Shown: positions 1-64,000 of the stretch, one piece after another | How the letters are laid out: the number at the start of each line of letters is the position of its first letter | Numbering within the stretch: position 1 is the stretch's first letter | From: Enterobacter phage CC31 | DNA: 64,000 nucleotides | Direction: 5' to 3' (one strand) | Sequence record: NC_014662.1 | The notes under the pieces: generated by a model | Seen by the model: the letters and a program-made list of their open reading frames with translations, nothing else | Database searches by the model: none | Told to the model about the DNA's origin: nothing | Made by a program: the position numbers and the translations under genes

Positions 1-2214
1 TTACTCATCTTCATCTTTACCTTTTAAGGAAGGAGCGCTTTCCAGCGCTCTCATAATACGGGAAATATCATCAGCATAATTAGCTACACGCCATTCGTTT
101 AGCATATGCTCGATGACAGGATATTCTTTCTCAAACTTTTTGAATGCAGCATCTACTTCAGCTGAAGCAGCATCCGTGAGTTTATTATAAATCCGAACAC
201 ATAAAGCTAAATCTTCACGAATCTGTGAAGAACCATCAGGACTTGCCGTGATATAAGTGTTCTTCAGATTGCGTCCGATTTCATTGATACGAGATACTCG
301 CTCACCGTTATCTTTGCCAGTAATGAACTTCAGAAGCCACTTTAACTCAGGAGTATTGATGATGTTACTTACAACACGGCGGTTAAAGAATGTTGATGGC
401 AAATATTCATCAGCATCCAGGTCGTCAATAATCTTGATGAATTCATCAACAATGAAACGGTCCAACGATTCAAGATTATCATTCAATTTAGCAACCTTGG
501 CTGAGTTTGGACGAATAACGTAGAACTCAGTTACGCCCAGTTCTTTAGCCAAAGTTCTGATAGTTTCAATATCAATTCCAGACCAGTACAGCTCTTCAGG
601 GAACGTACGAATCTCATCGCGTGAACGGAAAATTGCATAACCTTCAAGTTCCGCAATATCGTCCTTGTTCATAAATAAGTCTTCAGAAGTCCACCAACCA
701 CCTTTAGCATCTAACTTATGCAATTGGCCGTTCGGAGATTTTGGACGTGGTCCACCATCACCTTTAGATGAGTTTGAGTAATGCTCTTTTTCAAACTTAC
801 GGTATTCTTCCATCTCAGAAGACTTCAGAACAACAACTTCATCTTGGTCAAACAGTTTGATAATTTCATCTTTAATTTCAAGATGTTTAGGGTCTTCTGG
901 GTCAATCATGATAAAACGCTGATATCGGTGGAAGTCTTTCAAATACATTCCACGGAACATTGCTGCGCGGCGAGATGGCTTGTCATCAATCATGATATGA
1001 ACTTTATTCTGCTGAACATTAAGCAGATTTGAAACTGAAGTACGCTTTCTCGTTGACCAAGAACTCGTAAGACGCATACGCTCAGCATCCAGGTTCACAA
1101 GATAAGTGTAAACCATTGAAGACTCAATTTTCTTCTGAAGTTCATTGATGTTATAAGTTTCAACCCATTCGCCATAAGTCTTATCACCAAACATGATGTT
1201 CTGGCGATTCAGAATAGCACGTTGGTTTGAATCAAATTGAGACAGCTGACGAACTAGCTCACGCTTATTCTCAATAGACTGAAGATGTGCAATATCAGCT
1301 TCAAGAGTAGCTTTTTCTAAGCTGTTAACACGTTTCTTGATGTTCTCAATTGTAACATCGTCCAGTGAAAGTTCTTCACGAGATGGAGTGATATCCAATT
1401 CACCCAGAGGGAAATTGACGTAAACACATCCATAACGATTCAGAAGCCAAGAACATTCAAGACCCTGGAATTGGTCAATCGGATAAACAATCTTACCGTA
1501 AACCGCATACAGACCACGAGAATCTTTTCCAAATCCATTAGGAGAATGGAACCACTCTACATCTTGTGGGAAAGAGTCAATGTTAATGCTTGCGCCAGTA
1601 ATGATTGGTTTAACTGGCATTGGACGCATTACATAAGCAATTTCATGCGCAAATTTTTCTACATCTTCAAGACGAACAGGAACCGTAATTTCAATACCAG
1701 TCTGCTCACCTTCTTTCATTGGCTCAACAAACAGAGGACGAATATCAGGTTCACCATTGTTCATCACAGCCATGTAACCACGAGCTTCACCGTCATGATA
1801 AGAAACAATAGTGAAGGACTTAGTGTAGCTGAACGGAGATTTTGAACCAAGACCCAGAGCACCGATGAAATCGTTACTTTCAGCTTTTGTCGAAGCAAAG
1901 TAGCTATTGTACAGACCGGGTTCTTCGTCATTACCACGAATCTGGAAATCACTCATACCAGGACCAAAGTCACGAATAATGAAACGCGGGTCTAACTTAT
2001 TCGGACACTTGATTTCGCATGGAACATCTTGCTTTCCGTTCAGAATGTGAGCATCAAGCCAGTTAGTTGTAAGCTCACGAACAACAGCACGGATTTTGTT
2101 CTTATAGAGCTTATCAGACAAAATCATAAAGGCCTTGGGAGAGGCCTGAATGGTGAACTTAGTTTTCTTACCAGCAGAACCTAAAACTTCTTCATTATCA
2201 GCAATTAATTTCAT
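1..2214 (-). CDS. rIIA: rIIA protein (GHKL-type ATPase-like, membrane-associated)
   Basis: 737-aa ORF; N-terminus matches recalled T4 rIIA motifs (KIRAVVRELxxN, DFGPGMSDF, NSYFxSxKAESNDFIG, GLGSKSPF); ATG at 2212-2214, stop at window edge 1-3. Confidence 0.9.
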   Translation of the reverse strand: MKLIADNEEVLGSAGKKTKFTIQASPKAFMILSDKLYKNKIRAVVRELTTNWLDAHILNGKQDVPCEIKCPNKLDPRFIIRDFGPGMSDFQIRGNDEEPGLYNSYFASTKAESNDFIGALGLGSKSPFSYTKSFTIVSYHDGEARGYMAVMNNGEPDIRPLFVEPMKEGEQTGIEITVPVRLEDVEKFAHEIAYVMRPMPVKPIITGASINIDSFPQDVEWFHSPNGFGKDSRGLYAVYGKIVYPIDQFQGLECSWLLNRYGCVYVNFPLGELDITPSREELSLDDVTIENIKKRVNSLEKATLEADIAHLQSIENKRELVRQLSQFDSNQRAILNRQNIMFGDKTYGEWVETYNINELQKKIESSMVYTYLVNLDAERMRLTSSWSTRKRTSVSNLLNVQQNKVHIMIDDKPSRRAAMFRGMYLKDFHRYQRFIMIDPEDPKHLEIKDEIIKLFDQDEVVVLKSSEMEEYRKFEKEHYSNSSKGDGGPRPKSPNGQLHKLDAKGGWWTSEDLFMNKDDIAELEGYAIFRSRDEIRTFPEELYWSGIDIETIRTLAKELGVTEFYVIRPNSAKVAKLNDNLESLDRFIVDEFIKIIDDLDADEYLPSTFFNRRVVSNIINTPELKWLLKFITGKDNGERVSRINEIGRNLKNTYITASPDGSSQIREDLALCVRIYNKLTDAASAEVDAAFKKFEKEYPVIEHMLNEWRVANYADDISRIMRALESAPSLKGKDEDE

Positions 2215-2219
2215 ATCTC

Positions 2220-2426
2220 TCAGTCACAGTGTCGTTTTATAAGTTCAGCTACTTCAAGGAGTTCTTCCGCAGTAGCCGTATCGGTAGTAAAAATTTTATT
2301 ACGAATTTCTTTAAAGCGCTCTTTGAATTCTTCAGCCTCTCCGATGTCAAAGAAGCGTTGGATGATACGATACTCTTTGTAAACAGCATCGTCGAACAGT
2401 TCAGCAGAAGGTTTTAAAGTTAACAT
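2220..2426 (-). CDS. hypothetical protein at rIIA.1 position
   Basis: 68-aa charged ORF immediately upstream of rIIA, same strand. Confidence 0.55.
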   Translation of the reverse strand: MLTLKPSAELFDDAVYKEYRIIQRFFDIGEAEEFKERFKEIRNKIFTTDTATAEELLEVAELIKRHCD

Positions 2427-2704
2427 TTGATAGTTCCTATTGAGTTAAGGATTTTCGCCATTTGTTTTATTGTATACTTTTCTCGGCGATTGTAAACCAC
2501 CTTCAACGCGAACGTACGAAGGTTCATAGGAATGGTCTGGCGAGTTTCAATACAGTTGACAATATAATCTATTGCCTGTTTGAATTTAATGTGATAGGGG
2601 TCATCTGGCGAACCTCCATGCTCAGTGAGATGCCGTTCTCCGTTCTGTTTGATACATTCTGCCACGTTTTCAAGATTTACCAAAGTTCCATCATCAAGAA
2701 TCAT
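2420..2704 (-). CDS. hypothetical protein
   Basis: 94-aa ORF, minus strand, overlaps next gene by 7 nt. Confidence 0.5.
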   Translation of the reverse strand: MILDDGTLVNLENVAECIKQNGERHLTEHGGSPDDPYHIKFKQAIDYIVNCIETRQTIPMNLRTFALKVVYNRREKYTIKQMAKILNSIGTIKC

Positions 2705-2716
2705 CTGTTCACCTCA

Positions 2717-2743
2717 TAAAAATGGGACTCCCGAAGGAGTCCC
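2717..2743 (-). terminator. intrinsic terminator (GGGACTCC-UUCG-GGAGUCCC + U-run on minus strand)
   Basis: perfect 8-bp stem with 4-nt loop at 2724..2743, preceded on plus strand by an A-run (U-tail on minus transcript). Confidence 0.7.
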
Positions 2744-2749
2744 TAAGCA

Positions 2750-2905
2750 TTACCACGAAGCACGAGAAACAATGCCTGTGACTTTAGTATAAGAGCCGTT
2801 GGTATGTCTTACACGGATAGTGACAGTATCACCAGGGAGAGGCAGAGCATCTCCCCACATGTAGCCGTAACTTCCATCTACTAATGTTACCCAAATCTGC
2901 GACAT
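2750..2905 (-). CDS. small hypothetical protein (51 aa)
   Basis: ATG at 2903-2905 preceded by AGGAG; ends just before terminator hairpin; not in ORF track because under 60 aa. Confidence 0.35.
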   Translation of the reverse strand: MSQIWVTLVDGSYGYMWGDALPLPGDTVTIRVRHTNGSYTKVTGIVSRASW

Positions 2906-2944
2906 AATAGCTCCTTATTGTACCGGGCAAGACGCCCGATATAT

Positions 2945-4819
2945 TTATTCGCTCATCCACACTTTACGTGGAGCAGCGTCATCACCCATAACCATTTCGA
3001 AGAGTTCTTTCCAGTTTTCAGGAAGAGAAACTACATCATAATGAGGTTCTTGGATTACTCGCTCATATTCATCTTCTTCCAAAGAACCCAGTCCTTTGAT
3101 GTAACGAAGTTTCCAACCAGCAAGTTCATCTTTTTCCGCTTCATATTCAGCGGCGGTGTAATACCACTTCTGTTTGTCTCCTTTACTCATAATGATAACA
3201 GGAGTTTTGACGAAGCGAATTCGGCCTTCTTCAAACAGACGAGGCCAATTACTGAAGAATGCCAGAAGACTTGGATAGATTGAACCTGTTCCGTCAACAT
3301 CCGCATCTGTCATGATAGCGATGTTTTTGTAGTTCAGATTTTCATAATCTTCACCAATAGTCAATCCAGTGATTGCGCAGATGTCGAAGACCTCTTTGTT
3401 CTTCATTGCTTCTGCTGCGGTCATTCCCCACGTATTCAGGAACTTACCGCGAAGTGGATAACCACCATGAAGTTTACGGTCACGAGTAGTCAGAAGATAA
3501 CCAATTGCAGAATCACCTTCTGTTAAGAACAGAGTGGTTTCTTCTTTATCATTACCATAAAGTTCTGGCTTAATATGTTTAGCAACCTTAGCTTTTGAAG
3601 CAGCTTTTGCAGCTTTAGTTTCAGCAGCTTTTTCTGCCGCCAATTTACGAGCCAGCATAGCTTCAATAATTGGCATATGAATTGCTTCGGACTTCATAAC
3701 TTGTTGAGCAAGTTTTTTGTAGTCCAAGTTCAAATGAGCTTTAACTTCACCCCATGGAGATGTCAGACGTTCTTTAGTCTGAGAATCAAATCGCATGTTG
3801 CTCATATCACGAACGAACATCACGAAAGTAAAACACTCTTTGATACGAGCCTTGTTTACTTCCAGTTTGTACTTACGTTTGAGCATTGGGATGAGTTCAT
3901 TTGACAATTCGTCAACAACCAAATCCACATGAGAACCACCCTTAGAAGTATGGATGTTGTTCACATAAGTCAGTTGGCGGAAACCATCATCTGAACGACC
4001 AATTGCAATTGAACAATTATCTTCATCAGCTACAATAGCTTCTTCATCAAATTGCTTAGCGAATTTCTTGAATCCGCCATTGACTTTTTTGCCTTGGAAT
4101 TTGAATTCAATATCCGGGAATACTACCGCCAGAGTTTGAAGACGGTCCAAAACAATTGATTCATCTACTTCTGTAAGTCCTGAACTTTCAAAGTGACTGA
4201 AGTCAGGAATGAACGATACTCGAGTTCCGGTCTTGGTTTGAATGAACTCTTTTTCCTTTGCTGGCTTACTATCCCAAGAGATATTCTCAGCCCCATTAGA
4301 GCATCGGACGATAATTTCATTCTGGCCGTCACAAGTAGCTCCTGCAAAAGTCACAGAGAAAATATTAGTCAATGCAGAACCAACACCGTTCATACCACCA
4401 GTTTTACGTTCAGCATCATCACCAAAGTTACCACCAGCGCGTGGACGAGTCCAAGCAGCTACTGGTCCAGGAATTTCATCTCCTTCAGGAGTAACTACTG
4501 GAGCTTGTGGAAGACCACGACCATTATCTGTTACGATAACTTTATTGCCTTTAAGCTCAACAGAAATTTTATTTGCAAACTTGAAGTTGGTACGAATTGC
4601 TTCATCGACTGAGTTATCAATGATTTCGTCAATCAGCTTGATTACACCCGGAACGTAAGTTACACTTTGGAATTTACCAAACAGAAAACGTTCGTGAGCT
4701 TCCATAGCTGAAGAGCCGATGTACATACCAGAGCGCTTAATGATATGCTCTCGGTCTGACAGAATTTTAATTTCGTTCTTAATCATCATTTGTCCTCGTT
4801 TAGGTGAACATTCTATCAA
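2945..4819 (-). CDS. 39: DNA topoisomerase II large subunit (GyrB-like ATPase; gp39/gp60-type fused form)
   Basis: 624 aa; N-terminus MIKNEIKILSD...RSGMYIGS and motifs DNGRGLP, GGMNGVGS, EGDSAIGY, IMTDADVDG match recalled T4 gp39 and continue through the gp60-equivalent C-terminus without interruption. Confidence 0.92.
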   Translation of the reverse strand: MIECSPKRGQMMIKNEIKILSDREHIIKRSGMYIGSSAMEAHERFLFGKFQSVTYVPGVIKLIDEIIDNSVDEAIRTNFKFANKISVELKGNKVIVTDNGRGLPQAPVVTPEGDEIPGPVAAWTRPRAGGNFGDDAERKTGGMNGVGSALTNIFSVTFAGATCDGQNEIIVRCSNGAENISWDSKPAKEKEFIQTKTGTRVSFIPDFSHFESSGLTEVDESIVLDRLQTLAVVFPDIEFKFQGKKVNGGFKKFAKQFDEEAIVADEDNCSIAIGRSDDGFRQLTYVNNIHTSKGGSHVDLVVDELSNELIPMLKRKYKLEVNKARIKECFTFVMFVRDMSNMRFDSQTKERLTSPWGEVKAHLNLDYKKLAQQVMKSEAIHMPIIEAMLARKLAAEKAAETKAAKAASKAKVAKHIKPELYGNDKEETTLFLTEGDSAIGYLLTTRDRKLHGGYPLRGKFLNTWGMTAAEAMKNKEVFDICAITGLTIGEDYENLNYKNIAIMTDADVDGTGSIYPSLLAFFSNWPRLFEEGRIRFVKTPVIIMSKGDKQKWYYTAAEYEAEKDELAGWKLRYIKGLGSLEEDEYERVIQEPHYDVVSLPENWKELFEMVMGDDAAPRKVWMSE

Positions 4820-4834
4820 CAGATTCTTAAAGCA

Positions 4835-5221
4835 TTATATCTGCGACAATTTTTCTTCAAGTTCAGCTTTATACTGCAGTAAATGGGTTTTAGCTTCTTC
4901 ACCGAAAATAGGATTATAACTTGGATTGTATGCAGCCCAGCGGGCAGAACTGTAAACCTTTTTATAGAACTTATGGCGCACTTCACGAGAATTCGTATAT
5001 GCGTATATATCAATACCATAATATGCTTCGCACTCATAGCTTCCATCTTCATTTTGATGAACATGCTCATGACGAATCTCATAATACTTTTCAAGCCAAA
5101 TATAGCTTCCATCGACTATACGGGTAGGCCATAAAGCAAACTTCCAGCGCCCAAGTGCACTGTTCACAATTTTGAGTTGCTTGAGCAAATTTTTATGCTC
5201 TACTGTTAATCCAAATCTCAT
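4835..5221 (-). CDS. hypothetical protein
   Basis: ATG at 5219-5221 with GGAGA RBS; the longer track ORF (to 5302) reads through the terminator hairpin and is rejected. Confidence 0.55.
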   Translation of the reverse strand: MRFGLTVEHKNLLKQLKIVNSALGRWKFALWPTRIVDGSYIWLEKYYEIRHEHVHQNEDGSYECEAYYGIDIYAYTNSREVRHKFYKKVYSSARWAAYNPSYNPIFGEEAKTHLLQYKAELEEKLSQI

Positions 5222-5246
5222 AATGTTCTCCTCTTTTGGTAGAGCT

Positions 5247-5276
5247 ATTTTATCATACTTTGTAGAGAAAGTAAAC
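5247..5276 (-). promoter_or_regulatory. putative T4-type early promoter (GTTTAC -35, A/T-rich -10)
   Basis: minus strand GTTTAC (plus 5271-5276) about 18 nt upstream of TAAAAT, then RBS and ATG at 5221. Confidence 0.35.
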
Positions 5277-5280
5277 AACA

Positions 5281-5298
5281 AAGGGCCCGAAGGCCCTT
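5281..5298 (-). terminator. intrinsic terminator hairpin AAGGGCC-UUCG-GGCCCUU
   Basis: perfect 7-bp stem plus tetraloop directly after stop of the 5302..6837 gene; same 18-mer recurs at 34240 and nearly at 28043. Confidence 0.7.
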
Positions 5299-5301
5299 TC
5301 A

Positions 5302-6837
5302 TTATACTTTACCTTGCAGAACGTTAGTGAACTGCGAACCACGCCAGAAGTAACCTTGGTCATTCGGATGGACGTTATCATTTGAGGTGTACAGATTTGC
5401 GTTCTCTGCAGTAACCCAACCTTTAACATCTACGAACTCTAAGTTCAACTCAGTAGTAAGTTCAATCAGTGCATCACGAACTGCCGCGATTTGGTCAGTC
5501 ATTCCAAGAGGAGTTGCCGGTCCAAACACGATAATTTTAGCTGCAGGTTGATATTGCTTAATCAGAGCAATTGACTCTCTGAAGTTAGTTTTAAGCAAAT
5601 CAATTCTACCAGCCGGAGCATCGTTATAGCCTAAAGCTAAAGTGATGATATCCGGAGTGAAACTCAGAGTTGCAAGCTTAGCCGTGATACGAGCTTGAGG
5701 CTGAGTTGAGCTTGTTGAAGTCCAACCAGAACCACCGATGCCATCAGCTAATCCGACTAAACCAAGCTTATCACAATAGAAACGGAAATCGTTGAACGAT
5801 GCTTGAGTTGCCATTGTACCGAAGGTGTAAGAGTCACCAAGCTGCCAAATCATCTTAGCTGGACGAGTAATTGCAGTGATAGTTTTTCCAGTGTCTACAT
5901 AAATTCCGCCAAAGGCAGTATTCACGCCAACAAGAGAATATTCACGCATTTGCTCAACACCGTTCCAATCTATGCTATAGATGTAAACTGCACCAGACGA
6001 ATCAGTAGTGACTGAAGTTGCAGAAATACGTTGTCCATCTACATAAAGGTCATACTTGGAGTTATTCCCGGCGAGTTTGAAATCAATTTTGCTTGAATCA
6101 GTTTTGAAATTAACTCGACATTGAGTTCCGTTGCCAGTACCATTTCCTCTGAAACCAGAAACAGCGTCCTTGATGTCAGAACCCCAATAAGTGATTTTAG
6201 CATCAGTACGAGCAATTGTTACGCCAGCATAAATTGTTGAAGCTACACCAGCGTTGGTCGTTACAGTGAATTTAGCGCCTGTACCAGTACCACCTGTTGC
6301 TGAAATTTCACCAGTAGGAGCAGTTGCATATACACCAGGTTTACGAACTTGAGTAGTCGTAATTTCGCCATTACTACCAACAGCCGTTACACGGATTTGT
6401 CCATTAACATCACCAGTGGCTCCAGGAATATCCAAAATATCACCGAATGTATATCCAGTGCCACCTGAAACTAAAGTAGCATTTCCAGAAATACCTACGC
6501 CCTTAATAAGCTTTTGCGTTGGTGGATTTGACATTACTGCAACTGGTTGAAGCATTGGCCCTAATGGTGGTTGAGGGTCTGGACCATCTACTGTATATTC
6601 GCTTAAAGTATATTGATATCCATTTCTAGACTCAATGAAATTAACTTCACCGTAGTCTACATAAGCTTGTTTGAGAGTATCAATTTGAAGTGCATATTGA
6701 GGGTCAGCGTATTCACGCCAGTCTTTACCTTCTTCCTTGGCTTTAATAAGGATGTTGTGAATCCACCAAGGAAGGTAAAGGAAGCTTGTGTTACGCCACG
6801 GAATAGGATGTACCGTGGTCCAAATATCTGTAGCCAT
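5302..6837 (-). CDS. SGNH/GDSL-family hydrolase (esterase) with Gly/Thr-rich beta-type N-terminal domain
   Basis: 511 aa; C-terminal GDSYTFG (catalytic Ser block), LALGYNDA, DNVHPNDQGY (Asp-x-x-His block); N-terminal half rich in G/T/S repeats; strong AAGGAGA RBS before ATG at 6837. Confidence 0.7.
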   Translation of the reverse strand: MATDIWTTVHPIPWRNTSFLYLPWWIHNILIKAKEEGKDWREYADPQYALQIDTLKQAYVDYGEVNFIESRNGYQYTLSEYTVDGPDPQPPLGPMLQPVAVMSNPPTQKLIKGVGISGNATLVSGGTGYTFGDILDIPGATGDVNGQIRVTAVGSNGEITTTQVRKPGVYATAPTGEISATGGTGTGAKFTVTTNAGVASTIYAGVTIARTDAKITYWGSDIKDAVSGFRGNGTGNGTQCRVNFKTDSSKIDFKLAGNNSKYDLYVDGQRISATSVTTDSSGAVYIYSIDWNGVEQMREYSLVGVNTAFGGIYVDTGKTITAITRPAKMIWQLGDSYTFGTMATQASFNDFRFYCDKLGLVGLADGIGGSGWTSTSSTQPQARITAKLATLSFTPDIITLALGYNDAPAGRIDLLKTNFRESIALIKQYQPAAKIIVFGPATPLGMTDQIAAVRDALIELTTELNLEFVDVKGWVTAENANLYTSNDNVHPNDQGYFWRGSQFTNVLQGKV

Positions 6838-6869
6838 AATGTTCTCCTTATAGTCTACAGATATTTATT

Positions 6870-7130
6870 TTATTCAAACCTGATAGTTGAATTTTTGAAC
6901 AGAATACCAGAACAAACAGCGCCTTCTACTTTAACACCAGTAGGGCCTACTGCTTTAAATCCAGTAGATTGAGTATCTTTTTCTGAGCAGGAGAACCAAG
7001 AATAACCAGTGATTTCAATATTGCTGAAACCATTTGCTTCAAGAATACGAGTAGCATTATCTGCGTCAGTGCATCCAGCTACGCCAAAAGCAAATAAAGC
7101 GGCTACAATAGCACGATTGATATATTTCAT
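6870..7130 (-). CDS. putative lipoprotein
   Basis: 86 aa; N-terminal signal with lipobox FGVAGC. Confidence 0.55.
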   Translation of the reverse strand: MKYINRAIVAALFAFGVAGCTDADNATRILEANGFSNIEITGYSWFSCSEKDTQSTGFKAVGPTGVKVEGAVCSGILFKNSTIRFE

Positions 7131-7222
7131 TTCTTAGTCACCTTAATAATTTTGCCGCTATGAAGTTTAATAACCCGGCTTTCGCCGGATTTCATAAAAC
7201 GAATACGTGGACGAGTACCCAT
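7127..7222 (-). CDS. small basic hypothetical protein (31 aa)
   Basis: ATG overlaps stop of upstream Zn-ribbon gene (TAATG); translation MGTRPRIRFMKSGESRVIKLHSGKIIKVTKK. Confidence 0.3.
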   Translation of the reverse strand: MGTRPRIRFMKSGESRVIKLHSGKIIKVTKK

Positions 7223-7398
7223 TAATAATCACCACTCTTAAGTCCGTCATAATGAACCGCCGGAGCAGAAACTACTCGTTTCATTTCGCCTTCACAGTTC
7301 AAGAATTTGCACGGCTGTGGATTATCTCGCTCAGAAATTTTAACATTCTTTTCTGATTTTTCACCGCAAGCTTCACACTGATAATCATATAATGGCAT
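7222..7398 (-). CDS. FmdB-family-like zinc-ribbon protein (58 aa)
   Basis: hand translation MPLYDYQCEACGE...CKFLNCEGEMKRVVSAP; two CxxC pairs; GGAGG RBS 6 nt upstream of ATG at 7396-7398. Confidence 0.5.
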   Translation of the reverse strand: MPLYDYQCEACGEKSEKNVKISERDNPQPCKFLNCEGEMKRVVSAPAVHYDGLKSGDY

Positions 7399-7720
7399 TG
7401 ACAGCCTCCGACCACTTTTTAGTTTTAAGACGAAGTTGACGATTTAACTCTTCAGTAACTGCAAGAGCAACTTCTTCATGAGAAGCTCCGTCCATTTTAT
7501 CACGCATATGCAGCCAAAGAGCATCGATTACGCAATTAATTACATCTGCGCATTCGCCAGCGAAGATTTCTTTCTGACGATGAGGACGATTAATCCAATC
7601 GCACATTTCACCAGTTTCAGAAGAAAGCTGCAACATAACAGATGTGATGTTGCGCCATGGTTTATTTTCAGTGTATCTAGCAGATACTTGGAGTACTGGA
7701 GTGATATCTAATACTTGCAT
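7385..7720 (-). CDS. hypothetical protein (weak MazG-like resemblance)
   Basis: start placed at ATG 7718-7720 overlapping upstream stop (TAATG); motif EIFAGECADVINCVIDAL loosely resembles MazG/HisE helix. Confidence 0.5.
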   Translation of the reverse strand: MQVLDITPVLQVSARYTENKPWRNITSVMLQLSSETGEMCDWINRPHRQKEIFAGECADVINCVIDALWLHMRDKMDGASHEEVALAVTEELNRQLRLKTKKWSEAVNAII

Positions 7721-8409
7721 TATTTCTTCCATTTCATAGTTTGAAGAATTTCAATAGCTTTCTTGCGTTCAGCTTCGCTTTCGATTTTGAACACCATCAC
7801 GCCTTCAACTTCTGCATTCCACTCTTCTGGTTCTTCTGGTTCTTTGATAGCAGCAATCTGCTCATCCAAAGATTCCATACTGCAAATTGGACTATACTCT
7901 TCATAGTCATCTTCTGAAATTACTTTAAAGTAACGATATTCACCAGGAGTGAAAGTGATTTTCATCTTAGCTGTGTAGCCATCGTTGTGAATGTATTCAA
8001 TTTCTAAAGTGCGTTCACAGTCGTTCATCATCTTAGAAACTTTGAACACTTTAGTTCCAACTTCTCTGACAAAGCGAGAGTTAATTGAAGACGCTCCGAC
8101 AGCACTGAGATTAATGCATTTGTACACTACTCCTGCACGCCAGCTTCCGCCACCAGTTACATCTTCGAAGTATTCACGTTCATCTGCAGTGATATAGAAT
8201 CCGTCCCAAGATGTTTCACCAGTTCCTTCAAAACGGACCTTAACTGCTGAATCACCGTTACAATCTTCTTGTACTTCAAGAACGGTGAATTCAGGACCCT
8301 TAGATTTGATATCATCTAAAAGTCTTTCGTTATGAAAACTCTGAGATAAGAACCACTGCTCGTTTTCTTCCGGCAGACGATAAGTACGACCTTTAATGAA
8401 ATTAGGCAT
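7720..8409 (-). CDS. hypothetical acidic protein
   Basis: 229 aa from ATG 8407-8409, 3 nt after stop of upstream gene; longer track ORF rejected as 5-prime extension. Confidence 0.55.
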   Translation of the reverse strand: MPNFIKGRTYRLPEENEQWFLSQSFHNERLLDDIKSKGPEFTVLEVQEDCNGDSAVKVRFEGTGETSWDGFYITADEREYFEDVTGGGSWRAGVVYKCINLSAVGASSINSRFVREVGTKVFKVSKMMNDCERTLEIEYIHNDGYTAKMKITFTPGEYRYFKVISEDDYEEYSPICSMESLDEQIAAIKEPEEPEEWNAEVEGVMVFKIESEAERKKAIEILQTMKWKK

Positions 8410-8626
8410 TATAAGTTTCCTTCCAGTATTCTGTGCCATCATCAGAGATTTGACGGAACATACCATAGATTGGCAGAGTGTCACCAACATTTTCATAAAC
8501 ATAAGCGATTTGAGTATGCTCAAGGTGACCCGCAACATCTTTCTGAACTACTACTAAGTCCGGGTTGTACAGAGTATCTTCAAATTCGTCACGAGTGATA
8601 CCGGTAATGATAGGTTGGTTTTTCAT
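8402..8626 (-). CDS. hypothetical protein
   Basis: 74-aa ORF directly downstream of early promoter. Confidence 0.5.
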   Translation of the reverse strand: MKNQPIITGITRDEFEDTLYNPDLVVVQKDVAGHLEHTQIAYVYENVGDTLPIYGMFRQISDDGTEYWKETYNA

Positions 8627-8656
8627 GATTTTTTCCTCATTAGTTTTGATAGGGCT

Positions 8657-8686
8657 ATAGTATCATAGCCCTCAAAGAAAGTAAAC
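8657..8686 (-). promoter_or_regulatory. T4-type early promoter with embedded 8-bp inverted repeat
   Basis: minus strand GTTTAC (plus 8681-8686), about 18-nt spacer, TACTAT (plus 8657-8662); palindrome AGGGCTAT/ATAGCCCT at 8651..8672 spans the -10. Confidence 0.5.
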
Positions 8687-8692
8687 GGTTAA

Positions 8693-9130
8693 TTACGCTT
8701 TGCCTGGGCGATTGCCATAGCTCATCACGTAGTTAATGTTATCGGTAGGAACTACAGCGTACTCACCCATGAACACAACGTTGGCTACGATTTGGTCAGT
8801 ATCTTCGTCACGATAAACCAGAGATACCCAAGCACCCATGCCGTCGATGGTTTTACCACTGGAATTTTCAAGTGCGTTATGCAAATCTACAGAAACTGGT
8901 TTGCGTTCGAACTTAGATTTTGCTGTAACAAGCGCAGTGTCAATAGGGTCATTGACTTCAACGAAATGATACTTAGCAGAAATCTTAAAACCACTTGAAC
9001 CAAGAGTAGGACCTGCAACATTGATGATGTACTGACCGCGTGCTGCATTGTCAGAGATAATCCAACCGACCAGACCTTTGTTCTGACCACCAATAACTTT
9101 TACACTTTTACCAATCATTTTACTAGCCAT
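8693..9130 (-). CDS. hypothetical protein
   Basis: 145-aa ORF on minus strand. Confidence 0.55.
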   Translation of the reverse strand: MASKMIGKSVKVIGGQNKGLVGWIISDNAARGQYIINVAGPTLGSSGFKISAKYHFVEVNDPIDTALVTAKSKFERKPVSVDLHNALENSSGKTIDGMGAWVSLVYRDEDTDQIVANVVFMGEYAVVPTDNINYVMSYGNRPGKA

Positions 9131-9185
9131 CTTATCACCTTATCATTTAAGAGAATTCAATTCTAACACATTAAGTTAAAGCAGA

Positions 9186-9875
9186 TTAACCGCGGCCTTT
9201 TGGTAAAGACAGAGGGTCAATTTCATCACCTTCAGGTGCATCTTCTAAACCAAGGGCGTATCGTTGAGCGTATTTTAACATCAAAATATCTTTAGCACAA
9301 TCGTGAATAGAGTCATGAGCAATGAAACCATCCAGGACGCCCTTACGAAGAGGAGTTGTCGTTAAGTCACGAGTTAAAAGAAGAGCTTCAATCGCTGTAC
9401 GAACATCTCGTTGATTCCAGAACTTACAAGGCTCTAAGCCGAAAGTATCGATATCTTTTTCAGCAATACCTTTACGAGCTTCACCTTCACGGAGAATATC
9501 CACAAGAATTGGGAAGTCGAAAGATTGACCACGACACCAACCGAAAGATTTCCACGGGTCAACTCCATTATCTTTCAGGAATTGAAGCAGCTTGTACAGA
9601 CCTTCAACATGGTCAATATCTTCATCAGATGGAAGCAGGTTTTTACGAGCTTCTTCAGATTGAGATTTCCACCACTTCATAGTAGAAGCACCGAATAGAC
9701 GAACACCTTGTTGTGCTTTAAGGTTGAACTTCAGTTTCATACCGCGCTGAACGAGTTCATCAAATGTTTCAACTACTTCCGGGTTCGGGTCAAATACAAC
9801 AGCAGCCACATCAATAACAGCAGAGCGAGAGACGTTACCGAACGTCTCCCAGTCAATAATAAAGTCTTTAATCAT
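9186..9875 (-). CDS. dexA: exonuclease A
   Basis: 229 aa; N-terminus MIKDFIIDWETFG and position upstream of dda match T4 DexA. Confidence 0.85.
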   Translation of the reverse strand: MIKDFIIDWETFGNVSRSAVIDVAAVVFDPNPEVVETFDELVQRGMKLKFNLKAQQGVRLFGASTMKWWKSQSEEARKNLLPSDEDIDHVEGLYKLLQFLKDNGVDPWKSFGWCRGQSFDFPILVDILREGEARKGIAEKDIDTFGLEPCKFWNQRDVRTAIEALLLTRDLTTTPLRKGVLDGFIAHDSIHDCAKDILMLKYAQRYALGLEDAPEGDEIDPLSLPKGRG

Positions 9876-10123
9876 GTCATTTCCTTAAATTCACGGATAT
9901 TACCTGCAACAAATTCAGACAGAGCAATTTTTGGATAATATCCAGTATACCACGAAATAGCTTTAGCATCTCGGATAATGTCATTTAATTCTAACACAAT
10001 CTGACTGCCTTTGATGTTAATTCCACGCTCTGTTGTAGTAGATGGATTTGACACCATGTTATCTTTGACGCCGGCTACAATAGCCTCGGCGTCTTCAACG
10101 GTAATTGTGTACATAAGCCTCAC
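9872..10123 (-). CDS. hypothetical protein (dexA.x position)
   Basis: 83-aa ORF between dda and dexA, ATGA-coupled. Confidence 0.5.
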   Translation of the reverse strand: MRLMYTITVEDAEAIVAGVKDNMVSNPSTTTERGINIKGSQIVLELNDIIRDAKAISWYTGYYPKIALSEFVAGNIREFKEMT

Positions 10124-11451
10124 ACATAATAAACATTTTTACGAGCACGAGTCGTGCCGACATAAAGCAACTGTTGAGCTAATTCAGCATCTGCCATATG
10201 AATACACGGAGTGTAAACATAGCAGTTATCAACAGAAACACCCTGTGCTTTGTGGAAGGTTGAGCATGGAAGTGCTTTCACCTTATGATAACGACGTTTA
10301 GCAGCCCAGAAATCTTTCCAAGGTGCTTTACCACCTTTGTTCCAATTTTTGTAAGTATCAGCTGCTTTAGCCAAGAAGAACTGGAATTTGTTCTGTTCCT
10401 GCTCATCAGCAATTACTCTGATAGTCTCTCTGTAGTAATCGTCTTCATCGCCGTAAGTTTCAAGTTCTAAATCCCAATGACGAACCATGTACTCGCCTGG
10501 AACTCCTTTCGCCCCAATGAAATCTGAGGACTCTTTACACGAAAGAATACGAACATATTGACCGTTGTTGAAGATGACCTCAGAGAACTTCTTACCGTCA
10601 TATTCCAACTCTTTGATGAGTGGTTCCTGCATCACTACTACTTCACCAACGATAAATGGCTCTTCCGTCTGGAAAATCCGTCGACGAATAATAGAGTTCA
10701 ATTTATCAACGGATTTGTTGGTGAATGCTAACATTCGGTTCTCAAACATATCTTCCATGGTTTTGACATTTTCAAAGTATGTCATCATGAAATCGCGTAA
10801 AGCGGTCTGAGAAGTAAAGCCATGAACACCTTCGCCATCTACGAGATGCTCATAAATCCACTCACCATTACGAATGTCAGTAGCAACTTTTATGATTGGA
10901 GCATTACTTCGCATTACCTCAGTAAGATAAAGCTGCTCAAAATCTTTGTGAGTGAAGAACGGAGATAGAGCCGGAACAGTGCTTCCTGGTTCTACTGGAC
11001 GAATCTGAGATTTATCACCGATAGCGATAATCAGACACCAGCTTGGAACACTGGCCATGATAATTTGGAAAAGCTTACGGTCATACATTGAAGCTTCATC
11101 ACAAATTAGAACTCGGCATTTAGCCATGTCCGGAACTTCACTTTGTTCGAAGAGCATGTTCTCTTCGTAAGTGGTCGGGTTAATCTTCAGAATGCTGTGA
11201 ATAGTGTTTGCAGCCATACCTGCAAGCTTACTAAGTACTCGTTTAGCTCCGTGAGTAGGAGCAGCCAGCATTACACCCGATACTCCGGTTGAAATCAAAT
11301 AATTGATGATGAACTTTGTCATCGTGGTCTTACCTGTACCGGCAGGACCATTAATAGTGATGTGACCACCACGACCAGCTTTAATACGTTCAACTACACG
11401 ATTGAACGTAGCTTTCTGGCCTTCGTTGAGCATATCAAATGTAATATTCAA
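10120..11451 (-). CDS. dda: Dda DNA helicase (SF1)
   Basis: 443 aa; INGPAGTGKTT Walker A, ILAAPTH, VLICDE, C-terminal LLYVGTTR match recalled T4 Dda along full length. Confidence 0.92.
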   Translation of the reverse strand: MNITFDMLNEGQKATFNRVVERIKAGRGGHITINGPAGTGKTTMTKFIINYLISTGVSGVMLAAPTHGAKRVLSKLAGMAANTIHSILKINPTTYEENMLFEQSEVPDMAKCRVLICDEASMYDRKLFQIIMASVPSWCLIIAIGDKSQIRPVEPGSTVPALSPFFTHKDFEQLYLTEVMRSNAPIIKVATDIRNGEWIYEHLVDGEGVHGFTSQTALRDFMMTYFENVKTMEDMFENRMLAFTNKSVDKLNSIIRRRIFQTEEPFIVGEVVVMQEPLIKELEYDGKKFSEVIFNNGQYVRILSCKESSDFIGAKGVPGEYMVRHWDLELETYGDEDDYYRETIRVIADEQEQNKFQFFLAKAADTYKNWNKGGKAPWKDFWAAKRRYHKVKALPCSTFHKAQGVSVDNCYVYTPCIHMADAELAQQLLYVGTTRARKNVYYV

Positions 11452-11459
11452 AACTTCTC

Positions 11460-11777
11460 CTACGCGACTTTAACCTTTTTAACCTGTAATGTGTTAATCA
11501 TTTGTTGCACATTTCGGCGCTCTTGTTCAGTGAGCGGTATATGTTCAATAATATCACGTTTGAAGAAAAGCCATTTTGTTTCTTGGTACTCAATTTTACG
11601 TCCATACTTCATCAAATATTGAAGTTTTCCAAGTTGAGTTCCACAATAACGCTCAGCTGCATATTTACCTGTGAAGATAATACACATTCCAAGTGGGTCT
11701 TTGTCCCAAGACTCATAGAATGGAATCTCAAATCCATCTTTATCTTTTGTAATCAGCGCGTAGCCATAGTGCATCAC
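11460..11777 (-). CDS. hypothetical protein (dda.1 position)
   Basis: 105-aa ORF. Confidence 0.5.
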   Translation of the reverse strand: MMHYGYALITKDKDGFEIPFYESWDKDPLGMCIIFTGKYAAERYCGTQLGKLQYLMKYGRKIEYQETKWLFFKRDIIEHIPLTEQERRNVQQMINTLQVKKVKVA

Positions 11778-12526
11778 ATTTTACCTCGAATAAGTTGAAA
11801 CATTGAAGCAGATAATGGGAGACCTTTATTCAGCTTAGCTTTATCAATAAAAGATAAGTTCTGGAAGCGAGTTAATCCCTTAATTACTATATCATAATTA
11901 TGGACAGAATTTTCTGCTTTTGTAGCCTTTTTACTTGTAGTTGCGGCTTTTGAAGCCAACTTGTCAGTGTTCCCAGAAACTTTACGAAGACGCTTAAGTT
12001 CAGCTTTACCGCCAGTGATACGAGCCTGTAAAGACTTTTTCACTTCCGCCGTGACACCTTTTTGCTTCATATGTTGTTCACGTTTAGCGATATTATTCAG
12101 AATAGCCAAGTACTGCTTGTGGTACTTTTTGGCGATACCAGCCAGCGGGTCTTCAGATTCTGGTTCTTGTTGGTCGACAATGACGTGACCACCTGCATCT
12201 GCAGCACGAACAATACGAGAAGCTAACTCATCTCGTTTCTCAATCAGCTCCTCTAAGGAGAAGTTTCCACGAGCAGAGTTGTACTTCTTCTTAACTGGAA
12301 TGACATTACCTGGCACATATCCTTTGTCGTTGTCAAAACGCTCAAGAGTCATCATGTCATCGTTGACACCTTCACAGAATGGCTCACCTGAGTAAGCACA
12401 CACTTTCTGTTGAGCGATGTTGGCAAGATATGACATCGTTAATCCGAAATCTTTTTGACGTCTCGTAGCTGAAGCGTAAGTATTTACTAAACGAGTTGCA
12501 ACGACAATTTCCAATGGCTTGGCCAT
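11774..12526 (-). CDS. srd: Srd-like protein (anti-sigma/RpoD-similar family by position and size)
   Basis: 250 aa, position between dda.1 and modA as in T4; call is positional. Confidence 0.65.
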   Translation of the reverse strand: MAKPLEIVVATRLVNTYASATRRQKDFGLTMSYLANIAQQKVCAYSGEPFCEGVNDDMMTLERFDNDKGYVPGNVIPVKKKYNSARGNFSLEELIEKRDELASRIVRAADAGGHVIVDQQEPESEDPLAGIAKKYHKQYLAILNNIAKREQHMKQKGVTAEVKKSLQARITGGKAELKRLRKVSGNTDKLASKAATTSKKATKAENSVHNYDIVIKGLTRFQNLSFIDKAKLNKGLPLSASMFQLIRGKM

Positions 12527-12681
12527 ATGATATCCTTATATGCTTTTGCGAAAGTAGCGGTATAATGGTTTCAAGGAGTATTCTATAACATCTGATTCCG
12601 GTTGTAAACGGTCAGAATGAAATAAGTTCTACATCATAGATTGTATGCATTCCACCTGGATTGAAATCCACATCCTCAATG

Positions 12682-13290
12682 CTAGTTACTCGGAACTTCG
12701 TTCCGATTGGCAATCATCCATTCTTGTTCATCCTGGACCATGTTGATTTTATTTTTACGGTCAATTTTTGCTAAAGGGTCGTAAGGTGCTGCGCTGAACT
12801 CACAATTTGGAGCTGCGGCTAAAATCTTTAGCATATCTTCCTGGTAGTTATAAGCTATTGTAGGGTTAGACCAGCGAATGATGGTCTTGGTCCCATAGCA
12901 TCCAAAGCTAGCAAAACTTCTTGCTGTGTTAAAGTCGGTTGAAAAGCTTACAACTCTTTCAGATGTAAAAACCTCTCCAACTTCGACGTTTTGAAGAACA
13001 TTGAGCATTCGTCTGTTGACTCCACGATAAAGCATTTCAGGAGTAACGGTTGTCATACGACGGCGGATAACTTTATCCAACCCACGATTAACCCAGTCTT
13101 CCACTTTATCGTTCAAACACTTCCATAAAACTGCTTGTTCTTCATCAGTGAACATCGAGTTAACTTCAGACTCGAGCATTTTACGCTCGACTTCCTCTGA
13201 GCCTTCCCAATACTCATAGATTCCACCAGAAGGAACTGGTATTGATGGTGTGATTTCTACTTCAATGACAGGACTTTGATAGAATGCCAT
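12682..13290 (-). CDS. modA: ModA/ModB-like ADP-ribosyltransferase
   Basis: 202 aa from ATG 13288-13290 (GGAGG RBS); R-S-E ART signature: LYRGV (Arg), SFSTD (STS), DEQEW (Q/E-x-E); size matches T4 ModA. Confidence 0.7.
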   Translation of the reverse strand: MAFYQSPVIEVEITPSIPVPSGGIYEYWEGSEEVERKMLESEVNSMFTDEEQAVLWKCLNDKVEDWVNRGLDKVIRRRMTTVTPEMLYRGVNRRMLNVLQNVEVGEVFTSERVVSFSTDFNTARSFASFGCYGTKTIIRWSNPTIAYNYQEDMLKILAAAPNCEFSAAPYDPLAKIDRKNKINMVQDEQEWMIANRNEVPSN

Positions 13291-13318
13291 GATAACCTCC
13301 GTTTGTTTTACGGAAGCT

Positions 13319-13348
13319 ATCATAACACAGAAGAGAAGGGATGTAAAC
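13319..13348 (-). promoter_or_regulatory. T4-type early promoter
   Basis: minus GTTTAC (plus 13343-13348) and TATGAT (plus 13319-13324), about 18-nt spacer, upstream of modA start. Confidence 0.45.
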
Positions 13349-13350
13349 GG

Positions 13351-13560
13351 TTATTTTGCCCAGGGAGTCCAAGGCGGAGGGTCTGCCCACAATGAGGACA
13401 GTTCTTCACATAGAGCTTTTGTGCAATCTACCCCATGCTTTTTGAAGATTAGTTCTAACTCAGTAGCGATACTCTGGTCCACCTTCGGACCAGATTTCAT
13501 ATCAACTTCGACATATCCTTCAGGAATGTCTTCTTCAAACATATCGAAAATGTTACTCAA
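13351..13560 (-). CDS. hypothetical protein
   Basis: 69-aa acidic ORF. Confidence 0.45.
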   Translation of the reverse strand: MSNIFDMFEEDIPEGYVEVDMKSGPKVDQSIATELELIFKKHGVDCTKALCEELSSLWADPPPWTPWAK

Positions 13561-14069
13561 CGCGGAAGTGCCTCCGTTTTAGGAACACCCAATAGATGCC
13601 AAATACCTTTACGAAAAAGAATCATATCAAACTGGTCTGTGATTAACCAATTATTCACATGAGTAATTCCGTATCCATCAGTGTGCATCATATTCGGAAT
13701 TTTCACAGTATCGATACTTTTATCACCGAATTTAGGTTCTGGAATAATGTCAATCAGATTAGTTTGTGGAATTTTCCAGCCACCAATTAAGAAACTGTCT
13801 TGAGTATCAAATGGAGAGTTTTTGGTTTTAACATAAGTGTTGTATTCTTTGATGATAACGTCAACACCTTCAGGCCAACCATTTTTCAATTCACTTGGGT
13901 CAACATTGTCACGATAGCTAGTTCCATATTCTAAAAATGGATTATAGCAGATAGCTACCATGATTTCCCTTTTATGAAGAGGATGTCTTTTGTCAGTGAA
14001 CGATGGAAAATCTCGAGAAACAAATTCCAGACCGAATGTAGTAATTTTGTATTGTTTTTCGTCAGTCAC
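13557..14069 (-). CDS. hypothetical protein
   Basis: start placed at GTG 14067-14069 with GGAGG 8 nt upstream, 2 nt after upstream stop; track ORF uses a TTG further upstream without RBS. Confidence 0.5.
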   Translation of the reverse strand: MTDEKQYKITTFGLEFVSRDFPSFTDKRHPLHKREIMVAICYNPFLEYGTSYRDNVDPSELKNGWPEGVDVIIKEYNTYVKTKNSPFDTQDSFLIGGWKIPQTNLIDIIPEPKFGDKSIDTVKIPNMMHTDGYGITHVNNWLITDQFDMILFRKGIWHLLGVPKTEALPR

Positions 14070-14454
14070 AGGTGAAGCCTCCGCCAGTGTCACAGGATGT
14101 ATTTGAGGGACTGTCAATATAAGACGTTGTATGTATCATTGGACTATCATAAGAAGATACTCTGGATGAACTAGAGTGATTCTGGTGATTAACCGGAGTA
14201 TGAGTTACGCGTCCAGTATAAGTCTGTCCATTTCGTTGGACTTTCTCTTTCTTCACTATCACTTCTTCCATCATACCATCGCCCATGTAAATCCATTCAC
14301 GGTGTTCATTAGCGCCTTCTTCATAAGCTACGGCCATATCGTTGGCTCCGTACATATGCTCTTTAATGCTTTCATCAAGTCGGGTTTCTTCAGCTTTGAT
14401 TTGAGCATCTGGCCGAGGATTACCGAATAACCCTCTGACAAAATTCATAACCAT
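14062..14454 (-). CDS. hypothetical protein (Ser-rich C-terminus)
   Basis: start at ATG 14452-14454 overlapping upstream stop (TGATG). Confidence 0.5.
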   Translation of the reverse strand: MVMNFVRGLFGNPRPDAQIKAEETRLDESIKEHMYGANDMAVAYEEGANEHREWIYMGDGMMEEVIVKKEKVQRNGQTYTGRVTHTPVNHQNHSSSSRVSSYDSPMIHTTSYIDSPSNTSCDTGGGFTCD

Positions 14455-14705
14455 CAATAACTCCAATTCAAAAATTGAATGTTGAATACGTTTCTTTTGT
14501 AAACACCATCTACTTTAACCAAATCATAATACAGAACTTCGATAGCACATTCAATTGATGTACCAACTTCTCTGTATGCATGTAGCTTAACATCGACAAA
14601 GAAATCAGTATTAGTTTCTTTTTCTATGTATTTTAAGCGAACCAAGTCACTGATTCCGCCACAATCACCTACTGGTTTACGCCATGGAGTTGTTTTAACA
14701 TTCAT
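14454..14705 (-). CDS. hypothetical protein
   Basis: 83 aa from ATG 14703-14705 with GAGGA RBS. Confidence 0.5.
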   Translation of the reverse strand: MNVKTTPWRKPVGDCGGISDLVRLKYIEKETNTDFFVDVKLHAYREVGTSIECAIEVLYYDLVKVDGVYKRNVFNIQFLNWSY

Positions 14706-14730
14706 AGTATTTTCCTCATTTAGTGGAGTC

Positions 14731-14754
14731 ATTATACACTACTCTACAAAAGCA
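14731..14754 (-). promoter_or_regulatory. putative middle-type promoter (MotA-box-like + TATAAT)
   Basis: minus TTGCTTTTG then about 11 nt then TATAAT (plus 14731-14736). Confidence 0.3.
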
Positions 14755-14779
14755 AAAAAGGGACTCCAGAAGGAGTCCC
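14754..14779 (-). terminator. intrinsic terminator GGGACUCC-UUCU-GGAGUCCC + U6
   Basis: 8-bp stem 14760..14779 preceded on plus by AAAAAA; directly after soc stop. Confidence 0.75.
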
Positions 14780-14785
14780 TAAATT

Positions 14786-15025
14786 TTAGTCATCAGATGG
14801 CGCAGGCCCGTTGACCAGTTCTTCGTTGAAAGCTACCCAAGCATCACGCTGGTTGTACTCAAACTTAGTAGAGAACAGAGCAGTTTCTGTGGTTGAGATG
14901 ATGTACATTGTACCAGCAATCTTGTGAACGTCAGAGTACAGTTTGAAATCTACTGAAACTTCTTTCGCTGGAATTGAAGTACCTTTGAATGTACGAGCTT
15001 TGGTCTTAATATTAACGTATGGCAT
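14786..15025 (-). CDS. soc: small outer capsid protein Soc
   Basis: 79 aa; YVNIKT, E-x-SV-F-LYSDVHKI, NQR-W-A-NE match recalled T4 Soc. Confidence 0.85.
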   Translation of the reverse strand: MPYVNIKTKARTFKGTSIPAKEVSVDFKLYSDVHKIAGTMYIISTTETALFSTKFEYNQRDAWVAFNEELVNGPAPSDD

Positions 15026-15052
15026 AATAGCTCCTTTAGTGAATATGCAATA

Positions 15053-15256
15053 TTATTTATTCACTAAGAACTTATCGGTAACACTGAAATAACCACCACC
15101 GCGCACGAGAATTACCCAATCACCATCAATTAAAACAGCAGTGTATGCTTCAATCTCGTTAAATTTCCAATGAAGACGCAGGTCGTATGCATCTGAACCC
15201 TTATAAGGAGAGGCCGGACGCCCGGCCTTCTGCCATGCATAAAAATCAAATACCAT
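15053..15256 (-). CDS. hypothetical protein
   Basis: 67-aa ORF; contains GC-rich hairpin GGCCGG-ACGC-CCGGCC at 15212..15227. Confidence 0.45.
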   Translation of the reverse strand: MVFDFYAWQKAGRPASPYKGSDAYDLRLHWKFNEIEAYTAVLIDGDWVILVRGGGYFSVTDKFLVNK

Positions 15257-15774
15257 TAATAACCTCTTTCTTGACGAGCAAAGTTCTCTGCATTTTTCAG
15301 GTAATACAGTTTGAATACTTCTTCCGCTGTCATGCCAAGAGCCATGATTTTATTCAGGAAGAAGTGAAGCTGGTCAATAAGTTCAAATTTGATTTCGAGC
15401 TGGTCTTCTGGAGACAGGTCTTTAATTTTCTTAGCCTGCATTTCTACATGCTGAGCTTTCCATGGTTTCCACACAGCAGATGCTGCTTTTTCACCATTGC
15501 TCATGCCGCCCAGAGCAGTGTACAGCTCGCGAGTTTCATCTGCGATGTAGTCATCTTGTGCACGCAGCCAAGCAAGTACTTCACCAGCAGTTTCCAGAGA
15601 ATCTGGGTGACGGTTACTGAATGGCTTATCTTCAGCCAGTTTAATCTGCAGAGATTTCTGCATATCGAGCATTACTTGCAGAGGGTCTTGACGATTATCA
15701 ATTACTGCATTATACGCACCATTTGCTTGGTCAGCGCCTTCAATCAGATGTGAGCATTCATTAAAGTGAGCCAT
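15256..15774 (-). CDS. 56: dCTP pyrophosphatase (dCTPase/dUTPase, MazG-like)
   Basis: 172 aa; MAHFNEC..HLIEG, DPLQVMLDMQ, EDQLEIKFEL, FKLYYLKNAENFARQ match recalled T4 gp56 end to end. Confidence 0.92.
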   Translation of the reverse strand: MAHFNECSHLIEGADQANGAYNAVIDNRQDPLQVMLDMQKSLQIKLAEDKPFSNRHPDSLETAGEVLAWLRAQDDYIADETRELYTALGGMSNGEKAASAVWKPWKAQHVEMQAKKIKDLSPEDQLEIKFELIDQLHFFLNKIMALGMTAEEVFKLYYLKNAENFARQERGY

Positions 15775-15819
15775 TGTGTTTTCCTTTTATCAAATCAGAA
15801 ATAAATTATATCATTAACT

Positions 15820-16104
15820 TTATTTAGCAACGAATCCAAGATTTTCAGAAATCTTACGGAACTTTTCCATCTTTTCAAATTTCTTCCAAACTTCTTCTCT
15901 GTCTTCTACAAAATCAAAATCAGTGTGTACTCGCAAATTCAGAAGACACCCCATGATGTCATTCAATTCAGCAATTAATCTGGCGCGATTAGTTTTGCCT
16001 TCATATTCAGAATCAATTCCGAATTGAATAATTTTAGAGCAAAGCATTGCAACTTCAGTACATTCTTCACCTAACTTAAGAAAAGCATGTTGTTCTTGGT
16101 TCAT
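15820..16104 (-). CDS. hypothetical protein
   Basis: 94-aa ORF between 61 and 56. Confidence 0.5.
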   Translation of the reverse strand: MNQEQHAFLKLGEECTEVAMLCSKIIQFGIDSEYEGKTNRARLIAELNDIMGCLLNLRVHTDFDFVEDREEVWKKFEKMEKFRKISENLGFVAK

Positions 16105-17126
16105 ATTTTAGCATACCGAGTAAATCTCATCTTAGCCATTAAGCCTGATTCGATATTGTTGTTGATGTAATCCATGATTTGTTCAGGCGTAGCACCTTCT
16201 TTCATAATCATGTCGTTCACGTCTTTTGAAGACCAAGGTGACTTATCCCAAAAGACCACTCTTTCTCCAGCATCAATAAGCTTCTTCATACGCTTTATTG
16301 TATCTGGATGACGAGGTTCATGGTCCATAATCCAAGCACGATTACCTTCATATGGAACCATGCTCAACTCAATAGAACCACCAGTAATTGCAATAGCATT
16401 GTTGATGAACAAACTATCTAATGGACCTTCCATTACAAATACGAGCTTATTAGGGTCTACTGTATCTTGACCATAAATCTTCGTAGCAAGCTCATGAGCT
16501 TTAATTGTCATGTATTTTTGGGGAGCGTCTTTTGAGAGGGCTCGCCCTTGGAAGGATTCAATTTTGCCTTTTTCATTAAAGATTGGAATAACCAAGCGCG
16601 GTTCATTTTTCTCATGCGAATATGTACCTTCGTTTACTGAGTTAACGAGAGCCGGCCATTGTGTAGTAAACCACAGTCGGTTCCATTTATCTTTAGGAAT
16701 TTTACGTCCTGCAACGTATTTGCATATTGGATGAGCCGGTGAAAGCCTATCTAATCGCTCACAATAATCAAGCTTTTGAATGAACTTCTTTTCAACTGGA
16801 GGAAGTTTAACTTCTTTCTTAGGAGCTGCACGGGATTGACCTTGTTCTTTGCGAACTTCAAGAATGTACTCTCGATATAAGTCCGGTTCATTTTCTCGCA
16901 GATATTTAGCTAATCCTAAGTGTGCGTCACAGTTATAGCAATGGACTACAATTCCGCCAGTTGGTTGTTCATACGCCCATCCACGAGCTTTGAATTGGTC
17001 TTTTTGCGAGTCGCCACAAATTGGGCAACGAAAATTCAATTTAAAACGATGACCGTTTGTTACTTGTTTAAATCTTGGAAGGTGTGAAAATGCGCGATAC
17101 GCAAACTCGTTATCAACCCAACTCAC
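16101..17126 (-). CDS. 61: DNA primase
   Basis: 341 aa; zinc ribbon FRCPICGDS...HCYNC and C-terminal Toprim-like region match recalled T4 gp61. Confidence 0.92.
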   Translation of the reverse strand: MSWVDNEFAYRAFSHLPRFKQVTNGHRFKLNFRCPICGDSQKDQFKARGWAYEQPTGGIVVHCYNCDAHLGLAKYLRENEPDLYREYILEVRKEQGQSRAAPKKEVKLPPVEKKFIQKLDYCERLDRLSPAHPICKYVAGRKIPKDKWNRLWFTTQWPALVNSVNEGTYSHEKNEPRLVIPIFNEKGKIESFQGRALSKDAPQKYMTIKAHELATKIYGQDTVDPNKLVFVMEGPLDSLFINNAIAITGGSIELSMVPYEGNRAWIMDHEPRHPDTIKRMKKLIDAGERVVFWDKSPWSSKDVNDMIMKEGATPEQIMDYINNNIESGLMAKMRFTRYAKI

Positions 17127-17165
17127 TATATTCTCCTTAGTGGCCTTATTTCTAAGGCCATTATA

Positions 17166-17630
17166 TCACAGTTTATTGAGATTTACTTTGATGCGCTTAC
17201 GTTTCTTTGGTAGGGTCTCAGGACCTTTATTGACGATTGCTCCGGTTGTGGTACCAGAGGCGATATTCTGGACACTTCCACCGGAATCTCCGGCTACCAT
17301 GTCCTCGAACAAGGGAAGAGCCTCAAATATCTCTTTTTGTTCGGATTCAGTGATATTGTAACGTGAAGCTACTGCTGACCATGCACTCATCATGGATGCT
17401 ACTCCATTGAGTCCTGGGACAGTTGTTAACATTCTTTTGATTGAACGCACAGATGCGTGGAAAGCAGTATAAGATGCTTTCTCTTCTGGAGTAGTAGGTC
17501 GCTTCAGAACCGTACCCTTTTCATCGATTATCTTGGCTTCATATGCTTTCCATTCAGTGAATGGTTTTTGCATTAGCCTGATAAACTTATACGCATAAAC
17601 GGCGTCAATACCGCTTTTAATAGTTGACAT
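17166..17630 (-). CDS. hypothetical protein (61.1 position)
   Basis: 154-aa ORF. Confidence 0.55.
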   Translation of the reverse strand: MSTIKSGIDAVYAYKFIRLMQKPFTEWKAYEAKIIDEKGTVLKRPTTPEEKASYTAFHASVRSIKRMLTTVPGLNGVASMMSAWSAVASRYNITESEQKEIFEALPLFEDMVAGDSGGSVQNIASGTTTGAIVNKGPETLPKKRKRIKVNLNKL

Positions 17631-17645
17631 AGTCTCCTCTTCTAT

Positions 17646-17846
17646 TTATCGTTTAACACAGACGAATTTAGCAGAGGTTGAAAAATCGCGAGCAGAAGTG
17701 CGCCACTCTTCACCAGCTTGATTGCACAGTTCTTCAGCAGTTGGACCAGTTTGAGTAGGTTTAAACTCAATTTGGTTCATAGCGACTCCGCCATGTTCAC
17801 TAATAAGAGTCATGATTAAAATAAATGTGCTCATCGTTTCATCCAC
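17646..17846 (-). CDS. hypothetical protein
   Basis: 66-aa ORF with hydrophobic N-terminus. Confidence 0.4.
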   Translation of the reverse strand: MDETMSTFILIMTLISEHGGVAMNQIEFKPTQTGPTAEELCNQAGEEWRTSARDFSTSAKFVCVKR

Positions 17847-18166
17847 GCGTTAAAAATGTCATCATCACTACCGGTATAATCCAATCGCTCTTCAAAGGAT
17901 TCGCAATCAACACAGATTACTTCAATTCCTTCCCAGAGCAAATCATCGTCAATACCAGATTCCCAGGCAGAATCTTTAGCTAATTTTTCAATCAGCTGTT
18001 TTGTCAATTTTTGACCTTGATGAACGAAGCTAGACTCAAATGACAAATCTACTTTAAGTACTCTTTTAAAGATATCATAATGAACTGAACCGCATTCGCA
18101 CCCACACTCATCGATGAAACGAATTAACCCTTGGTGTTCATCACAAACAGCTTTCATTTTGTACAT
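17831..18166 (-). CDS. hypothetical Cys-rich protein (61.2 position)
   Basis: 111 aa; CDEH...CGCECGS and CVDCES motifs. Confidence 0.5.
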   Translation of the reverse strand: MYKMKAVCDEHQGLIRFIDECGCECGSVHYDIFKRVLKVDLSFESSFVHQGQKLTKQLIEKLAKDSAWESGIDDDLLWEGIEVICVDCESFEERLDYTGSDDDIFNAWMKR

Positions 18167-18357
18167 CGTCTTTCCTGCTCTATTTTAATTGCGACCAATA
18201 CTAAGCCTTTACGATAAGATTCGCGAGGGTCTGCTGGAAATCCCCAACGAGTAAGGCCAGTGTCAATTTCACGTTCAAAACGTAAACGAAGCTGAGCTAG
18301 TTCAGCATCATGATAATCTACAAGGTCTCTGCCTTCAAAAATCATAAGCCAATCCAC
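18154..18357 (-). CDS. hypothetical protein
   Basis: 67-aa ORF. Confidence 0.45.
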   Translation of the reverse strand: MDWLMIFEGRDLVDYHDAELAQLRLRFEREIDTGLTRWGFPADPRESYRKGLVLVAIKIEQERRCTK

Positions 18358-18623
18358 TCTAACACTTCTGGAACAGAAGCATTTTCACAATACAGATTTG
18401 TGCCAGCTACTACCAGGTCACTTTCACCTAGGTCTTCGATGAGCATCTTCTGATTCTTATCTGCACCAGCTTCAAGGTCATGAATCAGCTTAGGCTTAAC
18501 TTTGTCCCAGTCGCCTTCAACGAACTTGATGCATGGAATTGATGTGTAATCTGCTTTAGCCATAGCTGGAACAGCGGAGCAAGATGATATAGCAAAGATT
18601 AGTGCAAGTACAAGTTTTTTCAT
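18342..18623 (-). CDS. periplasmic protein, Spackle (Sp)-like by position and signal peptide
   Basis: 93 aa; signal peptide MKKLVLALIFAISSCSAVPAMA resembles N-terminus of T4 Sp; mature part diverged. Confidence 0.55.
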   Translation of the reverse strand: MKKLVLALIFAISSCSAVPAMAKADYTSIPCIKFVEGDWDKVKPKLIHDLEAGADKNQKMLIEDLGESDLVVAGTNLYCENASVPEVLEWIGL

Positions 18624-18632
18624 TTTGAAACC

Positions 18633-18914
18633 TTACGCATGCTTGACGTTAGTTAAACGAATGAGACGATAGTCATCGTTTTCTAAAGTTGTTACACCAA
18701 TTGTTACACCACCGTGTTTATCGTTAAATGGAGGAATAACTACAATAAGCGTTTTTCCAAGCTCAAGAGCTTCTCGGACAGGTCCTGTGCACTCTAGCTT
18801 AGCATCATCGGACTTAACCACTAAGGTTCCCGGAAGGCAATCCTTGATTTCAGCCTGTGGTTTAGTGTTATCGTAAGTGTTACGAACGACAAGAAGCATT
18901 TGATTCAATTTCAT
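18633..18914 (-). CDS. hypothetical protein at the dmd (61.5) position, not Dmd-like
   Basis: 93-aa ORF immediately upstream of gene 41 with its own early promoter; no similarity to recalled 60-aa T4 Dmd. Confidence 0.55.
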   Translation of the reverse strand: MKLNQMLLVVRNTYDNTKPQAEIKDCLPGTLVVKSDDAKLECTGPVREALELGKTLIVVIPPFNDKHGGVTIGVTTLENDDYRLIRLTNVKHA

Positions 18915-18943
18915 TTTATTTTCCTCATTTTGTTGATAGGGCT

Positions 18944-18973
18944 ACTATAACATAGCCCTACCAGAATGTAAAC
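18944..18973 (-). promoter_or_regulatory. T4-type early promoter with embedded inverted repeat
   Basis: minus GTTTAC (plus 18968-18973), TATAGT (plus 18944-18949); palindrome TAGGGCTA/TAGCCCTA at 18937..18960. Confidence 0.5.
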
Positions 18974-18975
18974 GG

Positions 18976-20418
18976 TTAGAATTTGAGGTCTTCAGCCAAT
19001 GCATCGAGTTTAGCTCTTGCACTAGCGTTTTGTTCAACACGAGTCATTCGGTTACCTTCTGCAACTCGTTGCTGAGCACCGGAAGTCTCTTTGACTGAAG
19101 TCGGTTGTTCACCATGTTCTTGAGCGATTTCAACCCAACGCTGATTGCCTTTACTTACACCAATCAAGAACTTATTGTTGATGTTCTTATCGCCGTAACG
19201 AGACTTAATCTGCTTAATGAGCTGTTGTCCTTGTTGAGCAAGTTCCTCAGTTTCAATTACCGCTAGCATAAAGTCTGCTGTTGCTGGTAGACCTGCGGAT
19301 TCTGCAACATCACCCATAGAAATATCAGAAGCATCCCAACCTGAACGAGTTGTCTGAGCTGCTGTCCACAGAACAGTTTCAGATTCAACAGCCAATGCAC
19401 GAAGTTCTTCTGCAATAGCTTTAACTAATGTGTAGCTGTTTTCGGTGTAAACTTTAATACGACAAGAAGCGCAGATACCCAGATAGTCAATAATGATGAC
19501 ATCAGGAACGAAGTTCTTCTTAAGTTTAAGTTCATTCAGTAATGCACGGAACGTATTTGCATGAGCTCCACCAGTTGGATATTGCTTGATAATCAGACGA
19601 CCAAGAGTATTCTTTGAGCGCCATTTTTCCATCTTGCCTTTGTATTCAGCATATGAAACGTGACCATCGTCAATATCATCCAGTGATACATCAAGTAAGT
19701 TAGCATCGATACGTTTTGCACAAACTTCTTCTGCCATTTCCATGGAGATATACAGAACGTTCTTACCCATCTGAAGATAGTCAGCAGCAAGAGAACACAG
19801 ACCTAATGACTTACCGACGTTTACACCTGCGAGTAATACGTTCAGAGTGCCGGTCTCTGCACCGCCTTTTGTGATTCTGTTCAGAATATTGAGTTTGAAT
19901 GCAACCTTACGAGCTTTGTTTTGATAAGCTAACCAACGAGCCTCATGGTCTTCCATCCAATCATGACCAATGTAACTATCAAATGAAATTGACAGAGCAG
20001 CTCGCATGATGTCCGGAATTGCACCTACATCAGGAAGTTTTTTGTTTCGCTTTTCTGGTGGAAGTTGGGCGTTAGTCTGAATTTCAATAATCTTTGATGT
20101 TGCATTGTACATCGCAGATTCTTGAACAAAGCGTTCAGTTTCAGCTACGAGCCAGTTTAAATCTTCTGGAGTATCTTGAAGCTTATTAATTAACTCACTT
20201 GCGCCCTGTACTTCAGTTTCAACTAATTGACTATTATCCAAAGCCACTGCCAATGCAGTTTTACTTGGAACAGCTTGATATTTTAATACGTGCTGATGAA
20301 TCAGTTTGAAAACATTTTTGGCTGGGCCATGTTCAAAATACTCATCTCCCATATAAGGCCAAACCTTCGAGAAGAAGGCTTGGTTATACAGCAAATGAGA
20401 TAAGATTGTTTCTACCAC
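18976..20418 (-). CDS. 41: replicative DNA helicase (DnaB-like)
   Basis: 480 aa; near-identity to recalled T4 gp41 over long stretches (LLAGVNVGKSLGLCSLAADYLQ, IDANLLDVSLDDIDDGH). Confidence 0.93.
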   Translation of the reverse strand: MVETILSHLLYNQAFFSKVWPYMGDEYFEHGPAKNVFKLIHQHVLKYQAVPSKTALAVALDNSQLVETEVQGASELINKLQDTPEDLNWLVAETERFVQESAMYNATSKIIEIQTNAQLPPEKRNKKLPDVGAIPDIMRAALSISFDSYIGHDWMEDHEARWLAYQNKARKVAFKLNILNRITKGGAETGTLNVLLAGVNVGKSLGLCSLAADYLQMGKNVLYISMEMAEEVCAKRIDANLLDVSLDDIDDGHVSYAEYKGKMEKWRSKNTLGRLIIKQYPTGGAHANTFRALLNELKLKKNFVPDVIIIDYLGICASCRIKVYTENSYTLVKAIAEELRALAVESETVLWTAAQTTRSGWDASDISMGDVAESAGLPATADFMLAVIETEELAQQGQQLIKQIKSRYGDKNINNKFLIGVSKGNQRWVEIAQEHGEQPTSVKETSGAQQRVAEGNRMTRVEQNASARAKLDALAEDLKF

Positions 20419-20428
20419 GGGAACCTCA

Positions 20429-20818
20429 TTAAAATAGTTTGAAACGTTTTTTCTTTCTCATAATATCGGCATGAGCCTGTTGAATTTGTATTTTAATACA
20501 TTTTTCAACATGTGGTGCAAGGTCGGCTTTTCGTGATTCGTCCAACGTAGAGAACTCTAGTGACACCTGGCCGCTTTCATCCAAGTGTAATGAGGTAACA
20601 TATACGATATGTTCTTCGCCGTCCTCTAGTGTTATCAGGATTTCCTGGACGACATTCTCCATAGCCTTTTGGATTATCTCAAGACTCTTTTTGAACATCC
20701 GTTCGGTTCTTTCAAATTCCCCCTCCGAAGAGGGGGTTTCATCTTGAACTTCAACATCAGTCAAATCGAGGTCTAAGTCCTCGAAATTATTCTTCATCTT
20801 CGTAATTTTCCAGTTCAT
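20429..20818 (-). CDS. hypothetical protein at gene 40 position
   Basis: 129-aa ORF between uvsX and 41; start uncertain (ATG 20818 or 20797). Confidence 0.5.
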   Translation of the reverse strand: MNWKITKMKNNFEDLDLDLTDVEVQDETPSSEGEFERTERMFKKSLEIIQKAMENVVQEILITLEDGEEHIVYVTSLHLDESGQVSLEFSTLDESRKADLAPHVEKCIKIQIQQAHADIMRKKKRFKLF

Positions 20819-21953
20819 CTTCGATTGAAGCTGGAGTTGCTCTTACTTCGCCTTCCGGAGCATGGAATTCTTCGGTCTTCGAATTAATCAGAGCATCAAC
20901 TTCTTCATCTACCACTGCGTTGGTTTCAATAGCACCCAACTGATAGCGGTTCTTAATTGCATCACGGAATGGCTGATGTTTAAACAGAGGACCCCAGAAT
21001 GCGGTGCTTGAAGTATCTTTTGCACGCCATGATTTCTCTTCGCGAACCATTTCACCGGTGTCTACGTCCAGATATTCACGAGCGTACCAGCCATTTTTAG
21101 GTTTAACTACAAAACCAAGTTCCAGCGCCATATCTAACAGACCAGAGTAAGGGTCAATACCACCATCGAATTTAACATCGATGAAGAACTTACTCTTCTC
21201 TTTAACAGTACGAGATTTCTCAGCGTTCAGAACAAACTGATAACCTTGAAGGTCTGTACCATCTTTAATTTGACGTTTACCGATGATGAACACAGTATCT
21301 GCTGAGTACATTGGGCCAGTACCACCAGTCATTACAGTCTTACTGAACATCTCAATTGTTTCGATTGTGTGGTTAACCGCAACGCATGGAATGTTTTTGA
21401 TAGAGAAGTAAGGTGTAACAATACGGAACAGAGACTTCAGTGATTTCGCACGAGTCATATCCGCAACTGATTTTTCGTTCAGAGCATCTTCTGTTTCTTT
21501 CTTAGAAGCCAGGTTACCGATGGAGTCGATGAATACGATAACTTTCTCACCGCGTTCAATTTCTTCCAGCTGATTTACCATGTCAATCTTAAGCTGTTCA
21601 ACAGATTGTACAGGAGTGTGTACTACACGGTCAGGGTCAACACCCATTGCACGAAGATATGCTGGAGTGATACCGAATTCTGAGTCGTAGAATAGACAAA
21701 TAGCATCCGGATATTTTGTCATATAAGCGGAAACCATAGTCAGACTCATATTTGACTTGAAGTGCTTTGACGGACCCGCAAAGATTGTTAAACCTGATTG
21801 CATGCCACCATCTAATGCACCTGAAATCGCGATATTAAGCATCGGAATCTTAGTACGAACTACATCCTTTTCATTGAAGAATTTGGATTTATCCAGAGAT
21901 GCGGTCATTTTAGAAGTGGATGCTTTAATCAGACGAGATTTTAAATCAGACAT
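20787..21953 (-). CDS. uvsX: UvsX recombinase (RecA-like)
   Basis: 388 aa; N-terminus MSDLKSRLIKASTSK and GPSKxFKSN Walker A region match recalled T4 UvsX. Confidence 0.93.
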   Translation of the reverse strand: MSDLKSRLIKASTSKMTASLDKSKFFNEKDVVRTKIPMLNIAISGALDGGMQSGLTIFAGPSKHFKSNMSLTMVSAYMTKYPDAICLFYDSEFGITPAYLRAMGVDPDRVVHTPVQSVEQLKIDMVNQLEEIERGEKVIVFIDSIGNLASKKETEDALNEKSVADMTRAKSLKSLFRIVTPYFSIKNIPCVAVNHTIETIEMFSKTVMTGGTGPMYSADTVFIIGKRQIKDGTDLQGYQFVLNAEKSRTVKEKSKFFIDVKFDGGIDPYSGLLDMALELGFVVKPKNGWYAREYLDVDTGEMVREEKSWRAKDTSSTAFWGPLFKHQPFRDAIKNRYQLGAIETNAVVDEEVDALINSKTEEFHAPEGEVRATPASIEDELENYEDEE

Positions 21954-22008
21954 TAATTATTTTCCATAAGTCTCCATAATATTTTTCTCACAGGTTTAAG
22001 ATAGAGTA

Positions 22009-22032
22009 ATTATATCAACTACGGTTTAAAGC
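22009..22032 (-). promoter_or_regulatory. putative MotA-dependent middle promoter upstream of uvsX
   Basis: minus strand CGCTTTA (MotA-box-like), 12-nt spacer, TATAAT (plus 22009-22014). Confidence 0.4.
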
Positions 22033-22116
22033 GGATTGCAATGCGGTGAATCATTTTGACAAGGTGTGTAACAACAAGCATTACAATGACCACCGACAAA
22101 GTCGGTGGTGTATTCT

Positions 22117-23193
22117 TTAGATTTCAATTGCTTTTTTGAATTCAGCTTGCCAAATTGGTTTTTCATCAAGATATTTTTGAAGAATTTTGTGCTGATATTC
22201 AAGAGTTTCAATTCTGAAGTCCTCATCGTTTTTAATTTTATTAATTTTATCAACAAGCTCTTGACGATTGCTCACATAGAAGAACTCATTGCCTTCCATG
22301 ATATTCATGTCAGGGTCAAATGTGCTATCGAAGAATGCTACTGCAGTAGATGCCAGAGCTTCCCATACACGTGGAGTGATTTGGTTATTATCGTAAGTCT
22401 TATCACCGAGCACGATAGTAGCATACGCGGTTGAGTTACGCTGAACCATTTCACGAGAATCTACCTTGCCAGGAAATACTGGTGGAGTAGTCCAAGGAAA
22501 TTCTGGGTTCTTGAATTGGTCTGCCTTAACTGAACCGAAGAACTCAACGTCCAGTCCAGTGTCAAACAGATATTCAACCATCTTTTGTTCGCGATTACCA
22601 GAACGGAAAGTTCCACCATAAATCAGGTCACGCATTTTGATGCCATCAGCAGCAATCTTGAAGACGCTGTGATACATCTTATGACGGTCCAGTGCAAAAT
22701 GAACAAATTCCATTCGGTCCTTAGAGACACCAACTAAACGGTCAGAGTGAATTCGTTTAGCTTGTTCCAGGTCACGGCCTTGAGAAATTACACGAATTGG
22801 AGAGCGAACAATGAACTGCTCTTCTGTGTATTTGCTGGACCATTTTTTCTTCGACATTCGACGCCAAGCTTGTTCCCATGGAAGACGAATATCAGTGAAC
22901 AGATAATAAATCTTTGACTTATATTTGTTCAAGAACATATAAGCCGCTTTATTCATCTTGTTCTCTTCACCGCCGTAGAAGTTCAGAGAAGCATTCACTA
23001 CCAGAACTCGGTCATATACATTCGGGTCTGGGACATCATCAAATGCGATGCCATAAATTGTCTGTTTCATTGAAATGAGGTCAACATCAAGCCCCATATC
23101 TTTTAAGCATTCGGACAGATAAATTGTCTCAGAAGCAGGGGTTGTTTTAAACCCCTGGATGTTGTTACCTAAGTTCAGGATAGCAATTTTCAT
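22117..23193 (-). CDS. bgt: DNA beta-glucosyltransferase
   Basis: 358 aa; MKIAILNLGNN, KYKSKIYYLFTDIRLP, GGTFRSGNREQKMVEYLFDTGL match recalled T4 beta-gt. Confidence 0.9.
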   Translation of the reverse strand: MKIAILNLGNNIQGFKTTPASETIYLSECLKDMGLDVDLISMKQTIYGIAFDDVPDPNVYDRVLVVNASLNFYGGEENKMNKAAYMFLNKYKSKIYYLFTDIRLPWEQAWRRMSKKKWSSKYTEEQFIVRSPIRVISQGRDLEQAKRIHSDRLVGVSKDRMEFVHFALDRHKMYHSVFKIAADGIKMRDLIYGGTFRSGNREQKMVEYLFDTGLDVEFFGSVKADQFKNPEFPWTTPPVFPGKVDSREMVQRNSTAYATIVLGDKTYDNNQITPRVWEALASTAVAFFDSTFDPDMNIMEGNEFFYVSNRQELVDKINKIKNDEDFRIETLEYQHKILQKYLDEKPIWQAEFKKAIEI

Positions 23194-24020
23194 AAAGTGG
23201 GCTCAATCTCACTGAATTTGTTGAAAGCGTCTGACTTTTGTTTCTTGGCTACGCACATACGAAGTACTTTCAGAGGTTCGTCAGTGCCAAACATAGTTTT
23301 GGTTGGGTCACCTTCTGATTTCCAACGAGCTTGAGTTGGGAAGTCAGCATGAATTTTTTCTAATGCGCGGTTTTGTTTAGCCGCATTACGCATAGATGAT
23401 ACGCCGCCAGGAGCTTGTCCTTTGCCAGATTTGACGAGATATTTGAAAATCGCCAGATGAGGATAACCCATATTAATGAGTTTAAGGAACGCGTATGTAT
23501 CTTCGGACAGGTCTACTATACCATATCCAATGTCATCAGCAGAAAGTTTGCTTAAATCGTAAAAAGTGTTAGTGAATCCGTAAGAGTTCTCACGGAAATG
23601 ACCCCACTTAGAATCAATCTTGAAGATAGGCAAACGAGCATGACCATGATAAAATCCACAGTCCATAGCTGCTTCAACATACTGAGTGAGTTTATTGAAT
23701 TCGTCCCATGTCATTCCAACATCGTGAAGAATACGACGGTCGTCTTTAGCACGAATCTCAGTAGTATGAATTGTAGTGTCATCGTCCAGCATCCAGATTC
23801 GTTGACCTTGATACATTTCAGTAATAAGACGACGAGTACCAGCAATACCATTTACATCATCTGGAATAGTTACGATTTTAGCCAACGCACCATAATGCAT
23901 CTCATATTCTTCTTTCTGAGACTCACGTACTACTAAATGAGGTACATAACCAGTAGGGAACATGTCCAGGGCAGTTACTGCCCCAGCACGATTGTAACTC
24001 GGAATTACAAATTGAATCAT
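23190..24020 (-). CDS. GT-A-fold glycosyltransferase-like protein (candidate DNA sugar transferase)
   Basis: about 276 aa; N-terminal QFVIPSYNR nucleotide-sugar-binding-like strand and LDDD (DxD) about 70 aa later; ATGA-coupled to gene 42 upstream and beta-gt downstream. Confidence 0.65.
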   Translation of the reverse strand: MIQFVIPSYNRAGAVTALDMFPTGYVPHLVVRESQKEEYEMHYGALAKIVTIPDDVNGIAGTRRLITEMYQGQRIWMLDDDTTIHTTEIRAKDDRRILHDVGMTWDEFNKLTQYVEAAMDCGFYHGHARLPIFKIDSKWGHFRENSYGFTNTFYDLSKLSADDIGYGIVDLSEDTYAFLKLINMGYPHLAIFKYLVKSGKGQAPGGVSSMRNAAKQNRALEKIHADFPTQARWKSEGDPTKTMFGTDEPLKVLRMCVAKKQKSDAFNKFSEIEPTL

Positions 24021-24754
24021 TTCCATTTGCCTTTGTAGTCAGATTTCTTAACATCAATCCGGCCGGTTTGACGATAATAGTCAACCAGATAGAAATGACG
24101 CTCATACACATGCAGAGACCCAGCGTTCCAAATAATGTCACCTGGAACATATTTTTCACCAGAACCTGCATTAACTGTTTCTACTAATGATTCTAATACA
24201 TATTTCTGCCAAGCATAATCATTGCGGAAACCAAATACAACATCATTGCTTCGCATATTAACGATAGCGTTTACACGACCATCACGAATAAGATATTGAA
24301 CTGTGTTAGTGCACATGAAATCACTCATACCATCACGTTCAAAATCAACTTGCATACTCGGACGAGTGTAAATCATAATTGCACGACGAGAATCTGGTTT
24401 TTCAATCAGCTCAGTTGCGCAGAATGAGAATTGATTATAATTTTCAGCAGACCAAATAGCCCAGCCATAGTTTGAGTTAATTTCGCCCTTTGAAGATGAA
24501 ACCTGTTCCCAGATAGCCGGAGTACCGCCTGGAATATCTTTCACGAACAGAGACTTGGATTTGTACCATGCAAGTTCACGTTCAACATATTCTTGGTTAA
24601 CTGTTCCGAAAATTGAATCTTCGGTTACTACAAAAGATGGACCAATTAACTCAATGGTCTTTGCGCCAGTTTTGTCAATTACAAACATTTCATTGAACAG
24701 AGCATGGCACAGTTCATCACGAATGTCTTCGTTAGTCAGTGGAGTTACAATCAT
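24017..24754 (-). CDS. 42: dCMP hydroxymethylase
   Basis: 245 aa from ATG 24752-24754; VIDKTGAKTIELIG, WYKSKSLFVKDIPG, MCTNTVQYLIRD match recalled T4 gp42. Confidence 0.9.
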   Translation of the reverse strand: MIVTPLTNEDIRDELCHALFNEMFVIDKTGAKTIELIGPSFVVTEDSIFGTVNQEYVERELAWYKSKSLFVKDIPGGTPAIWEQVSSSKGEINSNYGWAIWSAENYNQFSFCATELIEKPDSRRAIMIYTRPSMQVDFERDGMSDFMCTNTVQYLIRDGRVNAIVNMRSNDVVFGFRNDYAWQKYVLESLVETVNAGSGEKYVPGDIIWNAGSLHVYERHFYLVDYYRQTGRIDVKKSDYKGKWK

Positions 24755-25191
24755 TTTGCCTCTTCGTAGTTTTTCTTCATACAACGCTTAAATGCTTCAT
24801 ATTGGCCAGAAGACCTGAAGTTTTCAAATGCGTTGATATTTTTGCTGGTAGGATTATTATACATCGTTTGATATAAGCCTGCACCATGGAACTCAACGAT
24901 AGCTTGACACTTACGAGCAGCTACTTGCTTCTCATAGGTTGCGTCAAATTCGCGTTGTTTCTTCATGACACGTGCCTGGTCACGAGCGATAGGGTCATTA
25001 GCCTGCTGTTGAGCAAGATACTCTTCGCCTGCACGAACAGAAGACTGATTGATTTGAGGGGTTGAACGAGCATACACCAAACCGGTGCCGCCTACATACT
25101 TAACTTGCCCTACAGTACTAGCATGAACAGTGTCTCCTTGGTAAGCACAACCTGCCAGTAGCATAGCAGCAGCTACTGCTAAAAATTTCAT
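24751..25191 (-). CDS. putative lipoprotein (at imm position)
   Basis: 146 aa from ATG 25189-25191 (GAGGA RBS); signal MKFLAVAAAMLLAGC with lipobox; ATGA-coupled to gene 42. Confidence 0.55.
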   Translation of the reverse strand: MKFLAVAAAMLLAGCAYQGDTVHASTVGQVKYVGGTGLVYARSTPQINQSSVRAGEEYLAQQQANDPIARDQARVMKKQREFDATYEKQVAARKCQAIVEFHGAGLYQTMYNNPTSKNINAFENFRSSGQYEAFKRCMKKNYEEAK

Positions 25192-25254
25192 TTTCAATAT
25201 CCTCATTTGTGTATAGAAGAATTATACCACATCCGTGTGGTAATTTACAATGCT

Positions 25255-27963
25255 TTAGAAATCAAACATATTGTCTAAAGATGCTTTTTCTTCATAGTCA
25301 AGACCTGAAGCTTCTGACATACCAGCAAGCGGCTTAACGAAAGACTTTTGGAACAGAGTCGTGTAGTCTAACCAAGCCAGAACATCTTGACGAATTTCCT
25401 GTGGAAGTTCTGTACCTGATGGCCAAGCGATACATTTGTCACCGAATGGGTTACCCTGACGAAGTGGAAGAACCATCACCTTGTTACCCTCGAGAATCGG
25501 AGTGACAGAGAATCCGGCTGTTGCACGATTATAAGTCAGTGCACCACGAACGTGATATGGACATTTAAGACCAGGGAAACCATTATCGTCATATTTACCG
25601 ATGTCATTACAAGTTTTAACTTCTGCAATAACTTTGTAGTCCAGCTGACGATATTCTTTTTCAAACTGCTTGTAGTATTCTTGCAGCGATTCTTCACCTT
25701 CTTGAACCATGCGGCGAATACTTTCTTCCAATGCTTTCTGAACCGCTTTCGGAGTAGAAGACTGCTGAGTCTCCATGCCCATAATCTTCAGGTGTGGTTC
25801 AGCATAACGCTTATCTTCCATATCGTAAACGTTCAGTGCATAACGTTTCTTAGCTTTCCAGAATCCACCACAACCTTTTGAACCAAGCGGCGGACATGAA
25901 ATAGCTTCTCGGTCCATATGCATGAGGTGTTCACGGTTATTGAAGTACTCGCACAGTTCACGATAAGCGGTATCAATCATCGGTTCCATTTTCTTCTTAC
26001 CGAATTGGTTCATAAATTCAACCACTTCGTCAGTTGTTTTGAAACGTTCAAGACCTACTTTTTCAATAACTTTGTCAACTGAAACATAGATTGAGTCAGT
26101 ATCACCTGCTGCGATGAAATCAAATCCTTCGGTTCCACACACTTTATTCAGATACTCGTTAACTTTACGAGCAATCCAACGAATACCTACTTGACCAAAC
26201 AGTGTAATCGCAGATGCGTTACGAAGGTCATAATAACGGAAGTAAATGTTACCCAAAGCACCATAAAGACTGTTGATAAGAATCTTACGGTTCAGCTGGT
26301 TTGTGTTTGCCAGAATAGCAGCAGATTCACAACGAGCCAGCATAGTTTCCAGCACCAACTTAGTGTACTTATTTAGAGACGCTTTCTGTTCGTCAGTGTA
26401 CTGAGTGTAACGAGTTTCATCTGGAGTATCAATGTCACCGAATACGCCAGCAGCTAAAACTTTCTTAATTTCTTCTGCGTTACGTTCTTCTGCGAACATC
26501 TTTTTCTTCCAATCTTTACGCTGGAAGAACACCTTAGCGATTTCTACCGGGATGACACCCTCAATATCTTTACGATACATCCAACCGTTCGGTGAACATG
26601 AATATTCGTCACTTGGTCGTGGAGCAGTCTTATTGATATAAGCTTCGATATCATAAAGTTTGAATTGACCAACAATTGTTTCCGGAGAAATATTCACCTG
26701 ACGAATGATACTCGGATACAGAGATGTTAAGTCGAAACTCATGATGTACTTACGAGCACATGCTAATGGTTCAAATACATATGCACCTGGATAAGTCTGC
26801 TTGATGTGACGCTTACCTTGAGGAATTACTTTGTTCTGTTCTTTCAAGGAGTTAAAGATGATTGCGTCCCAAGTTTTAATTGGAGACATTACACCACCGA
26901 ACGGCATCTTAGCATAATAAGACATACTCAGCGCCAGGTCAATGAATCCACGAACTCGGTCAATACCACCCACAGACTCAACGTCCATGATGTTATAAGA
27001 AATATAACGTTGGTGATTTGTTTCACGAAGTTTGTTAATTGGACCGTCATATGGTAACTTACCACGTTTCGTCTCATACAGAGCGATGTAGTCCAAGTTA
27101 TAAGTTGGTTGGTTCGTGAATGAATACTTCTTGTACAAATCCATGTAATCCAGAATTGTTACACCATCAATACTGAATACTTCTTTTTCACCGTACATGT
27201 TCTGAATGAGTTTTGAATTCACTCGGTTAATTGGAGAGAATCGTTTCATTGTACGTTCACCCAACACATTCTTAACACGGTTCATGATGTACGGAATATC
27301 AAAGCCTTCAATGTTCCAGCCTGTGAAAATTGCTGGACGCTTTTGTTCCCAGAGATTGATGTATTCCAGAAGAAGTTCTTTCTCTGAATAGAACGGCATG
27401 TACACTACGCGGTCAAGAATATGCTGCGGAACTTCATCACCGCCTTCCTTATCGCTTCGTGCTGCTAGCTTCACGTCCCATTCTGAAACTGAGCCATACA
27501 GAGAATCCAGTAAGTCGAAAACGTAGAACTTATCATCGATTGAATCATAATGAGTGATTGCATCGATTTCATACATCGCTTTCATTGGGTCTGGGAATTT
27601 ATCACCTGTAACTTCGATGTCACAGTTAGCAACACGAATGAATTTCTTGTCATAAACAATCTCAGAACCATAAGTGTCGGAGATATAAGCAAGTTTGAAG
27701 TCATCCATACCCATGGCTTCAAGACCGATATCTTCCATACGACGAATCCAATCACGAGCATCTTTCATGGTCGGGAAAGTATTCTTGACACATGGCTTCC
27801 CATAGATATCAAAGAACTTTGTCTTCACACCTTGTTGAGCATGAGAAAACATAGTTGGAGAATATTCAATTCGTCGCTGACGTTCTACACCATTAGAGTC
27901 AATATAACGTTCAATGATGTCATTACCTGCGGTTTCAATAGAGATATAAAATTCTTGTGCCAT
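25255..27963 (-). CDS. 43: DNA polymerase (family B, with 3-5 exonuclease)
   Basis: 902 aa; long stretches match recalled T4 gp43 (FDIEV exo I, YGDTDS pol motif C, SLYPSII motif A). Confidence 0.95.
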   Translation of the reverse strand: MAQEFYISIETAGNDIIERYIDSNGVERQRRIEYSPTMFSHAQQGVKTKFFDIYGKPCVKNTFPTMKDARDWIRRMEDIGLEAMGMDDFKLAYISDTYGSEIVYDKKFIRVANCDIEVTGDKFPDPMKAMYEIDAITHYDSIDDKFYVFDLLDSLYGSVSEWDVKLAARSDKEGGDEVPQHILDRVVYMPFYSEKELLLEYINLWEQKRPAIFTGWNIEGFDIPYIMNRVKNVLGERTMKRFSPINRVNSKLIQNMYGEKEVFSIDGVTILDYMDLYKKYSFTNQPTYNLDYIALYETKRGKLPYDGPINKLRETNHQRYISYNIMDVESVGGIDRVRGFIDLALSMSYYAKMPFGGVMSPIKTWDAIIFNSLKEQNKVIPQGKRHIKQTYPGAYVFEPLACARKYIMSFDLTSLYPSIIRQVNISPETIVGQFKLYDIEAYINKTAPRPSDEYSCSPNGWMYRKDIEGVIPVEIAKVFFQRKDWKKKMFAEERNAEEIKKVLAAGVFGDIDTPDETRYTQYTDEQKASLNKYTKLVLETMLARCESAAILANTNQLNRKILINSLYGALGNIYFRYYDLRNASAITLFGQVGIRWIARKVNEYLNKVCGTEGFDFIAAGDTDSIYVSVDKVIEKVGLERFKTTDEVVEFMNQFGKKKMEPMIDTAYRELCEYFNNREHLMHMDREAISCPPLGSKGCGGFWKAKKRYALNVYDMEDKRYAEPHLKIMGMETQQSSTPKAVQKALEESIRRMVQEGEESLQEYYKQFEKEYRQLDYKVIAEVKTCNDIGKYDDNGFPGLKCPYHVRGALTYNRATAGFSVTPILEGNKVMVLPLRQGNPFGDKCIAWPSGTELPQEIRQDVLAWLDYTTLFQKSFVKPLAGMSEASGLDYEEKASLDNMFDF

Positions 27964-27985
27964 GAGTTTCCTTAGTTTTTCCTAT

Positions 27986-28003
27986 AGACCGAGTGATTGG
28001 TCT
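27986..28003 (-). promoter_or_regulatory. candidate gp43 translational operator hairpin
   Basis: minus-strand RNA AGACC-AAUCACUC-GGUCU (5-bp stem, 8-nt loop) about 20 nt upstream of gene 43 ATG, then AAGGAAA RBS; same architecture as recalled T4 operator. Confidence 0.4.
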
Positions 28004-28014
28004 TTGGTGTGTCT

Positions 28015-28039
28015 ATTATACTCCGCTCTGCCGATAGCA
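28015..28039 (-). promoter_or_regulatory. putative middle-type promoter upstream of gene 43
   Basis: minus TGCTATC (MotA-box variant), 12-nt spacer, TATAAT (plus 28015-28020). Confidence 0.3.
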
Positions 28040-28042
28040 GAA

Positions 28043-28058
28043 AGGGCCCGAAGGCCCT
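28043..28058 (-). terminator. terminator-like hairpin AGGGCC-UUCG-GGCCCU
   Basis: 6-bp GC stem with tetraloop, followed on minus by UUUCUGCU; between small ORF and gene 43. Confidence 0.5.
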
Positions 28059-28060
28059 CT

Positions 28061-28222
28061 TTAGATTTGTGCAGCTTCGTATTGAACTACGCCTTCTTCG
28101 TCTTTCCAATACGCCATGAAAGCGTAACCATCAGGATAAACTCGTTTTCCATCTGGAGTCATGGCAGCACGAAGTTGTTCTTTTTGACGTTCAATTTGTT
28201 CTTCTTTAGTACCTTCAAACAT
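28061..28222 (-). CDS. small hypothetical protein (53 aa)
   Basis: ATG at 28220-28222 overlaps regA stop (TAATG); AGGTG RBS; track ORF started further upstream. Confidence 0.4.
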   Translation of the reverse strand: MFEGTKEEQIERQKEQLRAAMTPDGKRVYPDGYAFMAYWKDEEGVVQYEAAQI

Positions 28223-28587
28223 TATGCACCTATCGTGTATTTTGATTTGAGAGTCCATTCAGATTTCTGCTGGAACGTAATAACGCGGAAGTTATTCTGC
28301 ATTTCAGCAAGATGAACATCCGGAGTCACGATATCAAGTAAGCCCCATCCTTGTAATAGTTGGGCAATTGAATCTCGACGGATGTAGTCTTCAGAATCAA
28401 TAGTAACAGGACGACCATCGAGTTTCAACATTTCTTTGAAGTGAACGATGTAGTACTTGCCCTGTTTCTGAAGAATGTGGCAACTTTGATATAGTACCTT
28501 ATCTTTGTTATTAGCAATACCCATACGAGTTAGGGTTTCTTTCACTTTCAGAAAATCTTCAGGTTGTTTCAGAGTAATTTCAATCAT
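28222..28587 (-). CDS. regA: RegA translational repressor
   Basis: 121 aa; MIEITLKxPEDFLKVKETLTRMGIANNKDKVLYQSCHILQK almost identical to recalled T4 RegA. Confidence 0.92.
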   Translation of the reverse strand: MIEITLKQPEDFLKVKETLTRMGIANNKDKVLYQSCHILQKQGKYYIVHFKEMLKLDGRPVTIDSEDYIRRDSIAQLLQGWGLLDIVTPDVHLAEMQNNFRVITFQQKSEWTLKSKYTIGA

Positions 28588-28588
28588 T

Positions 28589-29152
28589 TTACCATTCCAA
28601 TGCTAATTTTTTAAGTTGCTTTTGTTCTTTCACGTTTTTGGTAATGCTTTTGACCAGCTCATCAGTCACTGTACCTTTAAGACGTTTTAATGTCTCAGAC
28701 AGTTTATTTTTGTTGGCTAGAGTCACTCTATAACGCTCAGCGTCATTGATATTGATTGTATAATGATTCATCAATACTTTCAGAACAAGTGTCTCCTGGG
28801 CGCTCTCGTTTAACTTAGCCCACTTACCAAAACGACGTCCACGAGGAACAGCCGCTTTCAGATAATTGAAGTGAGCTTCATCTGACAAGCCAGAACCAAC
28901 TAAATTCATCACATAAACTGATGGCATACATTCTGGAAATTGAGATAGAGCATTTTCTACCATGAACTTCGAATAATCACGAGTTCCGATTGAGATATCT
29001 TTCTTCTCGTTAATTGCACCGATTATTGCGAAGAATTCATTTTCTGCTGTTTCTTTGAAAGTATCAGAGAGACGTTTAATCTCCGCCTCATCTTTACTAT
29101 ACCAAGCAATCTGGTGTTCGTTCAGCTGAACGTCATCTTCGAATAAACTCAT
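28589..29152 (-). CDS. 62: clamp loader small subunit
   Basis: 187 aa; MSLFxDDxQLNEHQxAWYSKD and C-terminal [14 protein letters not shown] match recalled T4 gp62. Confidence 0.9.
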
Positions 29153-30108
29153 TTGAATTGCATCTCTACAACAAGTTGCATGAACATATAAGTTATGTGC
29201 AGTTCCGTTGAAGCTGCTACACCATGATATTGATTGTTCTCACCGACAATCTCATACATCCGAATTATGCTGGCTTTATCAAGTTTAGTGTAAAGCTCGT
29301 TGGCAAGTTTCTCGATAAACCAAGAATAATTGACCGCATACTTAGGAGCCAGTGCACGAAGTTGTTTAACGTCTTTAGATTTCAGTGCATCAAGAACATC
29401 ACTGATATCACCAGAAGTTTTTGTCACCAAATCCAAAATTCCCGAGTCAATAACACCCTTGGAAGAATAATGGTCCAAATCACCAATCGTCTTACGAAAA
29501 TCTGGGAAGTTCTTGTTAACCAAAGCCGCAATGACTTTAAGGTCTTCAACCTTGATATTTTCATTTTTGCAGATTTCTACACAACGACGAATCATCTCTT
29601 TCATCATGTTGCGTTTATCGTCATCAGTTGCTTGACCGAATTTGATAACACGGCAACGAGATTGAAGTGGTTCAATAATACCGTCAATGTTGTTAGCAGT
29701 GATGATGATTGTACAGTTGCTTGAATAAGCTTCCATGAAAGAACGTAAGTGACGTTGAGATTCAGCAAGACCTGAACGGTCAAATTCGTCAATCACAATA
29801 ACTTTCTGCTTACCAGATAATGAAGCAGCAGTTGCAAAGTTTGTTAGTGGTCCGCGTACGAAATCAATCTTACAATCTGAACCGTTAACGAACATCATTT
29901 CAACACCGACGTCGTTACAAAGTGCTTTTGCTAAAGTAGTTTTGCCTGTACCTGGAGATGCAGATACTAGAATCATATGAGGGATAGTGCCTTTCTTGAT
30001 GATAGCATCAAATACTTGGCGGTCAAATTCCGGAAGAATACATTCCGAAATTGATTGTGGACGATATTTCTGCTCGAAGATGTGTTCTTTTTCGTTAATG
30101 CTTAACAT
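29149..30108 (-). CDS. 44: clamp loader large subunit (AAA+)
   Basis: 319 aa; NEKEHIxEQKYRP, SPGTGKTT Walker A, match recalled T4 gp44. Confidence 0.92.
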
Positions 30109-30167
30109 AATTTCCTCATATTGAATTAATCAAATCAGTGGATGGTCCGAAGACCATCCTATCACAA

Positions 30168-30854
30168 TTAGAAATCGTGAGTACTATCTGCTTCCATTGC
30201 TACTACATAACTTGCATGTTCGCCTTCGAACTTAGCAGCAGTTTTCTTACCCTGTGCCCAGAGCAGCAGTTTATAATCGGCAGGCTGCATCTTCATGTTA
30301 CCCATATTGATAACAAAGTTGAAGTTATTCGTGCCGTCATAATCACCGAGAGTCAGAGAATATTTGGTACGAACCAGAGCAGAATCTTCTACCTTATTGA
30401 AACCGTTCAGAACAATCTTACCATCTTTATTAGTGATGGTGATTGTGTCAATCTGCAGACCGCGAGATACTCGCATCAGCTGTTGCAAGTCTTCAGATTT
30501 GAAGTCAACGATAACAGAAGCAACCGGGAATGGAATTGGCTTGCTTGGGAATACGATAGTGCTTGGGTCAGCTGCTGGCCAGAAAATGGTTGAACGAGCA
30601 TCGGCAATTTTGATGTTACCGTCATCAGCCAGAGAAATTTCTGCATCTTCATTAACCAGAGACAGAATACCAAGGAAGCCGTTCAGTTCATAAATCGCAA
30701 CTTCAAAATCAATCTCGTCGGCGATAGTTGCTTCAGCGTAAGTTGTACCATTAACTGCACGAGTCATGATAAACTTACCAGGTTTCAGCATAATACCAGA
30801 GTTGATGGTAGAGAAGTTTTTCAGAATATTCAGAGTATCTTTAGACAGTTTCAT
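30168..30854 (-). CDS. 45: sliding clamp
   Basis: 228 aa; near-identical to recalled T4 gp45 (MKLSKDT, FIMTRAVNGTTYAEA, KFEGEHAxYVVAxEADSTHDF). Confidence 0.93.
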   Translation of the reverse strand: MKLSKDTLNILKNFSTINSGIMLKPGKFIMTRAVNGTTYAEATIADEIDFEVAIYELNGFLGILSLVNEDAEISLADDGNIKIADARSTIFWPAADPSTIVFPSKPIPFPVASVIVDFKSEDLQQLMRVSRGLQIDTITITNKDGKIVLNGFNKVEDSALVRTKYSLTLGDYDGTNNFNFVINMGNMKMQPADYKLLLWAQGKKTAAKFEGEHASYVVAMEADSTHDF

Positions 30855-30862
30855 GTTTTTCC

Positions 30863-31288
30863 TTAGTTCAATTCAATTTCAGTTTCAGATGATTCAGATT
30901 TTACAACAAATGGAGCGAAGCTATCATAAACTTCTTGAGCAACGATTTCAGCAGCTACCAACAGCTGTTCATCAGCGTTAGTACAGAATTCGTCTTCCAG
31001 ACGTTCACCACCGACCTTATCAAGAATAACTTTAGCACCGGCTTTAATTGAACGGTCGTAGTGCTTACGCATTACTTCAATCCACTTTTCAGAGACTGAA
31101 TTATCAACAGAAGAGTAATAAGCGAAGCGAACTTCTGCATCTGGCAGTTTACGTTTAATAGCTTCTTTAATTTCTTCAGGCAGCATCAGAACCCATGCAC
31201 GACGGATTTTATTCTGATTGTTCGGGTTGGAGTCAGTACGTACGTTTTTAGGTTGGATTTCTTTAACATCAGTAACGATATTCAGCAT
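30863..31288 (-). CDS. rpbA: RNA polymerase-binding protein RpbA (by position)
   Basis: 141-aa ORF immediately downstream of gene 45 as in T4. Confidence 0.65.
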   Translation of the reverse strand: MLNIVTDVKEIQPKNVRTDSNPNNQNKIRRAWVLMLPEEIKEAIKRKLPDAEVRFAYYSSVDNSVSEKWIEVMRKHYDRSIKAGAKVILDKVGGERLEDEFCTNADEQLLVAAEIVAQEVYDSFAPFVVKSESSETEIELN

Positions 31289-31299
31289 ATATTATTTTC

Positions 31300-31491
31300 T
31301 CATTCAAAAAATTCAGAAACTGTCCAAGCAGGATGCCTGTTGGAAGATATTTTATCATAGTCTTTACCGAAAGCATCTTTTAAATGCTGTTCAGTAACGA
31401 TATGTTCTTCACCAGAAAAATTATTGATGAGAACATATCTTTTAAGTTCAGGGAACGTTAGTAACTCGTTCCCGGTTGCGTATTGTTTCAT
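31300..31491 (-). CDS. hypothetical protein (45.x position)
   Basis: 63-aa ORF, ATGA-coupled to gene 46. Confidence 0.45.
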   Translation of the reverse strand: MKQYATGNELLTFPELKRYVLINNFSGEEHIVTEQHLKDAFGKDYDKISSNRHPAWTVSEFFE

Positions 31492-33176
31492 TCCAGTACC
31501 GTAAAGCGACCAACTTTCTTCATTTGAAGATGTTGACCGTATGCTTGAGGGTCATGGTCACGATGGCTGATGATGAAGATATTTGAATCTTGCATCTTGT
31601 TGAGTATTTGTGTGATAGATTTTACACCATCAACGTCCGTAGCAGAATCGAATACTTCGTCTAAGAACAAACAGTTAATCTTAACACCAGATACTAATTC
31701 AGCTATATCACGCCAAGTGAATAACAGCGCAATATCAATACGTGCCTTTTCACCCTGACTAAAAGAGTTGTAACTAAATTCTTCGCGTCCGCGAGATTTG
31801 ATAGTTTCATTGAACTCTTCGTTCAAAGTAAAGACATAATCAGCATCCATCACTTTCAAATAAGAATTAATTTGCTTATTGAACAACGGAATGTACTTCT
31901 TAATTATTAAGCCTTTAATACCAGAATCCTTGAACATCTCCGTAAGAATACCACGAAGATATTTTTCCATGACTGAATTGGATTTGGTATCAACTATTTT
32001 ATTCAATTCTTCATTAAGCGTTTTGATTTCATCTGAATAATCAATGAACTCTTCAGCTGCTTTATCAATAGCTGCTTTAATCTTGCGAATACGCTCAACA
32101 GCTGCTTTCAACTCTTCAGTTTTGGCTGCTACCTGTCCTCGGATGTCTCTGGCTCGGCGTTTAACCGCTTCATATTCCATCTGGGACGCCTGAAGATTCT
32201 CTAGATGCGTTTTTAACTCAGCATGTTTGATATTACATTCATCAACTTTCGAGTTAATCTGGCCGATTAGAGTGTCACTGGAGTGCAAATCCTGCAAACA
32301 TGTTGGACAATGACCACCTTTATCATACAATGACAGAACTTTTGTGTATGACTCGATGCGGTTCAGGATAGTAATCCCAGCCATTTGAGTCTTTTGAATT
32401 CCTTCAGACACATCGTCTTCTTCACCGATTACGATATTGGCCAGGTTCTTGTTCAACTCATCAATAGCAGAACGAATATTACGAGCATCCGCCATAGACT
32501 CTTCGTACATGTTCTGCCAACGAGCAACGTTTTCACCAGAAAGTTTCTTTTGCTTCTCTATGTTTTCTTCATAGATTTTGATTTGTTGCTGAATTCCGTC
32601 TTTCTTGGCATCTAGAACTTGAACTTGAGAATTCAGTTCTCGAACCAAAGACTTATTCAGTTTATCCATTTCAGCAATGATTGAAACTTCGAGCAGGTCT
32701 TCTACTAACTTTCTTCTAGCGGGTGTACTAAGACCCATAAACGGAGTGTAGCCTGCTGTTCCGAGTACCACGACTTGTTTGAAACTCGTGTATGACATTC
32801 CAATGAGTTCTTCGAAATAACTTTGGAAGTCTTTAACTGAAGCCGCTTCATCAAGCTTAGCACCATCGCGTTCAATTTCAAAGACATTTGGTTTCTGCCC
32901 ACGTTTGATGTAATACGAATGACCATCATATTCCATCCACAATTCACACAGCAATCCTTTCTTGTTTGTGGAATTGATTAATTGGCCTTTCTTGAAATCA
33001 CGGAACGGTTTGCCAAACAATGCGAATGTAATTGCTTCAAGCATTGTACTTTTACCGGCACCATTCTTACCAGTGATTAGTGTTTTGTGGACCTTATCAA
33101 GTTGAATATCAATGGGCTGTCCGCCCACTGACATAATATTCTGATACTTGACTCGGTTCAATTTGAAAATCTTCAT
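31488..33176 (-). CDS. 46: recombination/repair nuclease subunit (SbcC/Rad50-like ATPase)
   Basis: 562 aa; Walker A GKNGAGKST, coiled coil with CPTC hook, C-terminal signature; matches recalled T4 gp46. Confidence 0.92.
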   Translation of the reverse strand: MKIFKLNRVKYQNIMSVGGQPIDIQLDKVHKTLITGKNGAGKSTMLEAITFALFGKPFRDFKKGQLINSTNKKGLLCELWMEYDGHSYYIKRGQKPNVFEIERDGAKLDEAASVKDFQSYFEELIGMSYTSFKQVVVLGTAGYTPFMGLSTPARRKLVEDLLEVSIIAEMDKLNKSLVRELNSQVQVLDAKKDGIQQQIKIYEENIEKQKKLSGENVARWQNMYEESMADARNIRSAIDELNKNLANIVIGEEDDVSEGIQKTQMAGITILNRIESYTKVLSLYDKGGHCPTCLQDLHSSDTLIGQINSKVDECNIKHAELKTHLENLQASQMEYEAVKRRARDIRGQVAAKTEELKAAVERIRKIKAAIDKAAEEFIDYSDEIKTLNEELNKIVDTKSNSVMEKYLRGILTEMFKDSGIKGLIIKKYIPLFNKQINSYLKVMDADYVFTLNEEFNETIKSRGREEFSYNSFSQGEKARIDIALLFTWRDIAELVSGVKINCLFLDEVFDSATDVDGVKSITQILNKMQDSNIFIISHRDHDPQAYGQHLQMKKVGRFTVLE

Positions 33177-34195
33177 TGATTCTGAGCCTCAACATAAAGA
33201 GCTTGTGCAAATTTTTTCAATGCAGCGTTATCAGTTGGAGATAAGTCTTCCAATGCATCAATATATTCTGACATCAAATCTAATAAGCTTTTAACTTCAA
33301 TGTCTTCTTCATCGTCAGATTCAACTGAATTGTCAATCTTAGAAACCATGCGTAGTTCATGAACTACTTTTTCAAGTTCGGTTTCAAACTTAGTGATATC
33401 TTTATCAACATCAGTGACAATTACTCGGACTGAAAGATTTTTGTAGTCGTTGTAATCAATCTTACCAGTGAATGGATATTGAAGTCTTACATGCCAGGTA
33501 GTTTCGTTTGGCACAAAATCCATACTTTCCGTTGCGGTATCGAAAATCCAGAATCCGCGAGGGTCGTTCTCGTCACCTGCTGTAAGGGTCCAGGGAGTGC
33601 CGATATACTTAACATTGGCAGCAGAGGATATAGTATGGAAATGCCCTGACCACACTTGCTTATATGACTTAAGGAAATCTGGCTCGAGACCATGAGATTT
33701 TAAACCTTTGTAGTAATAGAAGCCATTAAGCTCCCAGTGCCCAATACAATACTCTGCAGATGATTCTTTAACATGCTTCATAATAGAAGCTACGTTTTCA
33801 TCGCAAAGCCATGGAATTAGGTCAATTAAGCATCCGTCAAAATCAACAGTAGTAGGCACATCATAAATTTTGATGTGGTCATGTTTGCCTAATACTTCTG
33901 TGATAGCATTGGGATGAATTTTATTCTTATAATGCATGTCGTGGTTTCCGATGATTGTATGCATCGTAATCCCAGCTTCTGCTAGCATATCAGCGATTTC
34001 ACGAGCGAATTCCATCGTCTTGTGAGTGATAGCTTTACGTACGTCAAAAATATCTCCGTACTGAATCCACACAGTAATTCCGTGCTTCTTCGAATACTCA
34101 ATTTTTTGACGAATACCATTACGTTGAATTTCTTGAAGCCAAGGGTCATCACCCTTTACGCCCAGATGCCAGTCACCTGTGTGTAATATTTTCAT
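33173..34195 (-). CDS. 47: recombination/repair nuclease subunit (SbcD/Mre11-like phosphoesterase)
   Basis: 340 aa; MKILHTGDWHLG and GNHD phosphoesterase motifs. Confidence 0.92.
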   Translation of the reverse strand: MKILHTGDWHLGVKGDDPWLQEIQRNGIRQKIEYSKKHGITVWIQYGDIFDVRKAITHKTMEFAREIADMLAEAGITMHTIIGNHDMHYKNKIHPNAITEVLGKHDHIKIYDVPTTVDFDGCLIDLIPWLCDENVASIMKHVKESSAEYCIGHWELNGFYYYKGLKSHGLEPDFLKSYKQVWSGHFHTISSAANVKYIGTPWTLTAGDENDPRGFWIFDTATESMDFVPNETTWHVRLQYPFTGKIDYNDYKNLSVRVIVTDVDKDITKFETELEKVVHELRMVSKIDNSVESDDEEDIEVKSLLDLMSEYIDALEDLSPTDNAALKKFAQALYVEAQNQ

Positions 34196-34212
34196 GTTTT
34201 CACCTCAAAGAG

Positions 34213-34237
34213 ATTATATTCCATACTCCAGAAAGCA
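34213..34237 (-). promoter_or_regulatory. putative MotA-dependent middle promoter upstream of gene 47
   Basis: minus TGCTTTC, 12-nt spacer, TATAAT (plus 34213-34218), about 18 nt before ATG. Confidence 0.4.
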
Positions 34238-34239
34238 GA

Positions 34240-34257
34240 AAGGGCCCGAAGGCCCTT
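34240..34257 (-). terminator. intrinsic terminator hairpin AAGGGCC-UUCG-GGCCCUU
   Basis: identical 18-mer to the 5281 hairpin. Confidence 0.65.
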
Positions 34258-34302
34258 AATTAAAATCCGTCGAATTCATCAAAGACATCGACATCTTCTG
34301 CA

Positions 34303-34566
34303 TCAAATTTTCTTAACGAGAACATAACCCAATTCCTCGGCTAATTTCTTAGCTTCATTGAATTTTTTCCACATTTCAATTTTTGAATTATGAATAGCTT
34401 CATAATCAATTTTTGGTTCTGGTCTTTCAGATGTGTTGCAGATATTGCAAAATATAGAACGCTTTGGACCAATATAATTGATACCACAGTGTCTACATGT
34501 GCACATATAATCGCCAGAAGGCCAATCTTCAGGCATACTACGAGGTAGCATTAAAGTTTCCACCAT
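34303..34566 (-). CDS. zinc-ribbon hypothetical protein
   Basis: 87 aa; CTCRHC...CNIC Cys pairs. Confidence 0.5.
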   Translation of the reverse strand: MVETLMLPRSMPEDWPSGDYMCTCRHCGINYIGPKRSIFCNICNTSERPEPKIDYEAIHNSKIEMWKKFNEAKKLAEELGYVLVKKI

Positions 34567-34725
34567 GGTTTAACTTGGAGAGTATCAACCCATACAACTT
34601 CTTTTGGAGAAGCTTTTACTGCCGGGCCTGTGCTTCCAAGAACACGATAATGAGTTTCGGATAGTTTTACTGCCATGACTCCGTTGGAAACTGACAGAGT
34701 AAAACCTGCATTAACTTTTAAACGC

Positions 34726-35052
34726 TTAAACGGTTTCTGTACCAGCATTGATGATTTCCCATACTTGTTGGCGTGTAGTCTGCCAGTTAACACGGATGAT
34801 TTCGTCATTATAAGGTTGTTTGTAAATGTCACGCAGTTTACAGAGAGCGTACTTATATGCTTCGAAATTATTTTCGAGGACTGCGCCAGCGGCATGGTCA
34901 TTCAGTCGCTTAATTTCACGACGATTCTTTTTGAAGATTTTAGTTGCCATAGCATTTGCACGTCTCTGGCTTTCTTCTTCAATTAAACGCTTAATACGTT
35001 CTTCTTCGTTATCGTCGATTTGTTCTACGCTGTCAATATTACGTTCGTTCAT
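34726..35052 (-). CDS. hypothetical protein
   Basis: 108-aa charged ORF; overlapping alternative-frame ORF 34551..34901 rejected. Confidence 0.5.
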   Translation of the reverse strand: MNERNIDSVEQIDDNEEERIKRLIEEESQRRANAMATKIFKKNRREIKRLNDHAAGAVLENNFEAYKYALCKLRDIYKQPYNDEIIRVNWQTTRQQVWEIINAGTETV

Positions 35053-35057
35053 TTGAC

Positions 35058-35312
35058 CTACTTACTTTTGTAATCAATTGTTATGCTAAAATCATTTTCT
35101 CCTAGATTATAACTGTGAGTTATCTCAGCATTATCAGAAGTGAATTCAGCGTCATGTGGGTTCTTGGGGTCGATGCGAATGTCCAAATCCAATACCTCCC
35201 TCATATACATTTTAAGCAAATAAGGGATAGCATCATAATCGGGCACTTCTTCCAGGAAACCTGCGAGGTTAATCGTCAGCCTCATATAAAAAATCCAAGT
35301 TCGGACCTTCAT
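35058..35312 (-). CDS. hypothetical protein
   Basis: 84-aa ORF, start uncertain (ATG 35312 or 35285). Confidence 0.45.
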
Positions 35313-35802
35313 CTACAACATCGCTCTTTTTGTCAGACCCTGGCTGTTTGTAGGTGGAGGTTTCGTAATGCGTCATTTTATCGTAGATGTCTTGAATAAA
35401 AGTTTCATCTACTAACGCAACCATATCATCGTCACGAGCGTCATAGACGTTGTGAACAAAATAGCTATACTTTTTAGCAACTTCCTTACGTTCTTTCTTG
35501 ATACGTTGGACGAATGCGTTAAAGCAAGCACGGGTTATATACGCATGCGGGTTGTCGTACTTTGTTTCATCGAAGTTGTGTAGACCTTTAATAGAAGCCT
35601 CTACACCGTCTGAAATCATTTCATCTTTCCAAGAGCGGGTGTACCCCGAAAAGTTAAAACGCTTACTCAGACCCTCAGATATCAACATAATTGCTCTGCC
35701 GATAGTATCATTCTGACGAACGGGTTTACCAGCTTCGCGACATTGCTGTTTCCACTCAGTGATGGCTTTCAGCAACTCCTTATTATTTACATAGTTAGCC
35801 AT
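35269..35802 (-). CDS. 55: late-transcription sigma factor
   Basis: 177 aa; YVNNKELL, [28 protein letters not shown], [30 protein letters not shown] match recalled T4 gp55. Confidence 0.93.
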
Positions 35803-35868
35803 ATTACCTCTTCCGCTTCATTTAATAAGAATATTATAACACGTTTGGAGGAAGGGTATTTTAAGCAT

Positions 35869-36165
35869 CTATTTAAGGAGTTCGTAAAGCGAAAAGCACT
35901 TAATCATGAGTTTGCGGAAAGTAACAAAATCGAGTTCTGGCTCAAAAGCATTTTCATTACAGAATCTGAGCCATGATTTCCAAAGTTCGATGTAGCCGTT
36001 TTCATTCAGCTTAGATACATGGCCTCGCCAGACGTATTCTAAACTCGGGCCAGGTTCATTTGAGTCTGAGAATGTAATTCCCATCCACTTATCTACGAAA
36101 AATTCACCTAATCCAGTAACACGGAATGATGTGATTTCAATATTATCTAAAGTAATTCTGCTCAT
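35869..36165 (-). CDS. hypothetical protein
   Basis: 98-aa ORF in 55-nrdG small-gene array. Confidence 0.5.
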   Translation of the reverse strand: MSRITLDNIEITSFRVTGLGEFFVDKWMGITFSDSNEPGPSLEYVWRGHVSKLNENGYIELWKSWLRFCNENAFEPELDFVTFRKLMIKCFSLYELLK

Positions 36166-36413
36166 AGGTCAAATATCCTAAAAGTATCTTCGATTAAAGT
36201 CTTGAACGTATTGAAATGCATAGGTTCAAGGTCTTCACATGTTTCTTCACAGAATTCACGATAAAGAATATCTGGAGTGTAATCACGGAAGATAGCAATA
36301 TCAGATTCCCAGTAAGCACCAGTTTCTTCATCAGAGAAATAAACGGTACCATCACGACGAATAACCCAGTCGCCGTAGTTCAATACTGTGATAGTGAATT
36401 GATTATATTTCAT
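36162..36413 (-). CDS. hypothetical protein
   Basis: 83-aa ORF, ATGA-coupled. Confidence 0.5.
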   Translation of the reverse strand: MKYNQFTITVLNYGDWVIRRDGTVYFSDEETGAYWESDIAIFRDYTPDILYREFCEETCEDLEPMHFNTFKTLIEDTFRIFDL

Positions 36414-36637
36414 AGGATAAGTTCCTTAGCACATTCAATAGCTTCATCCATACTTCCGAATGCATCTACTGAGTGATAATCTTTCCCAGTGTATTCATAA
36501 ACCCACCAGGCGTCAAAATCTTCTTCAATAACGAAATCAACATCGTTCTTTGAAGTACCTTCAATCATTAGGCGGCCGTCTTCAGTACGCTTTGTTTGAA
36601 ATCCGGCTAACTGTAAATCACTTTCAATTTTATTCAT
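36410..36637 (-). CDS. hypothetical protein
   Basis: 75-aa ORF, ATGA-coupled. Confidence 0.5.
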   Translation of the reverse strand: MNKIESDLQLAGFQTKRTEDGRLMIEGTSKNDVDFVIEEDFDAWWVYEYTGKDYHSVDAFGSMDEAIECAKELIL

Positions 36638-36899
36638 CGAGGTACTCCTTCAGTTCTTCCTCTGTCATTCCTTCTTCCCACATATGATAAAAAGGATAAT
36701 CCACACTTCTATCTTGAACTGGGAAATATCTAACTTGGAAATTTTTGTTTATCATTTCGCATGCTTTGAGATAATCAACAGCATTATTGATATCTTCCCA
36801 ATTGGTTCCAAAGACGAATCTAGCGTGCAGTTTAGCATGCCAAACGTCTATTTTATGAGATATCAATATGATAACACTTATGCCTTCGTTCATAACCAC
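36630..36899 (-). CDS. hypothetical protein
   Basis: 89-aa ORF. Confidence 0.5.
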   Translation of the reverse strand: MVMNEGISVIILISHKIDVWHAKLHARFVFGTNWEDINNAVDYLKACEMINKNFQVRYFPVQDRSVDYPFYHMWEEGMTEEELKEYLDE

Positions 36900-37204
36900 T
36901 CCTCTTTATAACCAGGCACAGTCAAATGGATTTCATAACGTGAACGATGACCGTGATGAAGATGAAATTCCATATGAGCCTTAGCACCCATAAAGAAACC
37001 AATAAACATTTCAAGGTCCATTCTTGTTTCAATCATATCTGGCAAAGGCCAGATGAGTTGATTGCTACCTTTAAGCTTAATTGCTTTAAGACTTGGACCA
37101 AATTCCCGGCATAATTTCACCGGAACATAACGCTTATTTGAAGTAAAATCAGCATAAGGCTTGAATCCAGGGTCACATTTGAAGTAGACCTTGACATTTA
37201 TCAT
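36890..37204 (-). CDS. hypothetical protein
   Basis: 104-aa ORF. Confidence 0.5.
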   Translation of the reverse strand: MINVKVYFKCDPGFKPYADFTSNKRYVPVKLCREFGPSLKAIKLKGSNQLIWPLPDMIETRMDLEMFIGFFMGAKAHMEFHLHHGHRSRYEIHLTVPGYKEEWL

Positions 37205-37539
37205 TTGGCGGCCTTGACAATTTTAAGGTCAACGAATCCTTTCTTACGCTGGTTCTTCATCTTACGGATAGTGCTATCAGAGATTTCTTTACGCTTTATA
37301 GTTGGAATACCGAAAGCATCAAGATTAAATTCAGACAGAATGTAAGCAACAACCAGTTCACGGATACGAGCTTTACCAATTTTCTGGTCATTTTCTTTCA
37401 TCGTACCGTGCAGTTCAACTTCCCACTTATCCAGCAACTTAGGAGTCACGATAACGTCTTTGAACTCACCATCAACTTTCATTGCTTCCACCTTCGGGAA
37501 TACGAAAGCGTTCAGTACGTTTTTGATAGCCTGTGACAT
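37201..37539 (-). CDS. hypothetical protein
   Basis: 112-aa ORF, ATGA-coupled. Confidence 0.5.
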   Translation of the reverse strand: MSQAIKNVLNAFVFPKVEAMKVDGEFKDVIVTPKLLDKWEVELHGTMKENDQKIGKARIRELVVAYILSEFNLDAFGIPTIKRKEISDSTIRKMKNQRKKGFVDLKIVKAAK

Positions 37540-37604
37540 ATTGATTTCCTCATTTTAACTAAGTTTGACATAAGAGATTCTATTCCGAATCTCTTATAGC
37601 AAAA

Positions 37605-37871
37605 TTAGCAGTTTTTGACGTATTCGTAGATAGCACGAGTCAGTTCAGCCGCTTCATCTTTTTCAATATCTGAAATCAGAGCATAGATAGCATTAGTGAT
37701 TGAGCTTGGGCGATGACGAGCAGCACTAATTGAAACTTCTGTCATACACGAACGACCACGAAGAACAACTTCAACGTTGTTGATTTCAATGTTCATACGT
37801 TCTTGACCACGGCTTTCAGAACGAATGAAAACTCCTAACTCGACAGTTACTTTCTTTTTCAGTGTAATCAT
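37605..37871 (-). CDS. hypothetical protein
   Basis: 88-aa ORF with AAGGAGAG RBS, downstream of early promoter. Confidence 0.5.
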   Translation of the reverse strand: MITLKKKVTVELGVFIRSESRGQERMNIEINNVEVVLRGRSCMTEVSISAARHRPSSITNAIYALISDIEKDEAAELTRAIYEYVKNC

Positions 37872-37898
37872 GTTACTCTCCTTGGTTGGTGTAAGAGT

Positions 37899-37928
37899 AT
37901 AGTAACACCTTCCGCAACGGATGTAAAC
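37899..37928 (-). promoter_or_regulatory. T4-type early promoter
   Basis: minus GTTTAC (plus 37923-37928), 18-nt spacer, TACTAT (plus 37899-37904). Confidence 0.45.
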
Positions 37929-37941
37929 GGTTGGTAGAAAT

Positions 37942-37966
37942 AAAAATGGGGACCGCTAGGGTCCCC
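37942..37966 (-). terminator. intrinsic terminator GGGGACC-loop-GGUCCCC + U-run
   Basis: 7-bp stem 37948..37966 with plus-strand A-run (minus U-tail) 37942..37947. Confidence 0.65.
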
Positions 37967-38017
37967 GAAGATGTGAGCCATATGTTTATATGGACTTCAA
38001 AAGAAAGTGTCTTAGAG

Positions 38018-38332
38018 TTAATCCAGCGAATCGAGGTCGTAACCTAGTTCACCGAGTCTTTCTTTTATTGTTCTTAGATTTGGGTAATATACACCACCGA
38101 GGATGACGACCGGGTAATTGACGCGCTTGCTTGGGAAAACTCCTGAGGCTTTAGCGGCTTCTTCAATCGCCTTGTAGTTGTATTGGACGTCACCGGCCAT
38201 GTAGATAACGTCGATGAACTCATACGGAATTTTGAATTCGTCAAAAATTTCTTTGACTGCTGCGCAACCAGCGCAGCGATAGACGTCTTCCGGAATTCCA
38301 TAAATTTTAGCTCTTAGTTGTGAGTTTTCCAT
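38018..38332 (-). CDS. glutaredoxin-like (thioredoxin-fold) protein, NrdH-like
   Basis: CAGC active-site CxxC after KIYGIP strand; C-terminal VVILGGVYY like Grx GG motif; start at ATG 38330-38332 with GAGGT RBS. Confidence 0.6.
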   Translation of the reverse strand: MENSQLRAKIYGIPEDVYRCAGCAAVKEIFDEFKIPYEFIDVIYMAGDVQYNYKAIEEAAKASGVFPSKRVNYPVVILGGVYYPNLRTIKERLGELGYDLDSLD

Positions 38333-38582
38333 TGACTGTAACCTCAAGCTTATCATCTAAACCAATATCCTTAAGCGCATCAGTCATTCGACGAATACGA
38401 GCAGTAACTTCTTCAGGAGAAAGTTTAGGCTTATCATCAGTCTTCGGAGCGATAATCACTGCCATTCCGAATACCAAGAGTGCAGGTACAGCAACAATAA
38501 TTCCGTAAGCAATAACAATATAAGCCAGAAGCTTAGATAAAGCAGTTCGAGTTCCGTTGAAGAAAGATTTGATATGTTTCAT
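38307..38582 (-). CDS. small membrane protein
   Basis: 91 aa with one long hydrophobic helix (LLAYIVIAYGIIVAVPALLVFGMAVII). Confidence 0.5.
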   Translation of the reverse strand: MKHIKSFFNGTRTALSKLLAYIVIAYGIIVAVPALLVFGMAVIIAPKTDDKPKLSPEEVTARIRRMTDALKDIGLDDKLEVTVNGKLTTKS

Positions 38583-38681
38583 ATTTTTCCTTAGGAGAAA
38601 GTTACGATACCGGCGAAAACATACAGAGCTGGAAATTCTTCACCCCAACTTTGAATGATGAAGTTTGCGTTTAATGCGAGT

Positions 38682-39167
38682 TTATTCAGGATGTTCATTG
38701 TGTTCCTCATTCCAAGTTCCGCTGTTAATCCACAGCCTTTGATTATCACTGCCTCTCCAAAGCTTTTTAGTTGGTAGAGACTGTTCATATTTACCATCGA
38801 TAATAACATCAACATAATTTAGCAGTTCCAAGTCCTTGATATCTTCGAACTTGTATCCCGTCCACATCCAAACATCTTTGTGAGGGTGACTATTATGTAA
38901 GCACTTGAGTAGTGCTTCTATAGTTTCTCTATTGTCTGGATAAAGAGGGTCTCCACCTGTAAGAGTGATTCCTTGAATGTAATCTTTGCTTAAAAGCTCT
39001 CTGATTTCTTCAATGGTTTCACCGGTGAACTCTGTTCCATTACGTGGATTCCATGTGGATTTATTATAACATCCTTCACATTTATGCAAACACCCGGTGA
39101 CGAAAAGAACGACCCTGCAACCAGGGCCATTCACAAAATCACAAGGATAGATTCTGTCATACTTCAC
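38682..39167 (-). CDS. nrdG: anaerobic ribonucleotide reductase activating protein (radical SAM)
   Basis: 161 aa; YPCDFVNGPGCRVVLFVTGCLHKCEGCYN almost identical to recalled T4 NrdG. Confidence 0.93.
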   Translation of the reverse strand: MKYDRIYPCDFVNGPGCRVVLFVTGCLHKCEGCYNKSTWNPRNGTEFTGETIEEIRELLSKDYIQGITLTGGDPLYPDNRETIEALLKCLHNSHPHKDVWMWTGYKFEDIKDLELLNYVDVIIDGKYEQSLPTKKLWRGSDNQRLWINSGTWNEEHNEHPE

Positions 39168-40986
39168 AGTGTTTCGTCCTGTGCATTATTTCTTTGTTCT
39201 TACCAAGATTAAATCCGCGTTCAGACGGATTACCAAGATATCCACAAGTGCGTCTGATTGTGTTCATCTTTTTAGGGTCTGATTCACCGCATTCATGACA
39301 GATAAATCCATCTTCCGTTGGAGTCATTTCATGAGTTGAACCGCATGTAAAGCACTTATCAACTGGCATGTTCACACCGAAGTAATCAAGATGCTCAACA
39401 GCATAATCCCATACAGCTTCAAGGCCTTTGAGATTGTTCTTCATATCAGGAAGTTCTACATAACTGATATGACCACCTTTGGCAATAAAGTGGAAAATAG
39501 ATTCACGGTCAATTTTACCGAACGGAGAAATCTTTTCTTCTACTGAAACATGGAAGCTGTTAGTGTACCACCCTTTATCGGTGACGCCTTTAATGTCACC
39601 ATGGACTTCAGCATCAATCTTACAGAAGCGATAGCACAAGTTCTCTGCTGGAGTTGAATAAAGACTAAAAGCAAAGCCAGTCTCTTTAGTCCATTCAGCA
39701 AGATAATCGTTCAGGCATTTCAGAAGAAGCTTACCGATATCAGCACCCAATAGAGTTTGAACTTCATGGATTCCGATGTACCCTAACGAAATTGAAGAAC
39801 GACCATTTCGGAAGATGTCGAGAATCTCATCGTTTGGCTTAAGACGAACACCAAAAGCACCTTCTTGGTAAAGAATAGGAGCTACCGAAGCTGTTACACC
39901 ACGAAGCGATTCAATACGAGCTAAAAGAGCTTCTTTACAAATCTTCAAACGGTCATCAAGAATATGGAAGAACTTGGTCAAATCTGGACGACCATCAACC
40001 ATACAATCGAGTGCTACTCGTGGAAGGTTAATTGTCACTACGCCAAGATTATTACGTCCGTCAAGAATTTCTTCACCGTCTTTGTTCTTCCATACGCCAA
40101 GGAATGAACGACATCCCATTGGAGAAACTGGAACAGAAGAACCAGTGATTAGACGGTTATTCTTTGAACTAATGATGTCAGGATACATTCGTTTACTTGC
40201 ACATTCCAATGCAAGTTGTTTGATGTCATAATTCACATCAGTTGGATGAAGGTTAATTCCTTCTTCAACAAACATAACGAGCTTAGGAAAAATTGGAGTG
40301 ATTCCGTCTCGTCCAAGGCCTTTGATTCTATTTTTGAGAATAGCTTTTTGAATCATACGTTCATAATCGCTTGTGCCAGTACCAAAGGTAATTGTCACGA
40401 ATGGAGTTTGACCATTTGAGCTGAACAGAGTATTGACTTCATATTCATAAGCCTGGAATGCATCATATACGTCTTTTTCTGTTTTCTCAATCGCGTATAC
40501 GTAGTCATTGACGTGCTCAATACCGTATCTTTCTGCATCACGTAAATGCTTAAAGAAAGTCTTCTCTACAAAAGGAGCAAGCACAACATCAACATTAGCA
40601 AATGTCGTTCCACCGTATTGATGAGAAGCTACTTGAGCAGTGATTTGAGCCATGATAGCAGTTGCTACACCAATTGACTTTGGAGTCTCAATTTGAGCAT
40701 TACCAAGTTTAAATCCATTGCTGAGCATACCCTTCAAATCGACTAAGCAACAGTTAGTGAATGGAAGAGCTGGAGAATAGTCTAAGTCGTGAAAATGAAT
40801 AAGACCTTTATCATGAGCATTTAGAACAGTAGGAGAGATAACCTGACGAGCAATGTGTTTTGAAACAATTCCTGCCATCAGGTCTCGTTGAGTTGGAAAA
40901 ACACGAGAATCTTTATTAGCATTCTCATTAAGTAAGTCTTTGTTGGTACGGTTGATTAAACCCTGGATTTCTGATTCAATTGTCAT
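39157..40986 (-). CDS. nrdD: anaerobic ribonucleoside-triphosphate reductase (glycyl radical)
   Basis: 609 aa uninterrupted; N-terminus and C-terminal zinc ribbon/glycyl radical region (RTCGYLGNP) match recalled T4 NrdD; no intron-sized interruption. Confidence 0.93.
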   Translation of the reverse strand: MTIESEIQGLINRTNKDLLNENANKDSRVFPTQRDLMAGIVSKHIARQVISPTVLNAHDKGLIHFHDLDYSPALPFTNCCLVDLKGMLSNGFKLGNAQIETPKSIGVATAIMAQITAQVASHQYGGTTFANVDVVLAPFVEKTFFKHLRDAERYGIEHVNDYVYAIEKTEKDVYDAFQAYEYEVNTLFSSNGQTPFVTITFGTGTSDYERMIQKAILKNRIKGLGRDGITPIFPKLVMFVEEGINLHPTDVNYDIKQLALECASKRMYPDIISSKNNRLITGSSVPVSPMGCRSFLGVWKNKDGEEILDGRNNLGVVTINLPRVALDCMVDGRPDLTKFFHILDDRLKICKEALLARIESLRGVTASVAPILYQEGAFGVRLKPNDEILDIFRNGRSSISLGYIGIHEVQTLLGADIGKLLLKCLNDYLAEWTKETGFAFSLYSTPAENLCYRFCKIDAEVHGDIKGVTDKGWYTNSFHVSVEEKISPFGKIDRESIFHFIAKGGHISYVELPDMKNNLKGLEAVWDYAVEHLDYFGVNMPVDKCFTCGSTHEMTPTEDGFICHECGESDPKKMNTIRRTCGYLGNPSERGFNLGKNKEIMHRTKHCEV

Positions 40987-41456
40987 TTTAAACTCTTACG
41001 AAGTTGCTTTTTGAATGAAGCAACAAGCTTTGGTTTGGAATCATCTTCAGAATAGGTAAACCCGTAAGCATTCATTTCAGCTATCATCTCGGGTTTACCA
41101 AGTCGACTGAATTCTTTTGACTTATCGCCAATGAAATTAGGATGAATGTTATTTTTAGTATAGTCATTCTTCAGATAGGTCAGCAAACTCTCAAGCCACT
41201 CGAGGTAGTCGACTTCACGACCTTTTAAACCAGAGCGGTTGAACTTATGCTTCATTTGACCTTCTGCTGCGTTACACAGATTACATAGTAAACCACGAAC
41301 TTTACCGGCTTTTGGTCCGTTCAATTCATGGTCGTGGTCAAGGTGGTTACTTTGAACATCGCCGTCTAATTCGCGTTTACAAATCGGACAGATACCATGC
41401 TGTGCATCAAATAGTCTTTGTTTTTCTTCTTTGTAGAGTTTGCTGGTCAATAACAT
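40983..41456 (-). CDS. 49: endonuclease VII (Holliday junction resolvase)
   Basis: 157 aa; nearly identical to recalled T4 gp49 (HLDHDHELNGPKAGKVRGLLCNLCNAAEGQMKHKFNRSGLKG). Confidence 0.93.
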   Translation of the reverse strand: MLLTSKLYKEEKQRLFDAQHGICPICKRELDGDVQSNHLDHDHELNGPKAGKVRGLLCNLCNAAEGQMKHKFNRSGLKGREVDYLEWLESLLTYLKNDYTKNNIHPNFIGDKSKEFSRLGKPEMIAEMNAYGFTYSEDDSKPKLVASFKKQLRKSLK

Positions 41457-41480
41457 AGTTCACCTCAATATTAGATGAAC

Positions 41481-41488
41481 TATTTATA
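41481..41488 (-). promoter_or_regulatory. late promoter TATAAATA upstream of gene 49
   Basis: plus-strand TATTTATA = minus TATAAATA about 25 nt upstream of gene 49 ATG; T4 gene 49 is known to have a late promoter. Confidence 0.5.
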
Positions 41489-41490
41489 GT

Positions 41491-41964
41491 TTAGAACTTC
41501 CTTGAGTTAAATTCAAGTTGAGCTTCAAGCCAACGAATATAATCTGCAGCAGCTTGCATCAAATCGTATTCTTCAGAATCACAATTTTCTTGACCAGCCA
41601 TTTTATAGAGCTGTGCAGTGATATCTTTTCCGTTAAAAAGGTTACGAGGGATATCTCCAGAAGAGCCGTATTGGTCAGAAGAAAGTTCTTCAAGTTCTTC
41701 AAGTTCTTCTAAATGATCAATCTCATCAGAGTAGAAGCACCAGAACCATGAATCTTGTCCGCTGATTTCTGGATGAGTAGCAGTTTTAACATGAACATAA
41801 GGGCCGTTCTTAAATTGAACAGAAGTCATGCCAGTTGATTCGCCTACTTTACTGATGCTCAGAACTTTAAATTCTGCGCCCTTAACAAATTCAGGGAATT
41901 GAGAAAGCAGCTCTTCATCTTCTGCAATGACACGAAAAACTTTATTCAGGAAACTCATATCCAA
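41491..41964 (-). CDS. hypothetical protein (pin/49.x position)
   Basis: 157-aa acidic ORF with EELEELEEL run. Confidence 0.5.
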   Translation of the reverse strand: MDMSFLNKVFRVIAEDEELLSQFPEFVKGAEFKVLSISKVGESTGMTSVQFKNGPYVHVKTATHPEISGQDSWFWCFYSDEIDHLEELEELEELSSDQYGSSGDIPRNLFNGKDITAQLYKMAGQENCDSEEYDLMQAAADYIRWLEAQLEFNSRKF

Positions 41965-42072
41965 ACTCCATATCGATTAATTCATTGTTGGTAGGTTCAT
42001 TATAATCATCTTCAGGAAAGCGTTCTTCTTCCTCTGGCTCGAGGGTTTCCCATCGAGCCGCATACCAAGGTT

Positions 42073-42384
42073 TTAGAGCGTAACCCATTCTGTGATAGTC
42101 TTAGTTACTTCACGTTCGCGTTTTTCAACCAACGATACGTCAGGTTCCATGTAGTACCAGTCAGTATGATACGAACCAGAACGAGTTTCATTTACGGCAA
42201 CGTGTACATCATGCTTCTTGCTGTAGTAAACTACTTGACGATATTGATACTTGTGATTCTGAGTCCATTCATCATGGTCTACTTCTTCAAGATAATCGGA
42301 ATCTTCAAAGTCATAATACTCTGAATGCCCATCATGGTCTTCCATGATTTCTTTCAGAATCTTTTCTTTCATTTCAGAAATCAT
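42073..42384 (-). CDS. hypothetical protein
   Basis: 103-aa ORF. Confidence 0.5.
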   Translation of the reverse strand: MISEMKEKILKEIMEDHDGHSEYYDFEDSDYLEEVDHDEWTQNHKYQYRQVVYYSKKHDVHVAVNETRSGSYHTDWYYMEPDVSLVEKREREVTKTITEWVTL

Positions 42385-42553
42385 TATTCACCTCGTAAAG
42401 TTTCAAGAACTTCATCATCAACCCAAGACTCTAAACCACTTGGAAGAGAACGTTCAACTTCCCAAAGCAAAGCTTCACATTCACGAAGACGATTGAGCTC
42501 AGCAGAGCAAATTACTTCTTCTTTCTTTGGGTCAATCAATACAGAGTTCAGAC

Positions 42554-42835
42554 TCATTTCAAATATTCCTTCAATTCAGTGAATCCACCGATAGGCGAAC
42601 CTTTTTCGTCAAAAATCTGGGGCATTGTCAGACCAACACGAGATGGTCTATTCAGACGCACCAGAAGCTCAGAGATAACTTCTTCATTAAAGATTGGTGT
42701 ACCATCAGCTTCATTACCTGAAGTCACAGAGATGAATTCGTAATCTTTACGTTTAGCATCTAACAGACGCTTAGAATTAATGCATGGAACACATTTAAAA
42801 TGCTTGCTGTCGTAACCGAAAACCTTGAATGTCAC
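42554..42835 (-). CDS. nrdC: thioredoxin (NrdC-like)
   Basis: FKVFGYDSKHFKCVPC (CxxC) and GLTMPQIFDEKGSPIGGF match recalled T4 NrdC; start placed at GTG 42833-42835 with GAGGA RBS. Confidence 0.8.
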   Translation of the reverse strand: MTFKVFGYDSKHFKCVPCINSKRLLDAKRKDYEFISVTSGNEADGTPIFNEEVISELLVRLNRPSRVGLTMPQIFDEKGSPIGGFTELKEYLK

Positions 42836-43088
42836 TAGAGATGTCCTCAATAACGGATGAGACTACTTTATCATAGTCGGGATGATTTTGTGTGCGATGG
42901 TCCCATTTAACACCAAGTCGTTTTGCAACTTCACGGTTAATTGAACCAAACGCAAATGAATGAGCACGGGTTAAAGCACTCTTCAAGACTGAATAAGAAT
43001 CCGGCATTTTACCATGGTCTTTATGATAAGCTACCATCATTCGGAGGAGGCTGTCTTCGGCCTCCATCATATATTCTTTACGGCTCAT
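42795..43088 (-). CDS. hypothetical protein
   Basis: 97-aa ORF. Confidence 0.5.
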   Translation of the reverse strand: MSRKEYMMEAEDSLLRMMVAYHKDHGKMPDSYSVLKSALTRAHSFAFGSINREVAKRLGVKWDHRTQNHPDYDKVVSSVIEDISSDIQGFRLRQQAF

Positions 43089-43378
43089 AGTTCTTTTAAT
43101 CTCTTATACGATTCGTGAGCTGCAATAGCAATCTTTTCACTCATTGGAAGAGAAGTGTTAGGTTGACTATTCAATTGATGGTATGCATATGTTTTGAACA
43201 TTATAACATCAAAATCAATTGAAGCGTGAAGAGAACGGTGGACGTGGTCCATGTTAAGATTTTCACCTTTTTCTTCAGCGTATTGAAGACAAATACGCCC
43301 GGCAACTTCGCGAAGCTCTTTAAACAGAGATTTCATCTCTTCAGTTTCGGAAATAGCACTGCTTTGAAATGGATTCAT
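43085..43378 (-). CDS. hypothetical protein
   Basis: 97-aa ORF, ATGA-coupled. Confidence 0.5.
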   Translation of the reverse strand: MNPFQSSAISETEEMKSLFKELREVAGRICLQYAEEKGENLNMDHVHRSLHASIDFDVIMFKTYAYHQLNSQPNTSLPMSEKIAIAAHESYKRLKEL

Positions 43379-43710
43379 TTGACCGCCTTAACACCAGGAA
43401 TTTTAGAGATAGTTTCGAATACTTCGTCAAAATCGTCTTTATTGATTGTGACTACAATAGTACGAGTTGTTTGCTTCTTTTTCCAACGCTTAAAGAAAGT
43501 TTCTAAACGAAGGTCATGAGCTGCAAAACTATCTTCATTATGCTTATAAACATACCCAGATTCGATTGTAACTACTGCGTCTGGAGCTGGGTTTTCATAT
43601 TCTTCAACTTCTACATCATCGAATAGGACTAATGTGTCGTCATGATAATAGCCTTCCCAGAAGGCTTCATCGTTATAGAATTCTTTCCAAAGTGCGCCAG
43701 TAGTTTTCAT
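43375..43710 (-). CDS. hypothetical protein
   Basis: 111-aa ORF, ATGA-coupled. Confidence 0.5.
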   Translation of the reverse strand: MKTTGALWKEFYNDEAFWEGYYHDDTLVLFDDVEVEEYENPAPDAVVTIESGYVYKHNEDSFAAHDLRLETFFKRWKKKQTTRTIVVTINKDDFDEVFETISKIPGVKAVK

Positions 43711-44222
43711 TTCTTCACCTCAGGGAAAGCTGCAGCGATACGTTCAGCAATTGCTTTATCGAGCATATTACCAAAGTGATTATTGATACGAGAAACAATC
43801 ATTTGTTCCCAGCGATGTTCAGTCATTCGAAGAGTATCTTCAATGCGGTTTTCTAATTTTTTGGCGGCTTCTTCAATGCATTTAGCGATTTTGTTTTGAA
43901 TGATATTTTGAGCAACTTCAATAGCCTCTTTACGCATTGCTTGGTCTAACTCAAATGTCGAGTCATAGTTATTCCAACCGCGCTTAGTGAAGAACGTTTT
44001 GAGTTCAGTTTCAACAGCAGCCTTCACTGAAGGAACACGAGCGCCAAGTAATTCAATTTCCTGCGAAACTGCTTTACGAATTTTGTTATCAGAGTCTTTA
44101 AGCACCATCTCTTTGACGATGTTCTGAATAACTGACTGTTGCAAGGCGGCACGAATTTCTGTTCCTTCTGGGAACAACTGACGAATTGTGTTGGTGTCTA
44201 ATTTTAAATCAATGAGTGACAT
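43707..44222 (-). CDS. hypothetical protein
   Basis: 171-aa helical-looking ORF. Confidence 0.55.
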   Translation of the reverse strand: MSLIDLKLDTNTIRQLFPEGTEIRAALQQSVIQNIVKEMVLKDSDNKIRKAVSQEIELLGARVPSVKAAVETELKTFFTKRGWNNYDSTFELDQAMRKEAIEVAQNIIQNKIAKCIEEAAKKLENRIEDTLRMTEHRWEQMIVSRINNHFGNMLDKAIAERIAAAFPEVKK

Positions 44223-44234
44223 AATATTTTCCTC

Positions 44235-44663
44235 TTAAATAATATCCGAATTCATCCAATCAATTACTGATTTAGGTAAACATACTATCACAGAAAAGAA
44301 GAAAGCAAGTATATAAGTGATAATATAAAGGAACGCTGAACCAAATGACCAAGCAACGTTCCATCCTTGGCGATATTCAGAATAGATTAGTTCTGGTCGT
44401 ATTTCTAAATCGTATGTTGAACCAACTTGCGCCATGCTATAAAAGGCAGGTGAAATTTCTCGGTCAAATCTTCGTCCGTTTTGGTCTTCATATACAGCGA
44501 TGAATTCAAGATGAGAATACTTACCGGATGAAGTTCCGGAATAAAGTTGAACTAATTCTGCTTTAATGAGCTGGTCTTTTGAAAAGTCAGGACGCACATC
44601 AGTGAAAATAGAGAAGCACCAAAAGCAAATTGCTGCTATGAGAAATTTCATACGAGTTGTCAT
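44235..44663 (-). CDS. membrane protein (N- and C-terminal hydrophobic segments)
   Basis: 142 aa; MKFLIAAICFWCFSIF and ITYILAFFFSVIVCL helices. Confidence 0.55.
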   Translation of the reverse strand: MTTRMKFLIAAICFWCFSIFTDVRPDFSKDQLIKAELVQLYSGTSSGKYSHLEFIAVYEDQNGRRFDREISPAFYSMAQVGSTYDLEIRPELIYSEYRQGWNVAWSFGSAFLYIITYILAFFFSVIVCLPKSVIDWMNSDII

Positions 44664-44917
44664 TTTAATTCCTTCACAAATTTATGAAAACAGATTCGGC
44701 ATTTCATCTGAAGTTGAGGAGTTTGCCAGTTAACTAATTGTACTTGAATACTATCACATTTTGGACAAGGCGTAACTTGTTTAGCTGCTGCTTCACGGCG
44801 TTCAACCATTTCCATCATCGCTTCCCAGCGAGTAGCGGCCAGAAGCCGCTCCATTCCTTCAGGGTCATCTAAAATTTCTTGACTTAAATCAACGTCTTCT
44901 GCTAATTGCTTTTTCAT
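44660..44917 (-). CDS. zinc-finger hypothetical protein
   Basis: 85 aa; CPKC...CRIC. Confidence 0.5.
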   Translation of the reverse strand: MKKQLAEDVDLSQEILDDPEGMERLLAATRWEAMMEMVERREAAAKQVTPCPKCDSIQVQLVNWQTPQLQMKCRICFHKFVKELK

Positions 44918-45912
44918 ACGCCAGCCTTAGGTTCAGAAATAACTTCTAATGAGATTCGCAATGTTTCCATTTGGCGTTTCAGCTGAATAGTACGTGAACT
45001 GATTCGTGAAACTTCGTCATTAAGATTACGTTTTTTCGTTTCAAGTTCATTGAACTCTTTTTCAAGCTCGTTAATTTTCGCTTTAATAACTTTGCCTGCA
45101 TCTACAGGAGTTTCAACAATTTCTTTGACTGTGTTAGGAGTCACAATTGGCTCTTCTGGAGCAACAAAATCTTCGCTTTTCTTGATATTCAAGTTCACCA
45201 TAATTTGATGCTGACGCGGTGTTTCCACAACAAGATTATGAAAACGAACGATATTCATTCGCTTAAGAGCTGAGATAATCTGCTTTGAGATTCGTTCCAT
45301 ATCACCGTTTTCACGCCCGGCACGAATGGTGATAGTCATTACATCTTCACTTTCTTCAATAAATGAAACCGTCGGAATGGTCCATTTACTAGTTGAAAGC
45401 ATGAAGTTAGTTTTAGCTTTGTCGTTTTCAGTCAGAAAAGCTGCACCCAGACGTAACAGACGAGGAAACTCAAAAGAAAACTGATTAATGATGAAATTAA
45501 CAGCGCTTTGATTATGCATTTTATTCGTGTGCACATTAGTTTTATCACCATCAGCGTTATAATAAAGAGCATTGTATTCGTCAGGAGCTTGCATTAAGTA
45601 ATGACGAAGACGGTTATTTGCTTTAACACGACGGAGAATTCCACTGGTGCGCAGTACATCAATCCAGGCGTCGGGTTTATTAGCATCTCCAGTAGCTATT
45701 CGCGTAGCGTTGATGCGAGCATCAATTCCCATTTTACCAAATTCAGTGTTTAAAATGGTTGAAATCCACTGACGAATACATCCAAGTTTTTCAATTCGGT
45801 CAGCTCGTAATCCTTCGCCTGGGACGAAGTTGAAAGATGCTTCAGCATTAGCAATAAGTTCTTTGATGTAAGTATTGAAATTGTTGTTGGTCAACACATT
45901 TACTAATTTCAT
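44914..45912 (-). CDS. hypothetical protein with C-terminal coiled coil
   Basis: 332-aa ORF; heptad-like charged C-terminus. Confidence 0.6.
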   Translation of the reverse strand: MKLVNVLTNNNFNTYIKELIANAEASFNFVPGEGLRADRIEKLGCIRQWISTILNTEFGKMGIDARINATRIATGDANKPDAWIDVLRTSGILRRVKANNRLRHYLMQAPDEYNALYYNADGDKTNVHTNKMHNQSAVNFIINQFSFEFPRLLRLGAAFLTENDKAKTNFMLSTSKWTIPTVSFIEESEDVMTITIRAGRENGDMERISKQIISALKRMNIVRFHNLVVETPRQHQIMVNLNIKKSEDFVAPEEPIVTPNTVKEIVETPVDAGKVIKAKINELEKEFNELETKKRNLNDEVSRISSRTIQLKRQMETLRISLEVISEPKAGV

Positions 45913-45962
45913 ATCTATTCCTTCATTGTCAGGCGTAAATTTGATTGAGAATCCGTGAAACC

Positions 45963-45988
45963 ATTATACATCACGGATTTTAAAGCAT
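45963..45988 (-). promoter_or_regulatory. putative MotA-dependent middle promoter with 9-bp inverted repeat across -10
   Basis: minus TGCTTTA (plus 45982-45988), 12-nt spacer, TATAAT (plus 45963-45968); inverted repeat AATCCGTGA/TCACGGATT at 45950..45979. Confidence 0.45.
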
Positions 45989-46194
45989 TAATCGAAGATG
46001 ATTGCGCAAATCCAAAACAGTGGCCAAGTTGCTACTTTAAAGATAAAAATCACCCAAACGATTGGCCAAGTCATGATAATCCATGCAGCAGTATCACCAT
46101 CGATGTCGATGAACCAGTCTTCTACAAGCTTAAAGAATCCAGTTGATACTGCGCCGATGGCTAAGTAAACCAGAATAGCTCCTATGATTTCCAT
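45988..46194 (-). CDS. small membrane protein
   Basis: 68 aa, two predicted TM helices; preferred over overlapping plus-strand ORF. Confidence 0.45.
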   Translation of the reverse strand: MEIIGAILVYLAIGAVSTGFFKLVEDWFIDIDGDTAAWIIMTWPIVWVIFIFKVATWPLFWICAIIFD

Positions 46195-46619
46195 AATATC
46201 TCTCTCGCTTCAATGATACAAAGTTGTGCTTGCTTGTAAGTATACACTGCTTCTTTTAGTTGAGCATTTGAAACTTGAAGATGGTCTTTATACCACTTGT
46301 TCAAGTCCTGATGCTTTTTAAAAGTTTCAACAAGTTTGTTATTTGCTTCAATTAAAGCTTCTTGAAGTTTATCAAAAGTCTTTTCAATAACTTCGCGCTT
46401 TACTGAACCATCATAGTTCAATTTACAGAGAATGTTAGCATGACGCCAAATTTCTCTGAGTTCTCCAAGGACGTTTTTCTTATCACCCCAAGTGAACTTA
46501 TAAAGCTCTTCACATATAGCTTCTGCTTGCTTTTCAGCTTTACCTTTAGCCATTCCAGCGTAGATATAAGCAGGAGGATAAAGGGCCGTGTTATCGACCC
46601 AGTTAGAAAGAATCAGCAT
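46182..46619 (-). CDS. hypothetical protein
   Basis: 145-aa ORF. Confidence 0.55.
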   Translation of the reverse strand: MLILSNWVDNTALYPPAYIYAGMAKGKAEKQAEAICEELYKFTWGDKKNVLGELREIWRHANILCKLNYDGSVKREVIEKTFDKLQEALIEANNKLVETFKKHQDLNKWYKDHLQVSNAQLKEAVYTYKQAQLCIIEAREILWKS

Positions 46620-47389
46620 ATAACCACCTTAGTTGGGCGCTTAAAGAACGAATGAGTGCTATCGTCTTTAGCATGTTCAAAAGTTGCAGAGAATTCAATG
46701 ACTCCACGATAATCCATCGGAACTGCTTTTGGCAGAGAGCCGTAGACCGTTGCACCGTTTTCAAGACGGACAGTCATTTTGACTTGCATCCCGTAATAAT
46801 CTTCCCAGCACTTAACTGAGACGACTTTACCTTTAACTATTTGCTTGCCAGTAGGTGCTTCGCCTTTGTTCTTTTTGAACGATTCATACAGTTCATCAAA
46901 GAACTTCTTAGAAGCTTCTTGAATAGCCGCAAGAATGTTCTTATGAGCTCTGACTTCAACCATCATAACAGTGGTGAAATCTTCAAGTTCCCAACGTTTG
47001 TAAGGTTCACGGACCTCGATAGGATGTCCGTAAAGTTTAAGTTCAACATACATTGCTGCAGTTAAACGAAGTTTCCACCATCCATGGTCTCCTGTATACT
47101 CTGGTTTATCAAAGTAATCAAGTTCCGTGACGTATGGAAGATAACTACCAGCGTGATATGCTTCCACTTCGCCTAAATCATTTTCCCAGAGATAACCATC
47201 GAACGGAGCATGTGGACGATCATCAATTCCCCAGGTTGGAGCAACCACCTTATCAAATCCTTCACGACCGTAGCGGGTCTTCGCCCATCCAGCATTCAAC
47301 TCCAAAGCGCGTTCTTCAACTTTCGCTCGGCGTGCAGCATGTGCTTTACGATTTTCATCTAAGATTGAATCGATGATTTCAGTTAACAT
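46613..47389 (-). CDS. hypothetical protein
   Basis: 258 aa from ATG 47387-47389 (GGAGA RBS) downstream of early promoter; track ORF start overlaps the promoter. Confidence 0.55.
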   Translation of the reverse strand: MLTEIIDSILDENRKAHAARRAKVEERALELNAGWAKTRYGREGFDKVVAPTWGIDDRPHAPFDGYLWENDLGEVEAYHAGSYLPYVTELDYFDKPEYTGDHGWWKLRLTAAMYVELKLYGHPIEVREPYKRWELEDFTTVMMVEVRAHKNILAAIQEASKKFFDELYESFKKNKGEAPTGKQIVKGKVVSVKCWEDYYGMQVKMTVRLENGATVYGSLPKAVPMDYRGVIEFSATFEHAKDDSTHSFFKRPTKVVIC

Positions 47390-47419
47390 TTTGTTTCTCC
47401 ATTGGTTGATTACGAGACT

Positions 47420-47449
47420 ATCATATACTAGCTTTTCAAGGATGTAAAC
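47420..47449 (-). promoter_or_regulatory. T4-type early promoter
   Basis: minus GTTTAC (plus 47444-47449), 18-nt spacer, TATGAT (plus 47420-47425). Confidence 0.45.
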
Positions 47450-47521
47450 GGTTGAATGCGGATTCACCAGAACGGTTGAGAGGAACTTTCTTGGGAAGGA
47501 TGATAAATCATATTACGAGGA

Positions 47522-47549
47522 TACAAAAATGCCCCAGCGAAGCCGGGGC
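47522..47549 (-). terminator. intrinsic terminator (GC stem with G-U wobble + U-run)
   Basis: hairpin 47531..47549; plus-strand A-run gives minus U-tail; after stop at 47555. Confidence 0.6.
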
Positions 47550-47554
47550 GAACT

Positions 47555-47986
47555 TTAGTGATAAGCTGGAGTATTAGGGTCGCCAGAAAACCACACAGAC
47601 TTTTCTATAACAGCTGTTTGCAATTGATTGTTATAAAGAGTCTCATTAATAATTTTTTCCATCTCAAACAAATGTGCAGCTTGCAACTGCTCACGGTCCA
47701 TTGAGATTAGAGCTTTACAGCGTTTCTTATGATATAGACGCTTACCTGTATTGTTATCGGGAGTGTCATCACAAGCTGTTGCATTACGAATCCAATCGTC
47801 TGATGCTTCATCAATAGCATTTTTGTATTCTACTATAGAATCAGTCATGCGGTTATAAAAGTCTAGTTTAGCTTCTTTATTGTTCTTTTGAAACATTTCC
47901 AAAGCAATTGATTTTAAACTCACTGCTTCCACTCCTCTGTTCGACCTATTCGGTCGGGGTGACAATTCCAGAAATAGTCCTTGCAC
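47555..47986 (-). CDS. hypothetical protein
   Basis: 143-aa track ORF; real start may be GTG near 47923 (GAGGAG RBS). Confidence 0.45.
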   Translation of the reverse strand: MQGLFLELSPRPNRSNRGVEAVSLKSIALEMFQKNNKEAKLDFYNRMTDSIVEYKNAIDEASDDWIRNATACDDTPDNNTGKRLYHKKRCKALISMDREQLQAAHLFEMEKIINETLYNNQLQTAVIEKSVWFSGDPNTPAYH

Positions 47987-48336
47987 TTATTTCCATTAGT
48001 GCGGCAGAACTTTTGCTGGTACGATTTCTTTTTAAACGGCTCACCACAGCTTGGACACACAAGTGTAGAACCAACTTTCATTAATGCATTATTCCGGTAG
48101 ATAGGTTCCATAATATCGTACCGGGTTGTTGGCTTCTGCCCTTTAGCACTTTTACTACTATGCTTTCCTTTTCCATCTTTGTTGTGTCGCTGAGCATCAC
48201 TAAGAAGTCTGAGGACTTCAATTCGCTCGCCATGCAAGTTGATGGGTCGAGGTTCATATCCATATTCTTCATTTTCATAGTCCTCGTCTTCATAATCATC
48301 ATACCAATCGTTGAGTTCATCTAATCCGTAGCCCAT
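47920..48336 (-). CDS. zinc-ribbon hypothetical protein with acidic N-terminus
   Basis: 138 aa; CPSCGEP...C...C...C Cys cluster. Confidence 0.55.
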   Translation of the reverse strand: MGYGLDELNDWYDDYEDEDYENEEYGYEPRPINLHGERIEVLRLLSDAQRHNKDGKGKHSSKSAKGQKPTTRYDIMEPIYRNNALMKVGSTLVCPSCGEPFKKKSYQQKFCRTNGNKCKDYFWNCHPDRIGRTEEWKQ

Positions 48337-48551
48337 TATTTACCTGCAATTAAAACGACAACCATGAAAATAATCCAGAATGGATAAAACAAAACCATAG
48401 ACCATTCTGCTAAACATTTAACCACTTTCTGTTTAGCGGTGTGACAACTTGATGCTGGCATTCCAAGACACCAAGCGAAAGTGCTGGCAAAGAAAACTCC
48501 GCCAAGTAAATAAACCGCAATAGCTATTGCAATAAGAATTGGAGTTACCAT
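48336..48551 (-). CDS. small membrane protein
   Basis: 71 aa, two hydrophobic helices. Confidence 0.5.
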   Translation of the reverse strand: MVTPILIAIAIAVYLLGGVFFASTFAWCLGMPASSCHTAKQKVVKCLAEWSMVLFYPFWIIFMVVVLIAGK

Positions 48552-48730
48552 AAGTCTTTCCTTAGTAGATTTTCAACATCGCTTCTGTAAATGGATGAAG
48601 AAGTTATAAGTTCATCGTCAAATTTCACTTCAACCTCTAACGTTCCAAATAATGAATCATTGCGAACTTCTATTGTTAAGTTCTCTTTAAGCATTTCTTT
48701 TAATAATGCTCGAATCTCTTCAGGGCTCAT
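48545..48730 (-). CDS. hypothetical protein
   Basis: 61-aa ORF. Confidence 0.45.
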   Translation of the reverse strand: MSPEEIRALLKEMLKENLTIEVRNDSLFGTLEVEVKFDDELITSSSIYRSDVENLLRKDLW

Positions 48731-49230
48731 AATTTCATCTCAATCCGTTCTTTACTTTTAACACCCTTTCCGTTATCTGAATATTTACGTTCCATAATAA
48801 AATCATATGGGTCATCAATATCCATACGCATCCAGAAGACGCCAAGTTGAATATTACACGGGTCATTAGATTTAGAACCTGTGCAACGTCCTAAGTCACG
48901 GCGAGAATAACGATGATGACCATTTTCGTCCATGATAGTTTCATAACCAGTGCGACGGTCAAGACCAAGGTCTTTGAATTTTGTCATCAAGACTTTATCA
49001 CCAGACAGAGTTTCATAAGTCCAGCCTTCTTCAAAGTGACTTGGATTTCCGTCTTTTGATTGAACCATCACAATAACATCTTCAATGTTCTGGTCATCAT
49101 TATAAGTGCCAAGATGCCATACTGCTTGATATTGGTTCTCAGCTTTTACTGTTGCTACTCGGAACTTTTCGTCCCAAATTCCATTAACAAAACGTTTAAA
49201 CTTGATTTCATAAGTGATTAATTTGCTCAT
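48727..49230 (-). CDS. hypothetical protein
   Basis: 167-aa ORF. Confidence 0.55.
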   Translation of the reverse strand: MSKLITYEIKFKRFVNGIWDEKFRVATVKAENQYQAVWHLGTYNDDQNIEDVIVMVQSKDGNPSHFEEGWTYETLSGDKVLMTKFKDLGLDRRTGYETIMDENGHHRYSRRDLGRCTGSKSNDPCNIQLGVFWMRMDIDDPYDFIMERKYSDNGKGVKSKERIEMKL

Positions 49231-49240
49231 TATAATTTCC

Positions 49241-49582
49241 TCAGATTAAGCCTAATGCACGTTTTTCTTCAGGGTTCAATTTAGACAAAGCATTTTGTTT
49301 TACTTTTTCTAAACGAGCAACTCGTTCTGCTTCAGTTTCGGTACGAATTTCAAAAGCACTTGTTCTTAAGAAAGAAAGTTTGCTTCCATCTTCAAAAGTT
49401 AAAGTGATTGCCTTTTGAGGCTGATGGTCAACAGTACCGTTTGAACCATAGAAGGATTTACCAGCGACACTCTCTTCAGCTTTAAAGTAAGAGTCATAGT
49501 AACCATAAACTTCTGAGCGCCGGTCGTCTGGTGAAATTCTGGCGACATATACATCCGATTCTTTTACATTGACTACTTTCAT
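49241..49582 (-). CDS. hypothetical protein
   Basis: 113-aa ORF with GAGGA RBS; stem-loop GGGGC-UUUC-GCCCC just upstream (49598..49611). Confidence 0.55.
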   Translation of the reverse strand: MKVVNVKESDVYVARISPDDRRSEVYGYYDSYFKAEESVAGKSFYGSNGTVDHQPQKAITLTFEDGSKLSFLRTSAFEIRTETEAERVARLEKVKQNALSKLNPEEKRALGLI

Positions 49583-49620
49583 TTTATTTCCTCAGTTGGG
49601 GCTTTCGCCCCGTGGTTGAA

Positions 49621-50598
49621 TTATTTCAGCATAGTTACTTCAGCAATTTCAGTCCAGTTTTTCTCGTCGGTAGCGACGAAATCTGCCAGGTAAAGAGCTG
49701 TGCGGAGAGATACATTACGAAGGCGATTAACGTTGTTTTGCATAAATGCCAGAACGTCAAGTACTTGGTAGTGTTTTAAGCCGCGGTTCTGCAACATGTC
49801 GGTTGTCATAATAACATCTTCAACGCGAGACATGATTTCTTCGTTTGTGTGAACACCGAGGTCCAGATAAACAGAACGAGATACCAAAGCAGAAAGATGA
49901 GGAGCTAATTTGCTACCACGTTCTAATTCTTTATCAATATCAACGTTTGTGATGAAGACGACAGTACCTTCAAATTCAAATTCGTTTGGAATATCTTTTT
50001 CTTCCAGGAAAGCAGAAGCAGTTGACCAGCAAACTTTACGTTTTTCGCCAGAATCAAGAGCAGCTTTCAGAAGGTTCAGGATGTCCATATCAGAAAATAC
50101 GTCCACATCATCAATAAGCAGAACAGAATTTGAATGACGAGATTCCCAGAGACGGCAGTAAAGACCGATGCCAGAAATCTTACCGTTAACCATTTTGTAT
50201 TCAATATCACCGCGAGCATCTGCTTTAGTTAATGCTTTATCTAAGGAGAAAGTTTTACCGATACCAGCAGCACCTGAGATAATCAGTGAACGAATGTTTC
50301 CGTTAACCAGACCAGCAGTCATTAACCCCATAACGTTGAAGCGTTTAGCGATACGTGCTTTCATTTCTTCAACAGATTCGGTCAGAACTTCTTTAGTTAC
50401 TTGACCTTCAATTTTGTAATCACCGTGGAAAACCCATACTCCACGTTTCTTACCATCAATCATTACGAATACTTTACCATCACCCTGAGCAGCGTCAGCT
50501 TCAGATAAATCTTTTGGGAACCACTGATCAATGAATTCAAAAGTACCAGAAATTTCTTTACCGAAGTTAGTACCTTTGGTGATAGTGATGGTTTTCAT
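49621..50598 (-). CDS. P-loop NTPase (AAA-like) hypothetical protein
   Basis: 325 aa from ATG 50596-50598 (GGAGA RBS); Walker A GAAGIGKT, Walker B VLLIDDVD. Confidence 0.65.
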   Translation of the reverse strand: MKTITITKGTNFGKEISGTFEFIDQWFPKDLSEADAAQGDGKVFVMIDGKKRGVWVFHGDYKIEGQVTKEVLTESVEEMKARIAKRFNVMGLMTAGLVNGNIRSLIISGAAGIGKTFSLDKALTKADARGDIEYKMVNGKISGIGLYCRLWESRHSNSVLLIDDVDVFSDMDILNLLKAALDSGEKRKVCWSTASAFLEEKDIPNEFEFEGTVVFITNVDIDKELERGSKLAPHLSALVSRSVYLDLGVHTNEEIMSRVEDVIMTTDMLQNRGLKHYQVLDVLAFMQNNVNRLRNVSLRTALYLADFVATDEKNWTEIAEVTMLK

Positions 50599-50669
50599 TT
50601 TTGTTCTCCGAGTTTCTATTTGTTTGGTATGAGGTAATAGTATCATCATCTCATACCGTTGTAAACAAT

Positions 50670-50933
50670 TTATTTTAATGTCCGCCAAATTTTTACTGCT
50701 TCTCGTCTAGAAACTTCTACAGCTCCAAGCTCTACAGCTTTTTGACGACGGTCTGCACGCAAGTCATAGTGCTTAATGCGTTTGTCCTGGAACCAAGAAC
50801 GTTTCATTCCGATTGCTTCTGCTACTTTATGTAGCTCTTCGATATCTCCATCAGTGAACATATGACAATTTTTAGTTGGATGACCACGAAGCTTCCAACC
50901 ATGATTCATTAGAACATCTACGTAAACTGTCAT
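50670..50933 (-). CDS. DUF4031-like protein
   Basis: 87 aa; MTVYVD...CHM..D...ELH..A..IG.KR.WFQ...HYDL pattern recalled for the DUF4031 family. Confidence 0.55.
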   Translation of the reverse strand: MTVYVDVLMNHGWKLRGHPTKNCHMFTDGDIEELHKVAEAIGMKRSWFQDKRIKHYDLRADRRQKAVELGAVEVSRREAVKIWRTLK

Positions 50934-51079
50934 TGGTTTTTATCCAAATAAGTTTCGATAATTTTCTGGGCGAGATAAACTGCGTTATCTTCGGTTGCAT
51001 CTTCTAAGAAGCTTTCAAAACATGCTGAAATTTCTTCTGTGTCAATCAACTTCTTTACTTCAATCGGTGTAGTTTTCAT
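50930..51079 (-). CDS. small acidic hypothetical protein (49 aa)
   Basis: hand translation MKTTPIEVKKLIDTEE...; ATG overlaps upstream stop (TAATG) and its stop overlaps the DUF4031 ATG (ATGA). Confidence 0.35.
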   Translation of the reverse strand: MKTTPIEVKKLIDTEEISACFESFLEDATEDNAVYLAQKIIETYLDKNQ

Positions 51080-51291
51080 TAGCTTTCCAAAATTTCGTTG
51101 ATGTAGTAAGGACGAACTGAAGAATTCAGGAAGAATTCATCTACGAAGTCAATCAGAGCATCTGAAGTACCTTCCAAAACGATGTAATACTTTTCTGAAA
51201 TTTGCTTTTCAGAAGTGATTTCAACTTTATACTCCTGTGCTACTGCTTTAGCTTGAGCGATATTTTTAACTACGATTTCTAAAGTTTTCAT
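51079..51291 (-). CDS. hypothetical protein
   Basis: 70 aa from ATG 51289-51291 (AGGAG RBS); track ORF extension overlaps promoter. Confidence 0.5.
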   Translation of the reverse strand: MKTLEIVVKNIAQAKAVAQEYKVEITSEKQISEKYYIVLEGTSDALIDFVDEFFLNSSVRPYYINEILES

Positions 51292-51319
51292 TTTGTTCTC
51301 CTTTGGTTTTGATAGTGCT

Positions 51320-51350
51320 ATAATACCATATGCTATAGCGCTTGTAAACA
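51320..51350 (-). promoter_or_regulatory. T4-type early promoter
   Basis: minus GTTTACA (plus 51344-51350), about 18-nt spacer, TATTAT (plus 51320-51325). Confidence 0.4.
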
Positions 51351-51356
51351 TTATTT

Positions 51357-51641
51357 TTAAGCAATGTATGGAGTTGCTGAACCGTCTGAGTAACGCGCCC
51401 ATACTTCATTGCCAACGTTGAAAAGTTTTGCTTTACGACCATTAGGCATCTGAACCATTTTGCTTTTAACCGGAGTTACAGCTTCAATCAACGTTCCAGC
51501 AGCTTTTGCATTTTCTTTAGTTTTAAGAATTTTTTCCATGTATTCAACGTATTCGATGATAGCAGGTGCCATATGCTGTTTGTGGCCCATACCGCCAAAA
51601 TCGAATTCAGTTACTGCGTAGAAAATTTTTGAAGTAGCCAT
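51357..51641 (-). CDS. hypothetical protein
   Basis: 94 aa from ATG 51639-51641; upstream TTG-start extension overlaps the promoter -10. Confidence 0.5.
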   Translation of the reverse strand: MATSKIFYAVTEFDFGGMGHKQHMAPAIIEYVEYMEKILKTKENAKAAGTLIEAVTPVKSKMVQMPNGRKAKLFNVGNEVWARYSDGSATPYIA

Positions 51642-51682
51642 TTTATTATCCTTGATTTTGTTACCGTTTAGTTGATAGAGAT

Positions 51683-51712
51683 ATAGTATCAAAACTTAAA
51701 GCATCTGTAAAC
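51683..51712 (-). promoter_or_regulatory. T4-type early promoter
   Basis: minus GTTTAC (plus 51707-51712), 18-nt spacer, TACTAT (plus 51683-51688). Confidence 0.45.
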
Positions 51713-51734
51713 ACTTTTTGAAAACTTTCTTCAA

Positions 51735-51760
51735 AAACAACAAAACCTCCCGAAGGAGGT
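51735..51760 (-). terminator. intrinsic terminator ACCUCC-UUCG-GGAGGU + U-run
   Basis: 6-bp stem with tetraloop 51745..51760, plus-strand A-rich run upstream; abuts stop of 51760..52020. Confidence 0.65.
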
Positions 51761-52020
51761 TATTTTGAGTGTTTTTCTAGCTGGCGTTCAGCAAACAGTT
51801 TAGGTTGATACAACAACCAACTTAAGATATGCCAGATGACTTTTATGACACCGACAGGCAGCCATAATATAATACTAAACAAGTAATTAAAAGGTGTCTC
51901 TATGTACCCTCGTTTAACGAGAGCATTTGTGATGAGCCACCCGGCGGCTAGATAAACCAATGCAATAAAGACAGGCATAATCCACCATAGTTGAGCCAAA
52001 AGTAAAGTAACCATAATCAC
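51760..52020 (-). CDS. small membrane protein
   Basis: 86 aa, three hydrophobic segments. Confidence 0.55.
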   Translation of the reverse strand: MIMVTLLLAQLWWIMPVFIALVYLAAGWLITNALVKRGYIETPFNYLFSIILWLPVGVIKVIWHILSWLLYQPKLFAERQLEKHSK

Positions 52021-53027
52021 CTGTAGTAAGAGTTGTGGTTCGCCAGATAAACCTCTTCAAGGAACTCGTCCCAGAATGTCATGTCAACTTTATCAGGCAT
52101 ACCGTTTTTAGAAGCGATGATGCTTTGACGTTCAACTTCATCTACACAGTTTTCTAACCATTCTTGAACTTCTTTGAATGGAATAGTGCCAGCTTTAACT
52201 TTCTTGATGAACTCAGCATCTTTAAGCGGATAAACCAAATCACCTGTGGTGTAGATTTCCTGGAGCTGAAGACCACCACGAAGAGCATGAGATAGAGCTT
52301 TCCAGTCTACGCCTTCGTTAGCTTCTGCTTTACGAGCACGTTCACCATATTCATTCCACAGCTTAGTGAGACTGTATTTCATTTCGGCAACAGTGATTGT
52401 TGTCTGGAATTTACGGCCAAGCACATTATAGAACTTCTGAACACCAGATTTGTGGTCAACAAAATCAGTCCACTCAAGGAACTCTGAAGTTGGAAGCAGA
52501 TGAGCAATATCAGCAACTTTCCAACGAACATTATGAGCTTTATCTTTTGGACGGTCTTCGTATTTCCATTCTGGATAAGGCTCTAATACTTCAAGAACTT
52601 TACGAAGTTCAGCTAAACGAGAACCTTTGACACCATACTTAGCTGCTTGCTTACGAACATAACCAAGATAAGCTTTCATATCGGTGGTGTAGAAGCGCCA
52701 GCGGTTATCTTGAATGAATTTCCATACTTCAGGAAGTTCAGACTTAACAACCATATTTGCAGGAGTATGAAGCATATCAAGCGCGACAGTTTCACCTGTA
52801 GCTGCTAATTGCAGGAAGTACTTCAAAGAATAGAGTTCATGGTCAACATCATCATGGGAGTTCTTTGTTGATGTGTTGTTTGTATTCAAATTGGTGTGAT
52901 TCATTGCACGGCCAAGAAGAATTTCCTTCGGATGAGGAACGAAGATTTCTTTGAAGTCCGTGTCACTTTCTGGTGTTGACGTACCATAAAGATGGCTACC
53001 GAAGTAGCCTTTCATAATTGTTTTCAT
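52017..53027 (-). CDS. Pol-beta-superfamily nucleotidyltransferase-like protein
   Basis: 336 aa; N-terminal YFGSHLYGTSTPESDTDF fits the G[SG]-x(9-13)-DhD nucleotidyltransferase signature. Confidence 0.6.
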   Translation of the reverse strand: MKTIMKGYFGSHLYGTSTPESDTDFKEIFVPHPKEILLGRAMNHTNLNTNNTSTKNSHDDVDHELYSLKYFLQLAATGETVALDMLHTPANMVVKSELPEVWKFIQDNRWRFYTTDMKAYLGYVRKQAAKYGVKGSRLAELRKVLEVLEPYPEWKYEDRPKDKAHNVRWKVADIAHLLPTSEFLEWTDFVDHKSGVQKFYNVLGRKFQTTITVAEMKYSLTKLWNEYGERARKAEANEGVDWKALSHALRGGLQLQEIYTTGDLVYPLKDAEFIKKVKAGTIPFKEVQEWLENCVDEVERQSIIASKNGMPDKVDMTFWDEFLEEVYLANHNSYYR

Positions 53028-53449
53028 AGATAAATGTGTTGTCCTTTGGCAAATTTTACTAGCTCATTGGTAATTTTAACACATTGTTCAACGTGTTCTT
53101 TATCTTCGCTTTTCTTTGAAGTTCTATTAATATTTCCAACTTTCTGCTGAGAATAATAGTATTTCACTTCATGCGTATGATATTCTTGGCCATCTGGATG
53201 TTGTTCCCGCTGAACATGTTCTTTTAAAACAGTTTCATAGAGTGGAACTAATGCCCAATCACTTCCGATATTAATGATTGCTACTTGAATGTCAATCTTA
53301 TTCCACTTAAAAGCATTAACATATCCAAGTACCCTTTGAGAAGGGTCCATCATAGCAAATTTTATTCCGGAAATAGAAGCCATTGGCATTTGTTTTAGTA
53401 ATGACATACTAAGTTTTTTCTTAGTAGTTACAACTTCTATTTCAATCAT
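53024..53449 (-). CDS. hypothetical protein
   Basis: 141-aa ORF, ATGA-coupled to nucleotidyltransferase gene. Confidence 0.5.
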   Translation of the reverse strand: MIEIEVVTTKKKLSMSLLKQMPMASISGIKFAMMDPSQRVLGYVNAFKWNKIDIQVAIINIGSDWALVPLYETVLKEHVQREQHPDGQEYHTHEVKYYYSQQKVGNINRTSKKSEDKEHVEQCVKITNELVKFAKGQHIYL

Positions 53450-54000
53450 TTAGTAGGTTGACCCCATGTGAATTGACCACCAAATGCCGAAATCAGAGAA
53501 GTGTCATTCAGATTCACTGGCAGACCGTCACCGCTTTCAGATTCGAGGAACATTGTACCACCATTTTTAGTGATAGCAATTACAGTGAATTCTTTAGAAC
53601 CTTTTTGGAATACATCACCAACAACTACTGGAATATTTTTGAAACCGGAAGCTTCAGCTTCATATGTTTCTGTGTATCGGCCTTCTTTTGGTCTGAAATT
53701 AGTAAAATCAACTAAATACTTGTTACGGTTTGAAGTTACATACACATTAGTAACGCCATATGATGTAATTTTATCTTCGCTATAAACGAAGAGTTCAATC
53801 ATAATACGAGTTGAATATACTTTTAAAACAGCTCGTTGATTTTTATTAATTTTAAGGAAAATATGAGTTGTTCCTTGACACCGGCTAATAAAATCAATTT
53901 CACCATCAAATTCTGTAGTTCCAGATTGAACTGTAATTGAGCGTCCAACTTCAAGTTCTTTCTTTACCAGACCTTTAGCTTTTACTTGACGAATAAACAT
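53446..54000 (-). CDS. hypothetical protein
   Basis: 184-aa ORF. Confidence 0.55.
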   Translation of the reverse strand: MFIRQVKAKGLVKKELEVGRSITVQSGTTEFDGEIDFISRCQGTTHIFLKINKNQRAVLKVYSTRIMIELFVYSEDKITSYGVTNVYVTSNRNKYLVDFTNFRPKEGRYTETYEAEASGFKNIPVVVGDVFQKGSKEFTVIAITKNGGTMFLESESGDGLPVNLNDTSLISAFGGQFTWGQPTK

Positions 54001-54009
54001 AATATTTTC

Positions 54010-54231
54010 CTATACGAAGCGCCATGAACCATTACGATAAGCAATTGCACGGTCCATCAAGTCAGAAGCAGTTGATGTACCTTTCAGGTTGTTATGAACA
54101 ACTCGAATAATTTTGCCATCAGGGAAAGTGAATTCTGCTACCGGGAAGAGGCCCATAAGGCCTCGTTCAACCGTTGCATTAAACTTTGCAGATTCACCAT
54201 TAATTACATAATTGTGGTCTTGTTTAAGCAT
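54010..54231 (-). CDS. hypothetical protein
   Basis: 73-aa ORF. Confidence 0.5.
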   Translation of the reverse strand: MLKQDHNYVINGESAKFNATVERGLMGLFPVAEFTFPDGKIIRVVHNNLKGTSTASDLMDRAIAYRNGSWRFV

Positions 54232-54683
54232 TATTTAAATTCCAGAGTTGGGCAGAACTTCTCTTTACGAGCCTTAATGAAAGCGATAATGATATTAGGC
54301 TGCGGTGGAACGTAAGTGCCATTTTTACGAGCTTCCCATTCGGCAGCTTCTTTCTTTTCTTTTCGACGAGAGATTACTTTATAAATTCCGTAACCAATAC
54401 AGAAAATTGTACCAAAGACCGCGGCCAGAATAAGCCAACCAACAATCAACCCAGGAATAATTGCTGCCGCAGAAGACAGAACTACACCGCATTTAGCGAA
54501 CAGCCAAGTTGCTAAATCAACACCAGAACCCCAACCAGCGAAACATACAGCGAACGCGGCGAAAGCCAGAAGGAATGTATGCCATACGCCTTTCCAAAAG
54601 TATGGGCACAGAGAACGTGGGGCGCTTTCAGCACCATTCATAGTAACGAGTTTGTAGTGCCAAGAGTTAGTATTGATTTGCAT
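54231..54683 (-). CDS. membrane protein
   Basis: 150 aa, multiple TM-like segments, basic C-terminal tail. Confidence 0.55.
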   Translation of the reverse strand: MQINTNSWHYKLVTMNGAESAPRSLCPYFWKGVWHTFLLAFAAFAVCFAGWGSGVDLATWLFAKCGVVLSSAAAIIPGLIVGWLILAAVFGTIFCIGYGIYKVISRRKEKKEAAEWEARKNGTYVPPQPNIIIAFIKARKEKFCPTLEFK

Positions 54684-54704
54684 TATAATTTCCTTTCAGT
54701 TCAG

Positions 54705-54950
54705 TTATTTAAAGTTTTTGGAATTGGTCATATGAGGTATTGTAACCTGCAACCATGAAAGCAATTTCTCAGCTTCTTCTTTAAGAAGCTCAACTTCTTC
54801 ACCCTGAGAAATGATGGTGAGTACATCTTTCTCATCATTGACAAGGAGAAGAGTTTTAATATTAGCGTGTCCACCATGAACTGATTCAGCTTCATAGCTG
54901 ATAGTAGCATCTAAACCTGGGACTTTCCAATCTAACGTACACTTAGCCAT
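54705..54950 (-). CDS. hypothetical protein
   Basis: 81-aa ORF. Confidence 0.5.
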   Translation of the reverse strand: MAKCTLDWKVPGLDATISYEAESVHGGHANIKTLLLVNDEKDVLTIISQGEEVELLKEEAEKLLSWLQVTIPHMTNSKNFK

Positions 54951-55233
54951 TTGCTTGTTCCTTGCGAGCTCGTTCTTTAAGTTGCTCTTGAATTTTGAGC
55001 ATTGTTTCTGTGTATTCTTCTGAATTAGCTCTTACAATTCTAGAAGAATACGGAAGCGATTCATGATATTTCAAAAATCTCTCAAGACGCGGTTTGTATT
55101 GAGTAGAGAAATTGTACATCAAAAATCCTGTAGCACTTACGTGAGTACAAATTTCATATTGAATTCCGTCGTATTGACGAGTAACAATAATGTCTTTTAG
55201 CTCAAGACTTAGGCTCATTGACTTCTCCTGCAT
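54943..55233 (-). CDS. hypothetical protein
   Basis: 96-aa ORF. Confidence 0.5.
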   Translation of the reverse strand: MQEKSMSLSLELKDIIVTRQYDGIQYEICTHVSATGFLMYNFSTQYKPRLERFLKYHESLPYSSRIVRANSEEYTETMLKIQEQLKERARKEQANG

Positions 55234-55408
55234 AAAGTTTAAGAATGAAAAACGCTACCTTTAAAGCCTCTTCTTTACTTAAACGAAGAGGAGAGCCGGC
55301 ATAACATGCTCCTTCAGGGACGGCATGCTCCAAAACAATTTCATCTTCTTTAGTGCGAATGTCTAAACTTCCTAGATGAAATTGTTCATATCCCCAAGGG
55401 TCTTTCAT
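55202..55408 (-). CDS. hypothetical protein
   Basis: 68-aa ORF. Confidence 0.45.
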   Translation of the reverse strand: MKDPWGYEQFHLGSLDIRTKEDEIVLEHAVPEGACYAGSPLRLSKEEALKVAFFILKLYAGEVNEPKS

Positions 55409-55698
55409 TGCATTTCCTTAATAGCTTTTAAGAAGTTATCAAGATTCTTTTTACTGCAAAAAGATACGCAGCCATAGCTTCCATCTTTTGCTTCAAAAGT
55501 AAATGAATCATCACCATAATCAGTGTAATCAATATTAGGACATTGATTACATTCAATCAGATGTGCTTTGTCCAGACGAAAATGGATTTTGAACAAATCT
55601 TCATCATCTACATGACCAAGTTTGCAAAAGTTTCCACGTACTTCAAGAACCAGAGGACCATGTACTGAACCGCTTTCAAATGTATGTTTCATAATCAC
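55405..55698 (-). CDS. hypothetical protein
   Basis: 97-aa ORF, ATGA-coupled. Confidence 0.5.
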   Translation of the reverse strand: MIMKHTFESGSVHGPLVLEVRGNFCKLGHVDDEDLFKIHFRLDKAHLIECNQCPNIDYTDYGDDSFTFEAKDGSYGCVSFCSKKNLDNFLKAIKEMQ

Positions 55699-55964
55699 CT
55701 CAGCTGTGAATCTTTTGAACCGCGTCTGTTGTAAGACGCTTTAATAATAGTGTCATGTGAGCTTTGGCAAGCTACGCATCGGGTGCATCCTTTTTGAGCT
55801 TTGCGTCTAGCTTCCGGAATTTCTCCGTCACAATCTTCACAGTATTTTTCGCTCTCACGATTTTGAGATTTGATGAGCTCTAAACGAGCCCATTCAATTC
55901 CATCACTTACTGTAGCTTCAATAGCTGCAAATCCGTCGTCACTTGGACCCCATCCACTTGCCAT
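55695..55964 (-). CDS. DksA/TraR-family C4 zinc-finger protein
   Basis: 89 aa; CEDCDGEIP-x17-CTRCVAC spacing typical of TraR/DksA zinc finger. Confidence 0.6.
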   Translation of the reverse strand: MASGWGPSDDGFAAIEATVSDGIEWARLELIKSQNRESEKYCEDCDGEIPEARRKAQKGCTRCVACQSSHDTIIKASYNRRGSKDSQLR

Positions 55965-56098
55965 TACAAACTCCTTTGAACGAGGTCCATTATACCATTA
56001 ACCAAGTTGTATGTAAACAACGGATTGTGGTATTGAACAAACAGATAAAGCAGTACAAATACCGTTCTCATTACCAGCCTGCCGTATCAAATTCACCA

Positions 56099-56530
56099 TC
56101 ATCGTAGATGTCCCAAGCCATTCTTTCTTCCAGAACTCGGACTGGTGTCCCAATAGTCCGCATATTCTTGGTCTTCCGGAGAAGAGAATTTATTTGCTTT
56201 AAGTTCAGCCATAAATTCCAAAGCAGATTCAACATCACCGAACAGCCGGTTCAAGTTGTGAGGTTTACGTTTATGGTCTTCAAATACTGCGTTATCACCC
56301 GGGCAAATTTGAGTACGATAAGAACGCTTTGTTTCGCCGTTGATGTCAGTATACTCGCAGATGATATCAACCATCAAGATATCTGATGTTGGGCTACGAT
56401 ATGGTTTACTGAGGATAATGTACTTGCTAACTTCATCCAGCGACACTGTGGTTTCAGTACGAGATACACCGTACACGTGATACATGATACGACCTGGAAC
56501 GAAATCAGATAATTTAGTAATGCGATTCAT
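56099..56530 (-). CDS. hypothetical protein
   Basis: 143 aa from ATG 56528-56530 with GAGGAGA RBS; track ORF extension reads through terminator. Confidence 0.55.
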   Translation of the reverse strand: MNRITKLSDFVPGRIMYHVYGVSRTETTVSLDEVSKYIILSKPYRSPTSDILMVDIICEYTDINGETKRSYRTQICPGDNAVFEDHKRKPHNLNRLFGDVESALEFMAELKANKFSSPEDQEYADYWDTSPSSGRKNGLGHLR

Positions 56531-56558
56531 GATGTTCTCCTCTTGTTTGTGTAAGGTC

Positions 56559-56588
56559 ATAGTATCACCTTTTGAAGAGGATGTAAAC
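56559..56588 (-). promoter_or_regulatory. T4-type early promoter
   Basis: minus GTTTAC (plus 56583-56588), 18-nt spacer, TACTAT (plus 56559-56564). Confidence 0.45.
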
Positions 56589-56600
56589 GGTTCATTTAAA

Positions 56601-56631
56601 AACAACAAAAGCCCTGACCAAAAGTCAGGGC
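56601..56631 (-). terminator. intrinsic terminator GCCCUGAC-loop-GUCAGGGC + U-run
   Basis: 8-bp stem 56611..56631, plus-strand A-rich run upstream. Confidence 0.7.
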
Positions 56632-56636
56632 TCAAA

Positions 56637-57029
56637 TTATTCCAAAGACAGCAAGTATTTGGTTTGAAACACTATGCCATTGATTTCATCAATTGTGTTT
56701 CTGATTGCTCCGGGCATCTTCTCATAGATGCTTTCAGCTTTTGCTGTGATGCTATCGAGCATCTCAATTGTGTCAGTAGGCAAATCCTGTTGCGAAGGTA
56801 TAGATGGAGTGTACTTTTTACCAGACCATCCAAGCCATTGCTCTCCGAACTTGTCGGTTAACTCAGGGATTGCATCAAAGAAGAAATTGTATGCTTTGTG
56901 ACGAGCATAACTTTTAGTTTCAAAATGAGCTGAATGGAAGTATGACGCAGAAGCCATCAAAAGACCAATGAACTCATCCTCTGGAAGTTTCTTTCCGGTT
57001 GTTATGAAATCTTCAAATTTCGTTTTCAA
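56637..57029 (-). CDS. hypothetical protein (rI.1 position)
   Basis: 130-aa ORF. Confidence 0.5.
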   Translation of the reverse strand: MKTKFEDFITTGKKLPEDEFIGLLMASASYFHSAHFETKSYARHKAYNFFFDAIPELTDKFGEQWLGWSGKKYTPSIPSQQDLPTDTIEMLDSITAKAESIYEKMPGAIRNTIDEINGIVFQTKYLLSLE

Positions 57030-57288
57030 GTTTAACCTTCGTTAGAGAAACGTACTGCTTACCGGCGTGAACTCCTTCTTCAGTGCACTGGGTAGTACAA
57101 CTTGAAGCTGCCCATCTCTGCTTAATGAAAGAAAAGAAACGTTCGGATTCTTCTTTAGAAGGTTCTTTGAACTTGCTATATACTGCCATAGCACCATCAG
57201 CGTATTGTTCAAAATTTGCTTCTTCTGCCGATACGGGCGAGATTAAAGTGGCTGCAAATAAAATCGCAGCCAATGCGCGTAGAGTCAT
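57013..57288 (-). CDS. rI: lysis-inhibition regulator rI-like periplasmic protein
   Basis: 91 aa from ATG 57286-57288; signal-anchor MTLRALAAILFAATLISPVSA; FFSF...C...G...KVKLENE resembles recalled T4 RI. Confidence 0.65.
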   Translation of the reverse strand: MTLRALAAILFAATLISPVSAEEANFEQYADGAMAVYSKFKEPSKEESERFFSFIKQRWAASSCTTQCTEEGVHAGKQYVSLTKVKLENEI

Positions 57289-57295
57289 AAAAGCC

Positions 57296-57508
57296 TCAGC
57301 GTTGTCCTGTATTAAGTTTGTGCTGAAGAACAGCCTTAACTTTATCGAGGTATTTTTGCAGCTGGCGTTTACGCAAATAGTCTGGGCGTGCACCATGCTG
57401 GCGAAACTCTTCGTTTAGACTTGAGATAGCGTGGCCAATCTCGCACTTAATTTCTTCCAGTTGAGATACACCAAGATTACGAAGTTGCTTATCGTTCAAA
57501 TGCTTCAT
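57296..57508 (-). CDS. hypothetical protein (rI.-1 position)
   Basis: 70-aa ORF downstream of late promoter. Confidence 0.5.
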   Translation of the reverse strand: MKHLNDKQLRNLGVSQLEEIKCEIGHAISSLNEEFRQHGARPDYLRKRQLQKYLDKVKAVLQHKLNTGQR

Positions 57509-57532
57509 ACATACCTCATTAGTTAGTAATAG

Positions 57533-57540
57533 TATTTATA
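57533..57540 (-). promoter_or_regulatory. late promoter TATAAATA
   Basis: plus TATTTATA = minus TATAAATA, about 25 nt upstream of ATG 57508. Confidence 0.45.
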
Positions 57541-57542
57541 AA

Positions 57543-57558
57543 GGGGAGCATGCTCCCC
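57543..57558 (-). terminator. terminator hairpin GGGGAG-CAUG-CUCCCC
   Basis: perfect 16-nt palindrome followed on minus by UUUAUAAAUA; after stop at 57568. Confidence 0.55.
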
Positions 57559-57567
57559 AATTTAACT

Positions 57568-57951
57568 TTAGTCCCACAACATTTGGCACAGACCTTTCTC
57601 ATACTTACGAGCAGCCTTTTCGTCCCAGTTATAGTCTGTATCGTTTCTCAACGAGTGTTTGATTTCCATCTTGTGAAATACACGAGGAATCGGTGAAGCA
57701 TAGCGCATCCAGCGCAGAGTCTTCCAGAATGAATCACGATGACGTTCTTTCATCATAGAAGCAAGCTCTAATGGTCTTTCCATGTTTTCTTTAATTTGCT
57801 TATCAACATATTTCTGCTGATATTCTTCGTCTTTCTTTGTTTTAACGTATTCGGTATATCGTTTGATATAAGCGAATTTGTTATTCTTCTGGGCGTGCCA
57901 TTTAGAAGAAGTGGTTACGTGCCAGCCTTTACGACGAATAGTTCTTGACAT
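57568..57951 (-). CDS. hypothetical basic protein
   Basis: 127-aa ORF. Confidence 0.55.
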   Translation of the reverse strand: MSRTIRRKGWHVTTSSKWHAQKNNKFAYIKRYTEYVKTKKDEEYQQKYVDKQIKENMERPLELASMMKERHRDSFWKTLRWMRYASPIPRVFHKMEIKHSLRNDTDYNWDEKAARKYEKGLCQMLWD

Positions 57952-58007
57952 ATCTACCTCTTGAGTTAAAGTACCTCAATGGTAGTAAAATCCTGCTTTA
58001 AAATATT

Positions 58008-58118
58008 TCATGGTGATACCTTTCCTTCAATTAAAATCTTTAAGAACCCAAGCAAAGCAGCTATAACAAATCCTGCTGTTGGAAAAGCGAATAACCAAAA
58101 TAATACATCAATAGTCAT
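58008..58118 (-). CDS. small membrane peptide (36 aa)
   Basis: hand translation MTIDVLFWLFAFPTAGFVIAALLGFLKILIEGKVSP; ATGA-coupled. Confidence 0.3.
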   Translation of the reverse strand: MTIDVLFWLFAFPTAGFVIAALLGFLKILIEGKVSP

Positions 58119-58246
58119 CCTAATGTTACCTTACATTTGCATTTTGGACATTCAACTTCTTTTACACGAAGACGCTTTGTCTTCGTACGAGTAGCGGTAT
58201 CATGGTCGTAAACATGAAGACAACGATAGCAAATGACTAATTTCAT
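58115..58246 (-). CDS. small zinc-ribbon protein (43 aa)
   Basis: hand translation MKLVICYRCLHVYDHD...VECPKCKCKVTLG (CxxC...CxxC); ATGA-coupled on both sides. Confidence 0.35.
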   Translation of the reverse strand: MKLVICYRCLHVYDHDTATRTKTKRLRVKEVECPKCKCKVTLG

Positions 58247-58407
58247 CGGTCGATAACCTCGAAGATTTCATCTATGATTTCATCACCTTGACGAGCACGA
58301 ATTAACTCTTCAAATGTAACGGGCTTTTCAGACCAGCCAAGAACAACAGTGTTGCGTTGTAGCATATCACGAAGTTCTTCTAAAGCTTCTTGTTTAGTTG
58401 AAATCAT
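58243..58407 (-). CDS. small hypothetical protein (54 aa)
   Basis: hand translation MISTKQEALEELRDMLQ...; ATG overlaps stop of 58404..58616 (ATGA); AAGAAGG RBS. Confidence 0.35.
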   Translation of the reverse strand: MISTKQEALEELRDMLQRNTVVLGWSEKPVTFEELIRARQGDEIIDEIFEVIDR

Positions 58408-58616
58408 AGAACCTTCTTATAACATTCGAAATTACCTGAATAATATGCTTCAGAAACGTAATCACCTTCAACAACTAGTTGGCAAACTTTATCTGCGAGC
58501 AATTTATTAGCTTCAATTTGTTTACTAATTGCATGACCTTTTATACCTAAGAAAACGAATGCAACCAAAGTGATAGCAAGAAGAACCGTGTTGAAGATTT
58601 TTACATTCTTATTCAT
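58404..58616 (-). CDS. small membrane protein
   Basis: 70 aa with one TM helix. Confidence 0.5.
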   Translation of the reverse strand: MNKNVKIFNTVLLAITLVAFVFLGIKGHAISKQIEANKLLADKVCQLVVEGDYVSEAYYSGNFECYKKVL

Positions 58617-59193
58617 AAATACCAGTCATTTCACACCAATGTTTTCGACAGAGTGAGACGTATTTGTCTTCACCACCTAATTCAATAGTATCACCTTCTA
58701 CAATAGCATTTCCTTCTTGGTCAACACGAGCAACCATAGTTGCTTTACGACCGCAATGACAAACACCCTTCAGTTCACAGAGTTTATCTGCCGTAGCCAG
58801 AAGAGCAGCTGAACCCTTAAATAGGTTACCACGGAAATCTGTGCGAAGTCCATAGGCCATCACTGGAGTATTATAGAGGTCAACAATTTGACATAACTGA
58901 AGAACATGAGATTGAGTCAAGAACTGTGCTTCATCAACAAATACACAGTGAATGTCTTTTTGAGTCTGTGCCCATTTGAAGAACTCAAGAATGTCCATGT
59001 CTTCAGTAATAGTATTTGCTTCAGCATGTAGACCAACACGAGATACAACTTCATTTGCTGAATCTCGAGTATCAATAGCCGGCTTAAGAATGAGTGTTCC
59101 CATTCCACGCTCTTTATAGTTATGAGCTGCTGTAAGTAGAGATGCTGATTTACCAGCGTTCATTGAAGCATAGTTAAAATAAAGTTGTGCCAT
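58609..59193 (-). CDS. tk: thymidine kinase
   Basis: 194 aa from ATG 59191-59193; SMNAGKSASLL Walker A, VFVDEAQF, YGLRTDF, CHCGxKA zinc site match recalled T4 Tk. Confidence 0.9.
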   Translation of the reverse strand: MAQLYFNYASMNAGKSASLLTAAHNYKERGMGTLILKPAIDTRDSANEVVSRVGLHAEANTITEDMDILEFFKWAQTQKDIHCVFVDEAQFLTQSHVLQLCQIVDLYNTPVMAYGLRTDFRGNLFKGSAALLATADKLCELKGVCHCGRKATMVARVDQEGNAIVEGDTIELGGEDKYVSLCRKHWCEMTGIYE

Positions 59194-59648
59194 TATTCGC
59201 CGTCCCAATCAACAACTACAATATCAACATTCGGTGTAAACATATTAATTAGTGCTTCAATTTTTTCCCAATCGCCGCCAGCAATACCTGCTCCAATACG
59301 AGGAATATGAACTTCCATTTTAAACAGAGAACCAGATAAAAATTTATCCATTTTCTGGAAAGCATTAACTAATGCGCCGTAATCAAGATTAGGACCTGGC
59401 TCATATTGAGTATAAAGATTAAAGCAAGCTCCACCTTTTGCTGCTAATGCTAAACTAAATGTTCCAAGCTTTTCGCGGGCGGCATAATCCGTAGCTGCTT
59501 TATCTGTTGATAAAATAACTGGAAATTTTGATGCAAGCTGTCCTGCTACACCCGCACCCATTGTATGAAAACAATTACATCCGTGAGCAATTACTTTTCC
59601 TTCAGAATACAGCTTAACAATATCGCCTTTAATGTATTTTACAATCAT
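59193..59648 (-). CDS. macro-domain (ADP-ribose-binding/processing) protein
   Basis: 151 aa; KGDIVK...VIAHGCNC...MGAGVAGQL parallels macro-domain GDIT...AIVNAAN...GGGVDGAI block. Confidence 0.6.
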   Translation of the reverse strand: MIVKYIKGDIVKLYSEGKVIAHGCNCFHTMGAGVAGQLASKFPVILSTDKAATDYAAREKLGTFSLALAAKGGACFNLYTQYEPGPNLDYGALVNAFQKMDKFLSGSLFKMEVHIPRIGAGIAGGDWEKIEALINMFTPNVDIVVVDWDGE

Positions 59649-60064
59649 CTTTTCCTCAACTCGGGTATGCTTTTAAATTGGTAAGTAGCGTAGTTTTCGA
59701 ATTCATCGTAAACTCGCACATAAATTTCTTCGCCACATGTTAAATTCTTAAAAGACTTCAAATCTCTTTCAGAAAAATCTATCGATACTCCATCAATAGT
59801 TCCGGAGGATTTGGCTCCGCAACCTCGAAAATGAATTGAACCACCCGGAATAATAGCTTGGTCTTCTTTGTTGGAGTAATTGTAAAATGATACACCAAAA
59901 GCTTTCTTTTTCGGATAGTAAGAAACTTCAATATTCTTTTTAAACGAACCAGTTGTTTCAACTAGCCTACCATTAATAGCATAGATGTTATCAGGATAGC
60001 CTGGGAGTTTTTCCCAGGCATTTACTGATAATGGTAGAGCTAGCAGAAATGCTGCTATTTTCAC
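59645..60064 (-). CDS. secreted hypothetical protein
   Basis: 139 aa; signal peptide MKIAAFLLALPLSVNA. Confidence 0.55.
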   Translation of the reverse strand: MKIAAFLLALPLSVNAWEKLPGYPDNIYAINGRLVETTGSFKKNIEVSYYPKKKAFGVSFYNYSNKEDQAIIPGGSIHFRGCGAKSSGTIDGVSIDFSERDLKSFKNLTCGEEIYVRVYDEFENYATYQFKSIPELRKR

Positions 60065-60387
60065 TTAGATAATCCCGCTATATACACCCTCAATAATGTG
60101 TCACGATATTCTTCGCATACATTCATATCAGGCGCATTATCACATAACGACTCAAGGTCTTTAGCCTTACGAGCCACCAAGGTAGACCATTTAAAGCGGC
60201 TACCAGAATCAGTTTGTCCTTCAGCGTAAGTTTTGTCAAAGTCAAATGACAAAATGTTCAAACACTCCGTATTAGTCTTTGTGCAGAATTGCTTTGCTAA
60301 TGTCAAAGAATCATCTTGTTCAGTAGAAAAATCAACTTTACACCCAGATAGAGCAAAAACTACTAGAAGTACAAACAACTTTTTCAT
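60061..60387 (-). CDS. putative lipoprotein
   Basis: 108 aa; MKKLFVLLVVFALSGC lipobox. Confidence 0.55.
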   Translation of the reverse strand: MKKLFVLLVVFALSGCKVDFSTEQDDSLTLAKQFCTKTNTECLNILSFDFDKTYAEGQTDSGSRFKWSTLVARKAKDLESLCDNAPDMNVCEEYRDTLLRVYIAGLSK

Positions 60388-60935
60388 TATTCCACCGTAT
60401 AATGAAGCATTTTACGAGATTTCAAGTAATTCGCCTTTGCTAATACTTCAGAGGCGTACTTGTTACCGGCTTTCCACTTGTTTCCTGCGTTGTATGACGC
60501 TATGGCTTTTCTCATATCACCGTTATGACGGTCCAGCCAATAACTTAACTCAATATACGCCCAAGCGGCGGAGTGCTTCCGGTTCTTTGCCATGCGGATG
60601 ATTTCTGCGTCTGTCATTGACCATCCGGCTTGTTTAACTCTTTCCCTGAGTGTAGGAAGATAATTTTGAAATATCCCGTAAGCGTGATGCCCGTGTTTAC
60701 CAGTTGTACGTAAGCCTGCAGAACTTTCCTGCCAGACTAGTGCAGCCATAATGTAACCAAGTCCATTGTTGTCATACCGCTTACTATGGTCTTTATACTT
60801 CCCATTCTTCTGAAATTGTTCACCAAACGAATATGCATATTGCAAATTGTCGAGTTGGACATTACTGAAGGTGTGTTCGGACGCAAATCCTAAAGACGAA
60901 ACTAGGAGTAACGCCGCGCATAGAGCTTTTTTCAT
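60387..60935 (-). CDS. secreted lytic-transglycosylase-like (SLT/lysozyme-like) protein
   Basis: 182 aa; signal peptide; WQESSAG...HAYGIFQ resembles SLT catalytic Glu-Ser and downstream Gly-h-h-Gln block. Confidence 0.55.
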   Translation of the reverse strand: MKKALCAALLLVSSLGFASEHTFSNVQLDNLQYAYSFGEQFQKNGKYKDHSKRYDNNGLGYIMAALVWQESSAGLRTTGKHGHHAYGIFQNYLPTLRERVKQAGWSMTDAEIIRMAKNRKHSAAWAYIELSYWLDRHNGDMRKAIASYNAGNKWKAGNKYASEVLAKANYLKSRKMLHYTVE

Positions 60936-60957
60936 GCTTGCCTCAATTGAAACTAAA

Positions 60958-61428
60958 TTATAACTTGATAATCTTTGTGCTGATTTTACCTTTCAAGCGT
61001 TTATCATTTACGAATGCCATGCGACATTGCATGGAGTGACCGCGGAACGGGTGTTCTGGGTTTGGTAGAGAGACAGTCATTCCAAGCCATAGAGTACCAT
61101 CAGTGATTTCCAAACGCTGAGGCCTGTATTCTACTTCTGGGTCAATTTCCGATGGGTCAATAGGAAGCATCGGCATTTCTAAGAACTCGTGAATTTCTGT
61201 TACGTGATTGTGTACTTTGTGGAACAGAGCGAACACATACTCTTCATCAATCTCCCGTTGGATAGCACGGTCCAAGAGATGATTAGAATATTTAATAAAG
61301 AAAGCTGGGATACCAGCAGATGCGCAAGCACTACGTATAGAATCGTTTACACTCTTGAACTCAGTCTCAAAGCGACGACGTAGCTTGTTTCGGCGGATGA
61401 ATACTTCTGGATTAGTTGTCATTTTCAA
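60958..61428 (-). CDS. regB: RegB site-specific endoribonuclease
   Basis: 156 aa; EVFIRRNKLRR, KYSxHLLDRAIQREIDE, EYRPxRLEITDG-LWLG, LQCRMA match recalled T4 RegB. Confidence 0.88.
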   Translation of the reverse strand: MKMTTNPEVFIRRNKLRRRFETEFKSVNDSIRSACASAGIPAFFIKYSNHLLDRAIQREIDEEYVFALFHKVHNHVTEIHEFLEMPMLPIDPSEIDPEVEYRPQRLEITDGTLWLGMTVSLPNPEHPFRGHSMQCRMAFVNDKRLKGKISTKIIKL

Positions 61429-61448
61429 TCTCCTTTGTTGATAGGGCT

Positions 61449-61478
61449 ATAGTATCATAGCCCTTGGAGAAAGTAAAC
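61449..61478 (-). promoter_or_regulatory. T4-type early promoter with embedded 8-bp inverted repeat
   Basis: minus GTTTAC (plus 61473-61478), TACTAT (plus 61449-61454); palindrome at 61443..61464 identical to the 8651..8672 copy. Confidence 0.5.
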
Positions 61479-61708
61479 TAGTAGTTTTGGTCGTCATAGA
61501 ACACTTGAAGCAGAACGTTGTTACGTAACCGCTTTGTGTCAGCTAAACGTTGTCTAAGCTTGGAGATTTTGTCCTGTACCCGGTTAAACTCTTCTGAGGT
61601 TGACGGGTCATGAATCTTCATAGCCTCATCCACAAGCTGCTCCATCTTTTCTTCCATAGCATTAATAGCTTCAGAGAAAGATTCGGAGACTTTGTTGCGG
61701 ATAGACAT
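61478..61708 (-). CDS. hypothetical protein (vs.3 position)
   Basis: 76 aa from ATG 61706-61708 overlapping upstream stop (TAATG). Confidence 0.5.
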   Translation of the reverse strand: MSIRNKVSESFSEAINAMEEKMEQLVDEAMKIHDPSTSEEFNRVQDKISKLRQRLADTKRLRNNVLLQVFYDDQNY

Positions 61709-61989
61709 TAGTACTTTTCTTCTGGTTGAAACACTGAACGGCATGCCCACATAGATGCTTCTTTAAGGTGCTGAATAGCATTACGAATTTGAGTGATACG
61801 CTCATGAGCCAAATCAAACTCTTCGTCACTAATTTTATCAACATCTAAATCCATGTATACTTTTACATGTTCTTCTTCAAGAGCTTTAAAAATCAGGCCA
61901 AGACGAAGTTCAGCATCTTTAATAGCATTCACTTTACCGATTTTATCTTCAGTATGTGGTTTATAGCCTTTGATATCTTCAATTGACAT
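61708..61989 (-). CDS. hypothetical protein at vs.4 position (possible Acb2-like cyclic-oligonucleotide sponge)
   Basis: 93 aa, second gene after regB as T4 vs.4; size matches; sequence-level homology not verifiable here. Confidence 0.5.
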   Translation of the reverse strand: MSIEDIKGYKPHTEDKIGKVNAIKDAELRLGLIFKALEEEHVKVYMDLDVDKISDEEFDLAHERITQIRNAIQHLKEASMWACRSVFQPEEKY

Positions 61990-62351
61990 TACATTTCCTT
62001 GGTGAAAGTACGTGCAATAACGTCACGCTGCTGTTCTGACGTCAGAGAATTAAATCGGACAGCATAACCAGAAACACGAATAGTCAGCTGAGGATATTTT
62101 TCTGGATGTTGAACTGCATCTTCTAAAGTTTCTTTAGTCAGAACATTCACGTTCAGATGTTGGCCACCTTCAACTTTAACTACAGGTTGACTTTCAATTC
62201 CAACTTCTCGAGATTCAAGTCCAAAGAAAGTTTCTACATCAACAATAGAATCTTCTGCCAAAGTTTTAGATACAATCACACGGGCTTTATCACCATCTTC
62301 AAGATAAATTGTGCCTTTATGAGTGCCATTCAAAATTTGATATGCGTTCAT
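61989..62351 (-). CDS. grcA: autonomous glycyl radical cofactor (GrcA/YfiD-like)
   Basis: 120 aa; C-terminal [58 protein letters not shown] almost identical to recalled E. coli GrcA, includes RVSGY glycyl radical motif. Confidence 0.85.
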
Positions 62352-62360
62352 AGTAGTTCC

Positions 62361-62597
62361 TTATGGGTATTGAATTTCTTCGTCAGTCTCTTTATCATAC
62401 TCACGAATTTTGATTGGTTCATTAATTCCGTAACCACTTATAAGAAGTCCAGTTTTAGCATCTTCCCACTGTTTAGTTTCTTCATTCCACACACCATTAG
62501 CGTGTGCTTCCATTAAATCTTGTTCGCCTTGGTTTGAAAACCAGTCGCAGAAAGATTTAACCAAGTGGTCGGGGACGTCGATAATAATTTGCGCCAT
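62361..62597 (-). CDS. hypothetical protein
   Basis: 78-aa ORF. Confidence 0.45.
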   Translation of the reverse strand: MAQIIIDVPDHLVKSFCDWFSNQGEQDLMEAHANGVWNEETKQWEDAKTGLLISGYGINEPIKIREYDKETDEEIQYP

Positions 62598-62932
62598 GTT
62601 GGCTCCAGAGAAATGACCCTGCGGTCGTAAGTAATTAAGCTTGAAGTTTTGATGCCTTTACATGGGCCAGAGATAAACTCTACTTCAAACCATGGATGCT
62701 CATTCATCAGACCTACATCCGGTGAAGTGCAGAGAAATAATGAACCTTTAAAAGGCCCATCTAAAAATCTATACAGCTTAGGTTCAAGAACTGCACCATC
62801 TGAAAACTTAATATGCAAAATATTAATCAAAGATTCTATATCACATTTTCCGGTAGAGCGCAAGAACCTGATATATTCACTTGTAGTCATTCCAAGAGCC
62901 CGAAGGCCCTTATTAAAATTTTCTTTCATCAT
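62513..62932 (-). CDS. hypothetical protein
   Basis: 139-aa ORF ATGA-coupled to upstream gene; N-terminus is encoded by a degenerate copy of the terminator hairpin, so the start could instead be ATG 62888-62890. Confidence 0.45.
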   Translation of the reverse strand: MMKENFNKGLRALGMTTSEYIRFLRSTGKCDIESLINILHIKFSDGAVLEPKLYRFLDGPFKGSLFLCTSPDVGLMNEHPWFEVEFISGPCKGIKTSSLITYDRRVISLEPTWRKLLSTSPTTWLNLSATGFQTKANKI

Positions 62933-63528
62933 TGCATTCCTATCACAAAGAATAATGGCATCATCTCTTCACCGCTAATGTGTGATTGATGAACACATGC
63001 ATAAAAAGGACCTTTGAAATGAGCTTCGTAGAACTTTTCCATTTCAGGGAGTTTCATTGGTTCTTCTATAATATACAAGATTCTGTTAAGCGTTCGGCCA
63101 CGGGCTTTTGAACCACCATTACTCAAGAAACTTCGCACAGTGTCCATGATAATCATGCGTTTAGCTTCATCTGGATTTGCTTGATGAATGAGTTCTTTCT
63201 CATAACAAGCTCGTATTCTTCTTGCTGTTTCTTCGGAGTTTCGTTGATGGGTGCTAATAATCCAGACAGTTCCACCGTCATGTAACCAGTCCGCTGCAAA
63301 TTCAGCAATAGCTTTAGTTTTACCTGACTGACGCCCGCCGTCGATTTTTAGCGTAGCATATTCGCGTAGAATATCTATAGGAGTGTAATGACTTTCTTTG
63401 AGGATTTCTATACAATCATCTGCGCGGATTTTAAATGCGTGCATCAGGGATAGATATGGAGCAAATAGAGATTTCGTTTTCATAAAGTTACCGTTAGTGA
63501 GGGCCTTCCATGGCTCAAGGATTTCCAT
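62929..63528 (-). CDS. P-loop NTPase-like hypothetical protein
   Basis: 199 aa; Walker A-like GGRQSGKT and hydrophobic-D block IIMDTV; at the position where T4 has denV but unlike DenV. Confidence 0.5.
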   Translation of the reverse strand: MEILEPWKALTNGNFMKTKSLFAPYLSLMHAFKIRADDCIEILKESHYTPIDILREYATLKIDGGRQSGKTKAIAEFAADWLHDGGTVWIISTHQRNSEETARRIRACYEKELIHQANPDEAKRMIIMDTVRSFLSNGGSKARGRTLNRILYIIEEPMKLPEMEKFYEAHFKGPFYACVHQSHISGEEMMPLFFVIGMQ

Positions 63529-63670
63529 CAGCTAGCGGGAGTGCTAGGACCCTGATTGTAACTGGCTTTACCGCACTTGGGCTCGACCTTTTTACAGGTA
63601 CCAGAAGCTACTTCACTCAGAGGACACGACGTTCATGAGGAGAGGTCCAGGTTGGCTTTTTGATTGAAGA

Positions 63671-63967
63671 TTAACTAAACGGGTCGTGGAGCTTATTACC
63701 GACACGACGGAACACTTTAGCTGCAAATTTATTGGAAGGGTTATCAACCATGACTTTGCGCATGTGACCGGTCGCAACTGTTCGAGCAGCCTTATAACCA
63801 GCAATATTATCTTTCAAAGTAATTCGACCTTTTCCTTTAGGGTCATCAATGGTCACTTTGTAAGTTCCCATATCTTCGCCAGGCTTAATTTCTTCAATCC
63901 AGATATAACCACCTGGGACTCGCTTTTGTTCAGCGGCTTCAGTAATAAATTCGTTGTAGGTTTTCAT
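63671..63967 (-). CDS. internal protein (capsid-targeted, IP family)
   Basis: 98 aa; N-terminal MKTYNEFITEA matches T4 internal-protein capsid targeting sequence consensus MKTYQEFIAEA; basic body. Confidence 0.7.
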   Translation of the reverse strand: MKTYNEFITEAAEQKRVPGGYIWIEEIKPGEDMGTYKVTIDDPKGKGRITLKDNIAGYKAARTVATGHMRKVMVDNPSNKFAAKVFRRVGNKLHDPFS

Positions 63968-64000
63968 TTTAATCCTTAGTTGTAAATAGCCTTACCATAA

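Follow-up and report, generated by a model that had tools for sequence, protein, structure and literature searches.

An unsplit, ancestral-type topoisomerase II large subunit gene and an empty MobA site in Enterobacter phage CC31

Relative to the genes of related phages, the T4 gene for the large subunit of topoisomerase II is split by the insertion of mobA (Edgell et al. 2010, PMC2988022). The inserted MobA element is 1.1 kb in length, and adds a C-terminal extension (CTE) to the first of the two resulting reading frames (ORF1) and both an N-terminal extension (NTE) and a bypass cassette to the second (ORF2) (bioRxiv 10.1101/2022.08.31.505936). Insertion of that element has occurred independently in several clades, each of which includes cassette-free partner genomes that are 96-99% identical (Manning & Atkins, bioRxiv 10.1101/2022.08.31.505936), and the unsplit gene has been recognized as the parental state, with T4 being derived (bioRxiv 10.1101/2022.08.31.505936; PMC2988022). 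Phages T2, T6 and RB14 carry the unsplit form, and in T6 and T2 the gene 39 product (PDB 8ylu, 8yo1 and others) is a single polypeptide. ATP-dependent relaxation has been demonstrated for the T6 and T4 enzymes, and the two-subunit T6 enzyme has been solved structurally (PMC11461880).

In the 64,000-nucleotide stretch of Enterobacter phage CC31 analysed here (sequence record NC_014662.1; hereafter the window), the corresponding subunit is encoded by one uninterrupted gene. Gene 39 (Topo2L), encoding the GyrB-like large subunit of a phage type IIA topoisomerase, occupies positions 2945..4786 of the minus strand (as do, at their own positions, all of the domains, control elements and downstream genes given coordinates below), and comprises 613 codons and a stop, as assigned from alignments with T6 gp39, phrog_543, the product of Enterobacter phage vB_EclM-UFV01, and T4 gp39 and gp60. 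The ORF listing extends the frame on the minus strand to 2945..4819, or 624 amino acids when counted from a TTG codon; neither that listing nor a check of the translation revealed any internal stop between 2945 and 4819, and the frame is genuine and nothing like a chance ORF. There is very little doubt that this is gene 39 of a Karamvirus (the group of Enterobacter phage PG7), that it encodes an intact Topo2L of the ancestral type, and that it is translated in the ordinary, collinear manner with no need of a bypass.

The product matches the PHROGs family phrog_543 (‘DNA topoisomerase II large subunit’) across residues 1-613 (E = 4e-280), and the Pfam domains of the 624-residue frame follow one another in the order expected for the B subunit of a type IIA topoisomerase (HATPase_c, DNA_gyraseB, Toprim and TOPRIM_C). 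The core of the GHKL ATPase domain (HATPase_c, PF02518, E = 8.4e-07) lies at 4205..4639 and carries the N-box EIIDNSVDE and the DNGRG and GGMNGVG motifs, and is followed by the transducer domain (DNA_gyraseB, PF00204, E = 3e-14) at 3614..3991, with its QTK loop SQTKE. The Toprim domain (PF01751, E = 0.0013), placed at 3212..3535 with the additional aid of the T6 gp39 alignment and its motifs, is uninterrupted and contains both the glutamate of EGDSA and the acidic cluster DADVDG. The C-terminal domain that follows it (TOPRIM_C, PF16898, E = 1.8e-05), at 2951..3208, is the counterpart of the C-terminal part of T4 gp60, with which it aligns at 71% identity. On their own the last two domains score below their Pfam gathering thresholds (19.3 against 23.1 bits for Toprim, and 25.4 against 29 for TOPRIM_C), so that domain identity in that part of the protein leans on its full-length homology to T6 gp39. 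The motif set of a type IIA B subunit (the N-box glutamate and asparagine of the GHKL fold, the glycines of the ATP lid, the QTK loop, the Toprim glutamate and the DxDxD cluster) is intact, with EIIDNSVDE, DNGRG, GGMNGVG, SQTKE, EGDSA and DADVDG found at product positions 54, 87, 130, 335, 423 and 494, respectively.

Among proteins of solved structure, the best match is T6 gp39 itself (PDB 8ylu_C), which aligns from residue 1 to 605 with residues 1-613 of the window protein (E = 1.9e-296); the second best is an artificially fused T4 gp39-gp60 construct, for which two matched stretches are required. The window protein and T6 gp39 display approximately 70% identity, are collinear from end to end with the same domain order, and have all of the catalytic motifs in common, and gene 39 of T6 and T2 likewise sits between rIIA.1 and the upstream early genes. 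The differences in length relative to T6 gp39 are a 7-residue insertion in the ATPase domain (EFIQTKT, following AKEKE) and a single additional residue close to position 414, both far from the site of the T4 split. A further difference lies downstream, where two small ORFs (one of 51 amino acids, the other of the DUF7367 family) separate gene 39 from rIIA.1 in the window; in T6 the same interval is purely intergenic.

The same architecture of GHKL ATPase, transducer and Toprim domains is found in bacterial GyrB and ParE and in the N-terminal half of eukaryotic topoisomerase II, and matches in the structure set include human Topo II-beta (E = 3.7e-59) and Topo IV subunit B (E = 6.9e-46). The window protein falls far short of E. 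coli GyrB in length and is, by sequence score, nearer to eukaryotic topoisomerase II than to gyrase. The T-even topoisomerase II relaxes DNA, and on grounds of homology with T4 and T6, relaxation rather than supercoiling is expected of the enzyme of the window. Homology to the T6 enzyme (PMC11461880) suggests that the protein would provide the enzyme with its ATPase gate and with the metal-binding Toprim half of the cleavage site, and that it would pair with a GyrA-like gp52 to form a heterotetramer of the two-subunit type, carrying out ATP-driven relaxation of DNA during phage replication. That partnership we infer from relatives of the phage: a search of the 64-kb window with the PG7 gp52 protein as query returned no match, and in PG7 itself gp52 is annotated at 168713..170092, at the far end of the genome, on the side of rIIB as in T4 and beyond the span that matches the window.

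The T4 gp39 and gp60 sequences, the latter without its annotated 50-nt gap, were taken from NC_000866 and compared with the ORF by BLASTP. Residues 12-490 of the ORF align with residues 1-471 of gp39 (70% identity, E = 0) and residues 494-624 with residues 30-160 of gp60 (71% identity, E = 6e-66), such that just three residues (DYE, aligned with KAE of T6) lie between the gp39-type match and the gp60-type match. Left unaligned in T4 are the final 45 residues of gp39 and the initial 29 of gp60, and these correspond to the CTE and NTE of the inserted MobA element (Manning & Atkins, bioRxiv 10.1101/2022.08.31.505936).

The empty MobA site itself, identified by comparing codons with T6 and T4, lies at 3290..3352 and reads E-D-Y-E-N-L-N-Y-K-N-I-A-I-M-T-D-A-D-V-D-G; it is here that T4 has the gp39 C-terminal extension, mobA, the gp60 N-terminal extension and the 50-nt coding gap. 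At the T4 take-off position the codons of the window (3352..3290) run without interruption as GAT GCG GAT GTT GAC GGA ACA GGT TCA ATC TAT (DADVDGTGSIY) and align one for one with those of T6 gene 39, whereas the T4 counterpart reads GAC GCA GAT CAC GAT GGA, followed by a gap of 50 nt that begins with TAG and ends with GGA, and then TTA GGT TCT (DADHDG before the gap and LGSIY after it). Neither the BLASTP nor the codon-level comparison revealed a break in the Toprim domain that would divide Topo2L into two ORFs, as one frame crosses the site. No gap of approximately 50 nt, with a stop and a matched landing codon, follows the take-off GGA, where the window instead reads GAC GGA ACA GGT TCA. Likewise, neither mobA (an HNH homing endonuclease gene) nor any remnant of it was found between the two halves, where there is no room for an inserted ORF and no significant match to T4 positions 2790..3920.

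The same was true of the window as a whole. A blastn-short search of all 64 kb with the T4 cassette DNA (2790..3920) returned only chance matches of 13-14 nt (E >= 0.22), and a tblastn search with the gp39 CTE (about 44 residues) and gp60 NTE (about 30 residues) peptides returned nothing significant (E >= 0.11, all at unrelated positions). The window and T4 carry the same orthologous enzyme, with an upstream promoter and Shine-Dalgarno layout common to both, and differ in features confined to T4: the split, the gp39 C-terminal extension of 45 residues, the gp60 N-terminal extension of 30 residues, mobA/60.1, and the 50-nt gap with its take-off and landing GGA codons. An earlier, sequence-only reading of this stretch had proposed that a single gene spans the equivalents of gp39 and gp60 without the split, the bypass or mobA, and that the T4 bypass element is absent; both proposals are borne out by these comparisons, and the alignments against T4 gp39 and gp60 and against T6 gene 39 show neither a frameshift nor a gap. 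Within Karamvirus, the gene illustrates an unoccupied MobA target site. Either the MobA homing-endonuclease element has never entered this gene or no trace of it is left, and translational bypass is therefore not needed; no recoding is required to produce the topoisomerase in this lineage.

Two other explanations of the single frame across this site were weighed. A ‘hit-and-run’ event, in which a MobA element split the gene and was later excised, leaving one frame with sequences derived from the CTE and NTE, has precedent in the clade 7 genomes of Aeromonas phages (Manning & Atkins, bioRxiv 10.1101/2022.08.31.505936), and the glycine codon equivalent to the take-off codon is GGA in the window as it is in T4, although a single synonymous codon carries no weight. 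Such a relic is exceedingly improbable here, given that only the three residues DYE stand between the two matches, that the site contains nothing inserted with respect to T6, that the Toprim domain holds no CTE/NTE-like insertion of about 70 amino acids, and that neither the cassette DNA nor the CTE and NTE peptides find matches above chance level; a history of the Aeromonas type is excluded, no remnant of either extension being present in the window. That the continuity of the frame might instead be an assembly artefact, hiding a short non-coding gap or an intein or intron, was considered since related records do contain single-base errors (as in that of PG7, described below). No support for such an artefact was found, and its probability is negligible when set against the residue-for-residue alignment with a structurally solved protein and the evidence of the relatives, 29 of which were independently sequenced and carry the same continuous 3.3-kb region, together with the 24 records that encode a protein at least 99% identical.

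These relatives were recovered in a megablast search with positions 2100..5400, in which 29 phage genomes, nearly all of them Enterobacter, Klebsiella and Cronobacter phages of the genus Karamvirus, match the 3.3-kb region at 93-98% identity with a coverage of at least 80% (the best match, vB_EhoP_ZX13, being 97.8% identical). Their annotations describe the gene as that of a DNA topoisomerase (II) large subunit. In a tblastn search with the 613-residue product, the ‘DNA topoisomerase large subunit’ of vB_EclM-UFV01 was found to be 100% identical, and identity was at least 99% in 24 records. The Karamvirus orthologues, which include the ‘gp60plus39 DNA topoisomerase subunit’ of PG7 and the ‘DNA topoisomerase large subunit’ of UFV01, ZX13, myPSH1140 and others, are the same gene. 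The gene of the window is thus already known, both from annotated orthologues and from a structurally solved homologue, and the absence of the T4 bypass is expected and holds nothing novel; beyond correct annotation the value of the present analysis is small, and lies in settling the identity of the gene and its true start (613 amino acids).

One of those records merits a separate remark. The RefSeq record of PG7, the type phage, reads GCTGCTTCC where the window has GCTGC-TCC, and thereby contains one extra T located twelve codons before the stop. As a consequence, the last 12 codons are shifted, a false product of 652 amino acids results, and the start of the 51-residue ORF that follows is swallowed. 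The extra T is probably a single-base error in that record, and the pointer to it is of practical value.

The unsplit form of gene 39 is the ancestral condition and that of a large majority of phages, rather than the product of a fusion event. A tblastn search of the phage collection returned a homologue of the window protein in 1960 records, in 1840 of which at least 80% of the protein was found in one place. The T4 cassette DNA (2790..3800) was matched in just 58 phage records at blastn sensitivity, a lower bound given that very divergent cassettes are missed at that sensitivity; these records derive from phages of Escherichia, Salmonella, Proteus, Acinetobacter and Shigella, and none is from an Enterobacter phage. 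In an evenly spaced sample of the tblastn rows, 3 of 40 were matches broken into several pieces that an endonuclease separates. The sequence-only reading had described the gene as ‘fused’, which reverses the polarity of the change, the unsplit gene being parental and that of T4 derived (bioRxiv 10.1101/2022.08.31.505936; PMC2988022): the split and bypass of T4 arose by invasion of an unsplit parental gene by a mobile element. It had further proposed that the absence of the bypass element would serve as a useful marker of lineage. Because near-identical genomes (96-99% identity) differ in whether they contain the cassette, and the unsplit state is that of the majority (1960 records with a homologue versus 58 with the cassette), the absence of the cassette is instead a weak marker.

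The start of the gene is indicated by a conserved string and a Shine-Dalgarno sequence. The coding strand upstream of the gene reads ...CAGATATAATGCTTTAAGAATCTGTTGATAGAATGTTCACCTAAACGAGGACAAATGATGATTAAG, and the string AAACGAGGAyAArTGATGATTAAG is conserved in the window, T4, T6 and PG7; at the corresponding position T4 and T6 have GTG ATG, with the second of the two codons, the ATG of MIKNEIK, being the annotated start. In the window, a Shine-Dalgarno sequence (GAGGA, 4797..4793) precedes ATG 4789 by 3 nt and ATG 4786 by 6 nt. The true start is almost certainly ATG 4786, yielding 613 residues; ATG 4789 (614 residues) is possibly an alternative, and the sequence alone leaves the choice between those two codons unsettled.

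Further upstream, a putative MotA-dependent middle promoter at 4810..4834 consists of a Mot box (TGCTTTA, 4834..4828), a spacer of 12 nt and the -10 element TAGAAT (4815..4810). In T4, such promoters comprise a Mot box, 11-13 nt and TAnnnT. The layout upstream of gene 39 is TGCTTTA-12-TAGAAT in PG7, the genome of which encodes motA according to its annotation, and AGCTTTA-12-TATAAT in T4 and T6. A middle promoter of the MotA type thus probably lies directly upstream of gene 39 in the window. Translation from TTG 4819, which would lengthen the product to 624 residues through a 10-11 residue extension, LIECSPKRGQ(M), is permitted in so far as the frame is open from that position and TTG is an allowed start codon; it is nonetheless very unlikely, as no Shine-Dalgarno sequence precedes that codon, the codon overlaps the conserved -10 element TAGAAT, the homologous upstream sequence of T4 and T6 encodes no extension, and MIKNE is the start in all homologues and annotations. 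TTG 4819 was accordingly rejected as a start on the grounds of its lack of a ribosome-binding site, its overlap with the promoter and the starts of the homologues, and the segment 4787..4819, an upstream extension of the mechanical ORF that is found in no homologue, is most likely untranslated leader and promoter. The length of 624 amino acids given in the sequence-only reading must therefore be revised to 613 (possibly 614), since TTG 4819 sits inside the promoter-like site.

Downstream of gene 39, a hairpin (CGGGC-GTCTT-GCCCG, 2924..2938) begins 6 nt after the stop codon and is conserved in PG7 save for one mismatch in the stem. It was rejected as the operon terminator, as no run of T follows it on the coding strand and a terminator scan flags it on the plus strand only. 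Beyond it lie a 51-residue ORF (2750..2905; phrog_4369, E = 1.4e-27; also annotated in Enterobacter phage KMB20), preceded by an AAGGAG ribosome-binding site, and then a strong intrinsic terminator (2724..2743; GGGACTCCTTCGGGAGTCCC followed by ATTTTTAT), with a TTCG loop and an 8-bp stem that includes 6 G-C pairs, which is the true operon terminator. Transcription probably reaches gene 39 both from upstream and from the promoter-like site (4834..4810), and would traverse the 51-residue ORF before ending at 2743..2724, where the terminator closes the operon; translation of gene 39 itself would proceed in ordinary, collinear fashion from ATG 4786 to the TAA at 2945, yielding 613 residues.

The next genes are a 94-residue ORF of the DUF7367 family (2420..2704; PF24075, E = 3.2e-14; phrog_5382), a homologue of rIIA.1 encoding 68 residues (2220..2426; Pfam T4_RIIA1, E = 1.1e-30) that is syntenic with T4, and rIIA (1..2214 in the ORF listing, 737 residues). 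The adjacent order of rIIA, rIIA.1 and gene 39, all on the minus strand, is that of T4 and T6. The small ORFs and the terminator that had been reported downstream of the gene from its sequence are therefore present, and the description of those ORFs as unrelated does not hold: phrog_4369, DUF7367/phrog_5382 and T4_RIIA1 are all conserved phage families, with rIIA.1 being syntenic with T4.

A different allele of gene 39 is found in phage KMB20, where a free-standing gene for a GIY-YIG/NUMOD3 endonuclease of 230 amino acids lies directly upstream of gene 39 and overlaps its start. The 5' third of gene 39 in that phage (its first ~610 nt) is a divergent allele without the 7-codon insertion, and the 1.3-kb segment is unique in the phage collection. 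As judged from the sequence, the pattern looks like that of a homing event accompanied by co-conversion. It is conceivable, though rather doubtful, that the endonuclease of KMB20 uses the 5' end of gene 39 as its homing site, in which case the allele in the window would represent the uninvaded and cleavage-sensitive form of a second target for a mobile element; if so, that second target within gene 39 would be previously undescribed and distinct from the MobA site. Elsewhere in the window, the 511-residue ORF at 5302..6837 corresponds to a Hoc-like head decoration protein of Karamvirus, with a C-terminal SGNH/GDSL hydrolase domain.

Comparison with related phages suggests that the sequence just 5' of gene 39, the gene for an unsplit topoisomerase II large subunit (window 2945-4786, minus strand), may be prone to recombination or insertion. 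In Enterobacter phage vB-EclM_KMB20 (OL828291.1, 3559-4865; window counterpart 4158-4822), a 230-residue ORF resembling GIY-YIG/NUMOD3 homing endonucleases is inserted directly 5' of gene 39 and overlaps its start, and the first ~610 nucleotides of gene 39 itself correspond to a divergent allele that lacks a seven-codon insertion. No close match to this 1.3-kb segment was found in the rest of the phage collection, and the arrangement at the 5' end of the KMB20 gene looks like the product of a homing event accompanied by co-conversion. The insertion in question encodes EFIQTKT (window 4214-4234, minus strand), at about residues 185-191 of the 613-residue protein and within its ATPase domain; it is shared by the window and Enterobacter phage PG7, whereas the T4, T6 and KMB20 proteins are without it.

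Apart from KMB20, a hotspot of recombination or insertion at this place is also suggested by two close relatives, the Enterobacter phages EnC07 (PQ096442) and EcL8g (PQ227828), in which the match to the window (query positions 1-2687 of 3301, at 96% identity) ends at the gene 39 start codon and gives way to divergence across window 4787-5400, so that the sequence immediately upstream of the gene is variable within the genus. Adjoining the gene on its 5' side is a putative MotA-type middle promoter (window 4810-4834, minus strand; TGCTTTA, 12 nucleotides, TAGAAT), which has the layout of T4 MotA-dependent middle promoters, is kept in PG7, T4 and T6, and encompasses the TTG at which the mechanical ORF begins.

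At the opposite end of the gene, the PG7 RefSeq record (NC_023561.1, 2730-4688) differs from the window by a single extra T (GCTGCTTCC versus GCTGC-TCC, at a window equivalent of about 2975-2985), twelve codons 5' of the stop, which results in an annotated product of 652 residues with an unrelated C-terminus and a frame that overruns the start of the downstream 51-residue ORF; this base is probably a sequencing error in the record of the type phage. Six nucleotides past the gene 39 stop, and just 5' of the ribosome-binding site of the 51-residue ORF, lies a 5-bp G+C hairpin (CGGGC GTCTT GCCCG, window 2924-2938) that is mostly kept in PG7; because the coding strand lacks a T-run, it is not a canonical terminator, and it may instead act as an mRNA-stability or processing element.

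A short way upstream of gene 39, and separated from it by one small ORF, is a gene for a 511-residue Hoc-like head decoration protein (window 5302-6837, minus strand), located differently from T4 hoc. The protein matches phrog_9703 over its full length; its N-terminal ~85 residues match Hoc families, and an SGNH/GDSL hydrolase domain (Pfam PF13472, E = 7.7e-18) makes up the C-terminal part. A capsid decoration protein with an esterase domain is unusual, although already annotated in relatives (in Pet-CM3-4, as 'c-part SGNH hydrolase'). In the intervening mechanical ORF (window 4835-5302, minus strand; 155 residues), the match to phrog_7749 does not begin before residue 28, and its counterparts are annotated as 128 residues in relatives, so that the true start is probably the ATG at 5221. 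Directly 3' of the Hoc stop, a G+C-rich hairpin occupies window 5299..5280 (AAAGGGCC TTCG GGCCCTTT).

Follow-up and report, generated by a model that had tools for sequence, protein, structure and literature searches.

Stem-loops embedded over the -10 of early promoters in Enterobacter phage CC31: probable members of the PeSL class in Karamvirus

The sequence under study, hereafter the window, is a stretch of 64,000 nucleotides from Enterobacter phage CC31 (NC_014662.1). Its gene content is T4-like, and a 4-kb stretch around the promoters discussed below is 98% identical to Enterobacter phage vB_ECC_CW742 (CW742) and 94% identical to phage PG7, both of which belong to the genus Karamvirus of the Tevenvirinae. 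According to the annotation of these two relatives, the minus strand carries a T4 early region with rIIA, topoisomerase, goF, cef, motB, dexA, dda, modB, gene 61, gene 41, gene 43, and regB. Three minus-strand promoters in this region bear an inverted repeat across the -10. The first (8651..8686) is located upstream of cef (ORF 8402-8626) and goF, the second follows gene 41 and precedes a 93-aa ORF (18633-18914) at the dmd position, and the third is located upstream of regB, in agreement with the initial annotation, which had them drive an operon at 8402, the dmd-position gene, and regB. A scan of the window against Rfam returned no family at the gathering score.

The three promoters are part of a larger family. 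The pattern GTTTAC-N18-TAnnnT, equivalent to TTTACA with a 17-nt spacer and, in most cases, a TGn extended -10, was found 14 times on the minus strand of the window and once on the plus strand, with 0.2 matches expected from dinucleotide shuffles. All nine minus-strand sites that had initially been proposed as one promoter family fit this pattern, and the proposal is well supported by these counts. Four extra intergenic family sites are found at 5276, 12609, 50666, and 56018, together with a single N17 spacer variant at 2497. A generic sigma-70 scan of the window gave no enrichment over shuffles and did not single out the family; only GTTTAC-N18-TAnnnT was informative. The family sites are on the early-transcribed strand with a Shine-Dalgarno sequence (SD) and ATG downstream and, with the exception of the match at 25830, they are intergenic. 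That match, GTTTAC-N18-TATGCT at 25801-25830 (minus strand), is inside the coding sequence of gene 43 (DNA polymerase) and is probably due to chance.

In the cef-goF promoter (8651..8686, minus strand) the -35 GTTTAC occupies 8686-8681, the left arm AGGGCTAT 8672-8665, the -10 TACTAT 8662-8657, and the right arm ATAGCCCT 8658-8651, with the ATG at 8626 and a putative +1 at the A at 8650. The regB promoter (61429..61478, minus strand) is built in the same way, with the -35 at 61478-61473, an inner left arm AGGGCTAT at 61464-61457, the -10 TACTAT at 61454-61449, the right arm ATAGCCCT at 61450-61443, a putative +1 at 61442, and the ATG at 61422. The +1 was taken as the A of the conserved ATCAA, assuming the usual start 7 nt past the -10. 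In the promoter after gene 41 (18935..18973, minus strand) the -35 occupies 18973-18968 and the -10 TATAGT 18949-18944; the left arm GGTAGGGCTA spans 18962-18953 and the right arm TAGCCCTATC 18944-18935, with a putative +1 at 18937. The extended -10 is TGA at the cef and regB promoters and TGT at the dmd-position promoter. The AT content between -60 and -36 is 48%, 56%, and 64% at the three promoters compared with a window mean of 60%, and any UP-like A/T tract appears weak.

The initial annotation had described a perfect 8-bp palindrome within an extended block common to all three promoters. Both parts of this description hold for cef and regB: the AGGGCTAT/ATAGCCCT palindrome is perfect at cef (8672-8651) and at regB, and the two promoters share an exact 27-nt block, TTGATAGGGCTATAGTATCATAGCCCT, at 8646-8672 and 61438-61464, which was never found in shuffles. 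They do not extend to the gene 41-downstream copy, where the perfect arms are only 7 bp (AGGGCTA/TAGCCCT), with 10 to 12 pairs if G-U is counted, and where the 27-nt block is absent (18938-18959, beyond the limit of 3 mismatches). The stem-loops of all three cassettes are predicted to be stable, with z of about -3.9 to -5.9 relative to dinucleotide shuffles. The predicted RNA fold is -13.1 kcal/mol (z -4.25) at the cef promoter and -16.8 kcal/mol (z -3.86) at the regB promoter, where the fold contains both the inner stem and a predicted 5-bp outer helix pairing UCUCC (61470-61466) with the SD GGAGA (61433-61429). At the gene 41-downstream promoter the sense strand folds at -19.2 kcal/mol vs -13.2 kcal/mol for the antisense strand.

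The two arms differ in their relation to the promoter. The right arm ATAGCCCT is composed of the final 2 nt of the -10 and the whole 6-nt discriminator AGCCCT, and it is largely promoter sequence, AGCCCT differing little from the AGCyCT consensus of the family. Otherwise free spacer sequence, at -22 to -15, provides the left arm AGGGCTAT, which is complementary to the right arm. The hairpin lies 13 to 15 nt past the stop codon of the upstream gene, with its end at about -1, so that the promoter's own transcripts would include none of it or only 3 nt; both arms would be absent from the promoter's own transcript and present in read-through RNA from the upstream gene. Terminator scans identified no terminator upstream of the three palindrome promoters, where the upstream stop codon adjoins the -35. 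The hairpins themselves are followed by no U tract (the 3' flank is AUCAAMA) and are absent from the terminator scans, and hence they are not canonical intrinsic terminators.

Most of the nine sites had been thought to follow an intrinsic terminator directly, and this turned out to be an overestimate. Canonical terminators are found directly upstream of 37928, 51712, and 56588 among the listed sites and of the unlisted site 5276, and the fraction of listed sites with a terminator upstream is 4/9 even when 47449, with a terminator 82 nt away, is counted. The promoter at 37899..37928 (minus strand, as are all promoters in this paragraph) follows a terminator at 37966-37948 and has a weaker dyad; the one at 51683..51712 follows a terminator at 51761-51744 and has no significant internal hairpin; the one at 56559..56588 follows a canonical terminator at 56633-56609 and shows a weak dyad, AAGGT/ACCTT, as well as a spacer CCUCUU complementary to its own SD; and the hairpin is absent at 47420..47449. 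The promoter at 5247..5276 has the family pattern and a terminator at 5299-5280 directly upstream, and those at 12580..12609 (-10 TAGAAT) and 55989..56018 (-10 TATAAT) have the family pattern without a hairpin. The promoter of an ADP-ribosyltransferase (modB-like) gene at 13319..13348 has no dyad over the -10; instead, a long helix is predicted between the -10/discriminator and the SD/AUG. An internal hairpin and an upstream terminator as mutually exclusive features (0/9 vs 4/20) did not reach significance (Fisher p ~0.2).

The dyad is also not confined to the three promoters, contrary to what had first been assumed. An unrelated 8-bp dyad covers the -10 of the promoter at 50626..50666 (minus strand), with GGTATGAG at 50657-50650 and CTCATACC at 50633-50626 (RNA fold -14.1 kcal/mol, z -6.29). 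The promoter at 51314..51349 (minus strand) carries the dyad AGCGCTATA/TATAGCACT across the -10, with one C-A mismatch in the window and perfect pairing in CW742; like the dyads at 56588 and 37928, it is weaker.

Palindromes of this kind could arise without any function, if recombination had spread copies of a single promoter cassette through the genome. The palindrome would then be a by-product of the promoter consensus, in which TATGA, TAcTAT, and AGCyCT show partial self-complementarity. The consensus by itself does supply three of the eight pairs (TAT/ATA), and 27 to 45 nt are common to the copies, as would be the case for paralogues. The pairing was examined further in the CW742 genome, which was assembled complete from five stretches and contains 29 promoters of the GTTTAC-N18-TAnnnT type. 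AGGGCTA arms are found at five of them, namely those of cef, the gene 41-downstream ORF, regB, an internal-protein gene, and an ORF at 23.7 kb, with loops of 6, 8, and 13 nt; the left arm floats in the spacer, and the 13-nt loop belongs to the ORF at 23.7 kb, where this arm is 5 nt further upstream. Other CW742 promoters have unrelated arms (GATGAGGTA/TACCTCATC, AGTGCTATA/TATAGCACT, and TGGTATGAG/CTCATACCA), and yet another has CCACAT/ATGTGG placed between the -35 and -10. Local hairpins with z <= -2.4 are present in ~10 of the 29 promoters with at least five unrelated arm sequences, the remainder being at background.

When spacers were swapped between promoters of the window, the folding energy was -3.05 kcal/mol for a spacer with its own -10/discriminator vs -1.56 kcal/mol with those of other promoters (permutation p=0.0006). 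The same test on the 29 CW742 promoters gave p<2e-5 overall, p=0.0007 (DNA parameters) and 0.009 (RNA) with one AGGGCTA copy kept, and p=0.011 (DNA parameters) and 0.045 (RNA) with all AGGGCTA copies removed. Over all promoters, the sense strand has a modest folding advantage over the antisense strand (z -1.44 vs -1.01, p=0.013). An origin without function is quite unlikely in view of this cognate-specific complementarity, which remains without the AGGGCTA family, of the z of about -4 to -6 vs dinucleotide shuffles, and of the independent arms and compensatory changes seen at orthologous sites. These sequence comparisons show selection on the complementarity of the arms, that is, on pairing rather than on sequence.

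Orthologous promoters were retrieved from related phages with cef (2 loci) and the 93-aa ORF (1 locus) as queries, the gp41 C-terminus being a better query. At the regB promoter, Karamvirus genomes retain AGGGCTAT. One lineage has changed GGGCTAT/ATAGCCC to GGGCCAT/ATGGCCC, a compensatory T:A to C:G replacement; another has unrelated arms, GTGTAGgAGTA/TACTtCTACAC; and in two more the spacer pairs directly with the SD region over 9 to 12 bp (CTCCTGTAG/CTACAGGAG and CTCCTCTTTATG/CATAAAGAGGAG). Downstream of gene 41 the comparison reaches T4 itself, in which the dmd promoter has a 10-bp dyad, GACAAGACTA/TAGTCTTGTC, around the TATAGT -10 (z -5.5, T4 locus 20575-20612), in exact register with GGTAGGGCTA/TAGCCCTATC of the window. 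Further relatives have GATAGGGCTA/TAGCCCTATC, GGTAGGGCTA/TAGCCCTACC, AACGAGACTA/TAGTCTTGTT, and GTGTAGGAGC/GCTCCTACAC at this promoter. We also noticed CCACA/TGTGG between the -35 and -10 of the T4 promoter at 2458 (locus 2420-2458); neither this repeat nor the dmd-promoter dyad is mentioned in the T4 reviews searched.

The six gene 41-downstream sequences in the same register, including T4, are paired in 72/72 cells, and 5/12 pairs have changed on both sides. Their covariation score is 0.55 vs 0.35 in shuffles and was reached by 0/500 of them; it is supportive rather than conclusive, since each register is represented by only two or three independent lineages. With slid partners, 26 to 68% of the cells of the same sequences are paired. 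One pair passes through A-U, G-U, and G-C, and all of the G-U cells are on the sense strand (11/11). The compensatory changes and the sense-strand G-U intermediates point to selection on a single sense strand. Whether the palindrome recurs at orthologous promoters, a question raised by the initial annotation, has a divided answer: it is missing at the gene 41-downstream promoter of PG7 and Pet-CM3-4 and present at the cef and regB promoters of both. Outside Karamvirus, the distant T4-like Pseudomonas phage PspYZU05, whose RegB shows only 47% identity, carries 10-bp arms, AGGGCTATAG/CTATAGCCCT, in at least four copies of the promoter (3300-9753). The left arm adjoins the -35; the loop in this phage is 8 nt, with a shifted left arm. 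A scan of viral contigs for AGGGCTAT-N4-16-ATAGCCCT gave, among the matches listed, mostly unrelated hairpins or terminators, with only Karamvirus contigs and PspYZU05 being relevant.

Dyad symmetry overlapping the -10 is the classic arrangement of a repressor operator, and the window dyads are likewise centred on the -10. On this ground a dimeric regulator shared by the three promoters had been suggested; AGGGCTAT/ATAGCCCT would then be the symmetric target of a dimeric protein, from the phage or the host, whose binding occludes the -10 and places cef, the dmd-position gene, and regB under common control. Three window and five CW742 promoters have identical half-sites, all centred on the -10, the same arms are found in the distant phage PspYZU05, and the shut-off of T4 early promoters is still unexplained (PMC2988021, PMC3014915). 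However, the half-site spacing is not fixed: loops of 6, 8, and 13 nt are found, and in PspYZU05 the loop is 8 nt and the left arm is displaced. This variation comes from the left arm, which alone changes position. The arms at other promoters are unrelated, and orthologues have replaced the arm sequence and preserved the pairing. G-U pairs (G-T in DNA) would amount to mismatched half-sites, and they occur on the sense strand only. The right arm is in large part promoter consensus, and the orthologous promoter of PG7 lacks the palindrome. To judge from these comparisons, the dyad at the -10 most probably does not serve as an operator, and co-regulation through a dimeric protein appears very unlikely; there is therefore no need to look for a repressor common to cef, regB, and the dmd-position gene.

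The homology between the window and PG7 at the gene 41 junction runs through GTTTAC(A) and ends in the -35 hexamer at 18967, and past this break PG7 has a different spacer, -10, discriminator, and ORF. Three states of the gene 41-sp junction (window 18626-18967; PG7 locus 18657-19012) are found among Karamvirus genomes: the AGGGCTA promoter with the 93-aa ORF, the AGGGCTA promoter fused straight to sp without this ORF (in a third Karamvirus contig), and a different promoter with a different ORF. CW742 has a 310-nt ORF-bearing insertion directly past its counterpart of promoter 37928 (window 37874-37882). Of all homology breakpoints relative to PG7 and CW742, 2/~34 are at promoters with ~0.6 expected, a weak genome-wide association that is suggestive only. 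A replacement was also observed at window 7833-8407, where the N-terminal part of goF, together with a small ORF, differs between window/CW742 and PG7 (573 vs 560 nt), with the break at the cef stop codon. The near-identity of the copies over 27 to 45 nt may be both a product of, and a substrate for, homologous recombination that swaps promoter-plus-ORF cassettes. The early suggestion that the promoters act as recombination hot spots is in line with the published PeSL (promoter-early stem-loop) model (PMC2839356, PMC4122927) and with the PG7 break at the -35 and the sp fusion, and in one case, the gene 41 junction, the aligned genomes show a cassette swap of the kind of shuffling known for PeSLs.

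Alternatively, the stem might act in the DNA itself: as a cruciform or single-strand hairpin it could be a preferred target of a nuclease or a recombinase, or it could modulate the melting of the promoter. The arms contain GGGC/GCCC, and GGGC/GCCC inverted repeats are located at T4 deletion endpoints (Mosig et al. 1998, as reported by Arbiol et al., PMC2839356). Arbiol et al. also raise the possibility of such a role and localised one RB49 crossover within the loop (PMC2839356). In addition, the gene 41 cassette junction is at the -35 beside the stem, and the swap tests are significant with DNA parameters. We regard a role at the DNA level as unlikely. Arms of 7 to 10 bp with loops of up to 16 nt are poorly suited to cruciform extrusion, the strand-asymmetric G-T pairs favour one sense strand, the junction seen in the -35 hexamer is outside the stem, and patches under 50 bp suffice for homologous recombination in T4 (PMC2839356).

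What we propose instead is that the duplex DNA would serve as the promoter, and that the hairpin would form only in the sense-strand RNA of polymerases arriving from the upstream gene, which can reach it because no terminator is located between that gene and the promoter. The hairpin would then be a mark of read-through RNA. Most likely its effect is to attenuate read-through or to set the 3' boundary of the read-through RNA, insulating neighbouring early units from each other, by analogy with one RB49 reporter experiment on a different stem. At regB, the outer helix between spacer and SD is predicted to mask the read-through RNA partly for translation, with a P(SD unpaired) of 0.50 in read-through RNA vs 0.95 in the promoter's own transcript.

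The regB case raises the question of whether translation is what the stems control in general. The 3' arm would then cover the SD, and translation or exposure to RegB would be confined to mRNA started at the promoter, following a paradigm documented in T4 for e, soc, 49, and I-TevI (PMC3014915). The outer UCUCC/GGAGA helix at the regB copy would fit, as would the spacer:SD pairing of 9 to 12 bp in regB orthologues of other lineages and a mean P(SD unpaired) of 0.34 to 0.41 in read-through RNA vs 0.65 in the own transcript. At the cef and dmd-position copies, however, the SD is unmasked (0.46 and 0.94), and the inner AGGGCTAT stem, whose end precedes +1, does not reach the SD. The cognate-specific test is not significant: genome-wide, P(SD unpaired) is 0.338 for cognate vs 0.362 for non-cognate combinations (p=0.23), and a count of strongly masked SD sites gives p=0.19. 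Relative to shuffled spacers there is a weak effect at the level of the consensus (p=0.02). A translational gate as the explanation of the stems is highly improbable, and SD masking as their general function was rejected for lack of cognate specificity and retained for regB only.

A wider extension of the read-through mark, possible but doubtful on present comparisons, would make promoter-embedded helices a general "transcript-origin tag" in T4-like early regions: read-through RNA would carry the hairpin, plus an anti-SD:SD helix at regB and some other genes, and RNA from the embedded promoter would lack both. If this were true, translation, RegB cleavage, and decay of one cistron would depend on where its transcript started, the logic of e/soc/49/I-TevI would be extended from late to early promoters, and the PeSL stem would be a post-transcriptional element and not a terminator.

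Two further observations concern SD pairing. In the modB-like promoter region (13289-13348, minus strand) a 19-bp helix of -26 kcal/mol is predicted between the -10, discriminator, and first transcribed bases and the SD and AUG, by which the translation of a potentially toxic gene could be strongly masked. An anti-SD-like pyrimidine tract (atCCUC, atCUCC) is found right after the -35 in many early promoters, including 56588, 61478, and 5276 in the window and 15096, 44144, 6986, and 125833 in CW742, and is complementary to the downstream SD, sometimes over 9 to 13 bp, with no significant cognate specificity across the genome.

Among known systems, the early promoters (Pe) of T4 provide the promoter architecture itself: the GTTTAC -35, the 17-nt spacing, TGn, the TAnnnT -10, and a conserved start region are all shared. 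The Pe consensus description in the T4 early promoter review mentions no dyad or stem (PMC2988021). The T4 dmd promoter nevertheless shares the dyad in the same register; at the three palindrome promoters, the UP-like A/T tract appears weak by comparison. In T4, e, soc, 49, and I-TevI have hairpins that sequester the ribosome binding site and contain an internal late promoter (PMC3014915). As in our promoters, the promoter is within the helix and only read-through RNA can fold, and a 3' arm is predicted to cover the SD at the regB copy and in regB orthologues; unlike in our promoters, those promoters are late and masking is the entire function, whereas the inner stem here ends upstream of +1. 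The resemblance to Rho-independent terminators is limited to a GC-containing stem-loop soon after a stop codon: there is no U tract here, the terminator scan is silent, and true terminators precede four other promoters.

The closest known elements are PeSLs, described in RB49/phi1, T4/PST, and KVP40/nt-1 as intergenic cassettes in which an upstream stop codon and an AT-rich tract are followed by a sigma-70 early promoter, a stem-loop, an SD, and an ATG (Arbiol et al. 2010, PMC2839356; Comeau et al. 2014, PMC4122927). Five subclasses are distinguished by the position of the stem, including between the -35 and -10 and overlapping the -10; PeSLs have promoter activity, attenuator activity is known for one stem (RB49 PeSL211/210), and copies recombine to give mini-circles (RB49, phi1) and ORF shuffling (PMC2839356, PMC4122927). 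The RB49 intergenic sequences 186/185, 199/198, and 193/192 were compared directly with our elements. PeSL 186/185 (GGGTGTAT atcata ATACACCC) and PeSL 199/198 (GGGGATAT agcata ATATCCCC) have 8-bp arms and a 6-nt loop over the -10, as in the window elements. In PeSL211/210 (locus 23221-23309), reported to attenuate like rrnB T1, the stem is followed by UAUACUACAC without a U tract, so that its mode of action would not be canonical intrinsic termination; stems without a U tract are a caveat for the "terminator" label of the PeSL model.

The window cassettes resemble PeSLs in having an upstream stop codon, an early promoter, a stable embedded stem-loop, and an SD/ATG, in a stem that overlaps the -10 (a described subclass position), in a G-rich left arm and a C-rich right arm, in multiple copies per genome (five in CW742), and in the association of copies with ORF swaps among close relatives. 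They differ in the -35 (GTTTAC of the T4 type here, TTGACA in PeSLs), in the arms (AGGGCTAT here, a G-run and C-run in PeSLs), in lacking the AT-rich upstream tract at the three AGGGCTAT copies, and in that only ~1/3 of the early promoters here have a stem. On balance, the sites are probably T4-type sigma-70 early promoters of Karamvirus, with the three palindrome copies assigned to the PeSL class and its subclass with the stem-loop over the -10. PeSLs as a kind and their cassette shuffling are already known, and what is new is the occurrence in Karamvirus, of which no description was found in the literature searched. Also new are the compensatory changes and sense-strand G-U pairs, the stem having been inferred from single genomes in the earlier PeSL papers. 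For annotation, such cassettes explain why near-identical phages can have differing ORFs right after these promoters. With the present comparison the PeSL architecture would reach Karamvirus, at least one Pseudomonas T4-like phage, and the dmd promoter of T4 itself.

Follow-up and report, generated by a model that had tools for sequence, protein, structure and literature searches.

In bacteriophage T4, a set of genes lies on one strand in the order 41, dmd (60 aa), 61.4 (85 aa), sp, 61.2, 61.1 and 61. Published work has established that several of their products counteract host toxins: Dmd blocks RnlA/LsoA, TifA (the product of 61.4) blocks ToxN, and AdfA (61.2) blocks DarT. The genes dmd and tifA form a two-gene operon that is transcribed from an early promoter upstream of dmd, and Srikant et al. 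have considered the region a possible anti-toxin-antitoxin (anti-TA) island, the remaining genes of which are attractive antitoxin candidates. TifA has a conserved PT motif, after which basic residues cluster on its C-terminal helix, and it binds RNA (PMC10853763).

Promoters of this kind can be part of a composite element, the promoter-early stem-loop (PeSL), in which T4-type phages combine an early promoter with an attenuating stem-loop (Arbiol et al. 2010, PMC2839356; Comeau et al. 2014, PMC4122927). PeSLs are found mainly in hyperplastic regions, where they precede orphan ORFs, and have been implicated in modular shuffling; stems that overlap the -10 box constitute one of the two commonest subclasses (PMC2839356, PMC4122927). 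The PeSL promoter consensus of the T4/PST class is TTTACW-N17-TAYWAT (PMC4122927). Phage CC31 is not among the phages analysed in these two studies.

Here we examine the corresponding locus of Enterobacter phage CC31 in a stretch of 64,000 nucleotides (NC_014662.1, hereafter the window), which belongs to a T4-like Karamvirus genome. The original prediction, made from the sequence, held that a 93-aa protein unrelated to Dmd occupies the dmd position in the manner of a replacement cassette, that it has its own early promoter with a palindrome across the -10 box, and that it is plausibly another antitoxin or anti-defence factor. We refer to this gene as ORF93.

The gene and its neighbourhood

On the minus strand of the window the genes follow one another in the order uvsX (20787-21953), 40, 41, ORF93, spackle, four small ORFs and the primase gene 61. 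ORF93 (18633-18914, minus strand) runs from an ATG at 18914-18912 to a TAA stop codon at 18635-18633 and is preceded, 8 nt before the ATG, by a Shine-Dalgarno motif GAGG (18926-18923, read from the sequence). Its conserved upstream flank is gene 41, encoding the replicative helicase (18976-20352, minus strand, with an alternative GTG start at 20418; assigned from the ORF call and the annotation of relatives), and its conserved downstream flank is spackle, sp (18342-18623, minus strand; Pfam T4_Spackle, 5e-30). The spackle gene starts 9 nt past the ORF93 stop codon, and the two are probably co-transcribed. The predicted position “upstream of 41” is correct in that the gene adjoins 41 but wrong in direction, since ORF93 lies transcriptionally downstream of 41 and is upstream only in plus-strand coordinates. 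Equating the slot with dmd is likewise right as far as it goes, but the interval between 41 and spackle in T4 holds two genes under one promoter, dmd and 61.4/tifA, and it is this whole interval that corresponds to the ORF93 slot.

The ORF93 product is 100% identical to UniProt E5DI46, an uncharacterised protein of Enterobacter phage CC31, and its counterparts in close relatives are annotated as hypothetical proteins. Over the 5 kb surrounding the gene, Enterobacter phage CW742 and Erwinia phage COW86c match the sequence at 97.6% identity. Within allele classes of ORF93 (see below) the dN/dS ratio is 0.03-0.15, which indicates purifying selection. Together with a confident AlphaFold model and the annotation in relatives, this ratio identifies ORF93 as a genuine protein-coding gene; the possibility that it is not a real gene is ruled out by the dN/dS values, the conservation and the confident fold. 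The 93-aa ORF predicted at the dmd position is hence real, as its ATG, stop codon, GAGG motif, selection and annotation in relatives attest.

Two further ORFs of the cluster can be mentioned here. A 111-aa ORF (phrog_28853; 17831-18166, minus strand), with a weak match to a Lar-like zinc ribbon (Pfam, E=0.025), is encoded by CC31, CW742 and COW86c and, as position and size suggest, apparently also by VPA32, whereas PG7 and fGh-Ecl01 lack it. With this ORF the 41-61 cluster has a second indel cassette, which probably explains why megablast coverage falls into classes of 87% and 94%. Closer to the primase gene, a 154-aa ORF (17166-17630, minus strand) shares 71% identity over its C-terminal 38 residues with T4 gp61.1 (54 aa).

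Relationship to Dmd and TifA

Since ORF93 resides in the dmd-tifA slot behind a promoter of the same kind, and its 93 aa are not far from the 85 aa of TifA, it could in principle be a highly diverged orthologue of one of the two proteins. The comparisons make this extremely improbable. BLASTP against T4 Dmd gave only E=0.44 and no alignment at all was obtained with gp61.4 (TifA); comparison by tblastn was likewise negative. A Pfam search of ORF93 returned nothing at E<=1, including the Dmd family (PF17587) and DUF7279 (PF23945), although the positive controls were readily recognized: T4 Dmd at 1.6e-46, the 36% identical Dmd of Marfavirus Potts1 at 9.3e-8, and gp61.4 against DUF7279 at 2.3e-20. 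Among the PHROG families, ORF93 belongs to phrog_27384 (unknown function; E=2.4e-44, residues 1-93 on profile positions 2-92 of 92), whereas Dmd is phrog_2102 and gp61.4/TifA is phrog_2375; ORF93 had no match to phrog_2102 at E<=0.1, and phrog_2375 was likewise unmatched. The same outcome was obtained with hhalign, where the ORF93-family profile aligned to our own alignment of diverse Dmd proteins with a probability of 0.3% (E=0.23, 10 columns) and to our own TifA/gp61.4 alignment with a probability of 0.3%.

Structural considerations point in the same direction. Among the best structural matches of the ORF93 model, neither of the solved Dmd structures (5HY3_B, 5I8J) appears. Neither the PT motif nor the basic C-terminal helix of TifA is present in ORF93, the C-terminal half of which is predicted to be β-strand, and the two proteins differ markedly in charge (ORF93, pI about 6.7 and net charge about 0; TifA, pI 9.8 and charge +7.6). 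Judged by sequence and profile, ORF93 is neither a diverged Dmd nor a diverged 61.4/TifA, and its modelled fold gives no sign of such a relationship. The lack of resemblance to Dmd claimed by the original prediction is thus borne out, and neither of two readings that would have undermined it, a diverged Dmd or the conserved T4 gene 61.4, finds support.

It could also be imagined that the true dmd orthologue lies elsewhere in the genome. We therefore looked for Dmd and TifA, with filters off, using HMMs on the six-frame translation of the window and on the remaining 110 kb of COW86c (64-174.6 kb), which represents the rest of the genome by virtue of its 97.6% identity over 5 kb; nothing was found below E=0.7. 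In the 64-kb window, tblastn with T4 AdfA returned no match. When T4 Dmd was compared by tblastn with 50,697 phage records, 829 were hit, almost all from Escherichia, Shigella or Yersinia phages.

ORF93 nevertheless has much in common with the two T4 antitoxins. Like T4 Dmd (gene 61.5, the antitoxin against RnlA/LsoA; PDB 5HY3_B), it follows helicase 41 directly, has a PeSL-type early promoter, encodes a small soluble protein and belongs to a cluster that, in T4, includes proven counter-defence genes; unlike ORF93, Dmd has 60 aa rather than 93, similarity in sequence and profile is absent, and none in fold was seen. With TifA, the ToxN inhibitor, it shares the operon position directly before spackle and a similar length. 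Both families also vary between phages, and in the case of TifA this variation is thought to tune specificity. However, TifA is strongly basic with an RNA-binding C-terminal helix, whereas ORF93 is neutral and predicted to form a β-barrel.

The dmd gene itself is not tied to gene 41 in all phages. It is found at about 60 kb in Krischvirus GEC-3S, and between a modA-like ADP-ribosyltransferase gene and srd in Marfavirus (Potts1, Clarke_MM3). In Mosigvirus APCEc01 it lies at 165.9 kb (record numbering) behind a hypothetical ORF, with gene 41 not shown adjoining it; a TifA homologue still follows directly after dmd in this phage.

The promoter and its palindrome

The intergenic region between 41 and ORF93 measures 61 nt and carries both the promoter and the palindrome (18934-18973, minus strand), an element recognized from a promoter scan, folding, recurrence and the literature. 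The predicted -35 box GTTTACA (18973-18967) is followed by a 17-nt spacer and a TG-extended -10 box TATAGT (18949-18944); 10 of 12 positions match, and the TG is present. The core arms of the palindrome, TAGGGCTA (18960-18953) and TAGCCCTA (18944-18937), are placed such that the -10 box falls in the loop and the 3' arm. As RNA, the region can fold into a 12-bp stem (18963-18952 paired with 18945-18934, minus strand) of -19.2 kcal/mol, with a z-score of -6.4 against shuffled sequences. The window has 16 GTTTAC-type promoters, of which at least four are associated with strong hairpins; this hairpin is the strongest of them all.

A generic promoter scan of the region yielded 6 candidates against 7.5 expected in shuffled sequences, i.e., no enrichment. 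The promoter call is instead based on the T4-early consensus, on conservation and on repetition in the genome: the element reads TTTACA-N17-TATAGT and fits the consensus of the T4/PST class of early promoters. Transcription should start at about 18937, within the 3' arm, so that the hairpin would be present only in read-through RNA originating from gene 41. An intrinsic terminator, as another reading of the hairpin, is ruled out because no U-tract follows the stem, and a search of Rfam over 18300-19300 returned nothing credible.

A 26-nt core of the element, GGGCTATGnTAnnnTAGCCCTATCAA, occurs three times in the window (0 expected), at 8646-8671, 18933-18958 and 61438-61463. All three copies are on the minus strand, each preceded by a GTTTAC -35 box and followed by a small early ORF. 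Such repeated cores are potential recombination substrates. A fourth strong promoter-hairpin, built on a different stem, is located at about 50666 on the minus strand. Upstream of dmd, T4 displays the same layout, in which the loop is nearly the same but the stem (GACAAGACTA / TAGTCTTGTC) is unrelated, and the architecture recurs with other stems not only in T4 but in HY01, fGh-Ecl01, JD18 and LAL003; the PG7-type phages have a weaker hairpin that is sited in the spacer.

From its sequence, then, the promoter and palindrome in front of ORF93 are a PeSL, an element of known kind that is an inherited feature of the junction and no signature of ORF93. The early promoter with a palindrome across its -10 box is present as predicted but is not special, given that T4 dmd has the same arrangement and that the core exists in three copies. 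The locus also conforms to what is described for PeSL-associated ORFan cassettes, namely a strong early promoter of σ70-like type (here predicted), the -10 box of which is overlapped by a stable stem-loop, a position directly upstream of an orphan ORF in a plastic spot between core genes, repetition of the element in the genome, and a downstream gene that differs between close relatives.

Distribution of the family

The ORF93 family is small. Indexed searches of 5.8 billion proteins identified 5 and then 8 clusters, and a profile search run exhaustively over 1.84 billion representatives contributed a single true relative (P0016, E=1e-10), bringing the total to about nine clusters among billions of proteins. 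Five long repeat proteins (P0017-P0021, with CHU_C/T9SS, Ig-like and Lipoprotein_17 repeats) also scored against the ORF93 profile at E=1e-7 to 1e-3; they were judged to reflect chance or repeat inflation, not homology, because their scores sum a short β-hairpin motif, V-x-V-V-(V/I)-P-(F/Y)-x-(D/N)-x-x-G-x-V, over 4-8 repeats. In IMG/VR only 3 loci of the family were found. By tblastn, 76 phage records contain a member, and all of them are Klebsiella, Enterobacter, Cronobacter, Erwinia or Raoultella phages. JD18 gp015 and PG7 gp034 belong to phrog_27384 as well.

In every context for which flanks are available, the family follows 41 and directly precedes spackle, with gaps to sp of 0-30 nt. 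These contexts comprise PG7, VPA32 and fGh-Ecl01 (Karamvirus), JD18 and LAL003 (Jiaodavirus) and the metagenomic T4-like contig that encodes P0016. ORF93 is therefore a regular resident of the slot across these lineages and not a one-off insertion. This residence in Karamvirus, Jiaodavirus and a further T4-like lineage speaks against a one-off replacement of dmd in CC31.

In Jiaodavirus an additional 77-aa gene (phrog_5421, unknown function) is intercalated between 41 and the PeSL, both in JD18 (gp016; L005, 2115-2348) and in LAL003 (L011, 2207-2440). The PeSL thus travels with the ORF93 family and not with the end of gene 41.

Allele classes and exchange

ORF93 is far more variable than the genes on either side of it. 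Within Karamvirus, protein identity is 96-100% for gp41 and 99-100% for Spackle, and 31-100% for ORF93, which falls into allele classes: the CC31 type, the fGh-Ecl01 type (74% identical to CC31) and the PG7 type (31% identical to CC31). The two Jiaodavirus phages JD18 and LAL003 behave similarly, with 100% identity for gp41, 41% for ORF93 and 92% for Spackle. Between LAL003 and CC31 the corresponding values are 82%, 83% and 36%.

The limits of the variable segment become apparent in sliding-window comparisons of nucleotide identity. CC31 and PG7 are 90-100% identical until about position 18966, just past the -35 box, then drop to 20-60% over the spacer, the -10 box and the entire ORF93, and return to 90-100% from about 18630, where spackle starts. 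The comparison of CC31 with LAL003 is the mirror image, with 70-90% identity inside ORF93 and far lower values outside; one ORF93 allele has therefore crossed between genera. The divergence is unevenly distributed along the protein. Over the N-terminal 28 residues the CC31 type is 8-14% identical to the other classes, which are 20-36% identical among themselves, while the remaining barrel retains 38-51% identity between classes. Allele class does not follow host genus, the CC31 type being found in Enterobacter, Erwinia and Klebsiella phages.

On these sequence comparisons, the alleles of ORF93 form deeply separated classes, and recombination in the conserved flanks exchanges them, even from one genus to another. 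The notion of a replacement cassette survives in part: the sharp breakpoints past the -35 box and at the spackle start, and the allele shared between genera, agree with it, but the event is not a recent one-off. The arrangement differs from the PeSL-PeSL mini-circle model in that a single PeSL is present, on the 5' side only, and on the 3' side the break falls at the conserved spackle gene. For this reason the exchange looks like ordinary homologous recombination in the flanks rather than PeSL-PeSL mini-circle formation. Independently of what ORF93 does, the locus is a clean single-gene cassette, PeSL-bounded and with base-pair-sharp breakpoints, that has moved between phage genera.

The same identities bear on a functional connection with the downstream gene. 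The invariable position of the family directly before sp, at a distance of 0-30 nt, would be expected if ORF93 were a partner or regulator of Spackle, or took part in superinfection exclusion. Yet Spackle is 99-100% identical across Karamvirus where ORF93 alleles share as little as 31% of their residues, which means that the two proteins do not co-evolve. Moreover, Spackle is periplasmic and has a signal peptide, ORF93 is devoid of one, and T4 Spackle functions without an ORF93 homologue. We thus regard such a partnership as very unlikely.

Predicted fold

An AlphaFold2 model of ORF93, computed from an 8-sequence alignment, is of high confidence (pLDDT 91.8, pTM 0.82). It consists of a helix (3-13), a strand, a second helix (45-51) and four further strands, and shows the N-terminal helix (about residues 3-13) packed on an SH3-like small β-barrel (about 29-93) that superposes on barrels of the SH3/Tudor/KOW type. 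A second model, of a PG7-type allele, reproduces the barrel (pLDDT 88-96) and has an N-terminal helix of low confidence; its input, P0006, carries a spurious 30-residue N-terminal extension. The likeness is one of fold only, since sequence identity to SH3-like barrels (SH3, Tudor, KOW, PsaE, MIB and the BAH core) is just 4-24%, ORF93 has an extra N-terminal helix, and none of the ligand-binding signatures of these families was identified in it. The protein is soluble and near-neutral, with no catalytic motif, signal peptide or membrane segment. Of its basic residues, R47 is near-invariant and R86 largely conserved, but they do not form part of a conserved basic patch. ORF93 had no match in NCBIfam, PADLOC, Pfam or the PDB sequences, and similarity in sequence or fold to characterised anti-defence proteins was not found.

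Possible functions

What, then, could a small barrel protein encoded at this position do? The corresponding slot of T4 lies in what has been published as a possible anti-TA island, which makes an anti-defence role plausible, and we tentatively propose, by analogy, that ORF93 may inhibit a defence effector of the host stoichiometrically. ORF93 would be a non-essential, early-expressed accessory gene at the head of the cluster of small genes that lies between helicase 41 and primase 61. Transcribed from its predicted PeSL-type early promoter, it would supply a protein that acts stoichiometrically by binding a host protein. This target would most probably be a defence effector, e.g., an abortive-infection or toxin-antitoxin toxin, because targets of that kind are what Dmd and TifA, the products of the same PeSL-headed slot in T4, attack. 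Target specificity would come from the first 28 residues, which are class-specific, together with the variable surface, and the conserved barrel would carry them as a scaffold.

Several observations fit this proposal. The order 41, PeSL, dmd, tifA, sp in T4 is paralleled by 41, PeSL, ORF93, sp in the window; Dmd and TifA are undetected in the window and the remainder of COW86c, and AdfA is unmatched in the 64-kb window. Deep, recombining allele classes in otherwise near-identical genomes are expected of a factor that has to match variable host components, and dN/dS values of 0.03-0.15 within classes, with a divergent N-terminus on a maintained barrel, are in keeping with such a role, as are the confident fold, its reproduction for the PG7-type allele and the syntenic distribution. 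On the other hand, the searches of NCBIfam, PADLOC and Pfam are blank, and no characterised anti-defence protein is similar in sequence or fold. Position alone is weak evidence, because Spackle, a member of the same cluster, is a superinfection-exclusion protein and not an antitoxin. Deep allele classes and recombination also occur for non-defence genes, the allele class does not track host genus, and the SH3-like fold is a generic one.

Host proteins other than defence effectors deserve consideration as well. Many small early proteins of T4 redirect housekeeping proteins of the host, and ORF93 could be an early takeover protein of this sort, binding or redirecting a component of transcription, replication, proteolysis or metabolism. 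The predicted early PeSL promoter, the small adaptor-type SH3-like fold lacking a catalytic site, and the purifying selection within classes would all suit such a function. However, housekeeping targets would not obviously favour classes that are 31-46% identical and have unrelated N-termini between flanks of 96-100% identity, and the very narrow taxonomic distribution is also hard to reconcile with them; we consider this explanation rather unlikely, though worth keeping in mind. Less probable again is a nucleic-acid-binding regulator, in which the barrel would operate as a KOW/Tudor/Sm-type module to modulate early phage or host expression or mRNA stability. TifA, from the same T4 slot, does bind RNA, but ORF93 is near neutral (pI about 6.7 against 9.8 for TifA) and the missing conserved basic patch does not suggest a nucleic-acid ligand.

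The proposal of a defence-effector inhibitor can be carried one step further, albeit at the price of more doubt. phrog_27384 might represent an unrecognised class of inhibitors of host abortive-infection or TA effectors, the Karamvirus/Jiaodavirus counterpart of dmd-tifA, in which the unrelated N-terminal helices of the deep allele classes would fit each class to a different toxin variant of the host, and alleles would be traded between phage genera by recombination at the PeSL and spackle flanks. As an analogy to T4 this extended version is speculative, and we hold it with less conviction than inhibition of a defence effector as such.

Significance

The ORF93 locus is of a known kind, an orphan gene behind a PeSL in the hyperplastic region of a T4-like phage, and such regions contain many other small early genes that are, like ORF93, uncharacterised. 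If its putative counter-defence function proves true, a new protein family and fold would join the short list of phage antitoxins. The idea of an anti-TA island would then extend from T4 to Enterobacter and Klebsiella phages, which are in development for therapy, and the ORF93 allele class could help to predict their host range.

Follow-up and report, generated by a model that had tools for sequence, protein, structure and literature searches.

A 276-aa ORF lies between gene 42 and beta-gt in Enterobacter phage CC31 (NC_014662.1), a T4-like phage of the Karamvirus group, within the 64,000-nucleotide stretch of DNA that was analysed, referred to here as the window. The genes and features at the locus are given below in descending order of coordinate.

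25255..27963, minus strand: gp43, called as an ORF.
25221..25250, minus strand: sigma-70-like promoter (TTGTAA, 18 nt, TATAAT, with TG), a match only, at 10/12 consensus positions.
24751..25206, minus strand: upstream 151-aa ORF, from the ORF call, with a lipoprotein signal, MKFLAVAAAMLLAGC, and a match to PHROG 1754 (unknown function, E 3e-43).
24190..24215, minus strand: MotA-box-like middle promoter (TGCTT...TAGAAT), a consensus match only.
24017..24754, minus strand: gene 42, from the ORF call.
23190..24020, minus strand: TAGT ORF, 276 aa, from the ORF call (278 aa if translation starts at another in-frame ATG, at 24026).
23778..23786, minus strand: codons for D79-D80-D81 (DxD motif), invariant together with T82 in 15/15 aligned homologues.
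23499..23504, minus strand: codons for the acidic pair E173-D174, invariant in 15 homologues and located at the start of helix 173-183.
22117..23193, minus strand: beta-gt, 358 aa, from the ORF call.
22089..22109, no strand assigned: G+C-rich hairpin of 9 pairs, scored on the plus strand, with a palindromic stem.
20787..21953, minus strand: uvsX, from the ORF call.

The preliminary description of this DNA had placed the ORF in a slot that is empty in T4, and had described it as translationally coupled on both sides. Comparison with T4, in which a 23-bp spacer alone separates gene 42 from b-gt, bore out the first point, and both junction sequences agreed with the second. Gene 42 ends ...AAATGGAAATGA, its TGA being shared with the ATG of the TAGT ORF (ATGA overlap), and the TAGT ORF ends ...ACTTTATGA, its TGA being shared in the same manner with the ATG of beta-gt. 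The ORF is presumably co-expressed with the hmC genes. The stop of the 151-aa ORF overlaps the start of gene 42, and this ORF therefore appears to be the first gene in the coupled string; its product is more likely to be 146 aa, with a start at 25191, and is 146 aa in the annotation of Enterobacter phage vB_EhoP_ZX13, a near-identical phage. The sigma-70-like match is positioned immediately 5' of this lipoprotein-like ORF, and the MotA-box-like match falls within gene 42, ∼170 nt 5' of the TAGT start. The latter pattern has 37 matches in the window versus 14.4 expected, and the scan of the TAGT region for promoters and terminators revealed no enrichment versus shuffled sequence. The hairpin, which starts 8 nt past the beta-gt stop and has a weak minus-strand T-run, may represent the 3' end of the transcript.

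Sequence comparison identifies the product of the 276-aa ORF as orthologous to the T2/T6 beta-glucosyl-HMC-alpha-glucosyltransferase, an enzyme that is also known as ba-gt, g-gt, TAGT or glucosyl-DNA beta-glucosyltransferase, and that corresponds to Pfam PF20691. The ORF matched PHROG 842 over its full length (E 1.3e-82, residues 2-274) and is 65% identical to the T2 protein over all 276 aa, with the T2 gene occupying the syntenic site; the suggestion that the protein might be of the T2/T6 type was therefore upheld. The match to the Pfam TAGT family was marginal (28.3 bits, with the cutoff at 27.5) and confined to the N-terminal half. Resemblance to the T2/T6 enzyme extends to length (276 versus 280 aa), to the ATGA-coupled position after gene 42, to the invariant motifs and to the predicted GT-A fold, and TAGT genes are located directly after gene 42 in T2 and Mineola also. 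Annotated orthologues from Karamvirus and genera close to it, in CC31 (YP_004009898.1), PG7 (YP_009005303.1), myPSH1140 (YP_010093939.1), S16 (gp24) and Merlin (gp43) share 93-100% identity and the same 42-TAGT-bgt arrangement, with no substantive difference between them; those of the close relatives PG7 and myPSH1140 are annotated in RefSeq. A dN/dS ratio of 0.04-0.06 versus the S16 and Merlin orthologues, at dS of ∼0.8-0.9, together with homologues in 687 phage records, indicates that the ORF is a real gene under purifying selection.

An AlphaFold (AF2) model of the protein (pLDDT 86, pTM 0.86) returned GT-A/GT2 enzymes only as its top structural matches in the PDB (E ∼1e-6), and the model of a Klebsiella phage protein annotated as beta-glucosyl-HMC-alpha-glucosyl-transferase superposes upon it with a TM score of 0.97. 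The GT-A layout initially proposed from two motifs, a QFVIPSYNR strand (residues 3-11) and LDDD (residues 78-81), was thus supported. Residues D79-D81 follow a predicted strand (74-77) and, by analogy with GT-A enzymes, would bind a metal ion and the diphosphate of the nucleotide sugar. If the enzyme is an inverting GT-A transferase, the E173-D174 pair is a candidate for its catalytic base. A sequence-based profile search of the PDB yielded no solved relative, only chance globin matches (E >0.4), and NCBIfam contained no model matching either the TAGT ORF or beta-gt.

A GT-B paralogue of beta-gt was considered and ruled out by both fold and sequence, since the protein is predicted to be GT-A, the GT-B Pfam families PF09198 and PF11440 are absent from the ORF, and tblastn with T4 a-gt and b-gt left 23190-24020 unmatched. 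The TAGT protein resembles T4 alpha-GT and beta-GT in pathway, presumed UDP-glucose donor and substrate polymer, but the latter enzymes are GT-B proteins of unrelated sequence that target bare hmC rather than a sugar. Other PF20691 TAGTs, and CAZy GT2-type enzymes such as WrtF, RmlT, TarP/TarS and K4CP, have in common with it the GT-A fold, the N-terminal nucleotide-binding strand, the DxD motif and a probable inverting mechanism. However, identity to these proteins is 10-18%, TM scores are ∼0.5 (PDB structures) or ∼0.7 (models of other viral TAGTs), and their acceptors are polysaccharide, teichoic acid or unknown as opposed to DNA-bound glucose.

The gene 42 product matches Pfam Thymidylat_synt and is 68% identical to T4 gp42, compared with 26% to the RB69 5-hydroxy-dCMP synthase (gp48); by sequence it is a T4-type dCMP hydroxymethylase supplying hm-dCMP, and an RB69-like 5-hydroxycytosine/arabinose pathway was ruled out on the same comparison. 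The beta-gt product (Pfam T4-Gluco-transf, E 1.6e-59; PHROG 7922, E 5e-221) is 49% identical to T4 beta-GT and retains the equivalents of E22, D100, R191, R195, R269 and E272, residues that we take to be catalytic on the basis of T4 BGT structures. Its sequence identifies it as a GT-B DNA beta-glucosyltransferase, and as the sole primary hmC glucosyltransferase found. Between gp47 (33173..34195) and gp55 (35269..35802), the canonical alpha-gt site, all ORFs are ≤116 aa, which leaves no room for alpha-gt and agrees with the preliminary description. An alpha-gt elsewhere in the genome was ruled out by tblastn with T4 alpha-gt against the window and the whole 172.9-kb genome of ZX13, where the TAGT ORF recurs with 100% identity; the best match had an E value of 2.2. 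Enterobacter phages were likewise not among the organism names listed for 657 alpha-gt-bearing records. Since alpha-gt is absent, the catalytic residues of beta-gt are kept and gp42 is of the T4 type, the primary glucosylation step must be beta.

The explanation favoured here, to which we assign a probability of roughly 0.6, is that TAGT acts after beta-GT and attaches a second glucose to beta-glucosyl-hmC, a possibility already raised in the preliminary description. In the proposed pathway, gene 42 would supply hm-dCMP, replication would incorporate 5-hmC, and beta-GT, as the only primary transferase present, would attach a beta-linked glucose to hmC. TAGT, probably a metal-dependent inverting transferase with UDP-glucose as its donor, would then couple a second glucose to the first through a beta bond, probably 1->6. 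A diglucosyl hmC of the beta-gentiobiosyl type would result, as opposed to the alpha-gentiobiosyl-hmC of T2/T6. The donor and linkage are predicted from homology alone, and the beta-glucosyl-hmC acceptor and the biological benefit are inferred. The likely benefit would be to shield the DNA from host enzymes by which monoglucosyl-hmC is recognised or stripped; the T6 diglucosyl modification protects against both the Brig1 glycosylase, as seen in vitro, and the glucosyl hydrolase BapA, and this effect is due to its second glucose (PMC11078745; bioRxiv 10.64898/2026.02.25.707755). A comparable principle operates in the RB69, Bas46 and DLP3 arabinosyltransferase systems, in which the sugar that one transferase places on the base is extended into a chain by another, as an escape from host defences (PMC13326640), but with a 5-hydroxy-C base, another sugar and other enzyme folds.

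The proposed order of events departs from that in T2/T6, in which the enzyme acts after alpha-GT and beta-gt is absent; in CC31 the situation is reversed, with beta-gt directly downstream. The genetic evidence on the reaction comes from T6 alone, in which loss of ba-gt leaves alpha-glucosyl-hmC only (PMC11078745; bioRxiv 10.64898/2026.02.25.707755), and that base cannot be formed in CC31, since alpha-gt is missing. The difference is accordingly one of pathway context, not of protein family, and the acceptor anomer must differ from that in T2/T6 if the CC31 TAGT is active. Alpha-glucosyl-hmC is the sole acceptor characterised for the family (PMC13216743; PMC11078745), and the CC31 gene could feasibly be a functionless leftover that still requires it and so has no substrate in a phage with beta-GT only. 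This seems highly improbable given the strong purifying selection described above, the intact state of all of the invariant motifs and the translational coupling on both sides. Nor is the arrangement confined to one group, since the TAGT-beta-GT association has been maintained in at least six lineages, deep ones included. The 42-TAGT-bGT order was found in Gelderlandvirus, Moonvirus, Muldoonvirus and Acinetobacter T4-like phages also, and 58 records in the phage collection carry a TAGT of ≥80% identity, with 58 carrying a beta-gt of ≥80%.

Within the TAGT subfamily to which the ORF belongs (≥48% identity), each neighbourhood or genome examined has either an adjoining beta-GT or a genomic alpha-GT, as would be expected if the acceptor has to be glucosylated beforehand. 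The same observation argues against TAGT being a second primary transferase that acts on bare 5-hmC beside beta-GT, giving two monoglycosyl forms as do alpha-GT and beta-GT in T4. Distant TAGT homologues do occur without alpha-GT or beta-GT in 288 of 753 genomes (PMC13216743), and some must therefore act on targets other than a base glucosylated by these enzymes; moreover the family, as its Pfam name reflects, was defined via association with TET/JBP base hydroxylases. However, genetic evidence assigns addition of the second glucose to enzymes with which the CC31 ORF shares 65-71% identity. In addition, T4 beta-GT by itself glucosylates nearly all hmC (bioRxiv 10.64898/2026.02.25.707755), so that little free acceptor would be left for a second primary enzyme. 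Direct action on hmC is therefore considered quite unlikely.

Addition of the second glucose to a beta-linked first glucose, as favoured here, requires that the enzyme accommodate a different anomer, and the relationships between TAGTs make such tolerance plausible. [quoted passage not shown] Against this, 16 alignment columns set alpha- and beta-associated sequences apart, with positions 136, 191, 222, 226 and 240 of the CC31 protein among the specific residues and the beta set having an invariant D226 (versus A/E) and K/R222 (versus Q), although the alpha set comprises two lineages only and these columns are indistinguishable from phylogenetic signal. The columns make altered specificity possible, and count against the main explanation to that extent. 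TAGT might thus extend the first sugar with another donor, such as a different hexose, or via a beta-1,2, 1,3 or 1,4 bond, in which case the product would not be of the gentiobiosyl type. A beta-linked first glucose does differ geometrically from an alpha-linked one, and sugar-phosphate genes are found near the same cassette in some Acinetobacter phages. However, the N-terminal nucleotide-binding half, DDDT and ED do not vary between alpha- and beta-associated enzymes, no sugar-nucleotide synthesis genes adjoin the cassette in the matching part of the ZX13 annotation, and a change of donor or linkage is judged unlikely.

Both the TAGT gene and its combination with beta-gt are already known. 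The pairing of beta-gt and ba-gt without alpha-gt was recorded for CC31 in 2010 (PMC2993671), the pairing appeared as a table entry for PG7 in 2018 (PMC6024577), and a 2026 survey lists phages with beta-GT and TAGT, describing the function as 'yet to be defined' (PMC13216743). The literature searched yielded nothing on the DNA chemistry of Karamvirus, Gelderlandvirus, Moonvirus, CC31, PG7 or S16, and no chemical or enzymatic work on any phage with beta-GT and TAGT. The CC31 TAGT therefore represents no new gene, being instead a further example of a combination already flagged as uncharacterised (PMC13216743).

Extended to the other groups with this gene order, the proposal would predict that the DNA of Karamvirus, Gelderlandvirus, Moonvirus, Muldoonvirus and Acinetobacter T4-like phages contains an hmC disaccharide with a beta-linked first glucose, made by beta-GT and then TAGT, a generalisation for which we regard the odds as even. 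If correct, beta-gentiobiosyl-type hmC would be a DNA base for which no chemical description was found in the literature, and it would follow either that TAGTs are indifferent to whether the first sugar is alpha- or beta-linked or that some TAGTs form a beta-specific subtype. Which host defences can attack the DNA of T-even-type phages depends on the kind of sugar carried by hmC and on its length. Karamviruses are under development for phage therapy targeting the Enterobacter cloacae complex, and the chemistry of their DNA therefore bears on host range and resistance.

The 276-aa ORF lies on the minus strand between gene 42, encoding dCMP hydroxymethylase, and beta-gt, in the following order.

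25255..27963 (-), DNA polymerase gp43
24751..25206 (-), 151-aa ORF upstream of gene 42
24017..24754 (-), gene 42
23190..24020 (-), 276-aa ORF; 278 aa if started from an in-frame upstream ATG at 24026
22117..23193 (-), beta-gt, 358 aa
20787..21953 (-), uvsX

The junction sequences bear out the position and the overlaps claimed in the preliminary description: gene 42 ends in AAATGGAAATGA, its TGA being overlapped by the ATG of the ORF, which in turn ends in ACTTTATGA, with the beta-gt ATG overlapping its TGA. Since the stop of the 151-aa ORF overlaps the gene 42 start likewise, the four genes form a single coupled string. The QFVIPSYNR and LDDD motifs were located at residues 3-11 and 78-81, respectively, and T4 lacks a gene in this slot, the distance from gene 42 to b-gt there being only 23 bp. 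The 3.3-kb region shares 95-98% identity with that of Enterobacter phages EnC07, vB_Ent31, myPSH1140, PG7 and other members of the genus Karamvirus (Straboviridae, Tevenvirinae), and Enterobacter phage vB_EhoP_ZX13 encodes a protein 100% identical to the ORF product.

Other features of the region were also observed. The ORF at 24751-25206 (-; 146/151 aa), ATGA-coupled to gene 42, carries a lipoprotein signal (MKFLAVAAAMLLAGC), occupies the T4 imm/imm.1 position, belongs to PHROG 1754 (function unknown) and is preceded by a sigma-70-like site (25250-25221). In most close relatives an extra insertion of ~230 bp separates gp43 from this ORF; it is absent from the window, and in ZX13 it encodes a 74-aa ORF. 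A MotA-box-like middle-promoter match (TGCTTGGCAGAAATATGTATTAGAAT) is present at 24190-24215 (-), within gene 42 and ~170 nt upstream of the 276-aa ORF start, the pattern being enriched window-wide (37 matches, 14.4 expected). At 22089-22109, a hairpin with a perfect G+C-rich stem of 9 bp (ACCACCGAC AAA GTCGGTGGT), beginning 8 nt past the beta-gt stop and before uvsX, may be a transcript end or processing signal.

Profile searches and structure prediction assigned the ORF product to the TAGT/GT-A glycosyltransferases. It matches PHROG 842, 'beta-glucosyl-HMC-alpha-glucosyltransferase', over its full length (E 1.3e-82), and Pfam TAGT (PF20691, TET-associated glycosyltransferase) over residues 5-122, at 28.3 bits barely exceeding the 27.5-bit cutoff; tblastn yielded 687 phage records with a homologue. 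Its counterpart in phage T2, which shares 65% identity over 276 residues, directly follows gene 42 and overlaps it by four bases in the same way. An AlphaFold2 model built with 12 homologues as input (mean pLDDT 86, pTM 0.86) has best PDB matches that are all of GT-A/GT2 type (E ~1e-6, TM ~0.5), namely WrtF fucosyltransferase, RmlT, chondroitin polymerase K4CP, KfiA and TarP/TarS. Among viral models, superposition on the Klebsiella phage PKO111 'beta-glucosyl-HMC-alpha-glucosyl-transferase' gave TM 0.97, as against ~0.7 for other TAGT-domain proteins. D79-D80-D81-T82 and E173-D174 are invariant in 15 homologues with identities down to 48%. Taken together, these matches and motifs show that the GT-A/DxD reading is correct and that the gene is of the T2/T6 type, raised initially only as a hedge.

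The enzymes of the first modification step were examined also. The beta-gt product is 49% identical to T4 beta-GT and retains equivalents of E22, D100, R191, R195, R269 and E272, whose roles in T4 BGT are known from crystal structures. The gene 42 product shares 68% identity with T4 dCMP hydroxymethylase and only 26% with the RB69 homologue, which makes 5-hydroxy-dCMP (PMC13326640); the decorated base should therefore be 5-hydroxymethylcytosine (hmC). A T4 alpha-gt query gave no match in the window or in the full 172.9-kb ZX13 genome (best E 2.2). The canonical alpha-gt site between gp47 (33173..34195) and gp55 (35269..35802) is indeed vacant, holding only ORFs of up to 116 aa and thus no space for a 400-aa alpha-gt, and Enterobacter phages are not among the organism names listed for 657 alpha-gt-carrying records. 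Judged by its gene content, the phage is a beta-GT plus TAGT phage without alpha-GT.

In T6, deletion of the orthologue leaves alpha-glucosyl-hmC only in the DNA, showing that the second glucose of gentiobiosyl-hmC, joined by a beta-1,6 linkage, is added by this enzyme (PMC11078745; bioRxiv 10.64898/2026.02.25.707755). In the present phage the first sugar would be a beta-linked glucose put on by beta-GT, the sole candidate, and we therefore infer beta-glucosyl-hmC to be extended by the TAGT with a second glucose; the donor, acceptor and linkage of the enzyme are all inferred. Several observations support an enzyme that is probably active in a beta-GT setting. The dN/dS of the ORF is 0.04-0.06 against its S16 and Merlin orthologues (dS ~0.8-0.9), and in the phage collection TAGT and beta-gt at ≥80% identity each occur in 58 records. 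The 42-TAGT-bGT order recurs in Gelderlandvirus S16, Moonvirus Merlin, Muldoonvirus-type and Acinetobacter T4-like phages, and in an 85%-identity metagenomic lineage. Moreover, each subfamily member whose neighbourhood or genome was examined adjoins a beta-GT or shares its genome with an alpha-GT, which fits a need for a glucosylated acceptor. The odds that the phage makes diglucosyl-hmC with a beta-linked first glucose are put at about even.

Neighbour joining of 15 TAGTs placed the beta-associated proteins in a paraphyletic group, and the alpha-associated Jiaodavirus TAGT is 71% identical to the present protein versus 64% to its alpha-associated T2 counterpart. Such a pattern suggests a swap of the primary transferase with retention of the TAGT, which would argue for an enzyme that tolerates either anomer of the first sugar or adapts easily to either. 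Sixteen alignment columns split the alpha- from the beta-associated TAGTs (e.g. D226 versus A/E, and K/R222 versus Q), a pattern that is indistinguishable from phylogenetic signal because the alpha set comprises only two lineages.

Related loci show further variation. Between Karamvirus (window 22117-24754) and Salmonella phage S16 (L010, Gelderlandvirus), TAGT, beta-gt and gp42 are 95%, 90% and 72% identical, with dS of 0.87, 1.11 and 1.46; the TAGT/beta-gt pair looks to be either a module recently exchanged between genera or much more constrained than gp42. Muldoonvirus-type loci (Cronobacter phage VP8, L009 2025-2951; L016 2014-2955) have an extra ORF of ~310 aa between gene 42 and TAGT, assigned to PHROG 3891 (function unknown) and without a Pfam match, possibly an additional DNA-modification gene. 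In Acinetobacter T4-like contigs (L012/L013 7825-8813) a cupin/glucose-6-phosphate-isomerase-like gene and a phosphomannomutase-like gene lie two genes downstream of the 42-TAGT-bGT cassette, a hint that the sugar donor is provided or modified by the phages themselves. [quoted passage not shown]

The sequence observation is confirmed and its initial interpretation supported. Neither the gene nor the gene combination is new, both having been described and annotated before. Earlier sources include Petrov et al. and a table listing b-gt and ba-gt (TAGT) homologues in PG7, CC31, S16, STML-198, Moon, Merlin and PS2, with PG7 identities of 49% and 65% that match the present figures (Thomas et al. 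2018; PMC6024577). PG7, myPSH1140, Pet-CM3-4 and others already have the gene named in their RefSeq annotation. A survey of the three transferases across phage genomes lists beta-GT (358 aa) and TAGT (276-278 aa) in PG7, CC31 and myPSH1140, models the T6 TAGT with a GT-A fold that is sister to GT2, presents a TAGT tree coloured by alpha/beta association and calls the function 'yet-to-be defined' (Ramirez-Chamorro et al. 2026; PMC13216743). No nucleoside analysis of any beta-GT plus TAGT phage was found in the literature. The residual value of the finding lies in a specific prediction, namely that the DNA would carry diglucosyl-hmC in which the first glucose is beta-linked.
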